A DNA stretch of 59,185 nucleotides, from positions 1,738,150 through 1,797,334 of the forward strand of contig CP070695.1 of NCBI GenBank assembly GCA_020353515.1. The letters run 5' to 3'. Both the position numbers and the translations under genes were made by a program. Source of the stretch: Candidatus Heimdallarchaeota archaeon (GTDB lineage: Archaea; Asgardarchaeota; Heimdallarchaeia; Hodarchaeales; Hodarchaeaceae). Positions 1 through 59,185 of this stretch are shown here, one piece after another; the first letter of the stretch is position 1, and every line of letters starts with the position of its first letter. Under the pieces are notes generated by a model that saw only the letters and a list, made by a program, of their open reading frames with translations, was not told the origin of the DNA and searched no databases.

Positions 1-333
1 TTGGATGGTTAAAGTATTATAAACTTCTTCTCTAAAGAAAAAAGCTGCGTATATATGTGGATCTTTCTCAATGAATGTATTAGTCAATTCATCACGAATA
101 AAATCATCTTTTGAGATTATTAATAATGGGTATTCTTTCATTAGTTGAGGGAAAGGATAAAAAGGTTGATCGATAATTTTATGTTCAACAAGTTGATCGA
201 TTCTCTCTTTGATCGTATTTCTATGTTTCTGTAACTCTATTGAGAGTTTACTAAGATTGAAATTAACTCCTTTTCCTGAACAAAGTAATCTTAATAACTT
301 GAGATTTGTGACATTTTCCAACATATCATTCAT
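1..333 (-). CDS. Lrp/AsnC-like winged-helix regulator, 5' part (runs off the window start)
   Basis: Not in the ORF track. Manual translation from ATG at 333 is open to base 1: MNDMLENVTNLKLLRLLCSGKGVNFNLSKLSIELQKHRNTIKERIDQLVEHKII..., with an HTH pattern (NLSKLSIELQKHRNTIKERIDQLVEHKII). Divergent from the malic enzyme gene. Confidence 0.65.
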   Translation of the reverse strand, partial: MNDMLENVTNLKLLRLLCSGKGVNFNLSKLSIELQKHRNTIKERIDQLVEHKIIDQPFYPFPQLMKEYPLLIISKDDFIRDELTNTFIEKDPHIYAAFFFREEVYNTLTIQ

Positions 334-601
334 CAATTTCTGGTAACCGATACTCTCCTAAACTTATTAAATTTTTGCTAGGTTACATAATAATAGTTTA
401 ATAATTATGATTCAATTATATTAATGATCTAAAGATAGATTGATCATTTTGTAAAATTAAAGCTATTAGCTATTCATTACAGATTTTTTTGAGAATTAAG
501 TAAAATTTGTCAAGGAGGATTTCTTTTGTTATCGAATATGATACTTAAGTCAAGTATATAGTATTTTTAATGTCATTAATTTTAATATTTTTATACAATA
601 A

Positions 602-620
602 TGTTGTATATTATACAACA
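602..620. promoter_or_regulatory. Perfect 9-1-9 palindrome, candidate operator
   Basis: TGTTGTATA-T-TATACAACA in the divergent intergenic region between the regulator and the malic enzyme/hox operon. An extra TATACAA half-site lies at about 592-598. Confidence 0.5.
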
Positions 621-868
621 AGATTTTAGCCTGGAATATACCCTACAAATACCATTTAGTCCTTTTTTTTCCAGAAATCTTTTTAATTCTGTACATAGGA
701 TTTATTAGTTCAACTTAGTTATGTGTACACGACCAGAAATGTGCAATACAAGCGTCATTGAATTGGTTCTACTATCTTATGGGTTTTCTCCATTTTATTT
801 TATGAAAAATTGAATTTAAGTTTCAAACAAAAGAGAATGAATAAAGAATTTACAAGAAGGTAGCGTTT

Positions 869-2260
869 ATGACAAAAGAAAAATATAATGTTGAAGAACT
901 GCTTAAAAAAGCTGACCTTCCGAACCGTCAGGCTGAAGCATGGCATCCTTTTTATCGAGGAAAAATTGAAATTGTTTCAAAAGTTAAAATTGATAATTTC
1001 GATGATTTTGCCGTCTGGTACACTCCAGGAGTGGCAAGACCTTGTAGAATTATCGAAGAAGAAATAAAAGTAACAAAAAAGTTTAGACCATTTGCAGCAT
1101 ATAACCTGACAAATAAATGGAACAATGTTGCTGTTGTATCGGATGGAAGTAGGGTTCTAGGATTAGGTGATATAGGCCCTGAAGCTGCTATGCCTGTGAT
1201 GGAAGGAAAAGCATTATTATTTAAATATTTGGGAGGAGTGGACGCTTTTCCAGTTTGTTTAGATTGTCATAATGCTGATGAAATAATTACAGCAGTAAAA
1301 TGGTTACAGCCTACTTTTGGGGGAATTAATTTAGAGGATATTTCTCAACCAAAATGCTTCAAAGTTCTTGATACTCTCCGCCGCTCTAAGGACGTTCGAA
1401 TACCTGTATGGCACGATGATCAACAAGGTACTGCAACCATAATTATTGCAGCTATGTTTAACGCATTGAAGTATGTGAATAAAAAATTAGACGAAACCCT
1501 TTTCTCTATGGTTGGAGCGGGAGCAGCAAACATGGCAACTGCTAGAGTTATGGAAGCTGCAGGTATTCCTAAAAAGAATATCATTATGATGGATTCTAAA
1601 GGGATTTTACATCCTGGAAGACGTGACATCGAACGAAAAAAACACAAGTTTAAATTAAAGTGGGATATGTGCATTAATTCTAATGGTGAGGAAAGAGACG
1701 GAGATATACCTACTGGAATGAAGGATACTGACATTGTAATCGCAGCCAGTAAACCGGGTCCTAGAACAATAGAACCAAAGTGGATCCAAACAATGACAAA
1801 TGATCCAATTGTGTTTGCTTGTGCAAATCCTATACCAGAGATATGGCCTTGGGAAGCAAAGGAGTCAGGCGCGATTATAGTAGCTACTGGACGATCTGAT
1901 TTTCCAAATCAAGTAAATAATAGTTTAGGATTTCCTGGAATCTTTCGTGGAACACTAGACGTTATGGGGATCACTATTACGGATGGTATGTGCATTGCTG
2001 CAGCAGAAGAATTAGCAAAAACAGCTGAAAAGAAAGAATTATCAGCTGACTACATCATACCTAGCATGGATGAGTGGGAGGTTTTTCCCCGAGAAGCTGT
2101 AGCTGTTGGACAACAAGCAATCAAAGAAGGGGGTGCAAGACTTAAACTAACTCGCCAAGAAGCATTTGAAAGAGCTGAAACACTGATTAGGCGAGCTAGA
2201 AAGCAAACACATTCATTAATGGATTTAGGATTTATATTGAAACCCCCACAAGTTAGCTAA
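869..2260 (+). CDS. NAD(P)-dependent malic enzyme
   Basis: Motifs YTPGVA, VVSDGSRVLGLGDIG, PVMEGKALLFK, FGGINLEDI, HDDQQGT, GAGAA, ATGRSDFPNQVNN. Confidence 0.95.
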   Translation: MTKEKYNVEELLKKADLPNRQAEAWHPFYRGKIEIVSKVKIDNFDDFAVWYTPGVARPCRIIEEEIKVTKKFRPFAAYNLTNKWNNVAVVSDGSRVLGLGDIGPEAAMPVMEGKALLFKYLGGVDAFPVCLDCHNADEIITAVKWLQPTFGGINLEDISQPKCFKVLDTLRRSKDVRIPVWHDDQQGTATIIIAAMFNALKYVNKKLDETLFSMVGAGAANMATARVMEAAGIPKKNIIMMDSKGILHPGRRDIERKKHKFKLKWDMCINSNGEERDGDIPTGMKDTDIVIAASKPGPRTIEPKWIQTMTNDPIVFACANPIPEIWPWEAKESGAIIVATGRSDFPNQVNNSLGFPGIFRGTLDVMGITITDGMCIAAAEELAKTAEKKELSADYIIPSMDEWEVFPREAVAVGQQAIKEGGARLKLTRQEAFERAETLIRRARKQTHSLMDLGFILKPPQVS

Positions 2261-2281
2261 TACTAGAAAACGATTAATCTG

Positions 2282-2791
2282 GTGATAATGTTGGTCATGG
2301 TAAGAGAACAAAAAGCAGATGAAAATGAAGTAGATGATCGTTGGCGATTAATTGAACGCACAATGCGAAAACATGGTTACCAACCTTCAGGTTTAATTGA
2401 AATACTACATAAATTACAAGAAATATATGGTTATTTAGAAAGGGAATCTTTAAAGAAGATTGCAACCTCTCTAAAAGTTCCATTAAGTAATATATATGGT
2501 GTAGCGTCTTTTTATCACTATTTTTCTCTGAAACCACGTGGAGAACATCAGTGTGTCGTGTGTCTTGGAACAGCTTGTTATATTAAAGGTTCTCAAGCTA
2601 TAGTATCAGAACTAGAAAAAATTTTGGAAATTAAAGCTGGAAAGACCACTCCAGATAAAAAAGTTTCATTGCTATCTGCACGATGTCTGGGTTCTTGTGG
2701 TCTTGCTCCAGCGGGAGTATTTGATGGAGAAGTTATAGCAAATTTAAGCAATGATAAGGCTAAAAAAAAGATAAAAGAGTGGTTTGAATGA
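2282..2791 (+). CDS. hoxE: Bidirectional hydrogenase diaphorase 2Fe-2S subunit (NuoE-like)
   Basis: CLGTAC and CLGSC 2Fe-2S motifs, IYGVASFY, first gene of the EFUYH order. The start may be ATG 2297. Confidence 0.9.
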
Positions 2792-4431
2792 CACATCCAG
2801 ATATTTTTAAGATTGCAGACAATCGAAAAAAATCTGAGAAAAATTATACAGAAAAAATACATGTATGCTATGCAGCGGGTTGTCTTTCTGCTAGAAGTGA
2901 TGCTGTAAAAGAATCTATAATCAAGGCAATCGAAAATAAGAAAGGGGTATATCTAGTTAAGGAAGTTGGATGTCTTGGTCTATGTGCTAAAGGTCCCTTA
3001 GTTTCTTTCCAATCAAAAGGAGAAATTTACCATACTGTAACTCCTGAAAACGCGAAAGAAATTATAGACAATTTGAATACAGACAAATTAAAACACAGAA
3101 AATTTTCGTCAGAATTTCCTTTTCTAAGACGCCAGAAAAAAATTGTGCTTGAAAATATGGGAATTATAGATCCAGAAGATATAGAAGATTACATTAGACA
3201 CGGGGGTTACAAAGCGCTGGATAAAGTTCTTTATACAATGACCCCATCTGGAGTTATTCGAGAGGTTATAAAAAGTAATCTTCGTGGGAGAGGAGGAGCT
3301 GGATATCCCACTGGTCTTAAATGGACAACAGTTTCAAAAGCTGGTGGTGCTAAGAAATTTATTATTTGTAATGCAGATGAAGGGGATCCTGGGGCTTTTA
3401 TGGATCGAAGTATTTTGGAAGGGGATCCTCATAAAGTTATTGAAGGTATTATCATTGCCGGTTTTGCTGTAGGTGCGACACAAGGGTACATTTATATTAG
3501 ATCAGAATACCCATTAGCTGCTCATCGGTTAGAAATTGCACTTAAACAAGCTAGAAAATATGGGCTTTTAGGGAAAGAAATTCTGCATTCAACATTTTCC
3601 TTCGATATAAATTTACGTATGGGTGCTGGGGCTTTTGTTTGTGGTGAAGAAACAGGCTTAATTGCCTCTGTAGAAGGCCGACGTGGTACTCCAAGACCTA
3701 GACCTCCTTATCCTGCACAGGAAGGATTGTGGAGATATTCTACCTTAATAAATAATGTCGAAACCTTTGCTAATATATCTCCTATTATTCTTAATGGGGG
3801 AGAATGGTACGCTTCAATTGGAACAGAGTCAAGTAAAGGCACAAAAGTATTTGCTCTAGCTGGCCGAATTAATAATACTGGTTTAATTGAAGTTCCCATG
3901 GGTATAACACTTCGTGAAATCGTTTATGACATTGGTGGTGGAATACCAGATGGTAAAAAGTTTAAAGCAATACAAACGGGAGGACCATCTGGTGGATGCA
4001 TTCCTGAGCAGTTTCTTGATATGACTGTTGACTATGAGTCTTTAAAAGAGGTTGGCGCGATAATGGGATCTGGAGGGATGATTATCATTGATGAAACATC
4101 CTGCATGGTCGATGTTGCTCGATTCTTCTTGGAATTTTGTATGAGTGAATCATGTGGTAAGTGTATTTCCTGTAGAGTCGGTACAGCACAAATGTATCAC
4201 ATACTGATGAAAATATGCTTGGGTCGAGGAACCAACTCGGACTTAAAGCAGCTAGAAGAACTCTGTGATTATATTACTAATTCAAGTTTATGCGGTCTAG
4301 GTCAAACAGCTCCTAATCCTGTAAGAAGTACATTACGTTATTTTAAGGATGAATATAATGCTCACATAATGGAAAAGAAGTGTCCAGCTGGTGTTTGTGA
4401 AATAAAAAAAGAAATGGAGAATACCGAATGA
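2788..4431 (+). CDS. hoxF: Diaphorase FMN/NAD-binding subunit (NuoF-like)
   Basis: N-terminal thioredoxin-like 2Fe-2S domain, [58 protein letters not shown] overlap with hoxE. Confidence 0.95.
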
Positions 4432-5156
4432 GACAAAAAGTAGAAATAAAGACTTTAATAATTGATGGACATCATGTAGCAGGCCGTGAAAACGAAACAA
4501 TACTTGAACTTGCTTTGGAAAATAGAATTTATATTCCAACTTTGTGTCATATTGAAGGACTTTCATCGATTGGCGCCTGTCGTCTCTGTCTTGTCGAGAT
4601 TAAAGGAAATTCCAAGTTAATACCTGCTTGTATGACTAAAATCGAAGAAGGAATGGAAGTAATAACTAATTCTGAGCATATTCAGAAATATCGTATAAAA
4701 ACATTAGAACTTCTATTTTCAGAACGTAATCATATCTGTTCTGTTTGTGTATCTAATCGTCACTGTGAACTTCAGGATTTAGCTCAAAAATTGGGGATGT
4801 CCAATGTCTCATACCATTACCGTCATCCTCGACTATATGTTGATTCTTCACACGAAAGATACGTACTAGATCATAACCGTTGCATTTTATGCGCCAGATG
4901 CGTACGTGCTTGTGATGAGATAGAGGGAGCACATACTTTAGATATAATGAGGCGTGGTATTGAATCTCGAATCATTGTTGATTTCAACCAAAGATGGGGA
5001 GATTCTGAAACTTGCACAGGATGTGGTAAATGTGTACATGTGTGTCCCACAGGCGCTTTATCTGATAAAGGAAGTTCTGTTTCTGAAATGCAAAAAAGAA
5101 GGGAATTTTTACCTTATTTACAAGTAATGCGTGAATCACATAATAGAGGGTTCTGA
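4428..5156 (+). CDS. hoxU: Diaphorase Fe-S subunit (NuoG N-terminal-like)
   Basis: [48 protein letters not shown]. Confidence 0.95.
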
Positions 5157-5159
5157 TTA

Positions 5160-5696
5160 ATGTCAAAAAAAATACGACTCGCAACAGCATGGTTAGATGG
5201 ATGTTCAGGATGTCACATGTCCTTATTGGATATGGATGAATCAATAGTTGATCTAGCACCGAAGATAGATCTTATTTATAGTCCTATGGTAGACTATAAA
5301 TTTGACGAGATACCTAACAAAATTGATATTACATTAGTAGAAGGTGCTATCGGAAATGAGCATGATTTGAAGGAACTCAGAACATTACGTTCAAAATCAA
5401 AGCTCTTAATAGCGGTAGGTGATTGTGCGGTTACAGGAAATATTCCCAGCATGCGAAATTACTTCAAATCTCAAACAGTACTGAACCGAGCGTATGTGGA
5501 AAATACAGATCACAATCCCCAAATTCCTGAACAAAATGTACCTAAATTAATTGAAGTTTTACCTCTACACCATGAGGTTAACGTGGATTTATTTATTCAA
5601 GGATGCCCCCCTCCTTCAAATATCATACAATATGTTTTGACAGAACTTATTGGAGGACGAATTCCAAACCTTAAATGTAAACAGACATTTGGATAG
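5160..5696 (+). CDS. hoxY: [NiFe] hydrogenase small subunit
   Basis: WLDGCSGCHMS, VEGAI, GDCAVTGN, GCPP. Short single-cluster small subunit typical of HoxY. Confidence 0.93.
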   Translation: MSKKIRLATAWLDGCSGCHMSLLDMDESIVDLAPKIDLIYSPMVDYKFDEIPNKIDITLVEGAIGNEHDLKELRTLRSKSKLLIAVGDCAVTGNIPSMRNYFKSQTVLNRAYVENTDHNPQIPEQNVPKLIEVLPLHHEVNVDLFIQGCPPPSNIIQYVLTELIGGRIPNLKCKQTFG

Positions 5697-5707
5697 GAGG
5701 AACGTTT

Positions 5708-7132
5708 GTGACAAAAACAATAACAATTGACCCAGTAACAAGAATTGAAGGGCATGGAAAAGTTACTATTTATTTAGATGATAATGGTACTGTAAATGAT
5801 GCACGATTTCATGTTACACAAATCCGAGGATTTGAAAAATTTTGTGAGGGTCGTCCTTTTCATGAAATGCCTTCGATTACTGCAAGAATTTGTGGTATAT
5901 GCCCTGTTAGTCATCTTATAGCATCTAGTAAGGCATGTGATGACATTTTAGCCGTGAAAATACCTGAAACAGGAGCAAAACTCAGACGATTACTGAATCT
6001 TGCTCAGTTTGTACAATCTCATGCATTGAGCTTTTTCTACCTTTCAAGTCCTGATTTATTTCTAGGAATGAAAACTAAGAAAGAAATGAGGAATATATTT
6101 GGTATTCTAGAAGCTTACCCCGCTTTAGCTAAAGATGGGATTAAATTACGAAAGTTTGGGCAGCAGATAATTGAAAAAATCGCCGGAAAAAGAATTCATC
6201 CACCATGGGTAGTTCCAGGAGGGGTTACTGATCCTCTAACACTAGAAAAGCGAGATGAAATTCTTAACACGATTCCAGAAGCTAAAGATATAATTAGAAA
6301 AACTCTAGATCGGTACAAAAAAGAAAATATCAAACTTTTAGAGGAAAATGAATCATATGGTGACTTTTCTACAAATTATTTAGGCTTAACAAGTAAAAAT
6401 CTTGGTCTGGAGCTATATGATGGATTTCTGTCAATTATTGATTCGAATCGAAAATTCATAATTGATCGTATAAATCCTAGATCTTATAAGGATCACATTG
6501 GAGAAGCAGTTGAACCTTGGTCTTATCTAAAATTTCCTTATTATAAAGGTGAGGGGTACCCAAAAGGGATATACAGAGTTGGCCCATTAGCTCGACTCAA
6601 TTTAGTCACTCATTGTGGAACTCCAGAAGCGGATATTGAGTTAGAAGAGTTTAAATCAATGAATAAAAAACCAATAGAAGGTAACTTTCATACTCATTAT
6701 GCACGGTTAATAGAAATTTTATTTGGCATCGAAAAAATTGAAGACATATTGAATGATCCAGAGGTCACAAGTAATCGGATTCGGGCGTATGCAGGAGTCA
6801 ATAAACTAGAGGGTATAGGTGTATCTGAGGCACCGAGAGGAACTTTAATCCATCATTATAAAGTGAATGAAGAAGGCAACATCACTTGGGTGAATTTGAT
6901 CATTGCAACGGCTCATAACAATTTAGCAATGAATAAAGCCATATTACAAGTTGCCCAGAGATATATAAAAGGTTTAGAAGTACCCAAGAACATTTTAAAT
7001 CGCGTTGAAGCAGTTATTAGAACTTTTGACCCATGTTTAAGTTGCTCAACTCATGCTATTAGTAAAATGCCCCTTCAAATTCAATTAGTTAGTTCCCGAG
7101 GCAAAATTATTCACGAAATGAGAAGAATTTGA
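5708..7132 (+). CDS. hoxH: [NiFe] hydrogenase large subunit (group 3d-like)
   Basis: TRIEGH, RICGICPVSH (L1), EAPRGTLIHHY, DPCLSCSTH (L2) followed by a 25-aa C-terminal extension. GGAGG RBS. Confidence 0.95.
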   Translation: MTKTITIDPVTRIEGHGKVTIYLDDNGTVNDARFHVTQIRGFEKFCEGRPFHEMPSITARICGICPVSHLIASSKACDDILAVKIPETGAKLRRLLNLAQFVQSHALSFFYLSSPDLFLGMKTKKEMRNIFGILEAYPALAKDGIKLRKFGQQIIEKIAGKRIHPPWVVPGGVTDPLTLEKRDEILNTIPEAKDIIRKTLDRYKKENIKLLEENESYGDFSTNYLGLTSKNLGLELYDGFLSIIDSNRKFIIDRINPRSYKDHIGEAVEPWSYLKFPYYKGEGYPKGIYRVGPLARLNLVTHCGTPEADIELEEFKSMNKKPIEGNFHTHYARLIEILFGIEKIEDILNDPEVTSNRIRAYAGVNKLEGIGVSEAPRGTLIHHYKVNEEGNITWVNLIIATAHNNLAMNKAILQVAQRYIKGLEVPKNILNRVEAVIRTFDPCLSCSTHAISKMPLQIQLVSSRGKIIHEMRRI

Positions 7133-7194
7133 TAGAAATCTGGCTAAGAAATTTAATTCTAATCTATTAAAACAAGGTAATATCCAAACGAATT

Positions 7195-7656
7195 TTAAAA
7201 AGAAATAGTAAATTGACAAGTATTAGCTCCTCGTAAAATTGTCTGTTCTATGGTTACTGTTACTGGTTGCCCGAGAATTGCCTCAAAATTCTCCATTAAC
7301 CAATTTGGAGAGCATTCACAGATGAGAGGGGACTCTACTAACCCAGATCTTACAAGAGGGCATTTACACTTAGAATAGGAAACTGATAAAGTGTTATTAT
7401 CCAATTTCGTATAGATTTTCTCACCCACAACCTCATTGATCTTTACAATAAAGTTATCAAGATTTTTAGTGGTTTCCCAAATTTCCCAAAACGTTTCACC
7501 AGAATGTACATGAGCACAAGCTCGACCAGTCATTTCCAGCACATTGGGCCATGTCTCACCATTTATCCTTTCTACGCCTGCCATAAGACCTGAAAACCAC
7601 TCTTTTAAGAACTTCTTTAGCTCATCATTCCACTCAAAGTGGTCGTCTTTGGCCAA
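7195..7656 (-). CDS. Cys-containing V4R-like (DUF6144-like) hypothetical protein
   Basis: GRACA, KCKCPLV, CECS, TILRGANTCQFTI pattern. Confidence 0.6.
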   Translation of the reverse strand: MAKDDHFEWNDELKKFLKEWFSGLMAGVERINGETWPNVLEMTGRACAHVHSGETFWEIWETTKNLDNFIVKINEVVGEKIYTKLDNNTLSVSYSKCKCPLVRSGLVESPLICECSPNWLMENFEAILGQPVTVTIEQTILRGANTCQFTISF

Positions 7657-7688
7657 TGATAACCCACCTGTTGATTAAACCTCTAGGG

Positions 7689-8108
7689 TCATTCTCTACA
7701 AACACAAGGAAGAGTTAGACAATCTGCTAAGATAGGTTCTGCTCCGTTGATATCAAGGTCATCTCTACTGATTTTACCACCAATAGCTTTACTCAAGAGT
7801 TCTAGAAAATTATCCGTTTCATAAGGACCAGATTTTAGAAGTTCTGAGAACAAAAACATTTCGATCTTTCGAAGTTCATTTGCTACGTCACAAACAGAGT
7901 AACATCCACTCTCAATTTGCGTTCGACTCATTCTTAGTAGATTTACCATCCCTGATGGAACAGAATTACCTTGACGATATAATCTACTCATGGTTGAGGC
8001 GAGTACGGCCCATTTCCAACCAAATCTCGAAAGCATCTCTTCTATTTCAGCTTTTGTTTTGTTAATATCCCTACTTTTATTGTTCATCTTAACTGATAAT
8101 TGGCTCAT
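7689..8108 (-). CDS. Conserved archaeal protein, DUF2096-like
   Basis: WAVLAS...RQGNSVP...LRMSRTQI...ELRKIEMFLFS resembles DUF2096. Cys-rich tail CLTLPCVC. Confidence 0.5.
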   Translation of the reverse strand: MSQLSVKMNNKSRDINKTKAEIEEMLSRFGWKWAVLASTMSRLYRQGNSVPSGMVNLLRMSRTQIESGCYSVCDVANELRKIEMFLFSELLKSGPYETDNFLELLSKAIGGKISRDDLDINGAEPILADCLTLPCVCRE

Positions 8109-8379
8109 TGTATTTCCACTCTAGATACAATCAAATTATATTTTAAAAGTTTTTCCATTTTTTAAGTTTTTATTATATTTATAATGAGAAATTGCTTTTA
8201 TTTTAATTGCTTGAAACGAAGCCAAAAAATATATCCTAGGATGACTGAATTATTTTTAGTAGGGACATAAATAAATAGAAGAAATTGAGTGACAATAGAA
8301 GAAAGATCTATTAATTTTGAAATAACACTTATTATTACACAATTAGGATTCCTTCATGGAGGATAGTTAAGAGCAAGTG

Positions 8380-9390
8380 TCAATTAACTATGTTCTGACT
8401 ACCCCCTGATATAAATGCTAAAATATTTTCAGTGGTTGTATCAAGAATTCTTTCTAGTGCTTCTTGACTATAAAAAGCGATATGTGGGGTAAAAACAACA
8501 TTATCTTTACTTAATAAGATCTGGTCTTTTACAAGATTCGCCAAATTTTCCAAGTTTTCAGGATCATAAACAAGTCGTGTCTCCTCTAGCAATAATTCTT
8601 CTCCCTCTAGAACATCGAGGCCTACACCTGACAAGATTTTTTCATCTATCGCTTCTATAATTGCCTCTGTATCTACTACACCTCCACGAGCAGTGTTAAT
8701 AAGAATGGCCCCTTTCTTTATCATTCTCACATTTTCTTTGTTTATAAGATGATGAGTGGATTTGTTATATGGCACATGTAAAGTAATAATATCGGATTTT
8801 TCTAGAATATCTTTGAATGGAACATATTCAAATCCGAGTACTTCAGCTAGAAAGCTATCTTGTTTAATATCGTAAGCTAAGACTTTCATTCCAAATGCTT
8901 TAGCAACTCTGATAACATGAAGTCCAATGTGACCAGCACCAACAACTCCAATTGTTTTTCCTTTCAGATCAAACCCTTTTAATCCCTTAATTGAAAAATC
9001 ATTTCTTAGTGTTCGTAAATAGCTCTTGTGAATATTTCGTGTCAACGAAAGTATTAGTCCGAAAGTGTGTTCTGCAATAGTATTTTCACCATAATAAGGC
9101 ACATTGGATACGGTAATTTCCCTTTTATTACAATCAATCACATCAATGTGATCAAATCCAGTACTTCGGGTAGCAATCAATTTCAAATTTGGACACAAAT
9201 CAAGAACTTCTTTGGTGATCTTAGAGTAGATAAAAACTGATATAACATCGTATTTTTGTATTTTATCAACATTTTCAATATTCAAAGGTTCTTTAATGAA
9301 TTTTAGATCGTGTTTTTTCATCTTCTCTTGTAAATAGTCTTTTTCCCATTCCTTTATCTCAAAAAATGCGATTCTCACAGTTTTTACCAA
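8380..9390 (-). CDS. D-2-hydroxyacid (D-lactate-type) dehydrogenase
   Basis: RSTGFDHID, GAGHIG, LINTARGGVVD, GLDVLEGE, TPHIAF. Confidence 0.92.
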   Translation of the reverse strand: MVKTVRIAFFEIKEWEKDYLQEKMKKHDLKFIKEPLNIENVDKIQKYDVISVFIYSKITKEVLDLCPNLKLIATRSTGFDHIDVIDCNKREITVSNVPYYGENTIAEHTFGLILSLTRNIHKSYLRTLRNDFSIKGLKGFDLKGKTIGVVGAGHIGLHVIRVAKAFGMKVLAYDIKQDSFLAEVLGFEYVPFKDILEKSDIITLHVPYNKSTHHLINKENVRMIKKGAILINTARGGVVDTEAIIEAIDEKILSGVGLDVLEGEELLLEETRLVYDPENLENLANLVKDQILLSKDNVVFTPHIAFYSQEALERILDTTTENILAFISGGSQNIVN

Positions 9391-9416
9391 CTTAATACCT
9401 AAAAAAAGGGTTTATC

Positions 9417-10457
9417 CTACTTTAAGGAATTAACTCCTCCAAGTGCGATGAAAGCTTTCATAGCTGCCGCACTCGCCTGAGCTAATGAATATTGAGTATC
9501 TTTTGGCCCACTGGCGTTTCCTGCGATAAAAATTCTTTCCTGTCCCAACGCAGAAACATCATCTTCCCTTGAAACAGCGAAAAATCCTGTTTTTTCATCT
9601 TTTGTAATCCCAAGAATCTTTCCTAATTCATCACTTCCCTCTGTTGGTTCCGCCCCTATGGAAAGTACAGCGATATCTGTTTCGTGAAGGACAAATTCTT
9701 GTGTAATTGTGTTTTCTACTTGAATTTTAACATTATGGGTATCTAGCTCCTCAAAGACCATTGAAGGCTTTCCCCTGAGAAATTTTACCCCTAATTCTCG
9801 GGCTTCTTGATAAAGACTCTCGTAGCTTGAGAATGTCCTCATATCCATATACATTATTGTAACATCAATTTTCTTATCTATTTCCTTAACCATTTTAGCA
9901 AGATGAACTGTGTAAGTACAACAAAATGAAGAACAATATTCATTCGTCTTTTTATCTCTTGAACCAACACAAGTAATAAATGTAACGCTTTTAGGAAGGG
10001 TTTCATCTGACGGACGTTTCAGATTTTGACCATTTCTGAGCATTTGCACCAGCTCAAGTGAATCTATGACATTTTGAATTTTTCCTTGGCCGTAGTTTGG
10101 AATTCTCGAACCATCAAATGGAGCATAACCTATTGCAACTACTATCGCTTCAACTTTGAATGAAGTCCCATTAGGCTCTAAAATAACTTCAAAACCATCC
10201 TCTACTTTTGTTACGGACTTCATTTGAGTTTTTGTGAATATTTTAACATTTTGAAGAGATTTAAGGGTTTGGAGGTACTTTTTGAGGTAAGTCCGTGCGT
10301 CAACACCATCAGGAAAAGTTGATCCTAACTTTTTAAAAGTTCCACCAAGTTTTTCTGCACGCTCTACAATTATTGTTTCAATTCCTATCTGGCCGAGATT
10401 TAAAGCTGCTTTTATTCCGCTTAATCCGCCACCAATGACCAAAGCTCTTTTTGACAT
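9417..10457 (-). CDS. hdrA: Short HdrA-like flavoprotein (FAD domain, no ferredoxin inserts)
   Basis: GGGLSG, CVGSRD, YCSSFCC, YMDMRTF, AGNASGPKD. No CxxCxxC motifs. Confidence 0.8.
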   Translation of the reverse strand: MSKRALVIGGGLSGIKAALNLGQIGIETIIVERAEKLGGTFKKLGSTFPDGVDARTYLKKYLQTLKSLQNVKIFTKTQMKSVTKVEDGFEVILEPNGTSFKVEAIVVAIGYAPFDGSRIPNYGQGKIQNVIDSLELVQMLRNGQNLKRPSDETLPKSVTFITCVGSRDKKTNEYCSSFCCTYTVHLAKMVKEIDKKIDVTIMYMDMRTFSSYESLYQEARELGVKFLRGKPSMVFEELDTHNVKIQVENTITQEFVLHETDIAVLSIGAEPTEGSDELGKILGITKDEKTGFFAVSREDDVSALGQERIFIAGNASGPKDTQYSLAQASAAAMKAFIALGGVNSLK

Positions 10458-10463
10458 TCTTCT

Positions 10464-10910
10464 TCACCCATTGGTACTTCCAGTTTTAATTGGCCCTAGC
10501 TCTCGTATCTGTTGAGTGAATTCTGTCATTATCTGGGCAAATCTTTTACCTTCAGATGCAGAAATCCATTCAAGACGAAGGCGATCAGCTTCCCATCCGA
10601 GTATTTGTAGGGCTTTAATGGTGTTATTAATACGTTCTTCAGCCCGAATGTTTCCCTCCAAATAATGGCAATCACCAGGGTGGCAGCCTGCAACGAGGAC
10701 TCCATCGGCTCCTTTAATAAAGGCCTTAAGTATGAATGCAGAATCCACACGACCAGAACACATTACCCGTACAATTCGGATATTACTTGGATACTTAAGA
10801 CGTGAAACACCAGCTAAATCAGCACCAGCATAACTGCACCAATTACAAGCAAATATAATAATTGTAGGCTCAAAAATACTTGATACTGGTTTTATTTCGA
10901 CTTGAGTCAT
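10464..10910 (-). CDS. mvhD: MvhD/FlpD 2Fe-2S subunit
   Basis: FACNWCSYAGADLAG, RVMCSGRVD, GCHPGDCHY, WISASEG. Confidence 0.95.
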   Translation of the reverse strand: MTQVEIKPVSSIFEPTIIIFACNWCSYAGADLAGVSRLKYPSNIRIVRVMCSGRVDSAFILKAFIKGADGVLVAGCHPGDCHYLEGNIRAEERINNTIKALQILGWEADRLRLEWISASEGKRFAQIMTEFTQQIRELGPIKTGSTNG

Positions 10911-10927
10911 TTTGATATCTCCTTATT

Positions 10928-13900
10928 TTATGGTACTTCGATGGAGGGATGATCTACATCTATTTGTTCTGTTTTAAGTAGGATAGATTCAACTTGGGTT
11001 TCTATTGTCTTACTGGGGAAGTGTTTAATAGTAATAGCACTTACTGGGCAGGTCACCACACAACTACCACACCCTTTACAGACAGCTGGGTTAACGAACG
11101 CCTTTATTGTCTGGATTGTCTCAGTTTCTAATTTTATGGTCTTTTCTTCTAACTCAATCGCTTTATATGGACAAATTTCTTCGCATCTACCACAACCTCT
11201 GCAAAGCATTTGGTCTACTTCAGCAATTGCTCCTTCTGAGAGGAGATATCCTGGTGCAAGTAATGCCATTACTCGGACTGCTGCACCACTACCTTGGAAT
11301 ATACTTTCTGAAGTGAATTTTGGATAATGACATGTCCCTGCAAGAAATACACCATCCGTGGCGAAATCTATTGGACGTAATTTCACATGTGCTTCAAGGA
11401 AAAAGTTGTCAGCTCCTCGAGGAACCTTAAACATTTGACTTAAATGTTTATTGGGCTTGGGAACTAGTGGAACACTAAGGATGATTAAATCTGGATTTAT
11501 TCTCAAATTTCTGCCCAACATCTCGTCGAAAACATCTACATTACCATCAGGTTGGACATTAGGCATCTGGTCATCGGTGTAGCGTATGAAAATTGTACCA
11601 AGTTGTCTTGTTTTTAGATACAATTCCTCTAAATCACCATAAGTTCGTATATCCTTGTAGAGAATGAATACATTTGCATTGGGATTGCGTTTTTTGATGA
11701 GAATACTATTTTTGATGGCGCTCGTGCAACAAATCCGTGAACAATAAGTTCGTGGTGGATCGTTCTCACGCGATCCAACACATTGAATCATGACAACGGT
11801 CTGTGGATCCAACTCATCAAACTTTTCTTCAAACTCCCTTTGAGTGATAACATTAGGATTTAACCCATAATTATAATATCCCTTAGGAATAAATGGTTCC
11901 GCACCTGTCGCGAGAATTACTCCTCCGAACTCAATATGTTGTCCATTTACCGTTCCCTTGAAGTTTCCTACAGACCCACTCAGATCCTCAAGTTGGCTAC
12001 CTGTAAAGACTGTAATATTTTTCTGTTGCCTTATTTGTTCTTCCAGCTCTTTTACTATTTCTCTTCCCTGTAGACCATTGTGTAGTTCGGGAATTTTCAA
12101 CAGCTCCCCTCCAAGCTGATCTTCTTTTTCGACTAAATAAACAGGATACCCAGCTTTAGCTAGATCTAGGGCACTTGTCATCCCAGCGCAACCCCCACCA
12201 ATAACCAAAGCCTTCTGGACAATTGGAATTTTATCTTTCAATAGAGGCTCAAGACGACAAGTTCGATTAATGGCTCCACGAATCAAATCTCTTGCTTTCT
12301 CATTTGCTTTTTCCTGTTCGTGGGGATGTACCCAGGACACATGTTCTCTCAAATTTACCAATTCGAAAAGAAATTCATTAAGACCTGCTTCTTGAAGAGT
12401 ACTTCTGAACAATGGTTCGTGAGTACGTGGGGTGCAAGATGCTACAATAACACGATTTAACTTATGTTCCTTAATCGCTTCTTTAATCACATCTTGTGTG
12501 TCTGCTGCACAAGCATACAATTGATCAGTTGAAAATACAACACTGGAAAAGGTCTTGGCATACTCTGCAACCCCTTTACAATCAATGACTGATGCAATGT
12601 TATGTCCACAATGGCAAATCAGTACGCCAATGCGAGGATCATCACTTGGATCAACTTTAATTGGGCGTGGAAGCTTAACTTCTTCAATCTGAGTACCTCT
12701 CACATTTTTAAGTAAGATAGAAGCCTTAGCAGCAGCGCCACTTGCTTGAGCGACAGTATCGGGAATATCTTTTGGACCAGAAGCAACACCACAAACAAAG
12801 ACACCTGGTTGATTGGTTTCCAATGGTTTAACTGGATTTGTTTTAACAAACCCGTATTGATCTAGAGTAAGATTGAGGCAGTTTGTGAGAAAGTTTGAAT
12901 GAGAAGAAGGATCTAAACCAGTGGAAAGTATTACCATATCCATCTCTTCGGAAGTAACTGTTGGAGAACCCTCGAAATCTTCATATTTTATGATTAAATT
13001 GCGATTTTCAGGATTTTCTCTAAGCTCACTCACCCGTGATTTGATAAAATGAATGTTAAACTCGTTGATAGCCCTCTGGTAAAATTCTTCGAATCCTTTC
13101 CCAAACGCTCTGATATCCATATAGAATACGTAAGCTTCCACTGTTGGGTCATTTTCCTTCGCCATTATTGCTTCCTTAACTGCATACATACAACATGCCG
13201 CAGAACAGTAATCCTTGTTAATCACTGGATTTCTAGAGCCAACACACTGTAAGAAAGCTATTTTTTTCGGATGTTTTTGGTCTGAAGGTCGAATCACTTC
13301 TCCTTCTGTTGGTCCTGAAGCGTTTAGAAGTCTTTCAAATTGTAAAGTGGTTACAACATTTGGAAATTCTCCAAAATGAAGACTACTTATTTCCTCAGCT
13401 GCAAAGGGATCGAAACCTGTGGTTACAATAACAGCACCAATTTTAATTTCTAGTTCCTCGTCTTTCTGATTATAATCTATGGCTTCTGGACCACAATTTT
13501 TTTGACAAACCCCACATTTTCCCTTTTGAATGAATCGACATGCTTCAGCATGGATATAAGCCACTTTGGGAACCGCTTGAGGGAACGGAATAGAAATAGT
13601 TTTTCGGCCAGGTTTATCTCTCCCTTTCTTGTCCTTTCTTGTTAATCCTGCATTGAAATCATCATAAACCCAATAAGGACATTTTTCTTCGCATACTCCA
13701 CATCCTGTACATTTTATTTCGTCAACATATCGAGCTTTTTTTAGATATTTTAGGGTAAAATTTCCTGCTTTACCTGAAAGACTCTGTGGTTCGCAATAAG
13801 AAAGAAGGTTAATATTTGGATGACGTTGAACATCTACTAATTTGGGGCCTAATATACACATTGCACAATCAAGAGTTGGAAATGTTTTATCAAGCTGAAC

Positions 13901-14056
13901 CATTCTACCTCCAATAGATGGATTACTTTCTATCAGGTAAACCAAAAAACCCTGATCAGCCAAATCTAATGATGCTTGAATCCCTGCGATTCCCCCGCCA
14001 ATAACTGCAACGGAGCCTAATGTTTCTATCATTTTTTTCCAACTTTTAATGGTCAT
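10928..14056 (-). CDS. hdrA: Long HdrA-like Fe-S flavoprotein with two FAD modules
   Basis: Two Rossmann motifs (GGGIAG, GGGCAG), LDKTFPTLDCAMC, two CVGSR/YCS..CC modules, CHCG/CAA/SCTPRTHE, several CxxCxxC ferredoxin motifs. Confidence 0.93.
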   Translation of the reverse strand: MTIKSWKKMIETLGSVAVIGGGIAGIQASLDLADQGFLVYLIESNPSIGGRMVQLDKTFPTLDCAMCILGPKLVDVQRHPNINLLSYCEPQSLSGKAGNFTLKYLKKARYVDEIKCTGCGVCEEKCPYWVYDDFNAGLTRKDKKGRDKPGRKTISIPFPQAVPKVAYIHAEACRFIQKGKCGVCQKNCGPEAIDYNQKDEELEIKIGAVIVTTGFDPFAAEEISSLHFGEFPNVVTTLQFERLLNASGPTEGEVIRPSDQKHPKKIAFLQCVGSRNPVINKDYCSAACCMYAVKEAIMAKENDPTVEAYVFYMDIRAFGKGFEEFYQRAINEFNIHFIKSRVSELRENPENRNLIIKYEDFEGSPTVTSEEMDMVILSTGLDPSSHSNFLTNCLNLTLDQYGFVKTNPVKPLETNQPGVFVCGVASGPKDIPDTVAQASGAAAKASILLKNVRGTQIEEVKLPRPIKVDPSDDPRIGVLICHCGHNIASVIDCKGVAEYAKTFSSVVFSTDQLYACAADTQDVIKEAIKEHKLNRVIVASCTPRTHEPLFRSTLQEAGLNEFLFELVNLREHVSWVHPHEQEKANEKARDLIRGAINRTCRLEPLLKDKIPIVQKALVIGGGCAGMTSALDLAKAGYPVYLVEKEDQLGGELLKIPELHNGLQGREIVKELEEQIRQQKNITVFTGSQLEDLSGSVGNFKGTVNGQHIEFGGVILATGAEPFIPKGYYNYGLNPNVITQREFEEKFDELDPQTVVMIQCVGSRENDPPRTYCSRICCTSAIKNSILIKKRNPNANVFILYKDIRTYGDLEELYLKTRQLGTIFIRYTDDQMPNVQPDGNVDVFDEMLGRNLRINPDLIILSVPLVPKPNKHLSQMFKVPRGADNFFLEAHVKLRPIDFATDGVFLAGTCHYPKFTSESIFQGSGAAVRVMALLAPGYLLSEGAIAEVDQMLCRGCGRCEEICPYKAIELEEKTIKLETETIQTIKAFVNPAVCKGCGSCVVTCPVSAITIKHFPSKTIETQVESILLKTEQIDVDHPSIEVP

Positions 14057-15186
14057 TTTTTCACTGATAGCTCGTCGATTATCATTCCTAGTTCTTTTAC
14101 TTGTAATTGATATTGGTGTTGAGGTTTTTTATCTTCTAACACACAATTCAGGTGTGCATAACATTTATTGCATCCTACAACAAGTGTTCCTTCATTTCCG
14201 ACAGCTTGAGTCGCTTCTTCCAATTTCTTCAACATAATCGCCCTAGATTGATCATCACATCTAAGCCAAGCTGATACCCCGCAACAGCTCGTGTTCTCCC
14301 TATTATTGAGTAATTCTGTCATAGATGTTCCAGATTTCTTTAGTACGTTTCTAGGGCTTTCATACTCCCTCATAAAACGACCTAAACGGCAAGGATCATG
14401 ATAGGTTAAGTTAATGCTACTATCATCTTTATATTCGAGTTTTTCTTGATGTTCTTCTATAAATTGAGAAATATGCTGAACTTTAATGGAATCCAGCTCG
14501 TAGAGCTGTTTAAAAGTATAATAACATTCTGCGCATGATACTATTAATGTTTTTATTTCTGCACTCTTGATTACTTGCGTATTATAATCTCGTACTTTAT
14601 CAAATGAGTCGTTGTCACCAGTCCAATAAGCATCATGACCACAACATTTTAGTGAGAGTATATTCGGTTTAATTCCCACTTTGTTAATCACATTGATTGC
14701 ACTTTGCCCAATATCATGAAATTTAACCGTTTTTAAATCTAAAAACCGATCAAAAAGATCTATACAGCCTGGAAAATAAGCAATGTCAGATTCAGAACTA
14801 GAATCCCCTTCAAAACTAAAATTCATACCTGATTCAGTCATTTGTGCCATAAAGATCTGTAAGAGATTGAATATGTTGTGGTGTGCGAAATTTTCTTCAC
14901 CTAGAATGATATTAGCCCTACTTTCGCGTATAAATGCTGGGAAGTCAATCTCCTGGGGACACCCTTCAAAACACTGGCTGCAAGTTAAGCAAATCGTTAA
15001 ATCGTCGTTGTTTAATGAATGTCCTAACAATGCGGAGTGAATAATTCCCCTAGGATTGTATTTTGAGACTTTTCGAAGAGGACAAACACTGGTGCATAAA
15101 CCACACTGAAAACAATCCTTGATAATTGACAACGTTCCTTCATCGGAAATTTCGACACTTGTTGGAATTATGTCTGAATTTATCAT
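14053..15186 (-). CDS. hdrD: HdrD-like (Fe-S/CCG) protein
   Basis: CFQCGLCTSVCP, CLTCSQCFEGCP, YFPGC, KCCG, YHDPCRLGR, SCCG. Confidence 0.85.
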   Translation of the reverse strand: MINSDIIPTSVEISDEGTLSIIKDCFQCGLCTSVCPLRKVSKYNPRGIIHSALLGHSLNNDDLTICLTCSQCFEGCPQEIDFPAFIRESRANIILGEENFAHHNIFNLLQIFMAQMTESGMNFSFEGDSSSESDIAYFPGCIDLFDRFLDLKTVKFHDIGQSAINVINKVGIKPNILSLKCCGHDAYWTGDNDSFDKVRDYNTQVIKSAEIKTLIVSCAECYYTFKQLYELDSIKVQHISQFIEEHQEKLEYKDDSSINLTYHDPCRLGRFMREYESPRNVLKKSGTSMTELLNNRENTSCCGVSAWLRCDDQSRAIMLKKLEEATQAVGNEGTLVVGCNKCYAHLNCVLEDKKPQHQYQLQVKELGMIIDELSVKK

Positions 15187-16232
15187 GTTTCTCTATGCTC
15201 CGTTATGAATTGAAAGGCTTCTATAGCCGCTGCACCACCCTCGGAAAGGCTTTGTTGGACGTTTTTGACCCCATCACAAACTGAACCACATGCAAAAATA
15301 CCAGGTATGGAAGTAAATACGGGTTTTTCAGTGATTTTCACGAAGCCATTAGAAGTAAGTTGTACACCAAAGTCTGATGCAATTTTATTATAATCAGGAG
15401 CTGGAACTCCTCCAACAGCTAAAATAACTATATCAGCTGGTAGTAAATCTTGATTATTTGCTAATGTATCCTCAAATGTTGTGATAAGTTTGTCTTCAGA
15501 ACGTTCTATAGCAGATGGCCGCCCTCGGATGAAGAGGACTCCTGAGCTCCTGGCCTCATTATACAAGTATTCATGACTGCCTATGGTTCGGATATCCATA
15601 TACATGACAACAACATCGACATCAGGAAACTCTCTTTTAATATGCAAGGCTTGATTAATGGAGTAACTACAACAATAAGCAGAACAGTCAGGATTTGCCC
15701 CATCTCGTAAAATTCGCGATCCAACGCAAAGCGTAAATACAACTCGCTCGGTTTCTTGGTTAATTGGTAATTTTTTTTCTCTAAATGCATTTTCGAGGTC
15801 AAAGATAGTCATAACTCCTTCTAGAATTCCGTATCCATATTCTTCAAGAATTTCTGCATTAAAAATTTCGAACCCTGAAGCCATAATCACGGTACTAGCA
15901 TCAAGATCTTTCTTCACTCCATCATGTTCTATCTCGACATTAAAAGGAGATTTGTTTTTGATTACTTTTGTTATTCTCGTATTATTCATTATGATAACGT
16001 TTGGATGAGACACTAACTCATCTACATATGATTTTATGATATTAGACTTGTAAGCAAAATCTGAAACACCCCGTTGAAACATCCTAGAATTTTCACCAAT
16101 TCTATTCGAAGGATTAATGAGACTAACTGCAACTCCCAATGTAGCCAAATCCTTTGCTGCACGAAGAGCTGCTATCTCACCTCCTATTATTACACATTTA
16201 TCACTCATTTTACAAGTCTCCTCATGTTTCAA
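15183..16232 (-). CDS. hdrA: Short HdrA-like protein with degenerate FAD motif
   Basis: IIGGEIAA in place of GGGxxG, CVGSR, CSAYCC, YMDIRT, GIFACG. Confidence 0.75.
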   Translation of the reverse strand: MKHEETCKMSDKCVIIGGEIAALRAAKDLATLGVAVSLINPSNRIGENSRMFQRGVSDFAYKSNIIKSYVDELVSHPNVIIMNNTRITKVIKNKSPFNVEIEHDGVKKDLDASTVIMASGFEIFNAEILEEYGYGILEGVMTIFDLENAFREKKLPINQETERVVFTLCVGSRILRDGANPDCSAYCCSYSINQALHIKREFPDVDVVVMYMDIRTIGSHEYLYNEARSSGVLFIRGRPSAIERSEDKLITTFEDTLANNQDLLPADIVILAVGGVPAPDYNKIASDFGVQLTSNGFVKITEKPVFTSIPGIFACGSVCDGVKNVQQSLSEGGAAAIEAFQFITEHRET

Positions 16233-17112
16233 CTTGTTTAAGCAGATTTTTTGGAGAAACGTAATTTGATCCTAATCCTAGAGATTTATAATCTAGTCCC
16301 ATTCCTAAACCGAGTACTTGACTCATGTATAATACAGGGATGGAAAATTTTCCGCCTTTTACTCTTTTAATAGCTTGTTTTTGCTGTCCATCAAGAGCAA
16401 GAGCACACATCTGGCAAGCAACAACTATAAAATCGGCACCAACGTCTCGAGCATTGACGATAATATTTCCTGTTAACGTCTCTACTGTTGGTTTTGCTAC
16501 AAGTAACTGAGTTGCCCCACAACATTTCGTTTTCATAGGAAAGTAAAGGGCTTTAGCTCCTACAGCTTCTATCAATTCTTCCATAAATGTAGGATTGTCT
16601 GGATCCTCGAACTGGATGATATCCCCTGGTCGTGTACAAAAACACCCGTAATAAGCAACACCTTTTTTCCCCTCTAATGGATTTCCCTTAACAATGTTTT
16701 CCTTTATAGATTCAATGCCAATCATATCACGGAGTAACTGGAGGAAGTGCATTGATTTTACGCTATTGGGAGTATAGGGAGTATCTAATAGAGAGTTTAT
16801 TTCATTGGCAAGGGTATTATCTTGGGCCATTTTTTGATTGGTAGAAATTAATTGAAACGAACAAGCAGGACATACAGCTGCCAGTACCTCTATTTTCTGT
16901 TTTTCCGCAATTGCTAGATTTCTTGCAACAATCCCCTCAGCAGCTAATGGATTAACAGCCACGACTTCCATCGCCCCACAACAATTCCAGTCGTTTAATT
17001 CTTCAAGCTCTACGCCTAATTTTTCCGCGACTCTATGTACGGATCTATCATATTCCTTAGCGACTTTATGAAGAGAACAACCTGGATAATATCCGACTCT
17101 CATGGACATCAC
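16222..17112 (-). CDS. hdrB: Heterodisulfide reductase subunit B-like
   Basis: YYPGCSL, WNCCGA, CPAC, YYGC, KCCGA, CQMC (two CCG domains). Confidence 0.93.
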   Translation of the reverse strand: MMSMRVGYYPGCSLHKVAKEYDRSVHRVAEKLGVELEELNDWNCCGAMEVVAVNPLAAEGIVARNLAIAEKQKIEVLAAVCPACSFQLISTNQKMAQDNTLANEINSLLDTPYTPNSVKSMHFLQLLRDMIGIESIKENIVKGNPLEGKKGVAYYGCFCTRPGDIIQFEDPDNPTFMEELIEAVGAKALYFPMKTKCCGATQLLVAKPTVETLTGNIIVNARDVGADFIVVACQMCALALDGQQKQAIKRVKGGKFSIPVLYMSQVLGLGMGLDYKSLGLGSNYVSPKNLLKQVET

Positions 17113-17113
17113 T

Positions 17114-17776
17114 TCATTTGTGCTTGCTCTTTGTTTTTTTGAATATTTTCCTCACTTCTTTCCTTGCAGGTGAAACCCAGGGAGGGAAAAATTCAATTTT
17201 AAATTTCCTTAGCATACCTAGGATCATTGAAACATATCGAAAACCCACTAATGGACCAAACGGTAATCCTCTTCCATACATTAGATATCGTCCAATATAT
17301 TCTGGCTCCCATGTTCGTCCCCACAACCAGATACTCTCAGTAAACCGCTTATCAAAAGAATGTTTTAATTTTCCTTGTTTTGATAGCTTAATCCGACGTG
17401 TTTTATCTTTCTCTTTTGGAAAAAAGAAAAAGCGTTTCTCACTACTACGAACAGCGATACGACGTAAAGCTTCAATAACTTCCGTAAATCTAACATTCTG
17501 GGGACATCTATCAGTACATTCAAAACAACCTACACACTGCCAGATCGCTTTGGACTCGAGTACTTCCTTCCTCAACCCAAGTAATACCTCACGAATAATT
17601 TTTCGAGGATTTAACTCCAAACCTGGAACTTCAGCTACTGGACATGTCAAAGTACAAGATGAACACTGAAAACAGTTCCGTAAGTGTTCTCCACCTGGTT
17701 CGGTAACGACTTCATTCTTAAAATCTGGATCTGCAGTGGTTAAATCAATGATATTGGCAATAGATGTTGAAACCAT
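17114..17776 (-). CDS. hdrC: Heterodisulfide reductase subunit C-like
   Basis: CFQCSSCTLTCP and CVGCFECTDRCP. Start re-called at ATG 17776 (GTGAG RBS); the track start at 17953 adds a non-homologous N-terminus. Confidence 0.88.
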   Translation of the reverse strand: MVSTSIANIIDLTTADPDFKNEVVTEPGGEHLRNCFQCSSCTLTCPVAEVPGLELNPRKIIREVLLGLRKEVLESKAIWQCVGCFECTDRCPQNVRFTEVIEALRRIAVRSSEKRFFFFPKEKDKTRRIKLSKQGKLKHSFDKRFTESIWLWGRTWEPEYIGRYLMYGRGLPFGPLVGFRYVSMILGMLRKFKIEFFPPWVSPARKEVRKIFKKTKSKHK

Positions 17777-18178
17777 TATACTCACTATGCAAAAACCTAT
17801 CAAAGTTAATTGTAGTCTTCTTTTATTGCTATCTTGCTCCAACCCGACTATCATGAACCCTTTTTTTAATCTTTCTCGTTGATTTACGAAATTACTGAAT
17901 AAGTCTTCTTTTACAATTGTTAAGAGATAGCTTCCTTGAGAATCCCTTGTCATAATTACTTAGTAAATATATGTTCAAAGAATGCAGGAAATAACGGTTA
18001 AGTACTTATCCAATAGATAAAATAGTAATTGTACTAATAAATATGTGACCTTTTTCACTAATCTGATCGTTTTTAGGGGAAGTAATCCCAAGCTGCTTAA
18101 TTCTGACGGAGTAATGCTTCCTTCAGGAAAACCAACTACTGTAATGTTTTCATGTAAAAAAACAATTCAGGTGATATA

Positions 18179-20332
18179 TCAATCACCCATTGCTTCATGT
18201 ACCAATTCTATGAGATCATAAACTTCTATTTCTTCCTCGAGCTGCTGAGTTTTAAGAGCGTCAGTTAACATACTTGTACAGAAAGGACATGCTGTAATTA
18301 ATATTTTCTTTGTACCATTGCTGCTATCTAATGATTCCTTGGCCTCTAAGACCCTTCTCTCTGAAATTCGTGTTTTTACCCACTCTGGTGTTTCTCTAAA
18401 CATACCACCTCCTCCACCACCACAGCAATAACTGAATTGACCATGATTTGGCATTTCTTTAATCGTCACTCCAGGAAGACGCTCAATAATTTTTCGTGGG
18501 GCTTCATATACGTCATTGTATCTACCAAGGTAACAGGGATCATGATATGTGATCTCATAATTCAGTTCTTTTGTGAATTTTATCTTTCCCTCTTCTATAA
18601 GCTCCATCAATAACTCAGTATAGTGGATAACTTCGAATTCTCCGCCATATTCGGGATACTCGTTCTTAATGGCATTATAGGTATGAGGTGAGGAAGCTAC
18701 GATTCTTTTGACTTTATTTTTCTTAAACATACTGATATTATCTTCAGCAAGCATCTGGAATAACGCTTCTTCTCCTAATCGCCTCATTTCGTTACCATCA
18801 TTCTTTTCAGCATCTCCAAATGTCCCGAAATCAATCCCAGCTTTTGTGAATACCTCAAATGTAGCCCGAGCGACCTTCTGGTTTCTGGGATCAAAAGCTA
18901 GAGTGTCTCCAGGGAGCCAAAGAAGCTTTGATTCTGAATCCTTTATACTGGGTAATGTCCCCTCCTTCAACCATTTCACACGGTCTCGTTTAGGTTGATC
19001 CCAAATGTTCCCATAGTTGTATGCACTTTCAAGCATTGTTGTGAATGTTCCAGGTATTTCGCCTTCTTCAATCAAAGTAGCGCGCATTCCAACAATCATA
19101 TCTACGTGTCCTATAAGATGAGGACAAGCATTTACACAAGCGTAGCAAGTAACACAGGCCCATAAAACATCACTAGTTACTCCTGAATCCTCCCCGATTA
19201 TTGGCGCATTTTTATTGGAGTTGATTAATCCATATTGTTTTCTTCCCCAATTTTTTACATCCTGTATGACCTTGAGTGGTGATAGTGGTTCACCTGAATC
19301 TTGAGCTGGACAGTAATTATGACAAAAATGACATTTCATACATGCAGAAGCTTCAAACAACTGATAGAATGTGAAATCTTCAATCGATTTAATCCCTTCA
19401 GGATCGAATTGTAACTGCCCTGCTGGTGATTTCATGTCTTTAAGGACGATATTCCCAAGTCCTACTCCAATATGGAAGAATTTTCCATATGCTATATAGG
19501 CTGCGCCTATAAACACCACAACTAGGTGGGAGAGATAGAAAAAGAGGTGTAAGGCGAATATTTGTCCATTACTCAGTGAGAGGCCTTGAAGAACAAGTGC
19601 GAGGGGATAACCAATGAAAGAGAACCACTCAAAATCGATATTTGTGTACAAGATATCATTAATAGAAAATGGGAGATTATTCAGGCCATAAAGAATTCTC
19701 ATTGCTTCAACGAAGAATCCTGAAATGCTGACCCAAAGGAGTATTAATAATAGAATTAGATCTTCATAACCAGCACGAGCATAATAATCACGATCCATAA
19801 TGTATCGTCGAATCAATGCTAAAATAACGCCTAAGAATAAAAGTACCCCAGAAACATCAGCAAAAAACGAATGTGCAGTATAAAAGGAGCCGACCAGTAG
19901 TTCTTCATGAAATAAATATTCGTGAACTGTTGATATAATGGTTGCAATAGCAGCTCCAAGGAAACCAAGCATAATCATTGTGTGAGCTATGAAACTAGGC
20001 CATTGTCTTGTTTTACGCCTAGTGATACCAGCTCCAATGCCATAATAAATTCTTCTAGGGAGGGATCGCGAGAAAATATTCTTGAAAACTCTGATAATCA
20101 ACCCTAAAAAAAACGGAATGAATTTTTGACCCTCTGTATCATACTTCCCATGGAACCAAACCCGCATCCCGCGATAAATTCCGAGTAATACTATTAGAAC
20201 AGCTAATCCAGCACTTATGTAAATCAAAAAACCAAGTTGATGTCCATATAATTCTATATGACGAGGCCAATAAGCTTCTCGTCCAGGCTCCTGCAATAAT
20301 GTAAGAATTGTTTGAATCATTAATTTCACCAA
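18179..20332 (-). CDS. Membrane Fe-S oxidoreductase, HdrE/NarI-like + HdrD fusion (FadF / ETF:quinone oxidoreductase-type)
   Basis: About 6 TM helices with His residues, CMKCHFCHNYCPA, CVTCYACVNACP, Cys-less first CCG domain (EKNDGNE, SSPH), intact second CCG domain (YHDPCYLGR, CCGGGGG, CPFC). Adjacent to etfAB. Confidence 0.88.
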   Translation of the reverse strand: MVKLMIQTILTLLQEPGREAYWPRHIELYGHQLGFLIYISAGLAVLIVLLGIYRGMRVWFHGKYDTEGQKFIPFFLGLIIRVFKNIFSRSLPRRIYYGIGAGITRRKTRQWPSFIAHTMIMLGFLGAAIATIISTVHEYLFHEELLVGSFYTAHSFFADVSGVLLFLGVILALIRRYIMDRDYYARAGYEDLILLLILLWVSISGFFVEAMRILYGLNNLPFSINDILYTNIDFEWFSFIGYPLALVLQGLSLSNGQIFALHLFFYLSHLVVVFIGAAYIAYGKFFHIGVGLGNIVLKDMKSPAGQLQFDPEGIKSIEDFTFYQLFEASACMKCHFCHNYCPAQDSGEPLSPLKVIQDVKNWGRKQYGLINSNKNAPIIGEDSGVTSDVLWACVTCYACVNACPHLIGHVDMIVGMRATLIEEGEIPGTFTTMLESAYNYGNIWDQPKRDRVKWLKEGTLPSIKDSESKLLWLPGDTLAFDPRNQKVARATFEVFTKAGIDFGTFGDAEKNDGNEMRRLGEEALFQMLAEDNISMFKKNKVKRIVASSPHTYNAIKNEYPEYGGEFEVIHYTELLMELIEEGKIKFTKELNYEITYHDPCYLGRYNDVYEAPRKIIERLPGVTIKEMPNHGQFSYCCGGGGGGMFRETPEWVKTRISERRVLEAKESLDSSNGTKKILITACPFCTSMLTDALKTQQLEEEIEVYDLIELVHEAMGD

Positions 20333-20602
20333 TACAGTCTACAAACGATTTTTCGATGGAATTTCATATCTGCATATAAGAATACTACAAAAATGTTATT
20401 TCAACCTTTTCTTAGCCAGTCTGAAGTGTGAGGTACTTTATCCACTCAGCTTGGTCTCATTACGAAAGTAAGATCAATTTTACTACTTTCTTTTTTGAAG
20501 TTGTCGCGTTCATAATACAACTGTAAGGTGAATACCATTTCTGAATTAAAAAGGATCAAATAACCTAAATAATCTAAATGGTTAAAATTCAAAATGATTC
20601 AG

Positions 20603-20632
20603 AAAAAAAAGGGTTTACCTCCAAGATGGAGG
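20603..20632 (-). terminator. Hairpin plus T-tract after etfA
   Basis: On the minus strand at the etfA stop: ACCTCC-ATCTT-GGAGGT, then AAACCC and a T run. Confidence 0.45.
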
Positions 20633-21598
20633 TCAAACTTTCTTAAGCAATTCAGGAAGTACTTCGTGTAGATCAGCTATAATAGCGTAATGAGCGACAT
20701 CGAGAATAGGGGCTTCCTCATCAGTATTGACGGCAATTATTGTCTTGGAGTTTCGCATCCCAACTATATGTTGTATAGCACCCGAAATCCCGCAGGCGAT
20801 ATAGATATCGGGAGTTATGGTTTTTCCCGTTTGGCCGACTTCATGGTCATATGGTACCCAATCAGCATCAACTGCTGCACGACTTGCTCCTACTTCACCA
20901 CCCAGGGTCTTGGCTGCTTCAAAGATGACGGCATATTTTTCTTTATTACCAACACCTCTGCCACCTGCAACAATCAACTTTGCTTTTGTAATATCCACTG
21001 AAACTTTAGCGATCTTCTCCTCAATGAAAGCTTCCCGCTTATCATTATCACTAATAGCTGGACTAAAATCACTAATATCACCAGTTAACGATTCATCCAA
21101 CTCTACTTCAGGATTATTTCCTCCTAAAATGGTTATGAAATTTAATTGGGTTTTCGACGCTGACATGGTCCCAAAGAGCTTTTCCTCAAATAATGGATGG
21201 ATACCTATCAAATTATCTCCATCAACAGAAATGTCTGTTACAGAAGCAAATAAAGCGGATCCCAATCGGGCAGCCAAACGGGGGATGACCTCCTGACCAT
21301 AGAGACTAGCACCAGCTATGACAATAGATGGGTTAACTTCATTAATTAACGCTTCTAAGGTACGAGTGTGGTAAAGGATGTTTACTCCTGCAAACAAAGC
21401 ATCATCAACTTTGTATATCTTCTTTACTCCATACTTAGTGGCCTCTATAGCCAAATCAGAAATATTCTGGCCCAGAATCACTCCTTCGATATCAGCTCCT
21501 AAATGATCACTTAGTTTTTTTGCAACAGTAAGGCATTCTTTTGTTATTCCCATTATTTTTCCTTTAGAAATCTCTATCACTACAAGTATATTTGTCAT
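20633..21598 (-). CDS. etfA: Electron transfer flavoprotein alpha subunit
   Basis: VAGGRG, GASRAAVD, VGQTGK, YIACGISGAIQH. Confidence 0.95.
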   Translation of the reverse strand: MTNILVVIEISKGKIMGITKECLTVAKKLSDHLGADIEGVILGQNISDLAIEATKYGVKKIYKVDDALFAGVNILYHTRTLEALINEVNPSIVIAGASLYGQEVIPRLAARLGSALFASVTDISVDGDNLIGIHPLFEEKLFGTMSASKTQLNFITILGGNNPEVELDESLTGDISDFSPAISDNDKREAFIEEKIAKVSVDITKAKLIVAGGRGVGNKEKYAVIFEAAKTLGGEVGASRAAVDADWVPYDHEVGQTGKTITPDIYIACGISGAIQHIVGMRNSKTIIAVNTDEEAPILDVAHYAIIADLHEVLPELLKKV

Positions 21599-21611
21599 TC
21601 CTGTTCACCTC

Positions 21612-22412
21612 TTATTTGTATGCTCCTAGGTTTAACCCTTTCTCTTTTAGAGTTGCAAGTAACTGGTCAACTAATGTTGATGCATCATCATCCTTGAAAA
21701 CCACGCATTCTTCAGTACGGGGTGGGGGTGCCTCTACCTTGACAAAATCAACATTGGTGTCAAGAGTACCTGCCTCTAGGTCAGCTATTTCCCACACAGG
21801 AACCTTAGTCCGACTAGCCTGCATTATTCGCCTTACACTTGTATAGCGGGGTTCTTCAAAATCTCCACTAGAGGCAATACTCAAAACAGTAGGTAATTGA
21901 AGTTCGATCGTTCTAGTTCCTCCTTCAATAACTTTTTCGACTTTAACCTTACCACCATCAATTGTAATCCGTTCAACCCACGAAGCAGTAGGAAGGTCGA
22001 GGAACTCGGAAACCATGGGAGCCATTGTGGCTGTACCATAATCATAGCTTTGCATTCCAAACAGTACCAAATCATATGTTCCAATCTTTTTAACCGCGGC
22101 AGCTAAAACTTTTGCAACAGCAAAAAAATTGGTTACACGGGCTTCGGAATTTTCGATTCGAATAGCTTCAGTGCACCCCATAGCGATAGCCTCTTTGACA
22201 ACCTTATCGGCCATATCAGAACCTAAACACACTGCTGTTACTTTTCCTTCGCCTTTTTCTTCAACAATCTTAAGAGCAGCCTCTATAGCATGCTTATCAT
22301 AATTGTTTGTCATAACGTCAGCTTTATCATCCCGATCCCCTGGGAATATCTCATCTGGGGACAGGGGAGCATTTCGATCTATCGTTGCTTTTACAAATAC
22401 TATTATGTTCAT
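21612..22412 (-). CDS. etfB: Electron transfer flavoprotein beta subunit
   Basis: YDKHAIEAAL, AIAMG, DLVLFGMQSYD, EPRY. Directly upstream of etfA. Confidence 0.93.
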   Translation of the reverse strand: MNIIVFVKATIDRNAPLSPDEIFPGDRDDKADVMTNNYDKHAIEAALKIVEEKGEGKVTAVCLGSDMADKVVKEAIAMGCTEAIRIENSEARVTNFFAVAKVLAAAVKKIGTYDLVLFGMQSYDYGTATMAPMVSEFLDLPTASWVERITIDGGKVKVEKVIEGGTRTIELQLPTVLSIASSGDFEEPRYTSVRRIMQASRTKVPVWEIADLEAGTLDTNVDFVKVEAPPPRTEECVVFKDDDASTLVDQLLATLKEKGLNLGAYK

Positions 22413-22890
22413 GTTAACTATACATCCTCAGTATTTTCTCTTTGTTGAGCTCGTTTTAATGTACGGTGAGCAATAATAGTGATCAGTATCTCCTACATTG
22501 AGTTGGTGAGAAGAGACACTGAAAAACTCGGAGAAATAATAGTATTTAATCGCTTTTCATTCCTCTATTTTGCAACTTTTTGAAAGCTAGTAGAAATTAT
22601 AGATCAAATTTCTTTAGGGCAGTATCTTTTATTTCATAAGATAACCACTAAAAAACGATTTTGCAATTCAAAGATCATGAATTTCACTATTAAAGGTAGG
22701 GGACCCATTCAGAAATTTCAATATTAAGTTTAAAGAAAGAATTCTGCTTAGCATTTTTATCTGTGATGATTGAATAAATGATTTTACTTTTAAATTTCAT
22801 TTCTGCACTGATCACTTTGTAATAATCCATTAAAGGAAAAAGAAATATTCTTCCAACACAAGCTTAATCTTGATAAAGGAGTCGCTCAAG

Positions 22891-23286
22891 ATGTCATATG
22901 AACTTGATAGTAATGCTAAGTATTTCAAAGAACATGATTGGATTAGAGTGGAGGAAGATGGTACATGTTTAATTGGAATAACCGATTACGCCCAAAAGGC
23001 GCTAAAAGATATTGTCTTTGTGGAACTTCCAGAAGTTGGTGACACTGTAACATTTGGAGAGGTGTATGGTTCCGTCGAGAGTGTAAAAGCTGTTTCTGAT
23101 ATTTACAGTCCTATCTCTGGAGAGATTGTTGAGGTTAATGAAGATGTGGAGGACTCTCCTGAGATGCTTAATGAGGATCCATATGGTACATGGTTATTGC
23201 GTATTAAGCCATCTAGTCTTGATGAAGAATTAGCGAAACTCATGACCCCAGAGGAATATGAGGATCTTTGTGCTCAAGAAGGATGA
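22891..23286 (+). CDS. gcvH: Glycine cleavage system H protein (lipoyl carrier)
   Basis: [22 protein letters not shown] (lipoyl-Lys), NEDPYG. Start re-called at ATG 22891 after an AGGAG RBS. Confidence 0.95.
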
Positions 23287-23454
23287 TTTCCTTCTTCTAT
23301 TTTCTTTCTCAAAGTTTTTTTTTCACAATTATTTCACTTTTTGAATACATTTCTTTCTTTCTGTTATAGATTCTAAGATTTCCTCTTAATTTCGTCATTC
23401 AGTCAGTTAAACATAAGAAGATGGGTTAATTTTTTTAGAATAAGTGGATTATCT

Positions 23455-25842
23455 GTGTTCTGTCGAATAGTAATTACAGGTGTTGTTCAAGGGATTGGCT
23501 TTCGACCTTTCGTATATAATGTTGCCTTGAAGCATAACTTAAAGGGTTATGTGCTGAATCGTGGGGATGCAGGTGTTGAAATTCAAGTTAAAGGAAGGAA
23601 AAATCAAATAGAATCATTCCTTAAAGATTTGAAAAGCAAAAAGCCATCACTTGCTTATTATGAAACCTTTGAAATTGAATATAATCCACCGTCTCTTGAT
23701 CAATACCAATACGACACTTTTCAAATTGCACCTAGCTCTTTCACACGTGGTTCCGAGGGATCTTATATCCCACCAGACCTTCCAATTTGCGAAAAATGCA
23801 TCTTAGAAATGCGATCAGCAGATCCAAGACGTAAGAATTATCCATTTACTTCATGTGTTGATTGTGGTCCTCGCTATACAGTTATAACATCTCTTCCTTA
23901 TGATAGACCAAGGACTACCATGGAAGAGTTTCCATTATGTCCTGAATGCTTAGTAGAATACACTAATCCAGTAGATCGCCGATTTCACGCTCAAACAACC
24001 TGCTGTTGGAAGTGTGGGCCACATTATTACCTGCTAGATAAATCTGGTGGAATTGTTCTTAGTAAAAAGGATTTTCAAGAGGAATGGCTAGATATTGTAA
24101 AAATATTAAATGAAAACAACATCATCGCAATAAAAGGTATAGGTGGTACTCATCTTGCTTGCCGTACTGGAATTGATGACCCCATTCTAAAATTACGTAA
24201 ATGGAAAGGCGCCCGTGGGGACAAACCATTTGCTGTTATGTCACCAAATCTATCTAAAGTTGAAACGTTCGCTAAAATCACCCCAGCTGAAGCAGAATTA
24301 CTTCAGTCTCTTTCAAGACCAATAATACTACTTGAGAAGAAGAAAGATTTTTCTTTATCTCCGTATGTATCACCTGGTTTACACAATGTTGGTGTCCTTT
24401 TACCATATACAGGAATCCAATTAATGCTTACGGAAAATGTTATTGATCCTGCTCTTGTCATGACCTCAGGTAATCCCAGCAATATCCCAATTTTAATTAA
24501 AAATAAGAATATACTCAACAAGCTTGCATCAGTCGTGGATTATTTTCTTCTTCACGAAAGAGAAATATATCAACGTGCTGATGACAGTGTCCTACGACTT
24601 CATATGAGTAAAGAATCAAAATATCAGTTACTCCTAAGAAGAAGTCGTGGGTATGTTCCTGAACCCATTCAATTACCATGGTCGTCTTCAAAGCGTTCAG
24701 TACTCGCCTTAGGAGCAGAAATGTATAATGTTGGTGCTTTAGGAATTGGTACCCGTTGTTTTCCAACCCAACACATTGGACATATGACCACGATTGAAAA
24801 TGTTGATTTCTTTAATACCACCATTGAACATATGAAAGGATTAATGGGCATCAAATCCTTTGATGCCATTGGTAGCGACCTTCATCCGCAATTTCTCACA
24901 ACAAAAAGGGGAGAACAGTTATCATCAGAATTTGATATTCCTTTTTTCCAATTTCAGCACCACTTCTCACATTTGGGTGCCTTAGCTTTAGATGCTGGAG
25001 TCAATCCTGAAGAAAACATCATTTGTGTTGCTTTAGATGGTACTGGTTATGGAGAAGATGGAACAATTTGGGGGGGAGAGATATTATTTGGTAATTACAT
25101 GGATTACAAACGTTTAGCTCATCTAGAAAAACAGGTACTCTTAGGTGGAGACCAAGCTATCTCTTACCCACATAGAATCCTCCTAAGTATTCTTCTTACT
25201 AATAACTCTCTTGATGACATAACGGCTGGTTTTCAAAAAATTCCATGGTTATCATGGATCACTGAAAGAAACGATTACCCATTAGTTAGTAGTCAGATAG
25301 AAAAAATCATTACAAACAGATCAATAAAAAGAATCCATATGACATCTAGTTGTGGACGACTTTTAGATACTATTAGTATTCTATTAGGTGCTGCAATGAA
25401 TCGTACTTATGAGGGTGAACCAGCGATTAAATTAGAGTCATTTGCTGAAAAAGCAGTAAATAAAACAGATGAATTTGACTTAGAGCTTAAAACACAATCG
25501 AAAACGAACGGAATGATTGAGATTCAAACCTCACCTTTAATCCAAGATATGTGGGAGCTTATTCAACGTAGAGTAAATCGTGAGAAATTAGCTTTGTCAG
25601 CTGAAAAGGCCATCGCAAGAAAATTTGCGGAGGTGGCCGTGAATCTTGCTGATAAACATGGAGCTACCAAAATTGGGATGTCTGGAGGAGTGTGTTATAA
25701 TCGCGTAATTTTTACTGAATTCTATAAACATATTTTTAAATATGGTAATTCTAATTCGTCTATCGCACATGAAAAAATACCTTGTGGCGATGGTGGAATA
25801 GCAATCGGTCAGGTGCCATTGATTTTAGCCAAAATCCTATAA
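23455..25842 (+). CDS. hypF: Carbamoyltransferase HypF
   Basis: GVVQGIGFRPF acylphosphatase domain, two CxxC..CxxC zinc fingers, KGIGGTHL, DLHP, QHHFSH, DGTGYG, GDGGIAIGQ. Confidence 0.96.
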   Translation: MFCRIVITGVVQGIGFRPFVYNVALKHNLKGYVLNRGDAGVEIQVKGRKNQIESFLKDLKSKKPSLAYYETFEIEYNPPSLDQYQYDTFQIAPSSFTRGSEGSYIPPDLPICEKCILEMRSADPRRKNYPFTSCVDCGPRYTVITSLPYDRPRTTMEEFPLCPECLVEYTNPVDRRFHAQTTCCWKCGPHYYLLDKSGGIVLSKKDFQEEWLDIVKILNENNIIAIKGIGGTHLACRTGIDDPILKLRKWKGARGDKPFAVMSPNLSKVETFAKITPAEAELLQSLSRPIILLEKKKDFSLSPYVSPGLHNVGVLLPYTGIQLMLTENVIDPALVMTSGNPSNIPILIKNKNILNKLASVVDYFLLHEREIYQRADDSVLRLHMSKESKYQLLLRRSRGYVPEPIQLPWSSSKRSVLALGAEMYNVGALGIGTRCFPTQHIGHMTTIENVDFFNTTIEHMKGLMGIKSFDAIGSDLHPQFLTTKRGEQLSSEFDIPFFQFQHHFSHLGALALDAGVNPEENIICVALDGTGYGEDGTIWGGEILFGNYMDYKRLAHLEKQVLLGGDQAISYPHRILLSILLTNNSLDDITAGFQKIPWLSWITERNDYPLVSSQIEKIITNRSIKRIHMTSSCGRLLDTISILLGAAMNRTYEGEPAIKLESFAEKAVNKTDEFDLELKTQSKTNGMIEIQTSPLIQDMWELIQRRVNREKLALSAEKAIARKFAEVAVNLADKHGATKIGMSGGVCYNRVIFTEFYKHIFKYGNSNSSIAHEKIPCGDGGIAIGQVPLILAKIL

Positions 25843-25976
25843 AAGAGAATCAAAGACATTATTTCTCATATATTTTTTGTCGGAAGATGTCCTCTTACGA
25901 ATACCTTTAAAACTGCTAGCTTTGTAATAACCCTAGAAAAGAATACCCGTTCTTTATCTCGTTTCTACAACACTCA

Positions 25977-26570
25977 ATGAGAGAAGTGAGGAAAATGACT
26001 GCTCCAGATGAACAGAAAGAAAAGGATTACCAAGATTATTTAGCTGATTTACATCATTCATTAAATCTCCTTAAAGACCAATCATTACAAGATCGCGACG
26101 AGTTATATAAACAATTGGCAACAGTTGAGGACGCATTGGAGACGGTTTTAAACTGGATAAAGCTGGAGAAGAATGGATTAAGGAATTTTGAGACCATTCT
26201 AGAATGGGCAGAAATTTTAGCCAAAGAAACCACAATTAGTAAAGATGAAATCCGCTATCGATTACGTGTTGTTTTACAACCTCAAGTCGAATCGTTTACC
26301 CAAAATCTCACTACATGCGAAATAAGTGCTTTAAAAATGCTTGATGCTGTTAACAAAGATTTAGAACAACTCCCAACTTTACTAAAAGATTTTCAGCAGA
26401 TGAATTTCAAGCTCTTAAGTATTTTAGGTTATGAACCAGAAAGTAAGACTTCTCATTTAGATTTAGCTCTAGCTAACCTCTATCAGGGACGCTATAAAGA
26501 ATATGAGAAAGAAATGCTCTCATTGAAGGAAAATTTAACTCCTCTTGACACAAAAGAAGAAGAAGAATAA
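25977..26570 (+). CDS. Alpha-helical/coiled-coil hypothetical protein
   Basis: 197-aa L/E/K/Q-rich ORF with no recognised motif. The start may be the second Met (25994). Confidence 0.7.
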   Translation: MREVRKMTAPDEQKEKDYQDYLADLHHSLNLLKDQSLQDRDELYKQLATVEDALETVLNWIKLEKNGLRNFETILEWAEILAKETTISKDEIRYRLRVVLQPQVESFTQNLTTCEISALKMLDAVNKDLEQLPTLLKDFQQMNFKLLSILGYEPESKTSHLDLALANLYQGRYKEYEKEMLSLKENLTPLDTKEEEE

Positions 26571-26632
26571 TCTGCATAGAAAATCATTAAGAACCTCTTG
26601 TATAATCTTGTTATTAAAGAAGGTAGTGAACT

Positions 26633-28579
26633 TTGTCACGTAAGAACCCCAAATTGATCTTCATTCAAAGTGTCGCCCAACAAGAGCGCCGTTTAAGCCA
26701 AGAAATATCGTCGGAAGCTAAATCCTCAATCAAAACTCTTCAGCAATTCCCTAAACCCTACTATACAATAGCTGATGTGGAAGATCTAGTCGAAAAATTG
26801 AAACAAAAGATGCAAAATATCAATAAGACTGCTCATACGGAATTCTCAAAAATAGGACTGAAGGGAGTTGACAATATCGATTTAGCTGATATCGATACTA
26901 ATGTCACATTAGTTTCAAATGAAGAATTTGAACGATTAAAGGTAGAGAATCAGGAATTAACAGAAAAATTGGGTGAGGTTAAAGCACTTGAAGCGAAAAT
27001 AGATGACTTACAAATCTTATTGGACGAGAAAGAAACGGAAATAGCTCAGCTGCATGATCAATCTGGCATTGCCTCAGGAAAAGTTACATCGCAAATTGAG
27101 GATCTAAATCGCCTCCAAGGCGCTCTTGATGAAGCCCAACGTGATGCCAAGCAAGCTCTACAAGACCGTGAAAAGATGGAAACTGAATTTGAAACTGTTG
27201 GAAACGCATTGATGTCAGCACGACTTGAAATCGAGCAGCTTCAACAAGTTTTAGGAAATAAAGATCAAGAATTTGAGACACTTATTTCTGAGAAGAATAT
27301 TCAACTTGAAAATCTGAAGTCAGAGGTGCAAATTTTAAGTTCTCACTCAGAAGAGAACATCAAACTGAAAGAAACCGTTATTGTTCTTCAAAACGAGATC
27401 GATAAATTAAAAGATGAACATAGAGTGCAATTAGAAGAAAATACAAGGAACAATAGCCAATTAGCTCAACAAGTTAAAGACATGGAACTTGAAACAAATC
27501 AACTTAAAGACCAAATTTCTAAATTAGAACAAGAAAATGAGGATTTACTGTTAGACTCTGGGGAAACGAGCCAAGAAGCTGTAGCTATTCGGGAAAAATT
27601 AAACGAAAAGCAACAAATTCTTGACCAGAAAGAAGAGGAAAATAGAGAACTAATGCTGAAAGTTGAGAGAAGGGAAAAAGAATCTGAACAACTTTCAGAA
27701 CAGTTAAATAATCTTAAACAGGAATATAAACAAGTAAAACAAAATTTCGAGATGTTAACACTAGAAATAACAACTCAAAAACAAGAACTAAGTGAGAAAA
27801 CAGTAGAAATTGAAGAATTGCAGGAAAAAGTAGACAACTCGCAAGACTTGGCAGAAACTGCTTTGACCTCCCAGCGTTTATTGAAAACAAAAGTAAAAGA
27901 TTTAGAGACAGATCTAAAGGGTAAAAATGAGCGTATCCAAGGAATTGAATCTGATCGAAATGAATTACGTGAATCTCTTGCCAACATGAAAATCGAACAC
28001 GAAAAGCAAAAATCCCTAATAACAGACCTTAAAACCCAACTTGGTACAAAAAGTCGTGAATTGGAAGAGGGTCAGAAAGATTTAGAATTATTAAGACAAA
28101 GACAGGAAGAGATAACCCAACAGGCAGATGATTCTCGCTCCAAACAAGCTGAGATTGCACGAGAGCGTGATAAATATGAGGGTACAATAAAAGATCTTCA
28201 AGCACAGTTGAAAGACACAAAATCAGAGAAAGAACGCCTTGATAAGAAATCTAAAGAAATCCAAGCGGAAATGACTGAGAAAGATGGTGAAATCCAATCT
28301 CTCTCAAAAACAATTAAACAGTTAGAAAATAAATCGACCAATTTAATGGCTGCTGTTGAAACTTTAAGGATTAACCTAGCCAAGAATCCTAAATATGCGA
28401 TTCTGTTTGTCCTTCAAGATATCCAACAAGCAACATTGAAGGAACTTGCTAAAACTGTTGCTATTCAGAATGTTTTTGCATCTCGCCTTTTGAAAGAGCT
28501 TGAAAATGAGGGATGGATTACTTTCAATGAGACAACTGGTCAGGTGACTCTGAAGAAAGCACTTCTAGAAATAGACTAA
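26633..28579 (+). CDS. Long coiled-coil protein with C-terminal winged-helix domain
   Basis: About 480 aa of heptad-rich E/K/Q/L sequence with no ATPase motifs. C-terminus KYAILFVLQ..ATLKELAKTVAI...ASRLLKELENEGWITF fits a wHTH. Confidence 0.8.
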   Translation: MSRKNPKLIFIQSVAQQERRLSQEISSEAKSSIKTLQQFPKPYYTIADVEDLVEKLKQKMQNINKTAHTEFSKIGLKGVDNIDLADIDTNVTLVSNEEFERLKVENQELTEKLGEVKALEAKIDDLQILLDEKETEIAQLHDQSGIASGKVTSQIEDLNRLQGALDEAQRDAKQALQDREKMETEFETVGNALMSARLEIEQLQQVLGNKDQEFETLISEKNIQLENLKSEVQILSSHSEENIKLKETVIVLQNEIDKLKDEHRVQLEENTRNNSQLAQQVKDMELETNQLKDQISKLEQENEDLLLDSGETSQEAVAIREKLNEKQQILDQKEEENRELMLKVERREKESEQLSEQLNNLKQEYKQVKQNFEMLTLEITTQKQELSEKTVEIEELQEKVDNSQDLAETALTSQRLLKTKVKDLETDLKGKNERIQGIESDRNELRESLANMKIEHEKQKSLITDLKTQLGTKSRELEEGQKDLELLRQRQEEITQQADDSRSKQAEIARERDKYEGTIKDLQAQLKDTKSEKERLDKKSKEIQAEMTEKDGEIQSLSKTIKQLENKSTNLMAAVETLRINLAKNPKYAILFVLQDIQQATLKELAKTVAIQNVFASRLLKELENEGWITFNETTGQVTLKKALLEID

Positions 28580-28629
28580 GTAAAAACGTATTTGTACTGA
28601 TTGTTTCACATTCAATCTGGGACGTTGAA

Positions 28630-29484
28630 ATGGATTTTAAACTAATCTTCAAATTATGTCAAGAGAATTTAATAGGTCTCGATAAAGAAATTCGGCTAAT
28701 CCTAGCCGCAATCAATAGTCACATCCCGACAGTCATTGAGGGGGAATCAGGGGTAGGCAAAACAGAATTGGTAAAAACTATCGCCAATGCTCTTAATCGG
28801 CCCTTTTTTCGCGTGGATGGTGATGAAAATCTTACAATTACCCATCTTCGGGGATGGTTTGATCCACCATTGGTTATGAAGACAGGATTTGGAGAGAAAA
28901 GTTTTATTCCTGGTCCCCTTGTGAATAGCATGCAACAGGGAGGGTTATTTTTCTTCAATGAGGTAAATCGCGCACCAAGTGAATCCATAAATGGTGTTCT
29001 TGCAGCTCTAGATGAACGGCAGATTGAGATTCCCCAACTTGGTCGCGTTCAAGCAACCAAAGAATTTTACTCTATTTTTGCGCGAAATCCTTCAGAATAT
29101 ATAGGAACAAATCCTTTGCCTGAAGCTTTCTTTGATAGATGTATTTTGGTTCGACTAAAACATAAATCTGGTGAAGAAGCAGAAAAAATCGTAAAACTTC
29201 GCACTAACTGTTCTGATAATGATCTAATAACTAAAGTCGTACTTTTTACGGACCAAACGAGAGTATCACCTTATTTTGAGGCTGGAGCGAGTGTTCGTGC
29301 TGCCATTCAACTTACTCAGCTTCTAAAGAATAGATCAATGACTCCTGAGCATGTTTACCCGGCTATCAATGCAGTTTATGCTGGTAAGGTACGACTTCAT
29401 CCAGATATTACTAAAGGTATAGAGGATTGCCTTTTTGAGATTGCAGAACCAATTTTCTTCCCTCCAGATTCAAAAAAATTCTAG
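28630..29484 (+). CDS. MoxR/CbbQ-family AAA+ ATPase
   Basis: Walker A GESGVGKT, FIPGPL, Walker B FFFNEVNR, sensor region RNP, LPEAFFDR, SVRAAI. Confidence 0.9.
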   Translation: MDFKLIFKLCQENLIGLDKEIRLILAAINSHIPTVIEGESGVGKTELVKTIANALNRPFFRVDGDENLTITHLRGWFDPPLVMKTGFGEKSFIPGPLVNSMQQGGLFFFNEVNRAPSESINGVLAALDERQIEIPQLGRVQATKEFYSIFARNPSEYIGTNPLPEAFFDRCILVRLKHKSGEEAEKIVKLRTNCSDNDLITKVVLFTDQTRVSPYFEAGASVRAAIQLTQLLKNRSMTPEHVYPAINAVYAGKVRLHPDITKGIEDCLFEIAEPIFFPPDSKKF

Positions 29485-29507
29485 GGCGGGACAAGGATCC
29501 CGCCTTA
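29472..29507 (+). other. Putative -1 programmed ribosomal frameshift signal (slippery heptamer + hairpin)
   Basis: A_AAA_AAA at 29472-29478 in the ATPase frame, followed by hairpin TAGGGCGGGA-CAAGGA-TCCCGCCTTA (29482-29507). The -1 frame is open into the vWA ORF. Confidence 0.7.
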
Positions 29508-29519
29508 CATGTTCAAGAT

Positions 29520-30497
29520 GTGAATATTCAAAGCTCCTTAGTTGAGAAAATCTATGAATATAAATTACAGAATAGGTTGAATACAGAAGAAGCCTTGAAT
29601 TTCGCACAACAAGCGATAGAAACACATAATCTACGTGCTGTTGAAATTATAGCTGAAAACTTTCCTCGAACTATTGTAGACGTTTTACAAACTGAGTCTG
29701 ATATGGCTAATATCATTTTAGAATCTAGTTCTCTATTTTTTCAGATTAAAGATTTTTTTACTCCTGAGGAAAAGCAATTATTATTAAAAAAAATCGTTCC
29801 GAAATTGTTTAGACACGCTGAAAGAATTTTTCAAGCTATTGATCGCTCAAAATATCCAGTTAAAATTCCATATACTCCTGGCATTTCTTGGCATTTAGAA
29901 GATACAATCGCAAATTTTCTTCTTTCAGGTGATTTTAATTTTACCTACAAACATGTTGTTTGCACTAAACGACAAAGAAAACAAAAATGTATTGTCTTGT
30001 TAATAGACAAAAGTCATTCAGTAATCTCTTCTCTTAAGCTGATAATTCTCACTTCGATTTTGTTCAGTCTATCCATGAATGCAAAAGATATTGCCTTAAT
30101 TGGTTTTGATACCCAACCAGAAGTAATAAAAGGGTTTATTGAATCTCAAATTACCACACAAGACATTATAACTCGTTTAGTAAATATTAGGTCAGGAGGT
30201 AAGACAAATATCTTTTCTGCACTACATGCTGTGAAGAAAGAATTCTCTCATCAAATTGGATATAAAAAAACACTTGTAATTATTTCTGATCTCCTTGCTA
30301 CAAGTGGGATGGATTTTCTACCTGTTCTAAAACAAATGGAGGATGTTCGAATTATCCTAACTCCTAGACGACGAACTCTTCAACTTACAGCTCCAATATT
30401 AGGAAAATTACAAAAATTACATAATATAAAGCTTTACTTGATGACAACTGATGAGCGATCAATTCCTGGACTTTTAGAGAAAGTCCTTTACGATTAA
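29520..30497 (+). CDS. von Willebrand factor A (MIDAS) domain protein, MoxR partner
   Basis: LLIDKSHS (DxSxS), IGFD, GGKTN, VIISD. GTG start without an obvious RBS; its frame is open upstream to 29439. Confidence 0.88.
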   Translation: MNIQSSLVEKIYEYKLQNRLNTEEALNFAQQAIETHNLRAVEIIAENFPRTIVDVLQTESDMANIILESSSLFFQIKDFFTPEEKQLLLKKIVPKLFRHAERIFQAIDRSKYPVKIPYTPGISWHLEDTIANFLLSGDFNFTYKHVVCTKRQRKQKCIVLLIDKSHSVISSLKLIILTSILFSLSMNAKDIALIGFDTQPEVIKGFIESQITTQDIITRLVNIRSGGKTNIFSALHAVKKEFSHQIGYKKTLVIISDLLATSGMDFLPVLKQMEDVRIILTPRRRTLQLTAPILGKLQKLHNIKLYLMTTDERSIPGLLEKVLYD

Positions 30498-30501
30498 GAA
30501 C

Positions 30502-31995
30502 TTAAATTGCTTTTCCTGAATTTTGGGTTTCTTTAATCACTTGTTCAACAAGTTCTTCATATTCTTTCAGGTGAAAAGTGCGATAAACGGTAAGAATCCT
30601 TTCACGGAAACTAGGATGATCACTACCTTTTTCAGCTGTTTGGAATAGTTCGTGTTCAAATACCATTTTATCTGGTTGAGCAATTAATGTGGCGATGAAA
30701 CTTGAAATCTCCTCTTGTTCTAGGGTTTGACTGGCATCATAATCAAAACGTCGCCAATCAATGGTTTTCTCTTTAAGAACGCTAGGTGCAAAATCAGCCT
30801 CTGCAGTTTCTTCATCTTTTACTTTAGCAAAATATTTTGCTCTTCTTTCTAATAGAGAAGGTACAGCAGCCTCAATAAGTTGCGATCTCGCATTTATATC
30901 TAAATTTATATCATAATTCGTGACTAATTCTTCAAACTTCTCCTCTAAGAATAAACTTGGAGCAATTTCTCGAGCGACATCCTCATTGAGCTGTGTTTTA
31001 GGAAATCGTTGATATACTTTTCTCAGAAAGGTACTCGATGGTTTTTTTTCTTCAGAAAGGCTTGAAAGCCATTCTATTTCTCTCGAAAGAACTTGCATAG
31101 TTTCACTCCGTTGACCTAGGTGGATCAATGAATTGATTAAAACATCCGAACCAACCAATTCAGCCGCAAAATAATCAGATAAATATTCTGCTTGATGATT
31201 AGCGGAGGAAAGAAAATGAACAGTAATTTTCGTGACAATCGCTAATATTAGGTAAACTAATCCTAAGAATATTATCCGTTCAACAGCAATGCCTAAATTT
31301 AACGTATCAAAAAGGGCATCTAGTATACCAGTTACAATCTGAAGATAGATGAAGAGATAGACAAGGTTAAGGAATAATCTTGGAATTGAAAGAATCAGAC
31401 GGATAAGGCTATCACTGTTTTTCACATGAGCAAGTTCATGGGCAATAACTGCTTCTATTTCCCTATCGCTTAAAATCTCTAAAACATTAGTATTGAGAAC
31501 CAGATATGGTTTTCGAAAAAAGGGAATCGGTATAAGATCAAGAGAAAATGCATTAGGTACTGCTTTTCGATAAACATAAATCCTTGACACTTTAATTCTT
31601 GCTTCTTTCGACACCCGTGTTACTAAGTTAATAGTTTTTTCAACTAATGGAGCTTCTTCAGGAGCATATGCAGGTCCATAAAGTGGTTCTGGGTAGATCT
31701 GAATCATATTCTTATTCGAAAAGACTACATTTACTAGGACAGCTAAAAGAAGTAATTGTAAACCAGCAGTTAGTGCAACTAATATAGCTGTAAATCGAGG
31801 GTCAGACATTGGATTAATGGAAATATAGAACCCTAGAACATACCTTTGGGTTATCCACTGGATATCCAAGTATTCTGTTTTCTTTTCTTGACTAATACTA
31901 ATCCAAGAAACAATTATGATTTGAACCAAAGCAAGTGCGAAGAATATTGCTGCATTAGCAATGCGAGATACTCTGGTTCTTAGTATTGAAACCAT
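30502..31995 (-). CDS. M48 (HtpX-like) membrane zinc metalloprotease
   Basis: N-terminal TMs, PNAF, AVIAHELAH (HExxH), EYLSD, DHPS..ERI. Large insert containing an EF-hand-like loop. Confidence 0.88.
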   Translation of the reverse strand: MVSILRTRVSRIANAAIFFALALVQIIIVSWISISQEKKTEYLDIQWITQRYVLGFYISINPMSDPRFTAILVALTAGLQLLLLAVLVNVVFSNKNMIQIYPEPLYGPAYAPEEAPLVEKTINLVTRVSKEARIKVSRIYVYRKAVPNAFSLDLIPIPFFRKPYLVLNTNVLEILSDREIEAVIAHELAHVKNSDSLIRLILSIPRLFLNLVYLFIYLQIVTGILDALFDTLNLGIAVERIIFLGLVYLILAIVTKITVHFLSSANHQAEYLSDYFAAELVGSDVLINSLIHLGQRSETMQVLSREIEWLSSLSEEKKPSSTFLRKVYQRFPKTQLNEDVAREIAPSLFLEEKFEELVTNYDINLDINARSQLIEAAVPSLLERRAKYFAKVKDEETAEADFAPSVLKEKTIDWRRFDYDASQTLEQEEISSFIATLIAQPDKMVFEHELFQTAEKGSDHPSFRERILTVYRTFHLKEYEELVEQVIKETQNSGKAI

Positions 31996-32100
31996 TTGGA
32001 CACTTCCGAATAGTAAATCATAATTAATTCCTTTAATATTCTTTTGAACTGATTGTTCTTTATTACTTATTGATGATTGAGTGATTTGCTAGAGTTTTTT

Positions 32101-34869
32101 TTACCAATAACCTGCCAATTTTCCTAAACGAGGAATTCGATGGGCAAGAAATGTACGAACTTCATCCACTATCACAAGAATGCTCCCAGAGGCAATTATA
32201 ATAACCCAATCGATTGCATTAAGCGCAGTAGTATTGAAAAATGGTTGGAAGAAAGAACTATAAACTATTAAGATGTGAAGCAGAATTGAACTAGCGATCG
32301 CAAGCAAGAGATATGGATTTCTAAAGAACTCTTTTCCTAGTAATGAGTGTTCTTCTTTACGGATGTTGAGAGCCATTATCATTTGAAACATTATCAACAT
32401 TGTGAAAGCAACAGTTCGAGCATGAATCTGTACCTCTTCAGATGGGAGTTGACCTGTAAGAACATTAGAATACATATACAAGAAAAATAGTAACAATGTT
32501 CCAATGGCAATAATAATCCCTGAATAGATTATGAAAAAGATTGATTTATGGGTTAAAATTGGTTCTTTAGGATCACGAGGATGTCTAATCATGACGTCAG
32601 GATCAGGAGGATCAACTCCCATGGCTAACGCAGGAAGACCATCTGTTACTAGATTCACCCAAAGAATTTGAATGGCTAACAAGGGTAATATAGGTGTTTG
32701 AAAGATCAAGGAAGTGAGAAGAATACCAAAAAACATTACAGCAATTTCTCCAGCGTTACAGGAGAGTAGGTAGAGGATAAATTTTCTCATATTGTCATAT
32801 ATCGTCCTTCCTTCAAGGATAGCGCCAACTATAGTGGAGAAATCATCATCTGCCAAAATCATATCAGACGCTTCTTTTGAGACATCTGTTCCTGCAATTC
32901 CCATGGCTACACCAATGTCAGCTCGCTTTAAAGCGGGGGCATCATTTACTCCGTCTCCCGTCATAGCAACAATTTGATTATTTGATTTTAATGCAGAAAC
33001 AATTTTTAATTTGTGTTCTGGAGATACCCGAGCATAGACATTAACGTCTCCAACTATGGATTCAAATTCCTCATCACTCATATTAGCTAATTGATTACCT
33101 TCAAGATAATGGGAAGAATCTTCAGAAGAGACTAAACCAATCTCTGTGGCAACTGCGACTGCTGTTTTTAGGTGATCACCTGTAATCATTACGGGCCGAA
33201 TACCAGCTTTCTTGCAAATCTCAATAGATTTCTTTGTACCTTGTCTTGGAGGATCCATGATAGCCATAGCCCCGACATAAACCAAATTTGACTCTATTTC
33301 TTCTGAATCCTCAGATAATATCACACGTTCAATTTTATCTTTTACTGGGTCTACAGATTTATACGCCATACCAAGCATTCGATAACCAGTCTTAGCAAGG
33401 TTCTGTTCGGCTTCCTCTAATCTATATCGTGTATCCTGATCAAGTGGTTTAATCTCGCCATTAGAGTAATAATACTTACATAGGTTGATCAGTACATCTG
33501 GAGCTCCTTTTGTGTAAACAAAATGCTCCCCCTGGAGATTTTTAACTAGCACACTCATACGTTTTGAATCAGAATCAAAAGGAACTTCGAAAAGACGTTT
33601 ATATTTTGAACGATCTAAAACATCCATCCTTTTTGCTACTCTTAATAATGCTATTTCAGTGGGATCACCTATATCTACATCTGTTGAGCCTCCCTCTTTA
33701 GATTCTGCTAGTTGGGCATTGTTACATTCCAGACCAATGGTAAGGATCAAGCAAATTACGTTATTCAAGGGTATCTTCTTAGTTATACGATATTCTTCGT
33801 CAACAGTTAGAATCTTTCTGACTGTCATTTTATTCCTTGTGAGTGTTCCTGTTTTATCAGAACAGATGACTGTAGTTGAACCAAGTGTTTCTACAGAAGG
33901 AAGACGTCTAATAATGGCATTTTTCCTGCTCATACGTTGAACTCCAAGAGCTAACGCAAGGGTGACCACTGCAGGTAAACCCTCGGGAACAGCAGCTACA
34001 GCTAAACCAACAGCAACAATGAACATTTCGATTGCTTCTTGATTTAACAGAATTCCAATAAAGAAAATGACCGCACAGATAGTTAAACTACCAATACCAA
34101 TCCATTTTCCTAGGGTAGCCAATCGTCTCTGGAGAGGGGTTTCCTCTGTCTTTTCCTCTAATAATCCTTTAGCTATTTTTCCAAATTCAGTCTGCATACC
34201 AGTTTTGATAATTAGAGCTTGACCCCGTCCTCGTGTGACACTAGTACCACTGAATACAGAATTTTCCATATCGGCAATAGGTGCATATTGCAGCACTTGA
34301 CTCATTGCCTCCTTTGCAGCTGGAAAAGACTCTCCAGTAAGCGCTGATTCATCAACACGAAGAGAATGTGATTCAAGAAGACGACCATCCGCGGGAATTT
34401 TATCTCCCTCTTCGATCAGAATAATATCTCCTGGCACTAAAAACTGAGCTTCGATTCGCTGTTTCTTACCTTCTCGAATGACAGTCGAAAAGGGAGCAGC
34501 CATGGACTTTAATGCTTCGATGGACTTTTCCGCTTTATACTCCTGAACAAAACCGAAAAAAGCGTTAAACATGACGATGGCAGAAATCGCGATAGCATCA
34601 ATAAAATATTCCATTCGTTGATGCTCATCAGGGGAAAATATACCGATTGTAACTGATATAATTAAAGCTACAAGTAATATGATAACTAAAGGGTCTTTAA
34701 ATTGTTCGAAAAAAAGGAAAATTGGATGTCTTTTCTTTGCTCGCTCTAATTCATTGGAACCATATTGCTTAAGTCTCTCCTCTGCTTCATCATTTGATAA
34801 TCCGTTATCATCCACCCCATATTGATCTAATAAATCTTCAATGTTCTCTGAATGCCAGTAATTGCCCAT
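32101..34869 (-). CDS. Type IIA (SERCA/PMR1-like) cation-transporting P-type ATPase, likely Ca2+
   Basis: TGES, VAAVPEGLP, DKTGTLT, KGAPD, MITGDH, GDGVNDAP, NAGE, WVNLVTDGLPA. Confidence 0.95.
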   Translation of the reverse strand: MGNYWHSENIEDLLDQYGVDDNGLSNDEAEERLKQYGSNELERAKKRHPIFLFFEQFKDPLVIILLVALIISVTIGIFSPDEHQRMEYFIDAIAISAIVMFNAFFGFVQEYKAEKSIEALKSMAAPFSTVIREGKKQRIEAQFLVPGDIILIEEGDKIPADGRLLESHSLRVDESALTGESFPAAKEAMSQVLQYAPIADMENSVFSGTSVTRGRGQALIIKTGMQTEFGKIAKGLLEEKTEETPLQRRLATLGKWIGIGSLTICAVIFFIGILLNQEAIEMFIVAVGLAVAAVPEGLPAVVTLALALGVQRMSRKNAIIRRLPSVETLGSTTVICSDKTGTLTRNKMTVRKILTVDEEYRITKKIPLNNVICLILTIGLECNNAQLAESKEGGSTDVDIGDPTEIALLRVAKRMDVLDRSKYKRLFEVPFDSDSKRMSVLVKNLQGEHFVYTKGAPDVLINLCKYYYSNGEIKPLDQDTRYRLEEAEQNLAKTGYRMLGMAYKSVDPVKDKIERVILSEDSEEIESNLVYVGAMAIMDPPRQGTKKSIEICKKAGIRPVMITGDHLKTAVAVATEIGLVSSEDSSHYLEGNQLANMSDEEFESIVGDVNVYARVSPEHKLKIVSALKSNNQIVAMTGDGVNDAPALKRADIGVAMGIAGTDVSKEASDMILADDDFSTIVGAILEGRTIYDNMRKFILYLLSCNAGEIAVMFFGILLTSLIFQTPILPLLAIQILWVNLVTDGLPALAMGVDPPDPDVMIRHPRDPKEPILTHKSIFFIIYSGIIIAIGTLLLFFLYMYSNVLTGQLPSEEVQIHARTVAFTMLIMFQMIMALNIRKEEHSLLGKEFFRNPYLLLAIASSILLHILIVYSSFFQPFFNTTALNAIDWVIIIASGSILVIVDEVRTFLAHRIPRLGKLAGYW

Positions 34870-35431
34870 AAAAAATCACTTTAAGTCTTATCGATGACTG
34901 AACTGTTTTTCTTTTGAAGTTAATTATTTTCAAGACTATGTTGTCATTGCTATTAGTGGTTAGATGTTTGATCGAATGGAATTATTAAGCTGTTTGGGTC
35001 TCTATTCGAGGGTATTTTTAGCGTTTTTTCGTGATTGTCCTTTTAGCTGCTATTATTAGCCTCAGAATTCGAATAATCATCTATTTAGAGCCAAATTGCC
35101 TTAATTGAACAAATAACGCAAAAGTTTAATATTTTTTCTGTTACAGAAACAGACAACTTTTACTAGAATGAAGTTTTTTCCTTTTCGTGAAACAGATTGC
35201 ATACTCGTACTTCCAGTTAAGAGTGCTATCTAGTAATTTCTGGTTTGTATAAAGCGATGATTCTAGGATTTAGACTCCTAATAAAAGAGTAGAACATTTC
35301 AGAGATTTACGAACCTTTTTCAATTTAAATAAGTAACTAATTTTGATAGATAGTTTATATTTTAACAAATAATTGAAACCTAGAAGATAAAAATAAATCA
35401 ACAAGTAAATACAAGCAAGAGTAGAACTAAG

Positions 35432-35956
35432 ATGGCTGACAATGGAAATTGGAAGGAATATTTACTCAACATATCAATTCTCAGCCATCCCGACGAATTA
35501 GCAAACCCATTAATTCAAAGATTAATGCAAACTTATCCAAAGCAGGTTACTCTACATAATACTTCATCGAAATCAGAAAATGTCTTTATCCTCCAATTAG
35601 AACTTAAAAGCTGGCGATTAACTATCTACTTAGTGCAACCTATAGGGCAACTTATGGATAAAATGGTTTCTGATTATTACACCGCTATCGCAGGATCAAT
35701 TATTCTTTTTTCAAATAATCCAGAGTCATTTGAGGCTGCAAGAGCTTTCTATGATCAACTCAAAAAGATCAATGATAAAATTCCTGTTCTTGTTACTTTT
35801 ATTGAAGTGATTGATGGTGATGTACCCATTATTGACGAACCCGAGGTTCTAGACGATTCACCAAATGTGACATATTACGGAATAAGAGAAAATGACGAAG
35901 AAGCCTTTAGTAAGATCATAAAAACCTTTGTCAATAACTATTTCGGAATTCAATAA
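35432..35956 (+). CDS. Degenerate Ras/Rab-like small GTPase fold (pseudo-GTPase)
   Basis: Aligns by eye to the Rab scaffold (EYLLNISIL; GQ...SDYY....GSIILF...PESFE; IPVLV; EAFSKII) but lacks GxxxxGKS, DxxG and NKxD. Confidence 0.6.
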   Translation: MADNGNWKEYLLNISILSHPDELANPLIQRLMQTYPKQVTLHNTSSKSENVFILQLELKSWRLTIYLVQPIGQLMDKMVSDYYTAIAGSIILFSNNPESFEAARAFYDQLKKINDKIPVLVTFIEVIDGDVPIIDEPEVLDDSPNVTYYGIRENDEEAFSKIIKTFVNNYFGIQ

Positions 35957-36034
35957 GGAAATAAGATCCTCACAAGATTTCGAGAAAATAGAATCCTATC
36001 CCAGGGATGGGATCCCTTGGTTATGACTCTTTTG

Positions 36035-36952
36035 TTATTTAGAACTGAAAGTAATATCTCCAGTAGAGATACTAAGGTCGAATTCATAATTTCGAATAGC
36101 TGCGTTGTAATTGGCTGAGGTATACGATTTTTCTCCTCCAGGTATAGTGACATCTCCAGTTGAAACTGAAGTAGTGATTTTAAGACCATGATCCTGATGA
36201 AGATCAGCAGTAATGCTTATACTTCCAGTAGATCCAGTAACATCAAATGTGTATGTCATCGAAATCGATAAAGGAGTAATAGGTACGATACTATCAGTAA
36301 TATCCATTTCAATGGTACCTGTTGAAGCAGTGATGTCCCATGTTGTTGATGTCGAATAGTTCAGGTTTGATAGAGTGATATCATTATTTCCAGTTGAGGA
36401 GCTTATTGTAGGTGATGAATCTGAGAACTGAACGTTACCTAGTGATATTTCAATATTCCCTGTTGAGGTTTGTATATCTAAGGAAGTAATGGCTATTGTT
36501 GCATCAGTAATGGTTGTTGATATCTCACTAACCGATCCCTGAAAATCAATTTGAAGGGTGATATTATTGCACACCTTAATTGTGAGGTCATAACCATAAT
36601 CTACTTCTATCCCTTCATCTTTTGAATCAAACTGGATATTCATGATTTCTGTATTTTGTTCAGCATAAGACACTTCTTCAGCATCATCTAAAGTAGTACC
36701 TGATCCTTCTCGTATTGAAACCTCATTTTCTATATATGCTAAATAATTCGCAGTGGGATTAACTTCCAGGGTGATGGTACCAACTCCAACTTTGAAATCC
36801 AAAATAACTTTGGTATGAGTACCTTGTGGAACAGTAACTGGATCTTTATCTCCAGCATATTCAAATTTTTCGAGTGGAATAGTACAACCACTTAGAGCGG
36901 CTATACACACTAGTAGAATTATCGAGAAAGTGGTTTTTTTATGCATATACAA
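36035..36952 (-). CDS. Lipoprotein with DUF4097-like beta-strand repeats
   Basis: Signal peptide with lipobox ALSGC, repeated (S/T)STG(N/T/S/D)I motifs, T/S/I-rich. Confidence 0.75.
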   Translation of the reverse strand: MYMHKKTTFSIILLVCIAALSGCTIPLEKFEYAGDKDPVTVPQGTHTKVILDFKVGVGTITLEVNPTANYLAYIENEVSIREGSGTTLDDAEEVSYAEQNTEIMNIQFDSKDEGIEVDYGYDLTIKVCNNITLQIDFQGSVSEISTTITDATIAITSLDIQTSTGNIEISLGNVQFSDSSPTISSSTGNNDITLSNLNYSTSTTWDITASTGTIEMDITDSIVPITPLSISMTYTFDVTGSTGSISITADLHQDHGLKITTSVSTGDVTIPGGEKSYTSANYNAAIRNYEFDLSISTGDITFSSK

Positions 36953-37019
36953 TCACCTTTGATCATATCTCTATTACAGAAATATTGTAAAATTATAGTC
37001 TAGATTTTATAAAATTATT

Positions 37020-38195
37020 CTAGGCAAAGACTTGAATTACGTCCCCATCTTGTAATTCACGATCAAGCCCAACCTTTTCACCATCAAACTTGGCAGAGCG
37101 TCCCCATATCCGTGTAAACCGGAAATATTGCAACATTTTTTTACTTAATACTTCAATAGCATTTTCTACAGTGCTTCCCTTCCTTAGAATAATCGGCCGC
37201 TCAGCAATATCTCCCTTAGCATTCCGTGTAAAAACTCGAATTTTCCCTAATTGATTAAAAATTATTTCATCTAATTCTTCAAATCCTTCTTTTTGAAGAA
37301 CAGAAGTTGGAATAACCTGAAATTTTAGATTTGATTCCTCTACAAAGCTAAGAAGTTTTTCATAATTCTGTCTAGAACCCTCAATGTCCCCTTTTGTGGC
37401 GATAATTATCGCAGGGAGATAACTGATGGATTTATCAAGAGCATCTAAAAATTGATCTAGGGAAACTGGCGCATGAAATCGTACGATGGCATTCAAATAA
37501 CCATTCCCCCGTAAAATTTCAATAACAGCATCTTTCCCTTCACCTTCAAAGAAGTAGTCATTAAAAACTTGAATGTTCCCCGATCCTACTTTTTCAATCG
37601 ATACAGGAGGTTTTGTTACATTTAAACGAATTTTTCCTTTTTTAAGCTCTTCTAGTATTAGCTGTAACTGCCCTACTGGATCTTCCGAGAGATCTATTGC
37701 GATCAACACACAATCTGCATTTCGAATACCTGCTAATACTAATTTTCCTGACATTTCTCCCTTCACACTACCTTCTACAACAGCAGGAAGTTCAACGAGT
37801 TGTAACCTCGCTCCTTTTGCAGTTGTTGACCCTACTTCAGGTTTAACAGTCGTGAAGGGATAGGATCCGACTTTCGCAGCGTCCGATCGAGCCAGTTCAT
37901 TGAGAACAGAGGATTTTCCAGAATTTACATTCCCAATGATTGCAATTTGGGCGTCTTCTCCTTTAGGAACGAGCCACTTCTCTCCTGATCCTTTTTTAGA
38001 TTGCGTTAATTTCGCTTTTTGAGCTTTAAGCTTTTTAAGCTTGGTTTTTGCCATAGCTAGGTGTTTCTCAACCCCCTTATGTTTCACACAAACTCCCAGA
38101 AATCTTTCTAGATGAAAAATCTGATCATCGATGGAGGAGGCCTCTAAATATTTATCCCATTCAACTTGAGCCTCTCGATTCAGATTTATGGGCAT
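37020..38195 (-). CDS. DRG/OBG-family GTPase with TGS domain
   Basis: GNVNSGKSS, YPFTT, variant G3 ELPA, TKGD, RIWGRSAKFDGEKVG..LQDGD. Start re-called at MPINL (38195). Confidence 0.88.
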   Translation of the reverse strand: MPINLNREAQVEWDKYLEASSIDDQIFHLERFLGVCVKHKGVEKHLAMAKTKLKKLKAQKAKLTQSKKGSGEKWLVPKGEDAQIAIIGNVNSGKSSVLNELARSDAAKVGSYPFTTVKPEVGSTTAKGARLQLVELPAVVEGSVKGEMSGKLVLAGIRNADCVLIAIDLSEDPVGQLQLILEELKKGKIRLNVTKPPVSIEKVGSGNIQVFNDYFFEGEGKDAVIEILRGNGYLNAIVRFHAPVSLDQFLDALDKSISYLPAIIIATKGDIEGSRQNYEKLLSFVEESNLKFQVIPTSVLQKEGFEELDEIIFNQLGKIRVFTRNAKGDIAERPIILRKGSTVENAIEVLSKKMLQYFRFTRIWGRSAKFDGEKVGLDRELQDGDVIQVFA

Positions 38196-38339
38196 AATTG
38201 ATCCCTTGGGAAGTTTATCAAGCGTTTTCTGCATATATTACAGGCTTTTATTATATTTTGGAACTTCATTCATATATGATTTTTGACTCAACCTCTAAAA
38301 AAAAATTTTTATCCATCTTAACAGAATGGTTATTTACTC

Positions 38340-39248
38340 TTATTCAAGTTCAAAGAACATATTCTTGACTCGAGTGATAAACTGATTATCTAATTCCCCC
38401 ATGTCTGAATAAGCTGACAGAAGTTCAGACAACCGCTTTTCTATAGTTGACCTGATAGGAAGTATTGACCTGAAGAGCACAGGGAATATAATTACTATCA
38501 ATCCGTAATTTTCAGCTTGCCTTTCTTTAATGCGATCATCATTATGACTTCTTTCCATCATACGGAATCCAAATACCAACCCATGATATTTTTCATAATT
38601 TGGTACAGGAAGCTCAAATAATCCTCTAGAATATTCATGTCCTGCGCCAGTTGCAGTCATATAATGTGCTCCTAGTTTTATAAGAAAGTTGTCTTTTTCT
38701 TGTGATGAGACTAACTCTTCAAATGGTAGCGGTGAACTAAGAAAAGGCTCTGGACCTAAATTCCCAAATTTATAAACTGAGACTGATAATTGACTAGGAT
38801 CAGCTTTTAATCTCTTAGAAAGGATCATCTCTTGTTGAACACGATGTTCTAACAAAATTTGAGTAACAATTGGTTGGATTGAATCAGTCGTTAAAAAATC
38901 ATCTTTTGTCAAATAATCTTTTATCCCGAGCTTCATTGCTTGTACAGCGATCTTTTCAGATCCTAAACCTGTAATCATTATGACTGGAATTTCAGGGTTC
39001 AGGATTTTAATTTCTCGAATAACATCTATTCCTGATTTTCCTGGTAGAGAATAATCAACTAAAACCAAATCATAAGAGGGGTCTGATTTTATTTTTTCTA
39101 CCCCCAGCTCTCCTGTTTCACAAACTATAATGTTTTTCAATCCAATTTTACCCAATCGCTTGAGAAAGAGGAATTGATGATCACGTGAGTCCTCTATTAG
39201 CAGTACCTTGGCATCACCTATTGGATCTACTTCTTCTGAGGACATCAT
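38340..39248 (-). CDS. Response regulator receiver fused to a longin/uDENN-like domain
   Basis: REC motifs LLIEDS, LVDYSLPG, MITG, YLTK. C-terminal FGNLGPEP...LPVP...GLVFGF...DDR...YGLIVIIFP pattern; the domain call is inference. Confidence 0.75.
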   Translation of the reverse strand: MMSSEEVDPIGDAKVLLIEDSRDHQFLFLKRLGKIGLKNIIVCETGELGVEKIKSDPSYDLVLVDYSLPGKSGIDVIREIKILNPEIPVIMITGLGSEKIAVQAMKLGIKDYLTKDDFLTTDSIQPIVTQILLEHRVQQEMILSKRLKADPSQLSVSVYKFGNLGPEPFLSSPLPFEELVSSQEKDNFLIKLGAHYMTATGAGHEYSRGLFELPVPNYEKYHGLVFGFRMMERSHNDDRIKERQAENYGLIVIIFPVLFRSILPIRSTIEKRLSELLSAYSDMGELDNQFITRVKNMFFELE

Positions 39249-39413
39249 TGGAACCTATAACTCTGATAATCTTGAATGGTAAAAATTCTGGATATTAAAA
39301 TTATATCATCAACTGATTTTCATCAGTCATTCATATCTTTTAACTTATGGCTTATTGTTGTTTCCTATCTTAGTGTTTAATGGCATATTGACTTAATTAA
39401 AATGTCAATATAG

Positions 39414-40427
39414 TTAGGGGGAGGGGGGAAATAAATTCTGTTGAAGTAACCATTCATAGGATTCATCAATTGTTGCTTCCATAGTTTTTTGTGGCTGAAA
39501 TCCTAAGTCTTCTTTGATTTTTTGATCTATGTATCTACGTGATAAAGCAAATTTGGTCACCCGATAACGATTTAGAGTAGTATGTCTTCCTGTTAATTTT
39601 GCATATATTTCAGAGAGAACTGCAATAGCATAAACAAGGCGGTAGTTTCTATGCTTTGGTAGTTTTGGAGGATCTAGTTTTTTGACAACATAATCTAGAA
39701 AATCCTTTAATTTACATTCAAATGATTTTAAATTGTAAACTTTCCCTTTCGCTTGTCCTCTTTTCTCATCTATTAACAGTAAAGCGGAGCAAAGATCATG
39801 AGGGTGAATAAAAGTCAAGTATCCTTTTCCATTTCGCATAATTGGGAATTTTCGTTCATAGACAGCCTTAAAGATCCCAAACATTGTTTTCATATCTCTT
39901 GGACCAATGACACTAGGGGGCCGTAAAATACTGAAATTATTCCAGCCATTTTCTTTATAAACATCCCAGACGGCTTTTTCTTGGAAATATTTACTTTTTT
40001 GATATATACTAGTAGGATTAAATTTATAGGTCTCGTCAATCGGAACACTTGGAATAAAATGCCCGTATACTCCAGTCGAACTTGTATGTATCAAGAATGG
40101 ATCGGTATTTGTGGCCAGACATGCTTCTAGCAAGTTGTTCATACCCTCTACATTCACTTTATATAATTCATTCCATCCAGCCCAGTCTGTTGCTAAAGCA
40201 GCAAGGTTAAAAACCACATCGACATCTTTTAGTGCTTTTTTCAAGCTATTACGATCAGTAAGATCTGCTTTGATGGCATCTAATCCACTCCTAGATATTT
40301 CTGCAATGCTTTCAGATGATCGGGTAATTACCCGACATGTATCATTTTCATAATAAGAATTCTCTATCAGCATCTCTATCAAAAAGCTCCCTACTAGTCC
40401 AGTACCTCCAGTAATCAGACAGACCAC
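39414..40427 (-). CDS. NAD-dependent epimerase/dehydratase (extended SDR)
   Basis: TGGTGLVG, FNLAA, HTSS, YQKSK, LRPP. Confidence 0.9.
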   Translation of the reverse strand: MVCLITGGTGLVGSFLIEMLIENSYYENDTCRVITRSSESIAEISRSGLDAIKADLTDRNSLKKALKDVDVVFNLAALATDWAGWNELYKVNVEGMNNLLEACLATNTDPFLIHTSSTGVYGHFIPSVPIDETYKFNPTSIYQKSKYFQEKAVWDVYKENGWNNFSILRPPSVIGPRDMKTMFGIFKAVYERKFPIMRNGKGYLTFIHPHDLCSALLLIDEKRGQAKGKVYNLKSFECKLKDFLDYVVKKLDPPKLPKHRNYRLVYAIAVLSEIYAKLTGRHTTLNRYRVTKFALSRRYIDQKIKEDLGFQPQKTMEATIDESYEWLLQQNLFPPSP

Positions 40428-40451
40428 TATGTATCACCATGAAATTAAGAT

Positions 40452-41246
40452 TCATTTCTGATTCTTTGATAGCCAACTATCGAGATTGTCACTTTTTCCA
40501 TTCAATTGCTGTTCAGTTTGAGCGATACGTCTTTTGGCAATATTATAGATTGGTTCCGAGATTTCAAATCCAATGAAACGCCTATTGTGATGAATGCAGG
40601 ATAATACTACAGAACCACTTCCCATAAATGGTTCAAGAACGAGATCATTCTCCTTACTTCCCATTCGTACGCATTTATCTGTTACTGCTAAAGGTAACCT
40701 TGTTGGAGTTTTTTCACCTCCTTTCTGGTAATCCCTTTTGATAATCCAAACATCTTCAAAATAAAGCTTTCCTGGAGAGCTAGAATACTCAAGTATACGA
40801 TTAAAAGTTCGTAAATTATCATTTTTCTGTGGTAGTTTTGTAAAATATAGAATGTGATAATGACTTGACACAAAACGTTTTTTCGTGAATACTCCAAACT
40901 GATATTTCCAAATTATATGATTAATCAATCGAAAACCTATATTTGATAATGAATTTAGGATATCATTCAAATGATTCCAACCTGAAAAGATGAACCCATT
41001 TGCAGTAGGTTTCATCACCCGCCATGCTGCTCGAAGCCATTGCATTGTAAATTCATAGTAATCTTCTTTCACTTCAGTGTATAATTTTCCTAGTTCTTTT
41101 TGTTTTCGATTATATTGAGAACCCACTTTATCGAAGCTGATTCCAAAAGGTGGATCGGTTAAAAGAAGATCTACCGTTTCTGGCTCTATTTGTTCCATTC
41201 CTTCGATACAATCCAAATTATAGACAGTGTTAATAGGAAGAGCCAT
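40452..41246 (-). CDS. N6/N4 DNA methyltransferase (beta class), orphan
   Basis: DPPF motif IV before the EPFMGSGS motif I, IIWKY. No adjacent endonuclease. Confidence 0.9.
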   Translation of the reverse strand: MALPINTVYNLDCIEGMEQIEPETVDLLLTDPPFGISFDKVGSQYNRKQKELGKLYTEVKEDYYEFTMQWLRAAWRVMKPTANGFIFSGWNHLNDILNSLSNIGFRLINHIIWKYQFGVFTKKRFVSSHYHILYFTKLPQKNDNLRTFNRILEYSSSPGKLYFEDVWIIKRDYQKGGEKTPTRLPLAVTDKCVRMGSKENDLVLEPFMGSGSVVLSCIHHNRRFIGFEISEPIYNIAKRRIAQTEQQLNGKSDNLDSWLSKNQK

Positions 41247-41336
41247 TTTTTTCTACACATCTTACACTAATGCTAGCAAAAATAACCTCTTTCAGCTTTA
41301 TGGAATAACCTTCTCCATATTTATGTAATAGTGATA

Positions 41337-43013
41337 TCACTTTAGACCTATTATCTTTCCATTAGGAAGTAATTCCATGTTCATCGAAGAGGGTTTTGGA
41401 GGTAATCCAGGCATGGTCATAATTTTCCCTGCTATGGCGTAGAGAAATCCTGCTCCAGTAGAAAGACGAATCGATTCAATAGAGAGTTTATGTTTAGATG
41501 GCAATCCAACGACACTAGGATCATCAGTTAAACTCAACTGAGTCTTAGCAATACAGATAGGTAGTTTGTTTTGATCAAGTTCAGTCCAACGATCAATATC
41601 CTTCTCTGCTTTGGGGGACAAATTTACATGCTTTATATTGTATGCTTGCTGCGCAATTTTTTTGATTTTTTCTATAATTGAATCATCAAGGTCATAAGTA
41701 AAATTAATTGGGTTTGGATCCGTTTTTATTGTTTTCATGAGAAGGTTAGCTAATTCAATGCCTCCAACGCCTCCTTCTGAGAAAAAATTTGTAATTGATG
41801 CCCCAAGAGCACCCGCTTCAAAGGCTTCTTCTTTTATTATTTTTAATTCTTCTGGACTATCTTTTTCAAACTTATTTATAGCAACGATTACAGGTACTCC
41901 AAATGAAGCCATATTTTGGATATGATGAGCTAGATTCGCACAACCTCTTCTAAGATCCTTAAGTACTTCCTGTGAACTTGATCCTGTTTCATCAACTTCT
42001 CCCTGCTTCTTAAGAGCACGAACACTGCACACTAATATAACCGCACTGGGATTGACACAACTCGTTCTACATTTTATATTAAAGAATTTCTCCCCACCTA
42101 AATCTGAACCAAAACCAGCCTCAGTTAATACCACATCAAACAATTTTAAAGCGATCTGATCCGCAATTATACTTGAACAGCCATGAGCGATGTTTGCAAA
42201 TGGTCCTGTATGAATAAAACAGGGTATTCCTTCATATGTTTGAACTAAGTTTGGTTTAATAGCTTCTCTTAGAATTAGGGTCATTGCTCCTGCAGCTTTT
42301 AAATCCTCTGCAGTTATTGGGCGTCCACTTTTAGACATTGCAACAATAATTCTTCCCAATCGTGATCGAAGATCAGAGAGATTGCTTGTTAACGCTAATA
42401 TGGCCATGATTTCAGAAGCTGCGGCAATTTCAAAACCTGAATCACGAGGAATTCCATTCTGTGGCCCTCCAAGTCCGATTTTGATGTTTCTAAGCGCCCT
42501 ATCATTCATATCAATGACTCTTTTCCAAAAAATTTGTTGGATGTCTAGTTCAAGTTCATTCCCCTTGAATATATGATTGTCAATCATCGCTGCCAACAAA
42601 TTGTGAGCAGTAGCAACTTTATCTATGTCTCCCGTTAATCCTAAGTTAATTTCAGACATTGGGAGAACTTGAGAGAAACCTCCTCCAGTAGCACCTCCTT
42701 TAATTCCAAATAAAGGGCCCATCGACGGTTGACGGATTACACAACAAGATTTAACACCAATATGAGCCAGAGCTTGAGCGGTTCCAATTGTATGTACAGT
42801 TTTTCCCTCACCATAACGAGTAGGCGTAATTCCAGTCACTAAAACTAGTTTACCATCAGGTATATCTTTCAAGCGATCTAGAATGTTAAGGTTGATTTTA
42901 GAAACGAAATGACCATAAGGTTCGAGTTCGTCAGGAATAATCCCTATTTTTTCCGCAATCTTGCTTATTGGCTGAATTTCTGCTTTTTGAGCAATTTCAA
43001 GGCTTGAAACCAT
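41337..43013 (-). CDS. fhs: Formate--tetrahydrofolate ligase
   Basis: TPTRYGEGKT, GIKGGATGGG, HTGPFANIAHG, TEAGFGSDLG, AKTQ, MPGLP. Start re-called at ATG 43013. Confidence 0.96.
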   Translation of the reverse strand: MVSSLEIAQKAEIQPISKIAEKIGIIPDELEPYGHFVSKINLNILDRLKDIPDGKLVLVTGITPTRYGEGKTVHTIGTAQALAHIGVKSCCVIRQPSMGPLFGIKGGATGGGFSQVLPMSEINLGLTGDIDKVATAHNLLAAMIDNHIFKGNELELDIQQIFWKRVIDMNDRALRNIKIGLGGPQNGIPRDSGFEIAAASEIMAILALTSNLSDLRSRLGRIIVAMSKSGRPITAEDLKAAGAMTLILREAIKPNLVQTYEGIPCFIHTGPFANIAHGCSSIIADQIALKLFDVVLTEAGFGSDLGGEKFFNIKCRTSCVNPSAVILVCSVRALKKQGEVDETGSSSQEVLKDLRRGCANLAHHIQNMASFGVPVIVAINKFEKDSPEELKIIKEEAFEAGALGASITNFFSEGGVGGIELANLLMKTIKTDPNPINFTYDLDDSIIEKIKKIAQQAYNIKHVNLSPKAEKDIDRWTELDQNKLPICIAKTQLSLTDDPSVVGLPSKHKLSIESIRLSTGAGFLYAIAGKIMTMPGLPPKPSSMNMELLPNGKIIGLK

Positions 43014-43029
43014 ATCCCAACACCGTATT

Positions 43030-43869
43030 TCAATTTTGCTTTCGCTCTGATGCAAGCACAGTGTTGTCAAATAATTCCATAACTGTTATTGGACCTATTC
43101 CACCTGGAACAGGGGTAATGAAACTACATTTTTCTTTAACTTTTTTGAAATCGACATCCCCGCAGAGTTTTCCTTTTTCATCACGATTCATGCCTACATC
43201 GATTACGATTGCTTCTTCTTTTACCATGTCAGAGGTGATGATTCTTGCTTTTCCGATTGCAGCAATAAGAATATCTCCTTGTACTGTATATTTTGATAAA
43301 GGTTTGCTACGAGAGTGACATTGTGTTATAGTGGCATTTCGTTGTTCAAGAAATGTTGCTAAGGGGCGGCCCACCAAATTTGATCGACCAACGATAACAG
43401 CGTGTTTCCCCTCTATCTCTATATTGTAATAATTCAGTATCTCAATACATGCTAGAGGTGTACATGGCCAAAAGACATCCTCTACATACCCAAGACGACG
43501 ACGCCCGACATTAATAAAATGTAGTCCATCAACATCTTGGTCTGGACGAATCATACTAATAATTTTTTGAGTACGAATACTTTTGGGGAGTGGTAATTGT
43601 ACTATGATAGCATCGTCATTTTTTAGTTCATTCGAGATGAAGTGTATTAAATCTACCTCTGTTATTTCATTGAACTGGTGAATTTTGGTGTCTATTCCGA
43701 TTTCTTCCCCTTTAAGTTTTTGATTTTTGACATAAACAGTTGAAGCAGGATCTGAACCTACTTGTATTATACTCAAAGTAGGTGGACGTAATAACTTCTC
43801 TACTCTAGTTTTTAATTTTTCTCTCAGAGCTTGTGCGATGATTGTACCATCTAATAATGTTACCATCAA
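43030..43869 (-). CDS. folD: Methylene-THF dehydrogenase/methenyl-THF cyclohydrolase
   Basis: VQLPLP, DVDG, PCTP, GRSNLVGRP, IDVG, TPVPGGIGP. Confidence 0.95.
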   Translation of the reverse strand: MMVTLLDGTIIAQALREKLKTRVEKLLRPPTLSIIQVGSDPASTVYVKNQKLKGEEIGIDTKIHQFNEITEVDLIHFISNELKNDDAIIVQLPLPKSIRTQKIISMIRPDQDVDGLHFINVGRRRLGYVEDVFWPCTPLACIEILNYYNIEIEGKHAVIVGRSNLVGRPLATFLEQRNATITQCHSRSKPLSKYTVQGDILIAAIGKARIITSDMVKEEAIVIDVGMNRDEKGKLCGDVDFKKVKEKCSFITPVPGGIGPITVMELFDNTVLASERKQN

Positions 43870-43921
43870 TGTATCCTCCGATCTATTCTTGAGAAGCGAT
43901 CTTTAGGAAAGATAATTGAAG

Positions 43922-44551
43922 TTATGAGAACTCTGCTTCAACGACTTTAATAATCCTTTCTTTTTTGGAATCAAGCTTTTCTAACATCTCTTCTATATCA
44001 CGTTTGAATTTAGTCTTGATCTCCTCATCTTTAATACTCAACATGTTGATTTTAACGTTGAATATCGCTCCCCTAATGGCAGAATCAGCAAATAATGCGG
44101 CAACACCCGCATCAGTAATTGCATTCTTATTTCCCCTCTCGGCTACAGCCAAAATTAGATCCAATGCCTCAAAGCTTAGCTTTGCTACTTCTAGGGGAAC
44201 TTCTGCAGCTCCTATCGTTGCATTTTGAATAGCTTTTGACCGAACCTCAGGTTTATCTTTTGGCATCCTGTAAGCTTTTAAGATGTCATTGAAAGCATTA
44301 GTGTCTTCATCAACCATTTTATTTAGCTTTTGATGGAGTTCAGTGCCTCTTGAAACCACACCTTCCATTTCTGAATTAACTTCTGCAAATTTTTCTTTTC
44401 CAACAGTCGTCTTTCCCACTAAGACCGCTAAAGCAGCACCCAGTGCGCCTCCCAAAGCAGACACACTTCCACCTCCTGGCGCTGGTTTGTCTGAAGCAAC
44501 TTCTTCAACGAATTCGGTTACTGTAAGGTCAACAAGTTTTTTTTCGGTCAT
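43922..44551 (-). CDS. Formiminotetrahydrofolate cyclodeaminase
   Basis: PAPGGGSVSA, DEDTNAF, VPLEV, GNKNAITD, NVKIN. Confidence 0.92.
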   Translation of the reverse strand: MTEKKLVDLTVTEFVEEVASDKPAPGGGSVSALGGALGAALAVLVGKTTVGKEKFAEVNSEMEGVVSRGTELHQKLNKMVDEDTNAFNDILKAYRMPKDKPEVRSKAIQNATIGAAEVPLEVAKLSFEALDLILAVAERGNKNAITDAGVAALFADSAIRGAIFNVKINMLSIKDEEIKTKFKRDIEEMLEKLDSKKERIIKVVEAEFS

Positions 44552-45549
44552 TTTATCATCAACTCAATTATTTTCCCTTCAGGGATAAACTTCTCAAGAT
44601 CATTAAAACCTAGGTTGTCTATGGCGCTTTTAATCAATTTATCTTCGTTGTCTTCGTCTGGTACATAATATTTTCCAGCCATAAGTATTGCTTCGAGAGG
44701 AATCAACCCAACAATTTCACTTCCAGTCACTTTTACACCTCTTTCAGCGGCTAATTCCTTAATTTTTTCAAACACTTCGTGTGGCTTTGTCAGTTCACGA
44801 TAATTCATTACATTCATCGATATTTGTGTCAATTTGCGATCTGGCCTCTCAAGTGTCACTCCCATACCTTGTATTCCTTTGAATACCCCTGGTTCCCTTA
44901 TTTTTTGGCCATCTTTTTCTACCCACCATCCTGATTCTCTGACAATACGGCCAATTTCTATAGCTATATCCACATCTTCAGAATCAAGGTTTACATTATA
45001 AGCAATAAGGAAATCTCTAGCTCCTATAACATATGCACCTGAACGCTCATTGAACACTGGTTCACCAAAATCAGGTTTCCAATTAGGATCCACAATTTTT
45101 TCAGATAAACCCTCATACTCTCCTTTCCTGATATTGGGCAGTCTTACTCTTTCATCACTAGTAGCAGCTTTTGCATATAAATAAGTAGGCACTTTCAACT
45201 CATTTGCTACTCTTTCAGCAACTTGACGAGCTATTTCTATGCATTCTTCATCTGTGACTCCTTTTACTGGAATGAAAGGGCAAACATCTGCTGCACCTAA
45301 CCTTGGATGTTCACCTTTATGTTCCCTCATGTCAATAAGGTCTGTAGCTTTGGAAATACTATGGAATGCTGCTTCCCCTACGGAATCGGGGGTTCCTACA
45401 AAGGTAACAACGACTCTATTATAATCAACATCTGGATCTATATTTAATAATTTTATATCTGCAACAGCTTCAATCGCGTTCGTAATTGCTTTGATAACAG
45501 TAGGATCAGAAGTAGAAAAATTAGGTACACATTCAACAATTTTATCCAT
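44548..45549 (-). CDS. ftcD: Glutamate formimidoyltransferase
   Basis: ECVPNFS, DYNRVVVT, HKGEHPRLGAADVCPF, IRKGEYEG, GARDFLIAYN, SEIVGL. Confidence 0.94.
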   Translation of the reverse strand: MDKIVECVPNFSTSDPTVIKAITNAIEAVADIKLLNIDPDVDYNRVVVTFVGTPDSVGEAAFHSISKATDLIDMREHKGEHPRLGAADVCPFIPVKGVTDEECIEIARQVAERVANELKVPTYLYAKAATSDERVRLPNIRKGEYEGLSEKIVDPNWKPDFGEPVFNERSGAYVIGARDFLIAYNVNLDSEDVDIAIEIGRIVRESGWWVEKDGQKIREPGVFKGIQGMGVTLERPDRKLTQISMNVMNYRELTKPHEVFEKIKELAAERGVKVTGSEIVGLIPLEAILMAGKYYVPDEDNEDKLIKSAIDNLGFNDLEKFIPEGKIIELMIK

Positions 45550-45793
45550 TTTATAACCTCAAAATTGATTATACCACTAAGAAAATTAAATAATAACCGA
45601 GTCAAAGCAACTTATCAAGTGTTTTTAAAATTCTTGGTTTAAAACTTGATATTACAGTTCTAGAGAATACTTTTCTTATAAAACTCTTTGAAATAACTCA
45701 GATCACCCCTCCTGCGATACTAAAACATTTGAATCTTCTCTTTTCTGAAAGAGCTATATTTTGGAATGTATATATGTTGAATTGATTGTATCT

Positions 45794-45952
45794 TTACGAC
45801 TTTCTTCGTTTCTTTATGTTTTTCAATTCATTCTTTAATTCTCGTTGTCTTTTTAACAATTTATGCCGAGTCTTTATTCCTGTAACTACTTTTAGCTGTC
45901 TGTCAATTTTTGATAACTCTCTTTCAAAGAAAGTTTGTTTTATAGCTTTCAT
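45794..45952 (-). CDS. Small basic protein (52 aa)
   Basis: Not in the track (under 60 aa): MKAIKQTFFERELSKIDRQLKVVTGIKTRHKLLKRQRELKNELKNIKKRRKS. The track shows only its antisense shadow (45786-45974). Confidence 0.5.
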   Translation of the reverse strand: MKAIKQTFFERELSKIDRQLKVVTGIKTRHKLLKRQRELKNELKNIKKRRKS

Positions 45953-46473
45953 TTTCTTAATTTTTTCAAATTAAACTCACAGAGAGGGTGTTTGTGAAAA
46001 CATTATCTAATTTATTCATTAATTAACGCCTTAAAAACATATTATTTTAACCTTTCCTATTTTTTGAATTAACACTTAGGAACCAGATATTATAATGACT
46101 GATCATTAGCATTTTGACTCGGAAGTTAATAATGATTTAATCTGTAATTCTTTGATTTCGAGTAATTCATTTAGCAAATAAAAAATTTTTGTCCATAGAT
46201 TCAATCAATCATAAACTATCACAACACCAAGTAACATTGATTAAACATACTTTTAATTATTAATTAAGTAGTAGGACTGCTAGAATCCTAAAAAAATTGA
46301 GTGATATAATCTTAATTGTCACATCTTCATGTAAATAGGGTCTCAGCGTATCTTTTCCTAATAAAAACCATAGAATTATATAATTAGGCTTATACTTCCG
46401 ATTCTTCTGCATATTTTTGATTAATTATGACACCATTTCACTTTACTTCTCATGTCTTTATTTAACATAAGAA

Positions 46474-46492
46474 GAGTAAAGTTTATATATAA
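46474..46492 (+). promoter_or_regulatory. BRE/TATA promoter of the histone gene
   Basis: Purine-rich GAGTAAAG then TTTATATATAA about 80 bp upstream of the ATG. AGGTGA RBS at 46555-46560. Confidence 0.5.
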
Positions 46493-46566
46493 TGAACATA
46501 CTTCCGCTTACCGTGAGAGTATTAGTACTCTTACAAGAACTTAAAACAGAGAAAAGGTGAAAAAAC

Positions 46567-46791
46567 ATGGTTAAAAAAACAAAAAGAAAAGCAGGTTTTG
46601 CGAGTGCTCGCGTAGAAAAAGTTATTCGTAATGCAGGAGCTTTTCGGGTTTCTGCTGACGCGGTGTATAGATTAAATGAAATCTTAACTGAATATGCGAT
46701 GAATGTAGCTCGTTATGCTGTTGATATAGCGCAACACTCTGGACGGAAAACTGTTCAAGAACCTGACATAAGACTTGCAGCAACGAAATAG
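46567..46791 (+). CDS. Archaeal histone
   Basis: ARVEKVIRNAGAFRVSADA...AQHSGRKTVQEPDIRLA is an HMf-type histone fold. Followed by a T-rich terminator tract. Confidence 0.93.
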   Translation: MVKKTKRKAGFASARVEKVIRNAGAFRVSADAVYRLNEILTEYAMNVARYAVDIAQHSGRKTVQEPDIRLAATK

Positions 46792-46973
46792 TGAAAGGAT
46801 GACCTCTTTTCCCTCTTTTTTTATTTTTAGTACAATTTAACTCGTCAAAAGTAGAGATTTGGTGGGGAAGGAAATGTTCCCGCACCCCTTAGTAGTACAT
46901 ATACACTTTTTAGCAGGGGTCATTTAATTGGCGAAAAATGAGGAAATCCATTTATTCCTAGACAAAAAAAAGA

Positions 46974-47234
46974 ATGAAAAAAGGATTTGTGAACCTGTAC
47001 TGTAATTTTAGAAAAGGAATTGATAAAGAATCCAGAAAAACTTCATACTTAGTTATAACTAAGATTCCCCGCAATGAAAAAGACCGCACTCTCATAATGG
47101 ATCAAGTCTTCACACTATATTCAAGCATTCGAAATATTTCTCCACGATGTGGGAATTTCGAAGCACATTACATGGAATCAGGGAACAAAAGAAGAGAAGA
47201 ATGGGAGTCTATGACTCGAGTACTTACAATGTAA
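46974..47234 (+). CDS. Hypothetical protein
   Basis: 86-aa ORF co-oriented with its neighbours; no motif recognised. Confidence 0.45.
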   Translation: MKKGFVNLYCNFRKGIDKESRKTSYLVITKIPRNEKDRTLIMDQVFTLYSSIRNISPRCGNFEAHYMESGNKRREEWESMTRVLTM

Positions 47235-47307
47235 ATGGATCTGGTTTGAATTATATACACTGTATCTTAATAAAGAAATATGCTCAGTATTAATAAAATG
47301 TGATATT

Positions 47308-47673
47308 ATGGTCAATCTTTTTATTTATGGTTCTTTTATGAAAGGACATGTGAATCATAAACATTTAAAAGGATATTCTTTCGAAAAAGCGATTTTACCT
47401 TGTTACAGACGAAGCTGGCCAAGGTCTAAAGATACTGCGATTCTAATTAAGGATATTAAAAGTTCTGTCAAAGGAGAACTGTATTGGAATGTTACTAATC
47501 AGGATTTAAAGAGAATTGATCGTCTCCATGGAACTCCACATTACTATAAACACAATTTTGTTGAAGTTGTTCTTCTAAAAAATAAAGAACCAGTTTCTGC
47601 ACTAATATATGCTCCAACCCAAGACATTATAGAACAATGGTTGTTGGCAGAGAAAAGAGAACATAAAGCGTAA
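47308..47673 (+). CDS. Gamma-glutamylcyclotransferase (AIG2-like) family protein
   Basis: LFIYGSFMKG..NH, VKGELY, IDRLHG (the usual catalytic E is H here). Confidence 0.82.
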   Translation: MVNLFIYGSFMKGHVNHKHLKGYSFEKAILPCYRRSWPRSKDTAILIKDIKSSVKGELYWNVTNQDLKRIDRLHGTPHYYKHNFVEVVLLKNKEPVSALIYAPTQDIIEQWLLAEKREHKA

Positions 47674-47893
47674 CAGTATAGAGAAGAACTTTCCCTAATA
47701 ATATTATTTTGAATATTTCTTCTACTTTTACATCGCAAAAAATGTTTATCTCATTATTTATTTTGAAATATTAAATGAGCTTCACTATACTATTATTCCT
47801 TGTGTATGTAAATGATTTAAAGGATTAATTTTAAATTTAGAGTCGCTTATCTATCCATAAATCTGAAAGATTTGAGCAAAAGAGGCCACTCAA

Positions 47894-50257
47894 ATGTTAA
47901 AAAGAGATTCGAAGTTTAAAATCATCCTCATAATGACAATATTACTTTATATTCCATCCTCTGTTGAATTAAGAGCAAAAAATTCTTCATTTAACCAACA
48001 GGGAGAATTTGATCCTGAAAAATTACTTCCTAGTACTACTACTCGTTTAACTCAAATCTCATCTAATGCAATACAACAACAAGAAGAGGTTATCGATTTT
48101 TTAATGGATTCTTGGGATATTAATGAAATTCTTAAAGATAATTTAGCAAGTACCGTTGAGATTATATGTCAAGCTGTAACTGCCATACCTTCAGTTCAGA
48201 TTTCCTCAGAAATGACAAACAAAATCCTCTCAGATTTCAACCTTATTCTTACAACAAATCTAACAAATTCTAAAGAAACCTTAAACATAACAAATGAAGG
48301 ACTTTTTTACATTGTGAGAGATGGAGATAGACAGGTTTCCACTAATATGAATCTTTGGATAGCAAAAGCACTATTGACCCTTGATCCTTCCCTTTATACT
48401 TCTTCTATTGAAATGACACAAAATATAATGCAAGCACTTGAGCTTTATCTTCGTGGACAACCGCCTGCAAGCTATTTCCAAAGTTCTATTCTGTTAGATC
48501 CAACAGAAAATCCTATACCCGGATCTATATCTCCAATCGCCCTTTTCCAAGACCAAATAATGGCTATGACAATTTATCATCAGTTATCGTATGAAATATC
48601 TGATGATCAAGTTCTTGAGTATTTTGAAAGGATTTTTCATCTTGAGAACCAAACTATGAATAATAAAGAAGGATTCTTAGATTATAATTTGTCATATACT
48701 CTAGGATTAGAGTTTGGTTTTCTTCATGCTGAAAGAGATCAAGTTCTAGAGAGATTCAATTATCAGAATAACATAAGCTTCTTTTATTTTAGAGACGGCT
48801 TATATTTATTAGAGTACTATTTCAATCAAATAAGAGACTTTAGTACTGAGGCAGATAGAGAGAGATATGATTATTACGACCCTTTTTTCGCTAGTTTGTA
48901 CCTTGACCAATTAATTCGTCTTCTAGCAGACATTCAAGTCCTTTTCCGACACAAAGAGATTCTATATTACGATAGGTTATCAACTTATGATTTTGAAACG
49001 ACTTTACCAATATATCCTGGCAACCGAATATATATCAGTGATCAATTCGCTTTCATTGATTTACTATCCCGAATGGCTAATTGGTATTCCTCATCTAAGT
49101 TATCCATCGATTTTCAGACATTTGGTAAGCAAATACAAAAGCTAGCTATCTTTTTGTGGGATTATCTCACAATTGAAGCTTATAGTACTTCATCAGGCGG
49201 TCGAGCTGCAAGTAATGTGAACACAATATCTGGTCATTTCTATGCGTATTATTCAGTCACTCTTGGTTTGTATCTGTTTGACAATACTTCCCAAGGATCG
49301 CTTATAAAAGCCAATATCTTTGCTCTTAACGGATTAGGAACGATTTTTCCTTTTCAACTGATGATAGAATATGAAACTCCAATAACTAAACGAGACAATC
49401 AAAGTATCCTTATTCAGATTATTCCACTAACTAAAGGAAATTCTTCTGGATTATCTATTAACAGTAAACTTCTATTAAATGTGCCTGCTGAATCAATAAA
49501 CACAATCATAGCTACACCTACAATAACACCTGAAACAAATTATTCTACTCGCTATAATTTTTCAATATCAGAGGAAGGATCCATCACATTCTCTATTCAT
49601 CTTTCTCATCAAAGGGTCGAGTTTTTCAATCTCCAAGCATTCTTCTTAGTTCTCCGCTCTTTAACGATGAAAGTTCTGGTTGATCCGAGCACCCCTACCC
49701 AAGGTGATAAAATCCTCATTCATTTTGAAATCCGTGATAATACAGGCCTCCTTCGCACCAATATTAAGTATTTTGCAATACTCGATTCAGAATCATGGAA
49801 AAAACCTCTGTTGTTAGCTAATCAATCTCTCTATACCCCTACTGGAGAAAATCCAATCATCATTAACTCTAGCCAAACAAAAAGTGATTTAAATTGTTAC
49901 TTTTTAGTACATAAAGACGCTTATTACCCCGTAGAGACTAATGTGACAATCCATTTCCAAACCAAACTAAACTTCTTAGTTGAATGGTTAGCATGGTTAA
50001 TTCTAGAAAGTGACATGGGTGCTTGGTTAGGAACAATAGCTGGTCTCTCTGCCGTACTCTGGGGACTTTACATTAAATTCATCAATCGTCTTTTAAGGAG
50101 AGTAAAGATTTGTCAATATTGCGGAGGTAGATGGAGTACAAAATACCCTGTGTGTCCCCATTGTGGTCGAGTTGTTAATCCAAAAAAAATTAAGAACGAC
50201 TCTCCTCTATTTAAGGAATTAGAAGATAACCAAGAAGAAATAACCTCTGAAGCTTAG
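47894..50257 (+). CDS. Single-pass surface glycoprotein with cytoplasmic zinc ribbon
   Basis: Signal peptide, many NxS/T sequons, beta-rich region, TM (WLGTIAGLSAVLWGLYI), then CQYC...CPHC. Confidence 0.75.
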   Translation: MLKRDSKFKIILIMTILLYIPSSVELRAKNSSFNQQGEFDPEKLLPSTTTRLTQISSNAIQQQEEVIDFLMDSWDINEILKDNLASTVEIICQAVTAIPSVQISSEMTNKILSDFNLILTTNLTNSKETLNITNEGLFYIVRDGDRQVSTNMNLWIAKALLTLDPSLYTSSIEMTQNIMQALELYLRGQPPASYFQSSILLDPTENPIPGSISPIALFQDQIMAMTIYHQLSYEISDDQVLEYFERIFHLENQTMNNKEGFLDYNLSYTLGLEFGFLHAERDQVLERFNYQNNISFFYFRDGLYLLEYYFNQIRDFSTEADRERYDYYDPFFASLYLDQLIRLLADIQVLFRHKEILYYDRLSTYDFETTLPIYPGNRIYISDQFAFIDLLSRMANWYSSSKLSIDFQTFGKQIQKLAIFLWDYLTIEAYSTSSGGRAASNVNTISGHFYAYYSVTLGLYLFDNTSQGSLIKANIFALNGLGTIFPFQLMIEYETPITKRDNQSILIQIIPLTKGNSSGLSINSKLLLNVPAESINTIIATPTITPETNYSTRYNFSISEEGSITFSIHLSHQRVEFFNLQAFFLVLRSLTMKVLVDPSTPTQGDKILIHFEIRDNTGLLRTNIKYFAILDSESWKKPLLLANQSLYTPTGENPIIINSSQTKSDLNCYFLVHKDAYYPVETNVTIHFQTKLNFLVEWLAWLILESDMGAWLGTIAGLSAVLWGLYIKFINRLLRRVKICQYCGGRWSTKYPVCPHCGRVVNPKKIKNDSPLFKELEDNQEEITSEA

Positions 50258-50566
50258 ATTCAATCTTCTGAGGATTTTTCCTAAACAGTCACATATATAT
50301 GTCTGACTCCTTCATCAAAGAAATCATAGAAGTCTGAAAACTTATATATTAGCTCCTATAGAAAATATTAATAGACCTCTTGGCGCCTCGGAGACTGATA
50401 TACCTATAGATCTCTTTTAAGGAGAATTGAGATTTATTTAAGTCTTCTAATGAATCTTCGCATTATTTCCAATTATTTTTCTGTAAAATATCCCCCATCA
50501 TGTTTTAGAGGAATAATGTAATGAATATTAATTGAGCAATACCCACATGCAAGATAACCCCATTTT

Positions 50567-50900
50567 TTGTTTCAGGATGTTCCTCAGCCCAGTAGCTAAT
50601 TAGAAATTTCAACAAAAATCCAAATAAAAATTGTAAAGCTCATTATTGAAAGTATTAGAACGAAAAACTCTGAAGAATTAATGGTTAGAACTATCGAACT
50701 TAATAAATCATCATACCATTCCTTTATCATTGTCGAACCCAATTTTTACATTGATTTTCCAGATTTTTTATGACTATTTAAAGACACTCCATAATTTTTT
50801 TGATCTCGAAAAGCTCGATGATGACAATGAAACTTATTTAAAATACCCTTTTTATGAAAATTACATTTCAATTTGCAGAAGAATGAAAATTTTAGACTGA
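50567..50900 (+). pseudogene. Possible disrupted ORF of unknown family
   Basis: Protein-like reading LFQDVPQPSS*LEISTKIQ...FYIDFPDF, then a shift at the T6 run (50764-50769) to YDYLKTLHNFFDLEK...ILD*. Confidence 0.25.
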
Positions 50901-50910
50901 AAGTGAGAAT

Positions 50911-51123
50911 ATGAACCAAAAAAAGCGGAAAGAAGCGGAGAAGAAAAAACAAGAAGCCATAAAAATGCTAAAGGATGCAGAAAAATTGGAGAAAAAGGCT
51001 AAAAAAAAGATGGTTGAAGCAAAAAAGAAATTCGCAGAGGCAGAAGAGAAATGGGAGGAAGCAAAAAAAGCAAACGCTGAAAAAAAAAAGAAAATGAGTC
51101 AAAAGTGTAAAAGAATAGTTTAG
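50911..51123 (+). CDS. Lys/Glu-rich single-helix protein (paralog of 53736-54107)
   Basis: KKRKEAEKKKQEAIK... matches KKLKEAEKKKQEAMK... GTGAG RBS. Confidence 0.65.
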   Translation: MNQKKRKEAEKKKQEAIKMLKDAEKLEKKAKKKMVEAKKKFAEAEEKWEEAKKANAEKKKKMSQKCKRIV

Positions 51124-51129
51124 ATCTTT

Positions 51130-51237
51130 ATAGGGGAAATTCTAGTAATGCTCATGGGAATATTAATTATGTCATTCATATTTGGCACACCAATAATTCC
51201 TCTATTGGCAGTTGAAGCAACTCCCAATTCAAATTGA
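51130..51237 (+). pseudogene. Relic fragment of a type IIA P-type ATPase (TM5-TM6 region)
   Basis: IGEILVMLMGILIMSFIFGTPIIPLLAV versus AGEIAVMFFGILLTSLIFQTPILPLLAI in 32101-34869: 18/26 identical in the core. Confidence 0.7.
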
Positions 51238-51599
51238 ATAAAATAGAAAAATTGCTATTTTTTTCCAGTCTTAAGTGATTTTTCAGCAGTCTTATGTTTC
51301 TTCTTAATATCATCAATCTGTTTCTTTTCTTCTAGCTTTAGTGTGCTTTAAGTAATTTAATTGGACCTGGTCCTTGGAAAGGAACTTTAATTGCAGAATG
51401 ATTGAGTCAGGTGAAAATTCCTCTCTATTCAATAAGGCCACATTGCAGAGAATAGGTTATGGAGCTTCATGATAAAGATTGACTTCTTATTTGAATTACA
51501 AGATCCAGATGGAAATATAATACCTAATAATGACAATTTTCAGATTTATGTTCTTTAAAAAGAAAAAAGGTATCTTCAAAGGTTCCATTATTAGAAAGA

Positions 51600-52412
51600 T
51601 TATTCAGAATTTATAGCTTGTGTAACTGTGGCAAATTTTACATCCAAATCTAATAAGACTTCTTTTCCCCGTATGGTTAAATCACTAATAAATCGGAATT
51701 GATCACGAGCATCAACTGGATAAGCTTTCAGTTGATAATGTGTCCCCCAGGGTTTCTCTCTGACAATAATCTCAATTGGTTTTTTTAACTGAAGAAAGGG
51801 ACTTGTTATAGCCACATCAAATAATTTTCGCTTGATTAATGCTGCATCATGATTAGGATGCAAGAAGAAGTTTGTAACACAAAGCAGATCTCTACTTCCA
51901 CCAGTAGAGTTGAAGATTGGAGTATCCCAGATTCTTAATTGTGGGATATGGACGATACTATCATCAGGTGTTCGAAGTTCTAGTGATCTTAAACCGATTG
52001 AGATGACCTCCCCATAAATTCCATTGATTTCGATCCAATCTCCAGGTCGATATGGCATCTCGTAAAGAGTCACAATGCCTGCAATCAGGCTACTAACATA
52101 TTCCTTAAGAGCAAAACCAAGAGCAATCCCCAAAGCTCCCAGAAAGGCAATAAGATTTTCAGTTGTTGGGATTATTAATATCGGGAATATGATAATAAAA
52201 GCTCCAACAACTATTAATAGACGTAAGATTGGCATAAGAGCCAGTATATACAATCTACGTTTTCCAGTAAATTTATTAGCCAAAAAAGGAATCCATCGAC
52301 GATTCAACTTCATAATGAGCCATGAGAAGATTAAGATTGCAATGATGAAAAGAATTTCAGTGCTTGTTAACGACCTAAAGAACAGTAATTCCCCATTTTC
52401 GTGAATCATCAC
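51600..52412 (-). CDS. mscS: Small-conductance mechanosensitive channel
   Basis: GALGIALGFALK, SLIAG, PYRPGDWIEI, IGLRS...TPD. Confidence 0.9.
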   Translation of the reverse strand: MMIHENGELLFFRSLTSTEILFIIAILIFSWLIMKLNRRWIPFLANKFTGKRRLYILALMPILRLLIVVGAFIIIFPILIIPTTENLIAFLGALGIALGFALKEYVSSLIAGIVTLYEMPYRPGDWIEINGIYGEVISIGLRSLELRTPDDSIVHIPQLRIWDTPIFNSTGGSRDLLCVTNFFLHPNHDAALIKRKLFDVAITSPFLQLKKPIEIIVREKPWGTHYQLKAYPVDARDQFRFISDLTIRGKEVLLDLDVKFATVTQAINSE

Positions 52413-52422
52413 ACTTCATCTC

Positions 52423-53667
52423 CTAAGGATCATCTATCAGGTATCCCTCACTATTCAAGAATTCTCTTATCCTAGGGTAAGCCATGGGTGCCACCACCCA
52501 ATCTTCTCCTCTATTTTCTATTAAGCCCAAGCGTTTTAATTTATTGAGATTTTGTGTCACTTCTTCCACAGATATAGGTAAGATCTGTGATAGACTTTTG
52601 ATCGGGAGACCATCATGAAGCAATAATGCATGGAGTATATGGGATTCATTTCGTTTAACTCCTTCGGGTATAACTGGAAGGTCTACTTTTTCCCAAGGTA
52701 GCACCCAAATGGTTCGTCGTTTATCCCTCGGATCTATTTCTAATTCGTCCTCTTTCAAAAATAATTCTTCATCAGGATCTGTACGTAGACTGTTACGCCA
52801 GATTCTCCAAGCAATAAGTGGAATACCAGTACTGTAGCCTGCTAAATTCTTTAAGAAATTTGTATCAAATCTAACTAGCTTTTTGTCATCTAGTGGGTCG
52901 TCTGGGCTTAATACATATTTTCCTGTAGTTGTTTCCCTGAAAATAAAATTTCTTCTAGTTGATTGTTTGAATAATGATTTAAACCATATATTCAACCTTT
53001 CATAATCAAAAGGTTTAACTACGAATATCATACGAACGTACATGTCTATTTTCATGATGTATTTCAGATAATTCCAAGTCCAGCTATTTATTCCTATAAT
53101 ACATTGGCAAGAATTTGACCACAACCAATCGAATAATTCTCGTAGAATCGAAAGTCCATTCACATGACGTAAAATACAATGTTCAAGACTGGGTAAGACA
53201 AATGGCGTATCCCCACCTTTATTCTGGAGGGTAAACCAATTCAGATTACTGTCTAGAATCTCTTCTCTCTGAGGGGGATCAAGGATTATCCAATCTCGCT
53301 CTTTTCCCCAGCTTGTCAGTACTTCTGGGGTACCTTCAAATGGGTGACTTATTACAACAACAATATTCCCTTTGGAGGATCCAGACTTCTCCCATTCATT
53401 CAAGGTTAAGTTTAACGCATTTACAGCTCCAGCCCAATCTGGAGAGGGAACAATCCGATCTAATTTCGTTAAAGGGATTTCGGTTAATTCCTTCTGATTC
53501 AAAGATATGCCTGTAATCTCTTTTGTGGGCCTTAATTTCTGAAATATTCCTATAATTCCTTGTCTTACCGTCTCTTCAAGTGGTTTTGCGGGCCTTTTAT
53601 ATTGATTTAATGGTATAAATAACCAGAGTTGTGTTGAGTCAATTTCTTGACCCTTGGATGGGGTCAT
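52423..53667 (-). CDS. Degenerate P-loop/AAA-like protein with C-terminal wHTH, MscS-associated
   Basis: VVVISHPFEG (eroded Walker A), STGIP..A..IW, C-terminal LHALLLHDGL...LNKLKRLGLIE. Ends 10 bp upstream of mscS. Confidence 0.6.
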   Translation of the reverse strand: MTPSKGQEIDSTQLWLFIPLNQYKRPAKPLEETVRQGIIGIFQKLRPTKEITGISLNQKELTEIPLTKLDRIVPSPDWAGAVNALNLTLNEWEKSGSSKGNIVVVISHPFEGTPEVLTSWGKERDWIILDPPQREEILDSNLNWFTLQNKGGDTPFVLPSLEHCILRHVNGLSILRELFDWLWSNSCQCIIGINSWTWNYLKYIMKIDMYVRMIFVVKPFDYERLNIWFKSLFKQSTRRNFIFRETTTGKYVLSPDDPLDDKKLVRFDTNFLKNLAGYSTGIPLIAWRIWRNSLRTDPDEELFLKEDELEIDPRDKRRTIWVLPWEKVDLPVIPEGVKRNESHILHALLLHDGLPIKSLSQILPISVEEVTQNLNKLKRLGLIENRGEDWVVAPMAYPRIREFLNSEGYLIDDP

Positions 53668-53735
53668 TGGTTTAGTTTCCTTACATAATTACCCAAAAGG
53701 AAGAAATCAACACCTGTTTAAATGAAAATTCATTA

Positions 53736-54107
53736 TTACTTTTTCAATCGTTTTTCAGTTTCTTTTCGTTTCTTCTCAGCTTCCTTCTTCGATTTTTCCT
53801 CTTCCTTTTTGGCCTTCTTTTCCGCCTCTTTACGTTTGTGTTCAGCTTCTTTCTTGTATTTCTCCTCTTCCTTTTTGGCCTTCTTTTCAGCCTCTTTACG
53901 TTTGTGTTCAGCTTCTTTCTTTCGTTTTTTCTCTTCTTCTTCACGTTTCTTGATTGCTTCTTGTGTCTTCTTCTCTGATTCCTTTTCTTTCACTTCTGCT
54001 TCTTTTCTCTTTTTCATAGATTTTTTCTCAAACTCATCTGCTTCTTTCATTTTTTTCATGGCTTCTTGCTTTTTCTTTTCCGCTTCTTTCAGCTTTTTCT
54101 CACTCAT
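53736..54107 (-). CDS. Lys/Glu-rich single-alpha-helix-like protein with 22-aa tandem repeat
   Basis: Mostly K/E/A/R; contains KKEAEHKRKEAEKKAKKEEEK twice. Confidence 0.75.
   Translation of the reverse strand: MSEKKLKEAEKKKQEAMKKMKEADEFEKKSMKKRKEAEVKEKESEKKTQEAIKKREEEEKKRKKEAEHKRKEAEKKAKKEEEKYKKEAEHKRKEAEKKAKKEEEKSKKEAEKKRKETEKRLKK
53790..53921. repeat. 66-bp tandem duplication (2 copies plus degenerate flanks)
   Basis: TCCTCTTCCTTTTTGGCCTTCTTTTC.GCCTCTTTACGTTTGTGTTCAGCTTCTTTCTT occurs at 53797 and 53863. Confidence 0.9.
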
Positions 54108-54888
54108 TTTGCAAAACTCCTTTTTTCTTAATTCTAGACTTATCTATATCAAAATAATATATAACTATTGGAGTAGAATTCTTACTTATAAATTACGGTA
54201 ATGCTATTTGATTTCCCCATTTTCAATATGGATTAGAAAGAAGTAAATGTATGTTTTTTTCAACCAGCATTTTCAATTAATTCATTGAATAATATATACG
54301 ATTTGTACTTCTGCTTCTTGGGGAGGAAGTGGGATTTGTAGTGAAACATTGATTTTTAGGAACCTAGTTTATCACTGTATTCGGGGCAATAGGTTGATAA
54401 AAACGGATCTTAGGTTTGTATTATCGGTTTTTGATTGAGCTTTAAATATCAAATCTCTATCAGTGGTCAGTTTTGCTTCAATCTAGTACTAGGGAATTCA
54501 ACTCTAATTTTCCAAATGTTGTCTTTATCGAATCTTTTCACCATGTCCTCATCCCAATAAATTTTATACCCGAATGTTCTGGAATTCTCAGGATCTTTTT
54601 TATTAAATTCTTTTGCATGCAAATTGTTTGGTATTTCTTGTATCTTAAAGTCTCATCTTTCTAAAATCTTTCAAACATGAGTATCCTTACATAAGCATAC
54701 TAGAAAGGGTTTACGAACAAATGGAAAACTAAATTTAATCATCATCTATTATGTCAAATTATAATAATAAAACAGCTTTTATCTTCTTTTAAGTAAGATG
54801 AAAAAATCTGTTCTTGACCAAATACTTTAACTGATAATTGTAACGGATAAGTTGATATTAAAATTTGTATAAGGAGAGATCAAATCTA

Positions 54889-55986
54889 ATGTCACAAATA
54901 TTTCAAACAGGAAAATCAAAGCGACCGATAATTATCAAAAAAAGAAAAAAGAAGGTAGGCCTTCCTCCTGGCACTCCAGTTTTTGTTGGTCGTAAAAAAA
55001 CGGAAACAACAAAGATAACAGTTATAGATTATGATGAAATGAATTTTGAAGAGAAAGAAGTTAAAACAGTAGAAGAATGTCTGCCTTTTAAGGTAAAACC
55101 GACTATAACATGGATAAATATTGATGGTTTACATGATACTTCTGTTTTGGAAAAATTTGGAGAACATTTTTATCTACATCCTTTACTATTAGAGGATATT
55201 CTCAATACAGATCAACGTCCAAAAATTGATGATTATGAAAATCACCTCTATTTAGTTTTAAAAATGCTTAATTACAATGAGGAACGAAAAAGTGTCGTCA
55301 TTGAACAAGTTAGTTTAATTCTTGGAGAAAATTATGTGATATCGTTTCAAGAAAGACCCGAAGATGTATTTAATCCGATTCGTGAACGTATAAAAGGGAA
55401 AAAAGGAAAAATTCGATCCTATGGTGCCGATCACCTTTTTTACGCATTAATTGATGTTATTGTTGATAATTATTTTCTAATTTTAGAAAGATTAAGTGAG
55501 CGAATTGAATTTTTGGAAGAAGAAATAGTTACATCTCCTGGAACTGAGACTTTACAAATAATCCATTCCCTAAAAACCAATATTATTTTCATACGTAAAT
55601 CTGTGTGGCCCTTAAGAGAATTAATTAGTCGACTAGAACGTGGGGGTTCAGCATTGATTCTTCCTGGAACCCAAAAGTACATTAGGGATGTTTATGACCA
55701 TACTATTCAAGTGATCGATACAGTGGAGACGCTTCGAGATATTGTTTCAGGTATACTTGACATATATCTCTCCAGTATTAGCAATAAAATGAACGAAGTA
55801 ATGAAAGTGCTTACCATCATCGCTACAATCGTTATTCCAATGACAGTAGTTTCTGGAATCTATGGAATGAATTTTCAGCTTATGCCTGAATTAACCTGGC
55901 CTATTGGTTACCCTATGGCTCTTTCATTGATGTTGTTGGTTGCTATAATCATGCTAAGTTATTTCTGGAAAAAAGGTTGGTTATAA
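54889..55986 (+). CDS. corA: Magnesium/cobalt transporter CorA
   Basis: GLPPGT, WINIDG, HPL..EDI...QRPK, MNEVMKVLT, YGMNF, MPEL. Start re-called at ATG 54889 after AAGGAG. Confidence 0.95.
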   Translation: MSQIFQTGKSKRPIIIKKRKKKVGLPPGTPVFVGRKKTETTKITVIDYDEMNFEEKEVKTVEECLPFKVKPTITWINIDGLHDTSVLEKFGEHFYLHPLLLEDILNTDQRPKIDDYENHLYLVLKMLNYNEERKSVVIEQVSLILGENYVISFQERPEDVFNPIRERIKGKKGKIRSYGADHLFYALIDVIVDNYFLILERLSERIEFLEEEIVTSPGTETLQIIHSLKTNIIFIRKSVWPLRELISRLERGGSALILPGTQKYIRDVYDHTIQVIDTVETLRDIVSGILDIYLSSISNKMNEVMKVLTIIATIVIPMTVVSGIYGMNFQLMPELTWPIGYPMALSLMLLVAIIMLSYFWKKGWL

Positions 55987-56281
55987 CTGACGTACATCAT
56001 CATGGATGACATGAAACTTTCTTTTACCAAAAATTAGTAGCTAAAGAGGTTTCATTAGTTCAGAAGACTTTTGGATATTAAAGATGAGTCAAGTAATCGT
56101 TCGCTCCTTCATAATTGAAGTAGCTAACATATTAAAAGAGACTGTTTTTACAACATTAAGAAGAGTTAATTGGATTTTTTCCATGATAATTTGATTCAAA
56201 AATATATAAGATAATCATCTCCTCTAAAGAAAAGGATTTATGTTCCTTTTTGATGAGTTGATCTTATGAAGGTGAGTAACA

Positions 56282-57325
56282 TTGATAATGCAGGCTTCGA
56301 TTGAAGAACAAGCAATTTTTGCATTTGCTTTTATAATTGGGGGATTGTTTCTGGGATTAATTCTGGAAATTATAGTTTTTACTAGATTTAGAAGGATTAT
56401 AGGTAAAGCAAAATGGAAAGGAGCAGAAATAATTGTAAAAGCTTTTCGTGGTATCCCTATCTTATGGTTTATGTTGCTAGGCTGCTATGGTGCTATTATA
56501 TCTATCGATTTCATATTTTTATTTGGTATTGATGCCTCAGATATACTTATCAAGATATTATTCATTTTATTTACTCTTTCAATTCTTTTAATACTCGCTA
56601 GAGCTACCCGCGGTTTTGTAATCCATTATGCGGGCAAAACGGAAGGAGCTTTAGCAGCCACTTCCATCGTTACTAATTTGATGAGCTTTATTTATCTTTT
56701 ACTCGGATTTCTAATCATAATTCAATCATTAGGTATTGATATTACCCCTTTATTAACTCTACTTGGGGTAGGGGGTTTAACTGTTGCGTTGGCACTTCAA
56801 CCCACCCTTTCAAACTTCTTTGCTGGTGTTTATCTTCTTGCCTCAAGAGAATTTAAGATAGGAGATTACATCAAGCTTGATACTGGTGAAGAAGGATATA
56901 TTACAGATATGACCTGGAGACATACCATTATTCGTCCACCAGCAAGATATGATATAATAATCCCAAACGCTAAACTATCTACAGCTACAGTAACGAATTT
57001 TGGGGTATCTGATAAGGAAACTGCGTTATCCATACCAGTTGGTGTTGGTTATGATAGTAATCTTAATTTTGTTGAGCATGTCACTATTGATGTTGCTTTG
57101 GAAACAGTAAAGCAAGTTCAAGGAGAAACACCATCAATTCAACCTTATATTCGGTATCACACCTTCTCTCCCTCAAGCATTGACTTTTTTGTTAACATTT
57201 ATTCTAAAAACTTACGGGATCGAGCTAAAATAAGACATGAATTTATTAAAAACCTTTTTGAACGATACAAGAAGGAAGAAATTGATATTCCATTTCCTAC
57301 ATCAGTTATTATATCAAAAAAATAG
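56282..57325 (+). CDS. mscS: Small-conductance mechanosensitive channel
   Basis: GVGGLTVALALQPTLSNFFAG, FKIGDYI, IPNAKL, VGVGY, IDIPFP. Confidence 0.93.
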   Translation: MIMQASIEEQAIFAFAFIIGGLFLGLILEIIVFTRFRRIIGKAKWKGAEIIVKAFRGIPILWFMLLGCYGAIISIDFIFLFGIDASDILIKILFILFTLSILLILARATRGFVIHYAGKTEGALAATSIVTNLMSFIYLLLGFLIIIQSLGIDITPLLTLLGVGGLTVALALQPTLSNFFAGVYLLASREFKIGDYIKLDTGEEGYITDMTWRHTIIRPPARYDIIIPNAKLSTATVTNFGVSDKETALSIPVGVGYDSNLNFVEHVTIDVALETVKQVQGETPSIQPYIRYHTFSPSSIDFFVNIYSKNLRDRAKIRHEFIKNLFERYKKEEIDIPFPTSVIISKK

Positions 57326-57440
57326 AAACCAAGAATCTTGTAGATAAAAAAAAGATAGGGGTGTTGACATTCTCGATTTACCATTGAGAATTAATCTAAG
57401 ATAAGACCTTTATCCTGTGAACTACATCTGGTTTATGCTT

Positions 57441-58355
57441 TTAAATTTTGAATTTATCCCTAATCTCATCATAATTCCTTGTTAACGCAGTCATGAAGTT
57501 TCCAGTTATGTCCAATAATTTAGTTGCACTATCAGAAGCTAGATTGACTTGATAGATTTTATCTAGTCTATTACGTGAATAAACATACCAGGTAATAGGC
57601 TCAGATAGTCTTTCATTGAATTCCTCACCTGTCTTTTCGATGGCTTCGACAGCCCACGCATGTTTTTCGTCAGAATTAGCCCCCCACATTAATGGGTACA
57701 CAAATCGCCTGTCTTGATCCTTTCTGAGAATTAAATGATCTTCTGTTGTTCTTGTATTAATGATAGATTGCCCTAAAAACTTACTATTTGATACCAATAT
57801 GGTATTCCCAGTAGGTAATGTCATTTTAGTATAATTCACTGTGATTTCTTTAACACGCCCTTCAGTTTTGCTATCAGGAAGAATAATGTAATCACCGATC
57901 AAAAAAGGACGTGTAGCCATAATGTAAAGCCCAGCCAAGAAATTACCCATGGTTGTTGTCGACGCGAATCCTATTGCTGTTCCCAAAAGGGCAGAGATTC
58001 CTATCAATGTGCCTTCAAACGCAGGAAAATTATTTAAATAGGCGATAACACAAAATGGTATAATGATCATTCTTCCCAGTACCCTCAATGTGTTGATGAC
58101 GGTCTTGGTCATTCTTGGAGCTAATGCTTCTAGCATTGAGCCCCATATCAGTAGCAACACCATGGCAATAAATATCCAAGTAATTAATTGCACGAATAAC
58201 GTGAAAAGGGTAATGTAGGTTCCAGGTTGCTTAGTTATATCATCAACGGTGGTAGCTAAAGTTTCATCAAGACCAAGATTATGAATTGAAATCATAACTA
58301 GGATGAATATTAAAAAAATAAAAGAGTAGAGAAGCTGTGTTTTATTTATCTTCAT
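57441..58355 (-). CDS. mscS: Small-conductance mechanosensitive channel
   Basis: GTAIGFAS...GNFLAG...RPFLIGDYI...GRVKEITVNYT. Confidence 0.88.
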   Translation of the reverse strand: MKINKTQLLYSFIFLIFILVMISIHNLGLDETLATTVDDITKQPGTYITLFTLFVQLITWIFIAMVLLLIWGSMLEALAPRMTKTVINTLRVLGRMIIIPFCVIAYLNNFPAFEGTLIGISALLGTAIGFASTTTMGNFLAGLYIMATRPFLIGDYIILPDSKTEGRVKEITVNYTKMTLPTGNTILVSNSKFLGQSIINTRTTEDHLILRKDQDRRFVYPLMWGANSDEKHAWAVEAIEKTGEEFNERLSEPITWYVYSRNRLDKIYQVNLASDSATKLLDITGNFMTALTRNYDEIRDKFKI

Positions 58356-58373
58356 TTACCTCAACAGCTTTTC

Positions 58374-58757
58374 TTAAAGGATTCCAATGTTAAAAATGAC
58401 ACGAATTGTATAGAGAATGATTAGAAGTATAGTAGTGAGGAGGATTACCCGGTTAAACTCATTTTCCTTGATAACATAGTAAATGATCAGTGCTGTAATA
58501 GCATATACAATAACTACTCCAACAGGATAGAAAGTTCTATCCTGAAACTCTAAGACCATAGCAATAGTACCGATTGCGGGAAGTATCAAGACTATCAAGA
58601 CTGCTGAAACCAAAATTTTCAACAGATAGCCAGTTTCCATCTCCTTTCGTTTTAGCATATAATATTCAATTAGAACTAGTATAAGCGTAATAAAAATTAT
58701 TTCCAAAATCCAAATTAAAACTTCTTCTGGTAGAACATTTATAATTATTTCAGCCAT
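58374..58757 (-). CDS. Four-TM membrane protein
   Basis: Four hydrophobic segments. Start re-called at ATG 58757 after a GGTGA RBS. Confidence 0.65.
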   Translation of the reverse strand: MAEIIINVLPEEVLIWILEIIFITLILVLIEYYMLKRKEMETGYLLKILVSAVLIVLILPAIGTIAMVLEFQDRTFYPVGVVIVYAITALIIYYVIKENEFNRVILLTTILLIILYTIRVIFNIGIL

Positions 58758-59060
58758 AAGATCACCTGATAGCTTCGAAGCTAGCTTCGAAATAAACATT
58801 TATAAATTCATCGTGGGATTGATATACATCAAAACTTCAGTATTTTTATCTATAAAGGAAAAGCAAGGGGAAGATGTCTATGTCAGAAAAATCATATCTC
58901 AAAAAGGAGAAAAAGGTTCAAACGAGAAATATTAGAGCGGTAATTTTTATTTTTATTACATAGAGATGTATAATAATATTTTTTTGTACTTGAAAACGAT
59001 TTAAAACCTTTTCTCTACCTCATTTAAGATTTATATTAACTGGATAAGATACAACTGGTA

Positions 59061-59185
59061 TTATTTTCTTGGTTTTTTCTTCTCTTCTATCTTTTTCAGA
59101 GCTTTTTCTTTTTCTTGTCCAATTTTCTTTTTCATTTCTATCTTCATTGACACAATTTTTTTTCGTATTTTTTCTACTTCTTTCT
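59061..59185 (-). CDS. Lys/Glu-rich helical protein, 3' end (runs off the window end)
   Basis: Manual translation: ...KEVEKIRKKIVSMKIEMKKKIGQEKEKALKKIEEKKKPRK*. Confidence 0.55.
   Translation of the reverse strand, partial: KEVEKIRKKIVSMKIEMKKKIGQEKEKALKKIEEKKKPRK

Follow-up and report, generated by a model that had tools for sequence, protein, structure and literature searches.

A putative -1 frameshift signal between a MoxR-type AAA+ ATPase and its vWA partner in a Hodarchaeales archaeon

Introduction

Do two adjacent open reading frames (ORFs) of a Hodarchaeales genome represent two genes, or one gene that is read in two frames? The question is raised by a locus within the window, i.e., the whole stretch of 59,185 nt of contig CP070695.1 analyzed here, in which the ORF of a MoxR-type AAA+ ATPase (28630..29484) is followed in the -1 frame by the ORF of a vWA protein (29478..30497), both on the plus strand. 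The binding of MoxR-type ATPases and vWA proteins is a textbook pair. A preliminary description of the locus had proposed that a -1 programmed ribosomal frameshift (PRF) fuses the two products. Among cellular genes of archaea, -1 PRF has been shown experimentally for fucA1 only (PMC8211752), and the one further case that reviews list, chlD, is a prediction. Our literature search found no description of such frameshifting for MoxR or Asgard genes.

Results

Locus anatomy

The 284-aa ATPase ORF ends with TCA AAA AAA TTC TAG. Its A7 run (29472..29478) forms the slippery heptamer A_AAA_AAA in X_XXY_YYZ phase (TC-A AAA AAA) and is followed by the 6-nt spacer TTCTAG (29479..29484), which includes the 0-frame stop TAG (29482-29484). 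Directly downstream, sequence and folding reveal a putative stimulatory, GC-rich hairpin (29485..29504) with the arms GGCGGGA and TCCCGCC and a 6-nt loop. The -1 frame is open from 29439 through 30497 and offers 339 codons plus stop after the slip. In the predicted product, the linker encoded by 29478-29519 is disordered and leads into a helical domain (about 29520-29834), after which a vWA/MIDAS domain covers about 29856-30494 with the MIDAS D-x-S-x-S motif at 30006-30020. The predicted product lengths are 284 aa for the 0 frame and 622 aa after the -1 shift.

ORF callers place the vWA start at the GTG at 29520..29522, i.e., the earliest ATG/GTG/TTG in the -1 frame, 14 codons past the slip site. 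No GGAGG/GGTG-like (SD-like) motif was found ahead of it. The heptamer, the hairpin and the -1 vWA frame given in the preliminary description are correct to the base, and our recomputation agrees with its open -1 frame, its GTG without a clear RBS and its two product lengths. Beside this, we note that initiation at GTG 29520 of this locus could likewise give a complete vWA protein.

Protein families and folds

The ATPase scores above the Pfam cut-offs for both AAA_5 (74.8 bits) and AAA_3 (53.8 bits). Its Walker A (GESGVGKT) and Walker B (FFFNE) motifs are conserved in 19 orthologs (see below) as well as in fused homologs, the N-E variant of Walker B being family-wide. With regard to the GvpN/NorQ-type NCBIfam models, the ATPase is far below the cut-offs; for GvpN (TIGR02640) it reaches 63.5 bits where 266.8 are required, which places it outside that subfamily. 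NorQ and CbbQ chains match it only with E-values of 1e-7 to 1e-4. Judged by these scores, the protein is a MoxR-type (AAA_5/AAA_3) ATPase with an adjacent MIDAS-bearing vWA partner, outside the named GvpN and NorQ/CbbQ subfamilies.

A chelatase reading was rejected, as there is neither an Mg_chelatase domain (PF01078, no match in the ATPase at E <= 0.1) nor a CobN/ChlH large subunit (PF02514), for which the search of the closed 4.94-Mb genome (96% complete) was negative while controls were positive. The score for TIGR02031 is 18.1 bits at a cut-off of 499.55.

The vWA part matches Pfam VWA_2 (39.4 bits) with the D-x-S-x-S, T and D of the MIDAS intact. A profile of the vWA ORF has no match at E <= 0.01 among PDB sequences. 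The AF2 model of the -1-frame product has a pLDDT of 80 with residues 1-15 disordered, and the best Foldseek matches of its vWA part are the NorD VWA, to which the predicted fold appears closest, and the Rea1/MDN1 MIDAS domain. A special kinship with midasin, as might be read from a 134-bit PDB match of the ATPase, was rejected; the score is a sum over six AAA modules of about 40 bits each, i.e., the same as for bacterial MoxR (2r44, 41 bits).

Conservation among orthologous loci

We compared 20 orthologous loci of the same genus, in which the ATPases are 63-86% and the vWA parts about 50-78% identical. The vWA ORF is in -1 phase in 20/20 loci, and each of them has A_AAA_AAA/C/T in phase or an A-run of greater length at the slip site; orthologs are related, such that counts of this kind are not independent trials. 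In seven orthologs the run is no longer than A6 with C or T as the next base, which gives the phasing A_AAA_AAC/T, and A9-A15 runs are found at the slip site of some orthologs and metagenome contigs. Among the latter, 8/8 combine the -1 phase with an in-phase A_AAA_AAN. The phase is identical in 28 independent assemblies, closed genomes included.

The hairpin is kept in 17/20 loci, all 17 with a spacer of exactly 6 nt, and the position of the stop is conserved along with the spacer. The three loci without hairpin all carry A10-A11 runs. In frameshift tests of chlD, longer A-runs caused more frameshifting (A7 10%, A9 40%, A11 63%; PMC3711429), and we therefore count the runs of the hairpin-less loci in favor of recoding. 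Orthologs without slip site and hairpin or with random frame offsets, named in the preliminary description as evidence against a frameshift, are thus not what the genus presents, and its -1 frameshift reading gains support from both counts.

Start codons give a complementary picture. No ATG/GTG/TTG occurs in 13/20 loci from the last upstream -1-frame stop to the first conserved vWA block, and only 6/20 orthologs have any such codon between slip site and block. In several orthologs the first one follows 146-575 nt downstream, the maximum being observed in L008. Given these 13 loci and a GTG that is not conserved, the vWA gene seems to lack a start of its own, and the suggested alternative of vWA initiation at GTG 29520 was not borne out. 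The ORF itself is well preserved: counted from the slip site it spans 339-344 codons in 19 orthologs, among which the MIDAS residues D177, S179, S181, T243 and D271 are invariant. That is, the alignments show a vWA ORF under purifying selection for which most loci provide no start codon. We found no in-frame ATPase-vWA fusion among the 20 orthologs, though one added A would fuse the ORFs.

Constraint on hairpin and slip site

The hairpin can be extended to 10 bp over 29482-29507. Folding of 29465-29530 yields -20.6 kcal/mol (z = -3.7), and only 1/200 shuffled sequences is as stable. The motif GCGGGA-N4-8-TCCCGC is present as a single copy in the 4.94-Mb genome, and of the ORFs with at least 150 aa, 2.7% have A_AAA_AAN in phase among their last five codon pairs, yet the site is kept in all orthologs. 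The arrangement of heptamer and hairpin is therefore beyond chance. Being unique in the genome, the motif is no repeat or mobile element; an intrinsic terminator was rejected as well, since a T-run follows the hairpin in only some orthologs. A scan of 29300-29700 matched no Rfam family, and ARAGORN, applied to the genome without intron handling, reported 15 tRNAs.

Within the 17 hairpin-bearing orthologs, the arms are invariant while loop and flanks vary freely. The outer pair is GC in 6, AU in 3, GU in 2 and unpaired in 5 cases. With core pairs that never vary within the set, covariation is essentially absent and argues neither way about the structure. Of the covariation check proposed in the preliminary description, the conservation of the hairpin thus held, while the covariation proved minimal.

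The arms also encode the residues R-D and P-A. The RD..PA peptide is missing from the hairpin-less loci, from which we conclude that the protein does not need it. Furthermore, the arms of every hairpin locus contain CGG and CCC, both of which are rare (7.6% of Arg and 15% of Pro codons, respectively), and AAG, which makes up 28% of the Lys codons genome-wide, is absent from both slip-site codons of the orthologs. Codon choice alone argues against a protein-level constraint and suggests that arms and slip codons are constrained at the nucleotide level.

Paralogs and in-frame fusions

The same genome holds two paralogous MoxR-vWA pairs with different slip sites. Paralog B shows CG-U UUU UUA, followed after 8 nt by a TCCCGAG/CTCGGGA hairpin that is 98% paired across 16 genomes, including an AU>GU>GC change, and paralog C has an A10 run. 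All three MoxR-vWA modules of the genome carry a slip site of their own. Different hairpins at the equivalent place in paralogs, together with the free loop and the use of rare codons, support the predicted structure of the hairpin studied here. One sister family has a vWA gene with its own ATG in +1 phase and a T-run out of phase; by its sequence, it may serve as a natural control.

In a phylum-wide Asgard sample, the vWA frame is at -1 in 37/40 ATPase-only loci, and in some distant loci stop and start codon overlap as TTGA or ATGA. We collected more than 300 homologs with AAA_5 and VWA in frame (580-635 aa); such fusions occur in other archaea. The recoding junction maps to their variable linker, and the closest in-frame relatives have A10 runs at the equivalent place. 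Of two fused homologs, L084 has an AT-rich linker in which chance heptamers are numerous, and the linker of L086 contains none.

Discussion

Recoding and its alternatives

We consider the ORFs 28630-29484 and 29478-30497 to be probably (about 0.8) one recoded gene, from which a -1 ribosomal slip would produce a long ATPase-vWA protein beside the short ATPase. The signal anatomy, the conserved phase and spacing and the natural in-frame fusions, on which this reading builds, are demonstrated by the compared sequences; the junction shows the sequence features of a canonical -1 PRF signal, i.e., an in-phase heptamer, a structure 5-9 nt downstream and an open, conserved, start-less -1 ORF. Most ribosomes would stop at the TAG at 29482 and release the 284-aa ATPase. 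The hairpin, 6 nt further on, would stall a fraction of the ribosomes with tRNA-Lys molecules on A_AAA_AAA; these would slip back by one base and continue in the -1 frame, such that a 622-aa protein of ATPase, linker, helical domain and vWA (MIDAS) would result. We infer that the ribosome slips, not the RNA polymerase, and that both products are needed. By analogy with NorQ6:NorD1, the long form would supply a sub-stoichiometric, tethered vWA adaptor to the ATPase hexamer, for which a stoichiometry of one vWA per hexamer is plausible.

The same long product would arise if the polymerase added one A within the A7 run, such that some mRNAs encode the fusion in frame. A7 and longer runs can slip in transcription, and runs as long as the A9-A15 of some orthologs and metagenome contigs, or the A10 of paralog C and of the closest in-frame relatives, are known to do so (PMC3711429, PMC5009743). 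We nevertheless regard transcriptional slippage as unlikely to be the main process, because the six A plus C/T of seven orthologs are short for a polymerase, yet form a classical ribosomal heptamer, and because strict X_XXY_YYZ phasing is nothing a polymerase needs. Moreover, the hairpin 6 nt downstream is not yet transcribed when the polymerase is at the run and cannot act on it, yet is kept at most loci. In loci with long runs, ribosomal and transcriptional slips may both act.

Two ordinary genes would be present if vWA translation began at GTG 29520, or if ribosomes terminated and reinitiated at a non-canonical codon, with the hairpin in another role, e.g., in mRNA stability, processing or attenuation. 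This accords with the GTG upstream of the first conserved block at this locus, the related family with a separate vWA gene and its own ATG, the stop/start overlaps of distant loci and the T-run after the hairpin in a few orthologs. Start codons speak against it, i.e., the unconserved GTG without SD-like motif, the loci devoid of ATG/GTG/TTG before the conserved block and those where the first candidate is far downstream. In addition, this reading would explain neither the phasing of the heptamer, nor its constant distance from the hairpin, nor why the vWA frame is exclusively at -1, nor the trade-off between hairpin loss and A-run lengthening, which makes two ordinary genes very improbable. 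A sequencing artefact (a miscounted homopolymer, i.e., a true A8 and a plain fusion) or a recently frameshifted pseudogene can practically be neglected: A7 runs are error-prone in sequencing and the closest in-frame homologs carry A10 at the same place, but the independent assemblies agree on the phase, stop position and spacer are conserved, and at 50% divergence the vWA ORF remains intact and its MIDAS residues are invariant.

Comparison with known systems

A ribosomal slip at this junction would have its closest published counterpart in the frameshifted chlD genes (fs-chlD) of bacteria and archaea, where one locus yields an AAA+ ATPase and an AAA+-linker-vWA protein via a -1 shift (PMC3711429, PMC9227772, PMC5009743); the precedent named in the preliminary description is thus real (PMC3711429, PMC9227772). 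Both share an A_AAA_AAR or poly-A run followed by a structure, the annotation as two adjacent genes and in-frame fusions in other taxa. In contrast to fs-chlD, the ATPase is of the AAA_5/AAA_3 MoxR type instead of Mg_chelatase, the genome has no CobN/ChlH, and the Asgard lineage, the hairpin and the gene neighborhood are all distinct. The fucA1 gene of Sulfolobus solfataricus is likewise a cellular archaeal gene with two ORFs joined by a -1 shift (PMC1616953; PMC8211752). It uses A_AAA_AAT, identical to the heptamer of ortholog L012, with a putative downstream stem-loop. However, fucA1 is split in two strains only and full-length in other Sulfolobales, while the split studied here is kept genus-wide with related sites across the phylum, and two functional products are plausible compared to one for fucA1. 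E. coli dnaX (tau/gamma) also employs an A-rich heptamer and a downstream hairpin to produce two AAA+ products with a shared N-terminus in a set ratio (PMC3711429), but there the shift truncates the product, whereas here it would extend it.

On the protein level, NorQ/NorD and CbbQ/CbbO equally pair an AAA_5 MoxR ATPase with a MIDAS-bearing vWA protein (PMC9976466), although from separate genes with own starts and without covalently joined partners. NorQD contains one vWA protein per ATPase hexamer (NorQ6:NorD1; PMC9976466), which offers a reason why the long form would be in the minority. Midasin (Rea1/MDN1) resembles the system in its AAA_5-type modules and a single C-terminal MIDAS domain but its giant chain comprises six AAA modules, compared to a single one per chain here.

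Implications

The locus presents a textbook signal of heptamer, 6-nt spacer and hairpin that is kept across a Hodarchaeales genus, with sister sites in paralogs and in the majority of the sampled Asgard families. If this is confirmed, archaeal translation would gain a robust, widely conserved recoding model in the closest relatives of eukaryotes, and hundreds of vWA gene annotations that are start-less or truncated would be corrected. Confirmation would also extend to MoxR-vWA chaperones the chlD principle, by which one mRNA gives rise, in fixed ratio, to an AAA+ motor and to its form with a vWA domain.

A further-reaching idea, which we put forward as a speculation with a slim chance of being right, is that recoding is normal for Asgard MoxR-vWA machines, that the shift efficiency sets about one tethered MIDAS adaptor per AAA+ hexamer and that this represents a grade ancestral to midasin. 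If true, a ring of five short chains and one long chain would have six AAA_5 modules and just one MIDAS domain, attached by a flexible linker. In composition this would equal midasin (Rea1), put together from two translation products within that archaeal lineage which is closest to eukaryotes.

Finally, a gene on the same strand (26633..28579, +) ends 50 nt before the ATPase start. It encodes a protein of 648 aa, in which a coiled coil is combined with a MarR-type winged helix at the C-terminus (Pfam), and lies directly 5' of the ATPase in 18 orthologous loci, which is synteny within the genus only. This protein is a possible operon partner of the ATPase.

Probable frameshift signal at the ATPase-vWA junction

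The ATPase ORF (28630-29484, + strand) ends TCA AAA AAA TTC TAG and, as stated in the preliminary description and correct on re-reading the window sequence, carries the slippery heptamer A_AAA_AAA (29472-29478, +) ahead of its stop, i.e., an A7 run whose phase is read from the sequence. Six nt past this run starts the hairpin GGCGGGA-caagga-TCCCGCC (29485-29504, +). Its GC-rich stem, described earlier as extendable to 10 bp, does reach this length in the RNAfold prediction, and the fold of 29465-29530 (-20.6 kcal/mol, z = -3.7) is equalled by 1/200 dinucleotide shuffles. The -1 frame (29439-30497, +) is indeed open from 29439 and continues into the vWA ORF up to 30497, with GTG 29520 as its earliest ATG/GTG/TTG. 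Translating 28630-29478 followed by 29478-30494 reproduces the 622 aa predicted for an ATPase-vWA fusion, and Pfam agrees with the proposed identities of both parts (AAA_5/AAA_3, i.e., MoxR-type, for the ATPase ORF and VWA_2 for the vWA ORF). We consider it probable (about 0.8) that this fusion is made by a -1 ribosomal frameshift: the ribosome would slip by -1 at the A-rich heptamer and then read from the ATPase frame into the vWA frame.

A T-rich run (T4-T8, conserved I-F-F codons) is located 6-20 nt 5' of the A-run, i.e., at 29445-29470 in the window and at orthologous positions; in some orthologues both runs together read T7-CCC-A7. Base-pairing of this T-rich run with the A-run is conceivable, as is a resemblance to an oligo-T terminator of archaea within an ORF.

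Conservation among orthologues

Using the vWA protein as query against 41 related genomes, we obtained 20 orthologous loci from the same genus (identity 50-78% for the vWA and 63-86% for the ATPase protein). Their alignment, suggested as a check beforehand, shows in 20/20 loci that the vWA frame is shifted by -1 against that of the ATPase, and each locus has an in-phase A_AAA_AAA/C/T or a longer A-run. The hairpin [G/A]GCGGGA-N6-TCCCGC[N] follows exactly 6 nt past the heptamer in 17 of the 20, with invariant arms and a variable loop. L007, L014 and L015, the three loci that lack a complete hairpin, show A10-A11 runs. Given that frameshifting climbs with run length in chlD reporter tests (A7 10%, A9 40%, A11 63%; PMC3711429), the longer A-run looks like a compensation for hairpin loss. 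The -1 phase is also kept in 8 metagenome contigs spanning the junction (7 with A7 and hairpin, one with A15). No in-frame ATPase-vWA fusion was found among the 20 orthologues, though one added A would join both ORFs, which suggests that the short ATPase product would be needed as well.

With regard to hairpin covariation, the core pairs are invariant and thus give the test nothing to score; variation is confined to the outer pair (GC 6, AU 3, GU 2, unpaired 5). Read in -1 phase, the arms specify R-D and P-A. Their Arg codon is always CGG (7.6% of those for Arg in this genome of 35.8% GC) and their Pro codon always CCC (15% of those for Pro); AAG, which makes up 28% of the genome's Lys codons, is never used at the two slip-site codons. 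The RD..PA peptide is also absent from the hairpin-less orthologues, and residues 1-15 of the -1 product form a disordered linker in the AlphaFold2 model. Heptamer and hairpin constitute an island of nucleotide conservation with poorly conserved flanks. Since the hairpin motif occurs only once in the 4.94-Mb genome, we rule out a repeat; no Rfam family matches the hairpin region.

Translation of the vWA ORF

Counted from the slip site, the vWA ORF comprises 339-344 codons in every complete locus. Its mean column identity among the orthologues is 67% and the MIDAS residues (D-x-S-x-S, T, D) are invariant; judged from its sequence, a protein so constrained must be translated. The first in-frame ATG/GTG/TTG is found 0-575 nt from the slip site, and 13/20 loci show none from the nearest upstream stop of the -1 frame up to LLExIYEY, the first conserved protein block. 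Few of the loci thus permit the vWA to initiate independently, e.g., at its own GTG, and reading on from the ATPase frame is the sole route shared by all. The vWA ORF is intact and conserved and 28 assemblies agree with each other, which excludes a sequencing error as well as decay of the gene.

Transcriptional slippage would yield an identical protein and may play a part at loci whose runs reach A9-A15, but it leaves the phasing and the downstream hairpin unexplained. Ribosomal -1 frameshifting, on the other hand, fits the phase, the heptamer types (among them A6 with C or T behind it), the fixed spacing and the downstream structure.

The literature holds the precedent named in the preliminary description, i.e., frameshifted chlD (PMC3711429, PMC9227772, PMC5009743). 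Among cellular genes, fucA1 and predicted chlD are the only entries in a 2021 review on recoding in archaea (PMC8211752), and our literature search on MoxR with frameshifting or Asgard with ribosomal frameshifting found nothing relevant. In contrast to chlD, the ATPase studied here is outside the Mg_chelatase family and no CobN was found in the genome, so that a chelatase is ruled out.

Paralogues and other Asgard loci

A second MoxR-vWA pair is encoded outside the window in the same genome (G000:C1:2713946-2713990; locus L024:1946-1991), with CG-T TTT TTA TAG, 8 nt and the hairpin TCCCGAG-N6-CTCGGGA. Its vWA frame is at -1 without a start ahead of the conserved IRLFGRL motif. This arrangement is kept across the genus (16+ genomes); over 16 genomes the hairpin is 98% paired, with one pair changing in the series AU>GU>GC. 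Further families within the class show T_TTT_TTC/T with differing downstream stems. One family, whose vWA is in +1 phase with an ATG of its own 10-13 nt past the stop and whose T-run is out of phase, provides a natural negative control. For a third pair outside the window (G000:C1:2931160-2931178), the ATPase ends AG-A AAA AAA AAA TAG (A10) with the vWA at -1, the first in-frame start 119 nt downstream and no obvious hairpin. In two relatives (L035, L043), A10 is combined with an overlap of the type ATGA.

Within a phylum-wide sample (>15 families), the downstream ORF is at -1 in 37/40 ATPase-only loci; most of these show A_AAT_TTT or GAT TTT at their stop and a stem thereafter. The three exceptions are in +1 phase, one with ATG 10 nt past the stop and another with GTG just ahead of it. 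Some distant loci show TTGA overlaps and could also support coupled reinitiation. Many distant loci of this sample (L100-L139) share a GAGGAGG-N5-6-CCTCC stem few nt past the stop-proximal GAT TTT/AAT TTT. Thereafter comes a conserved GATGA, which is part of the coding sequence in -1 phase; GGAGG within this stem might be misread as a Shine-Dalgarno sequence.

Product and protein family

More than 300 in-frame AAA_5 + VWA homologues of 580-635 aa are found in Bathyarchaeia, Nitrososphaerales, Methanomethylicia and others, with the slip site aligning to their variable linker. The two closest in-frame relatives examined (P0003, L087:1086-2921; P0005, L088:2501-4321) carry an A10 run at this position, on single metagenome contigs for which a homopolymer miscount is possible. 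Past the A10 of L087 there is a 7-bp stem, and a -1 slip would reach an end after ~12 codons, which hints at an inverse, dnaX-like arrangement with an in-frame long form and a short form produced by slipping.

The AlphaFold2 model of the -1 product (pLDDT 80) shows a helical domain followed by the vWA domain. In structure, the latter is best matched by the VWA of NorD (in NorQD complexes) and the MIDAS domain of Rea1/MDN1. NorQ forms a hexamer binding one NorD (PMC9976466); by analogy, this stoichiometry would provide a rationale for the vWA-bearing form as minority product. A special kinship to midasin was rejected: the PDB match is strong only as sum over six modules, and ~40 bits per module are no better than for bacterial MoxR. 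Walker B (28945-28965) reads FFFNE, i.e., Asn-Glu in place of Asp-Glu. Since N-E is present in all orthologues as well as in the in-frame fused homologues, it is a family trait, not decay.

Genomic neighbourhood

Directly 5' of the ATPase gene lies that of a coiled-coil protein of 648 aa (26633-28579, +), which carries a MarR-type winged helix at its C-terminus, and a convergent M48-family peptidase gene (30502-31995, -) lies 3' of the recoded gene. Both flank it in 18-19 orthologous loci (synteny within the genus), and either protein may be a candidate client or regulator. At 32101-34869 (-), an ordinary P-type ATPase of 922 aa for cation transport (E1-E2 ATPase, Cation_ATPase_N/C) is encoded, unlinked to the frameshift finding.
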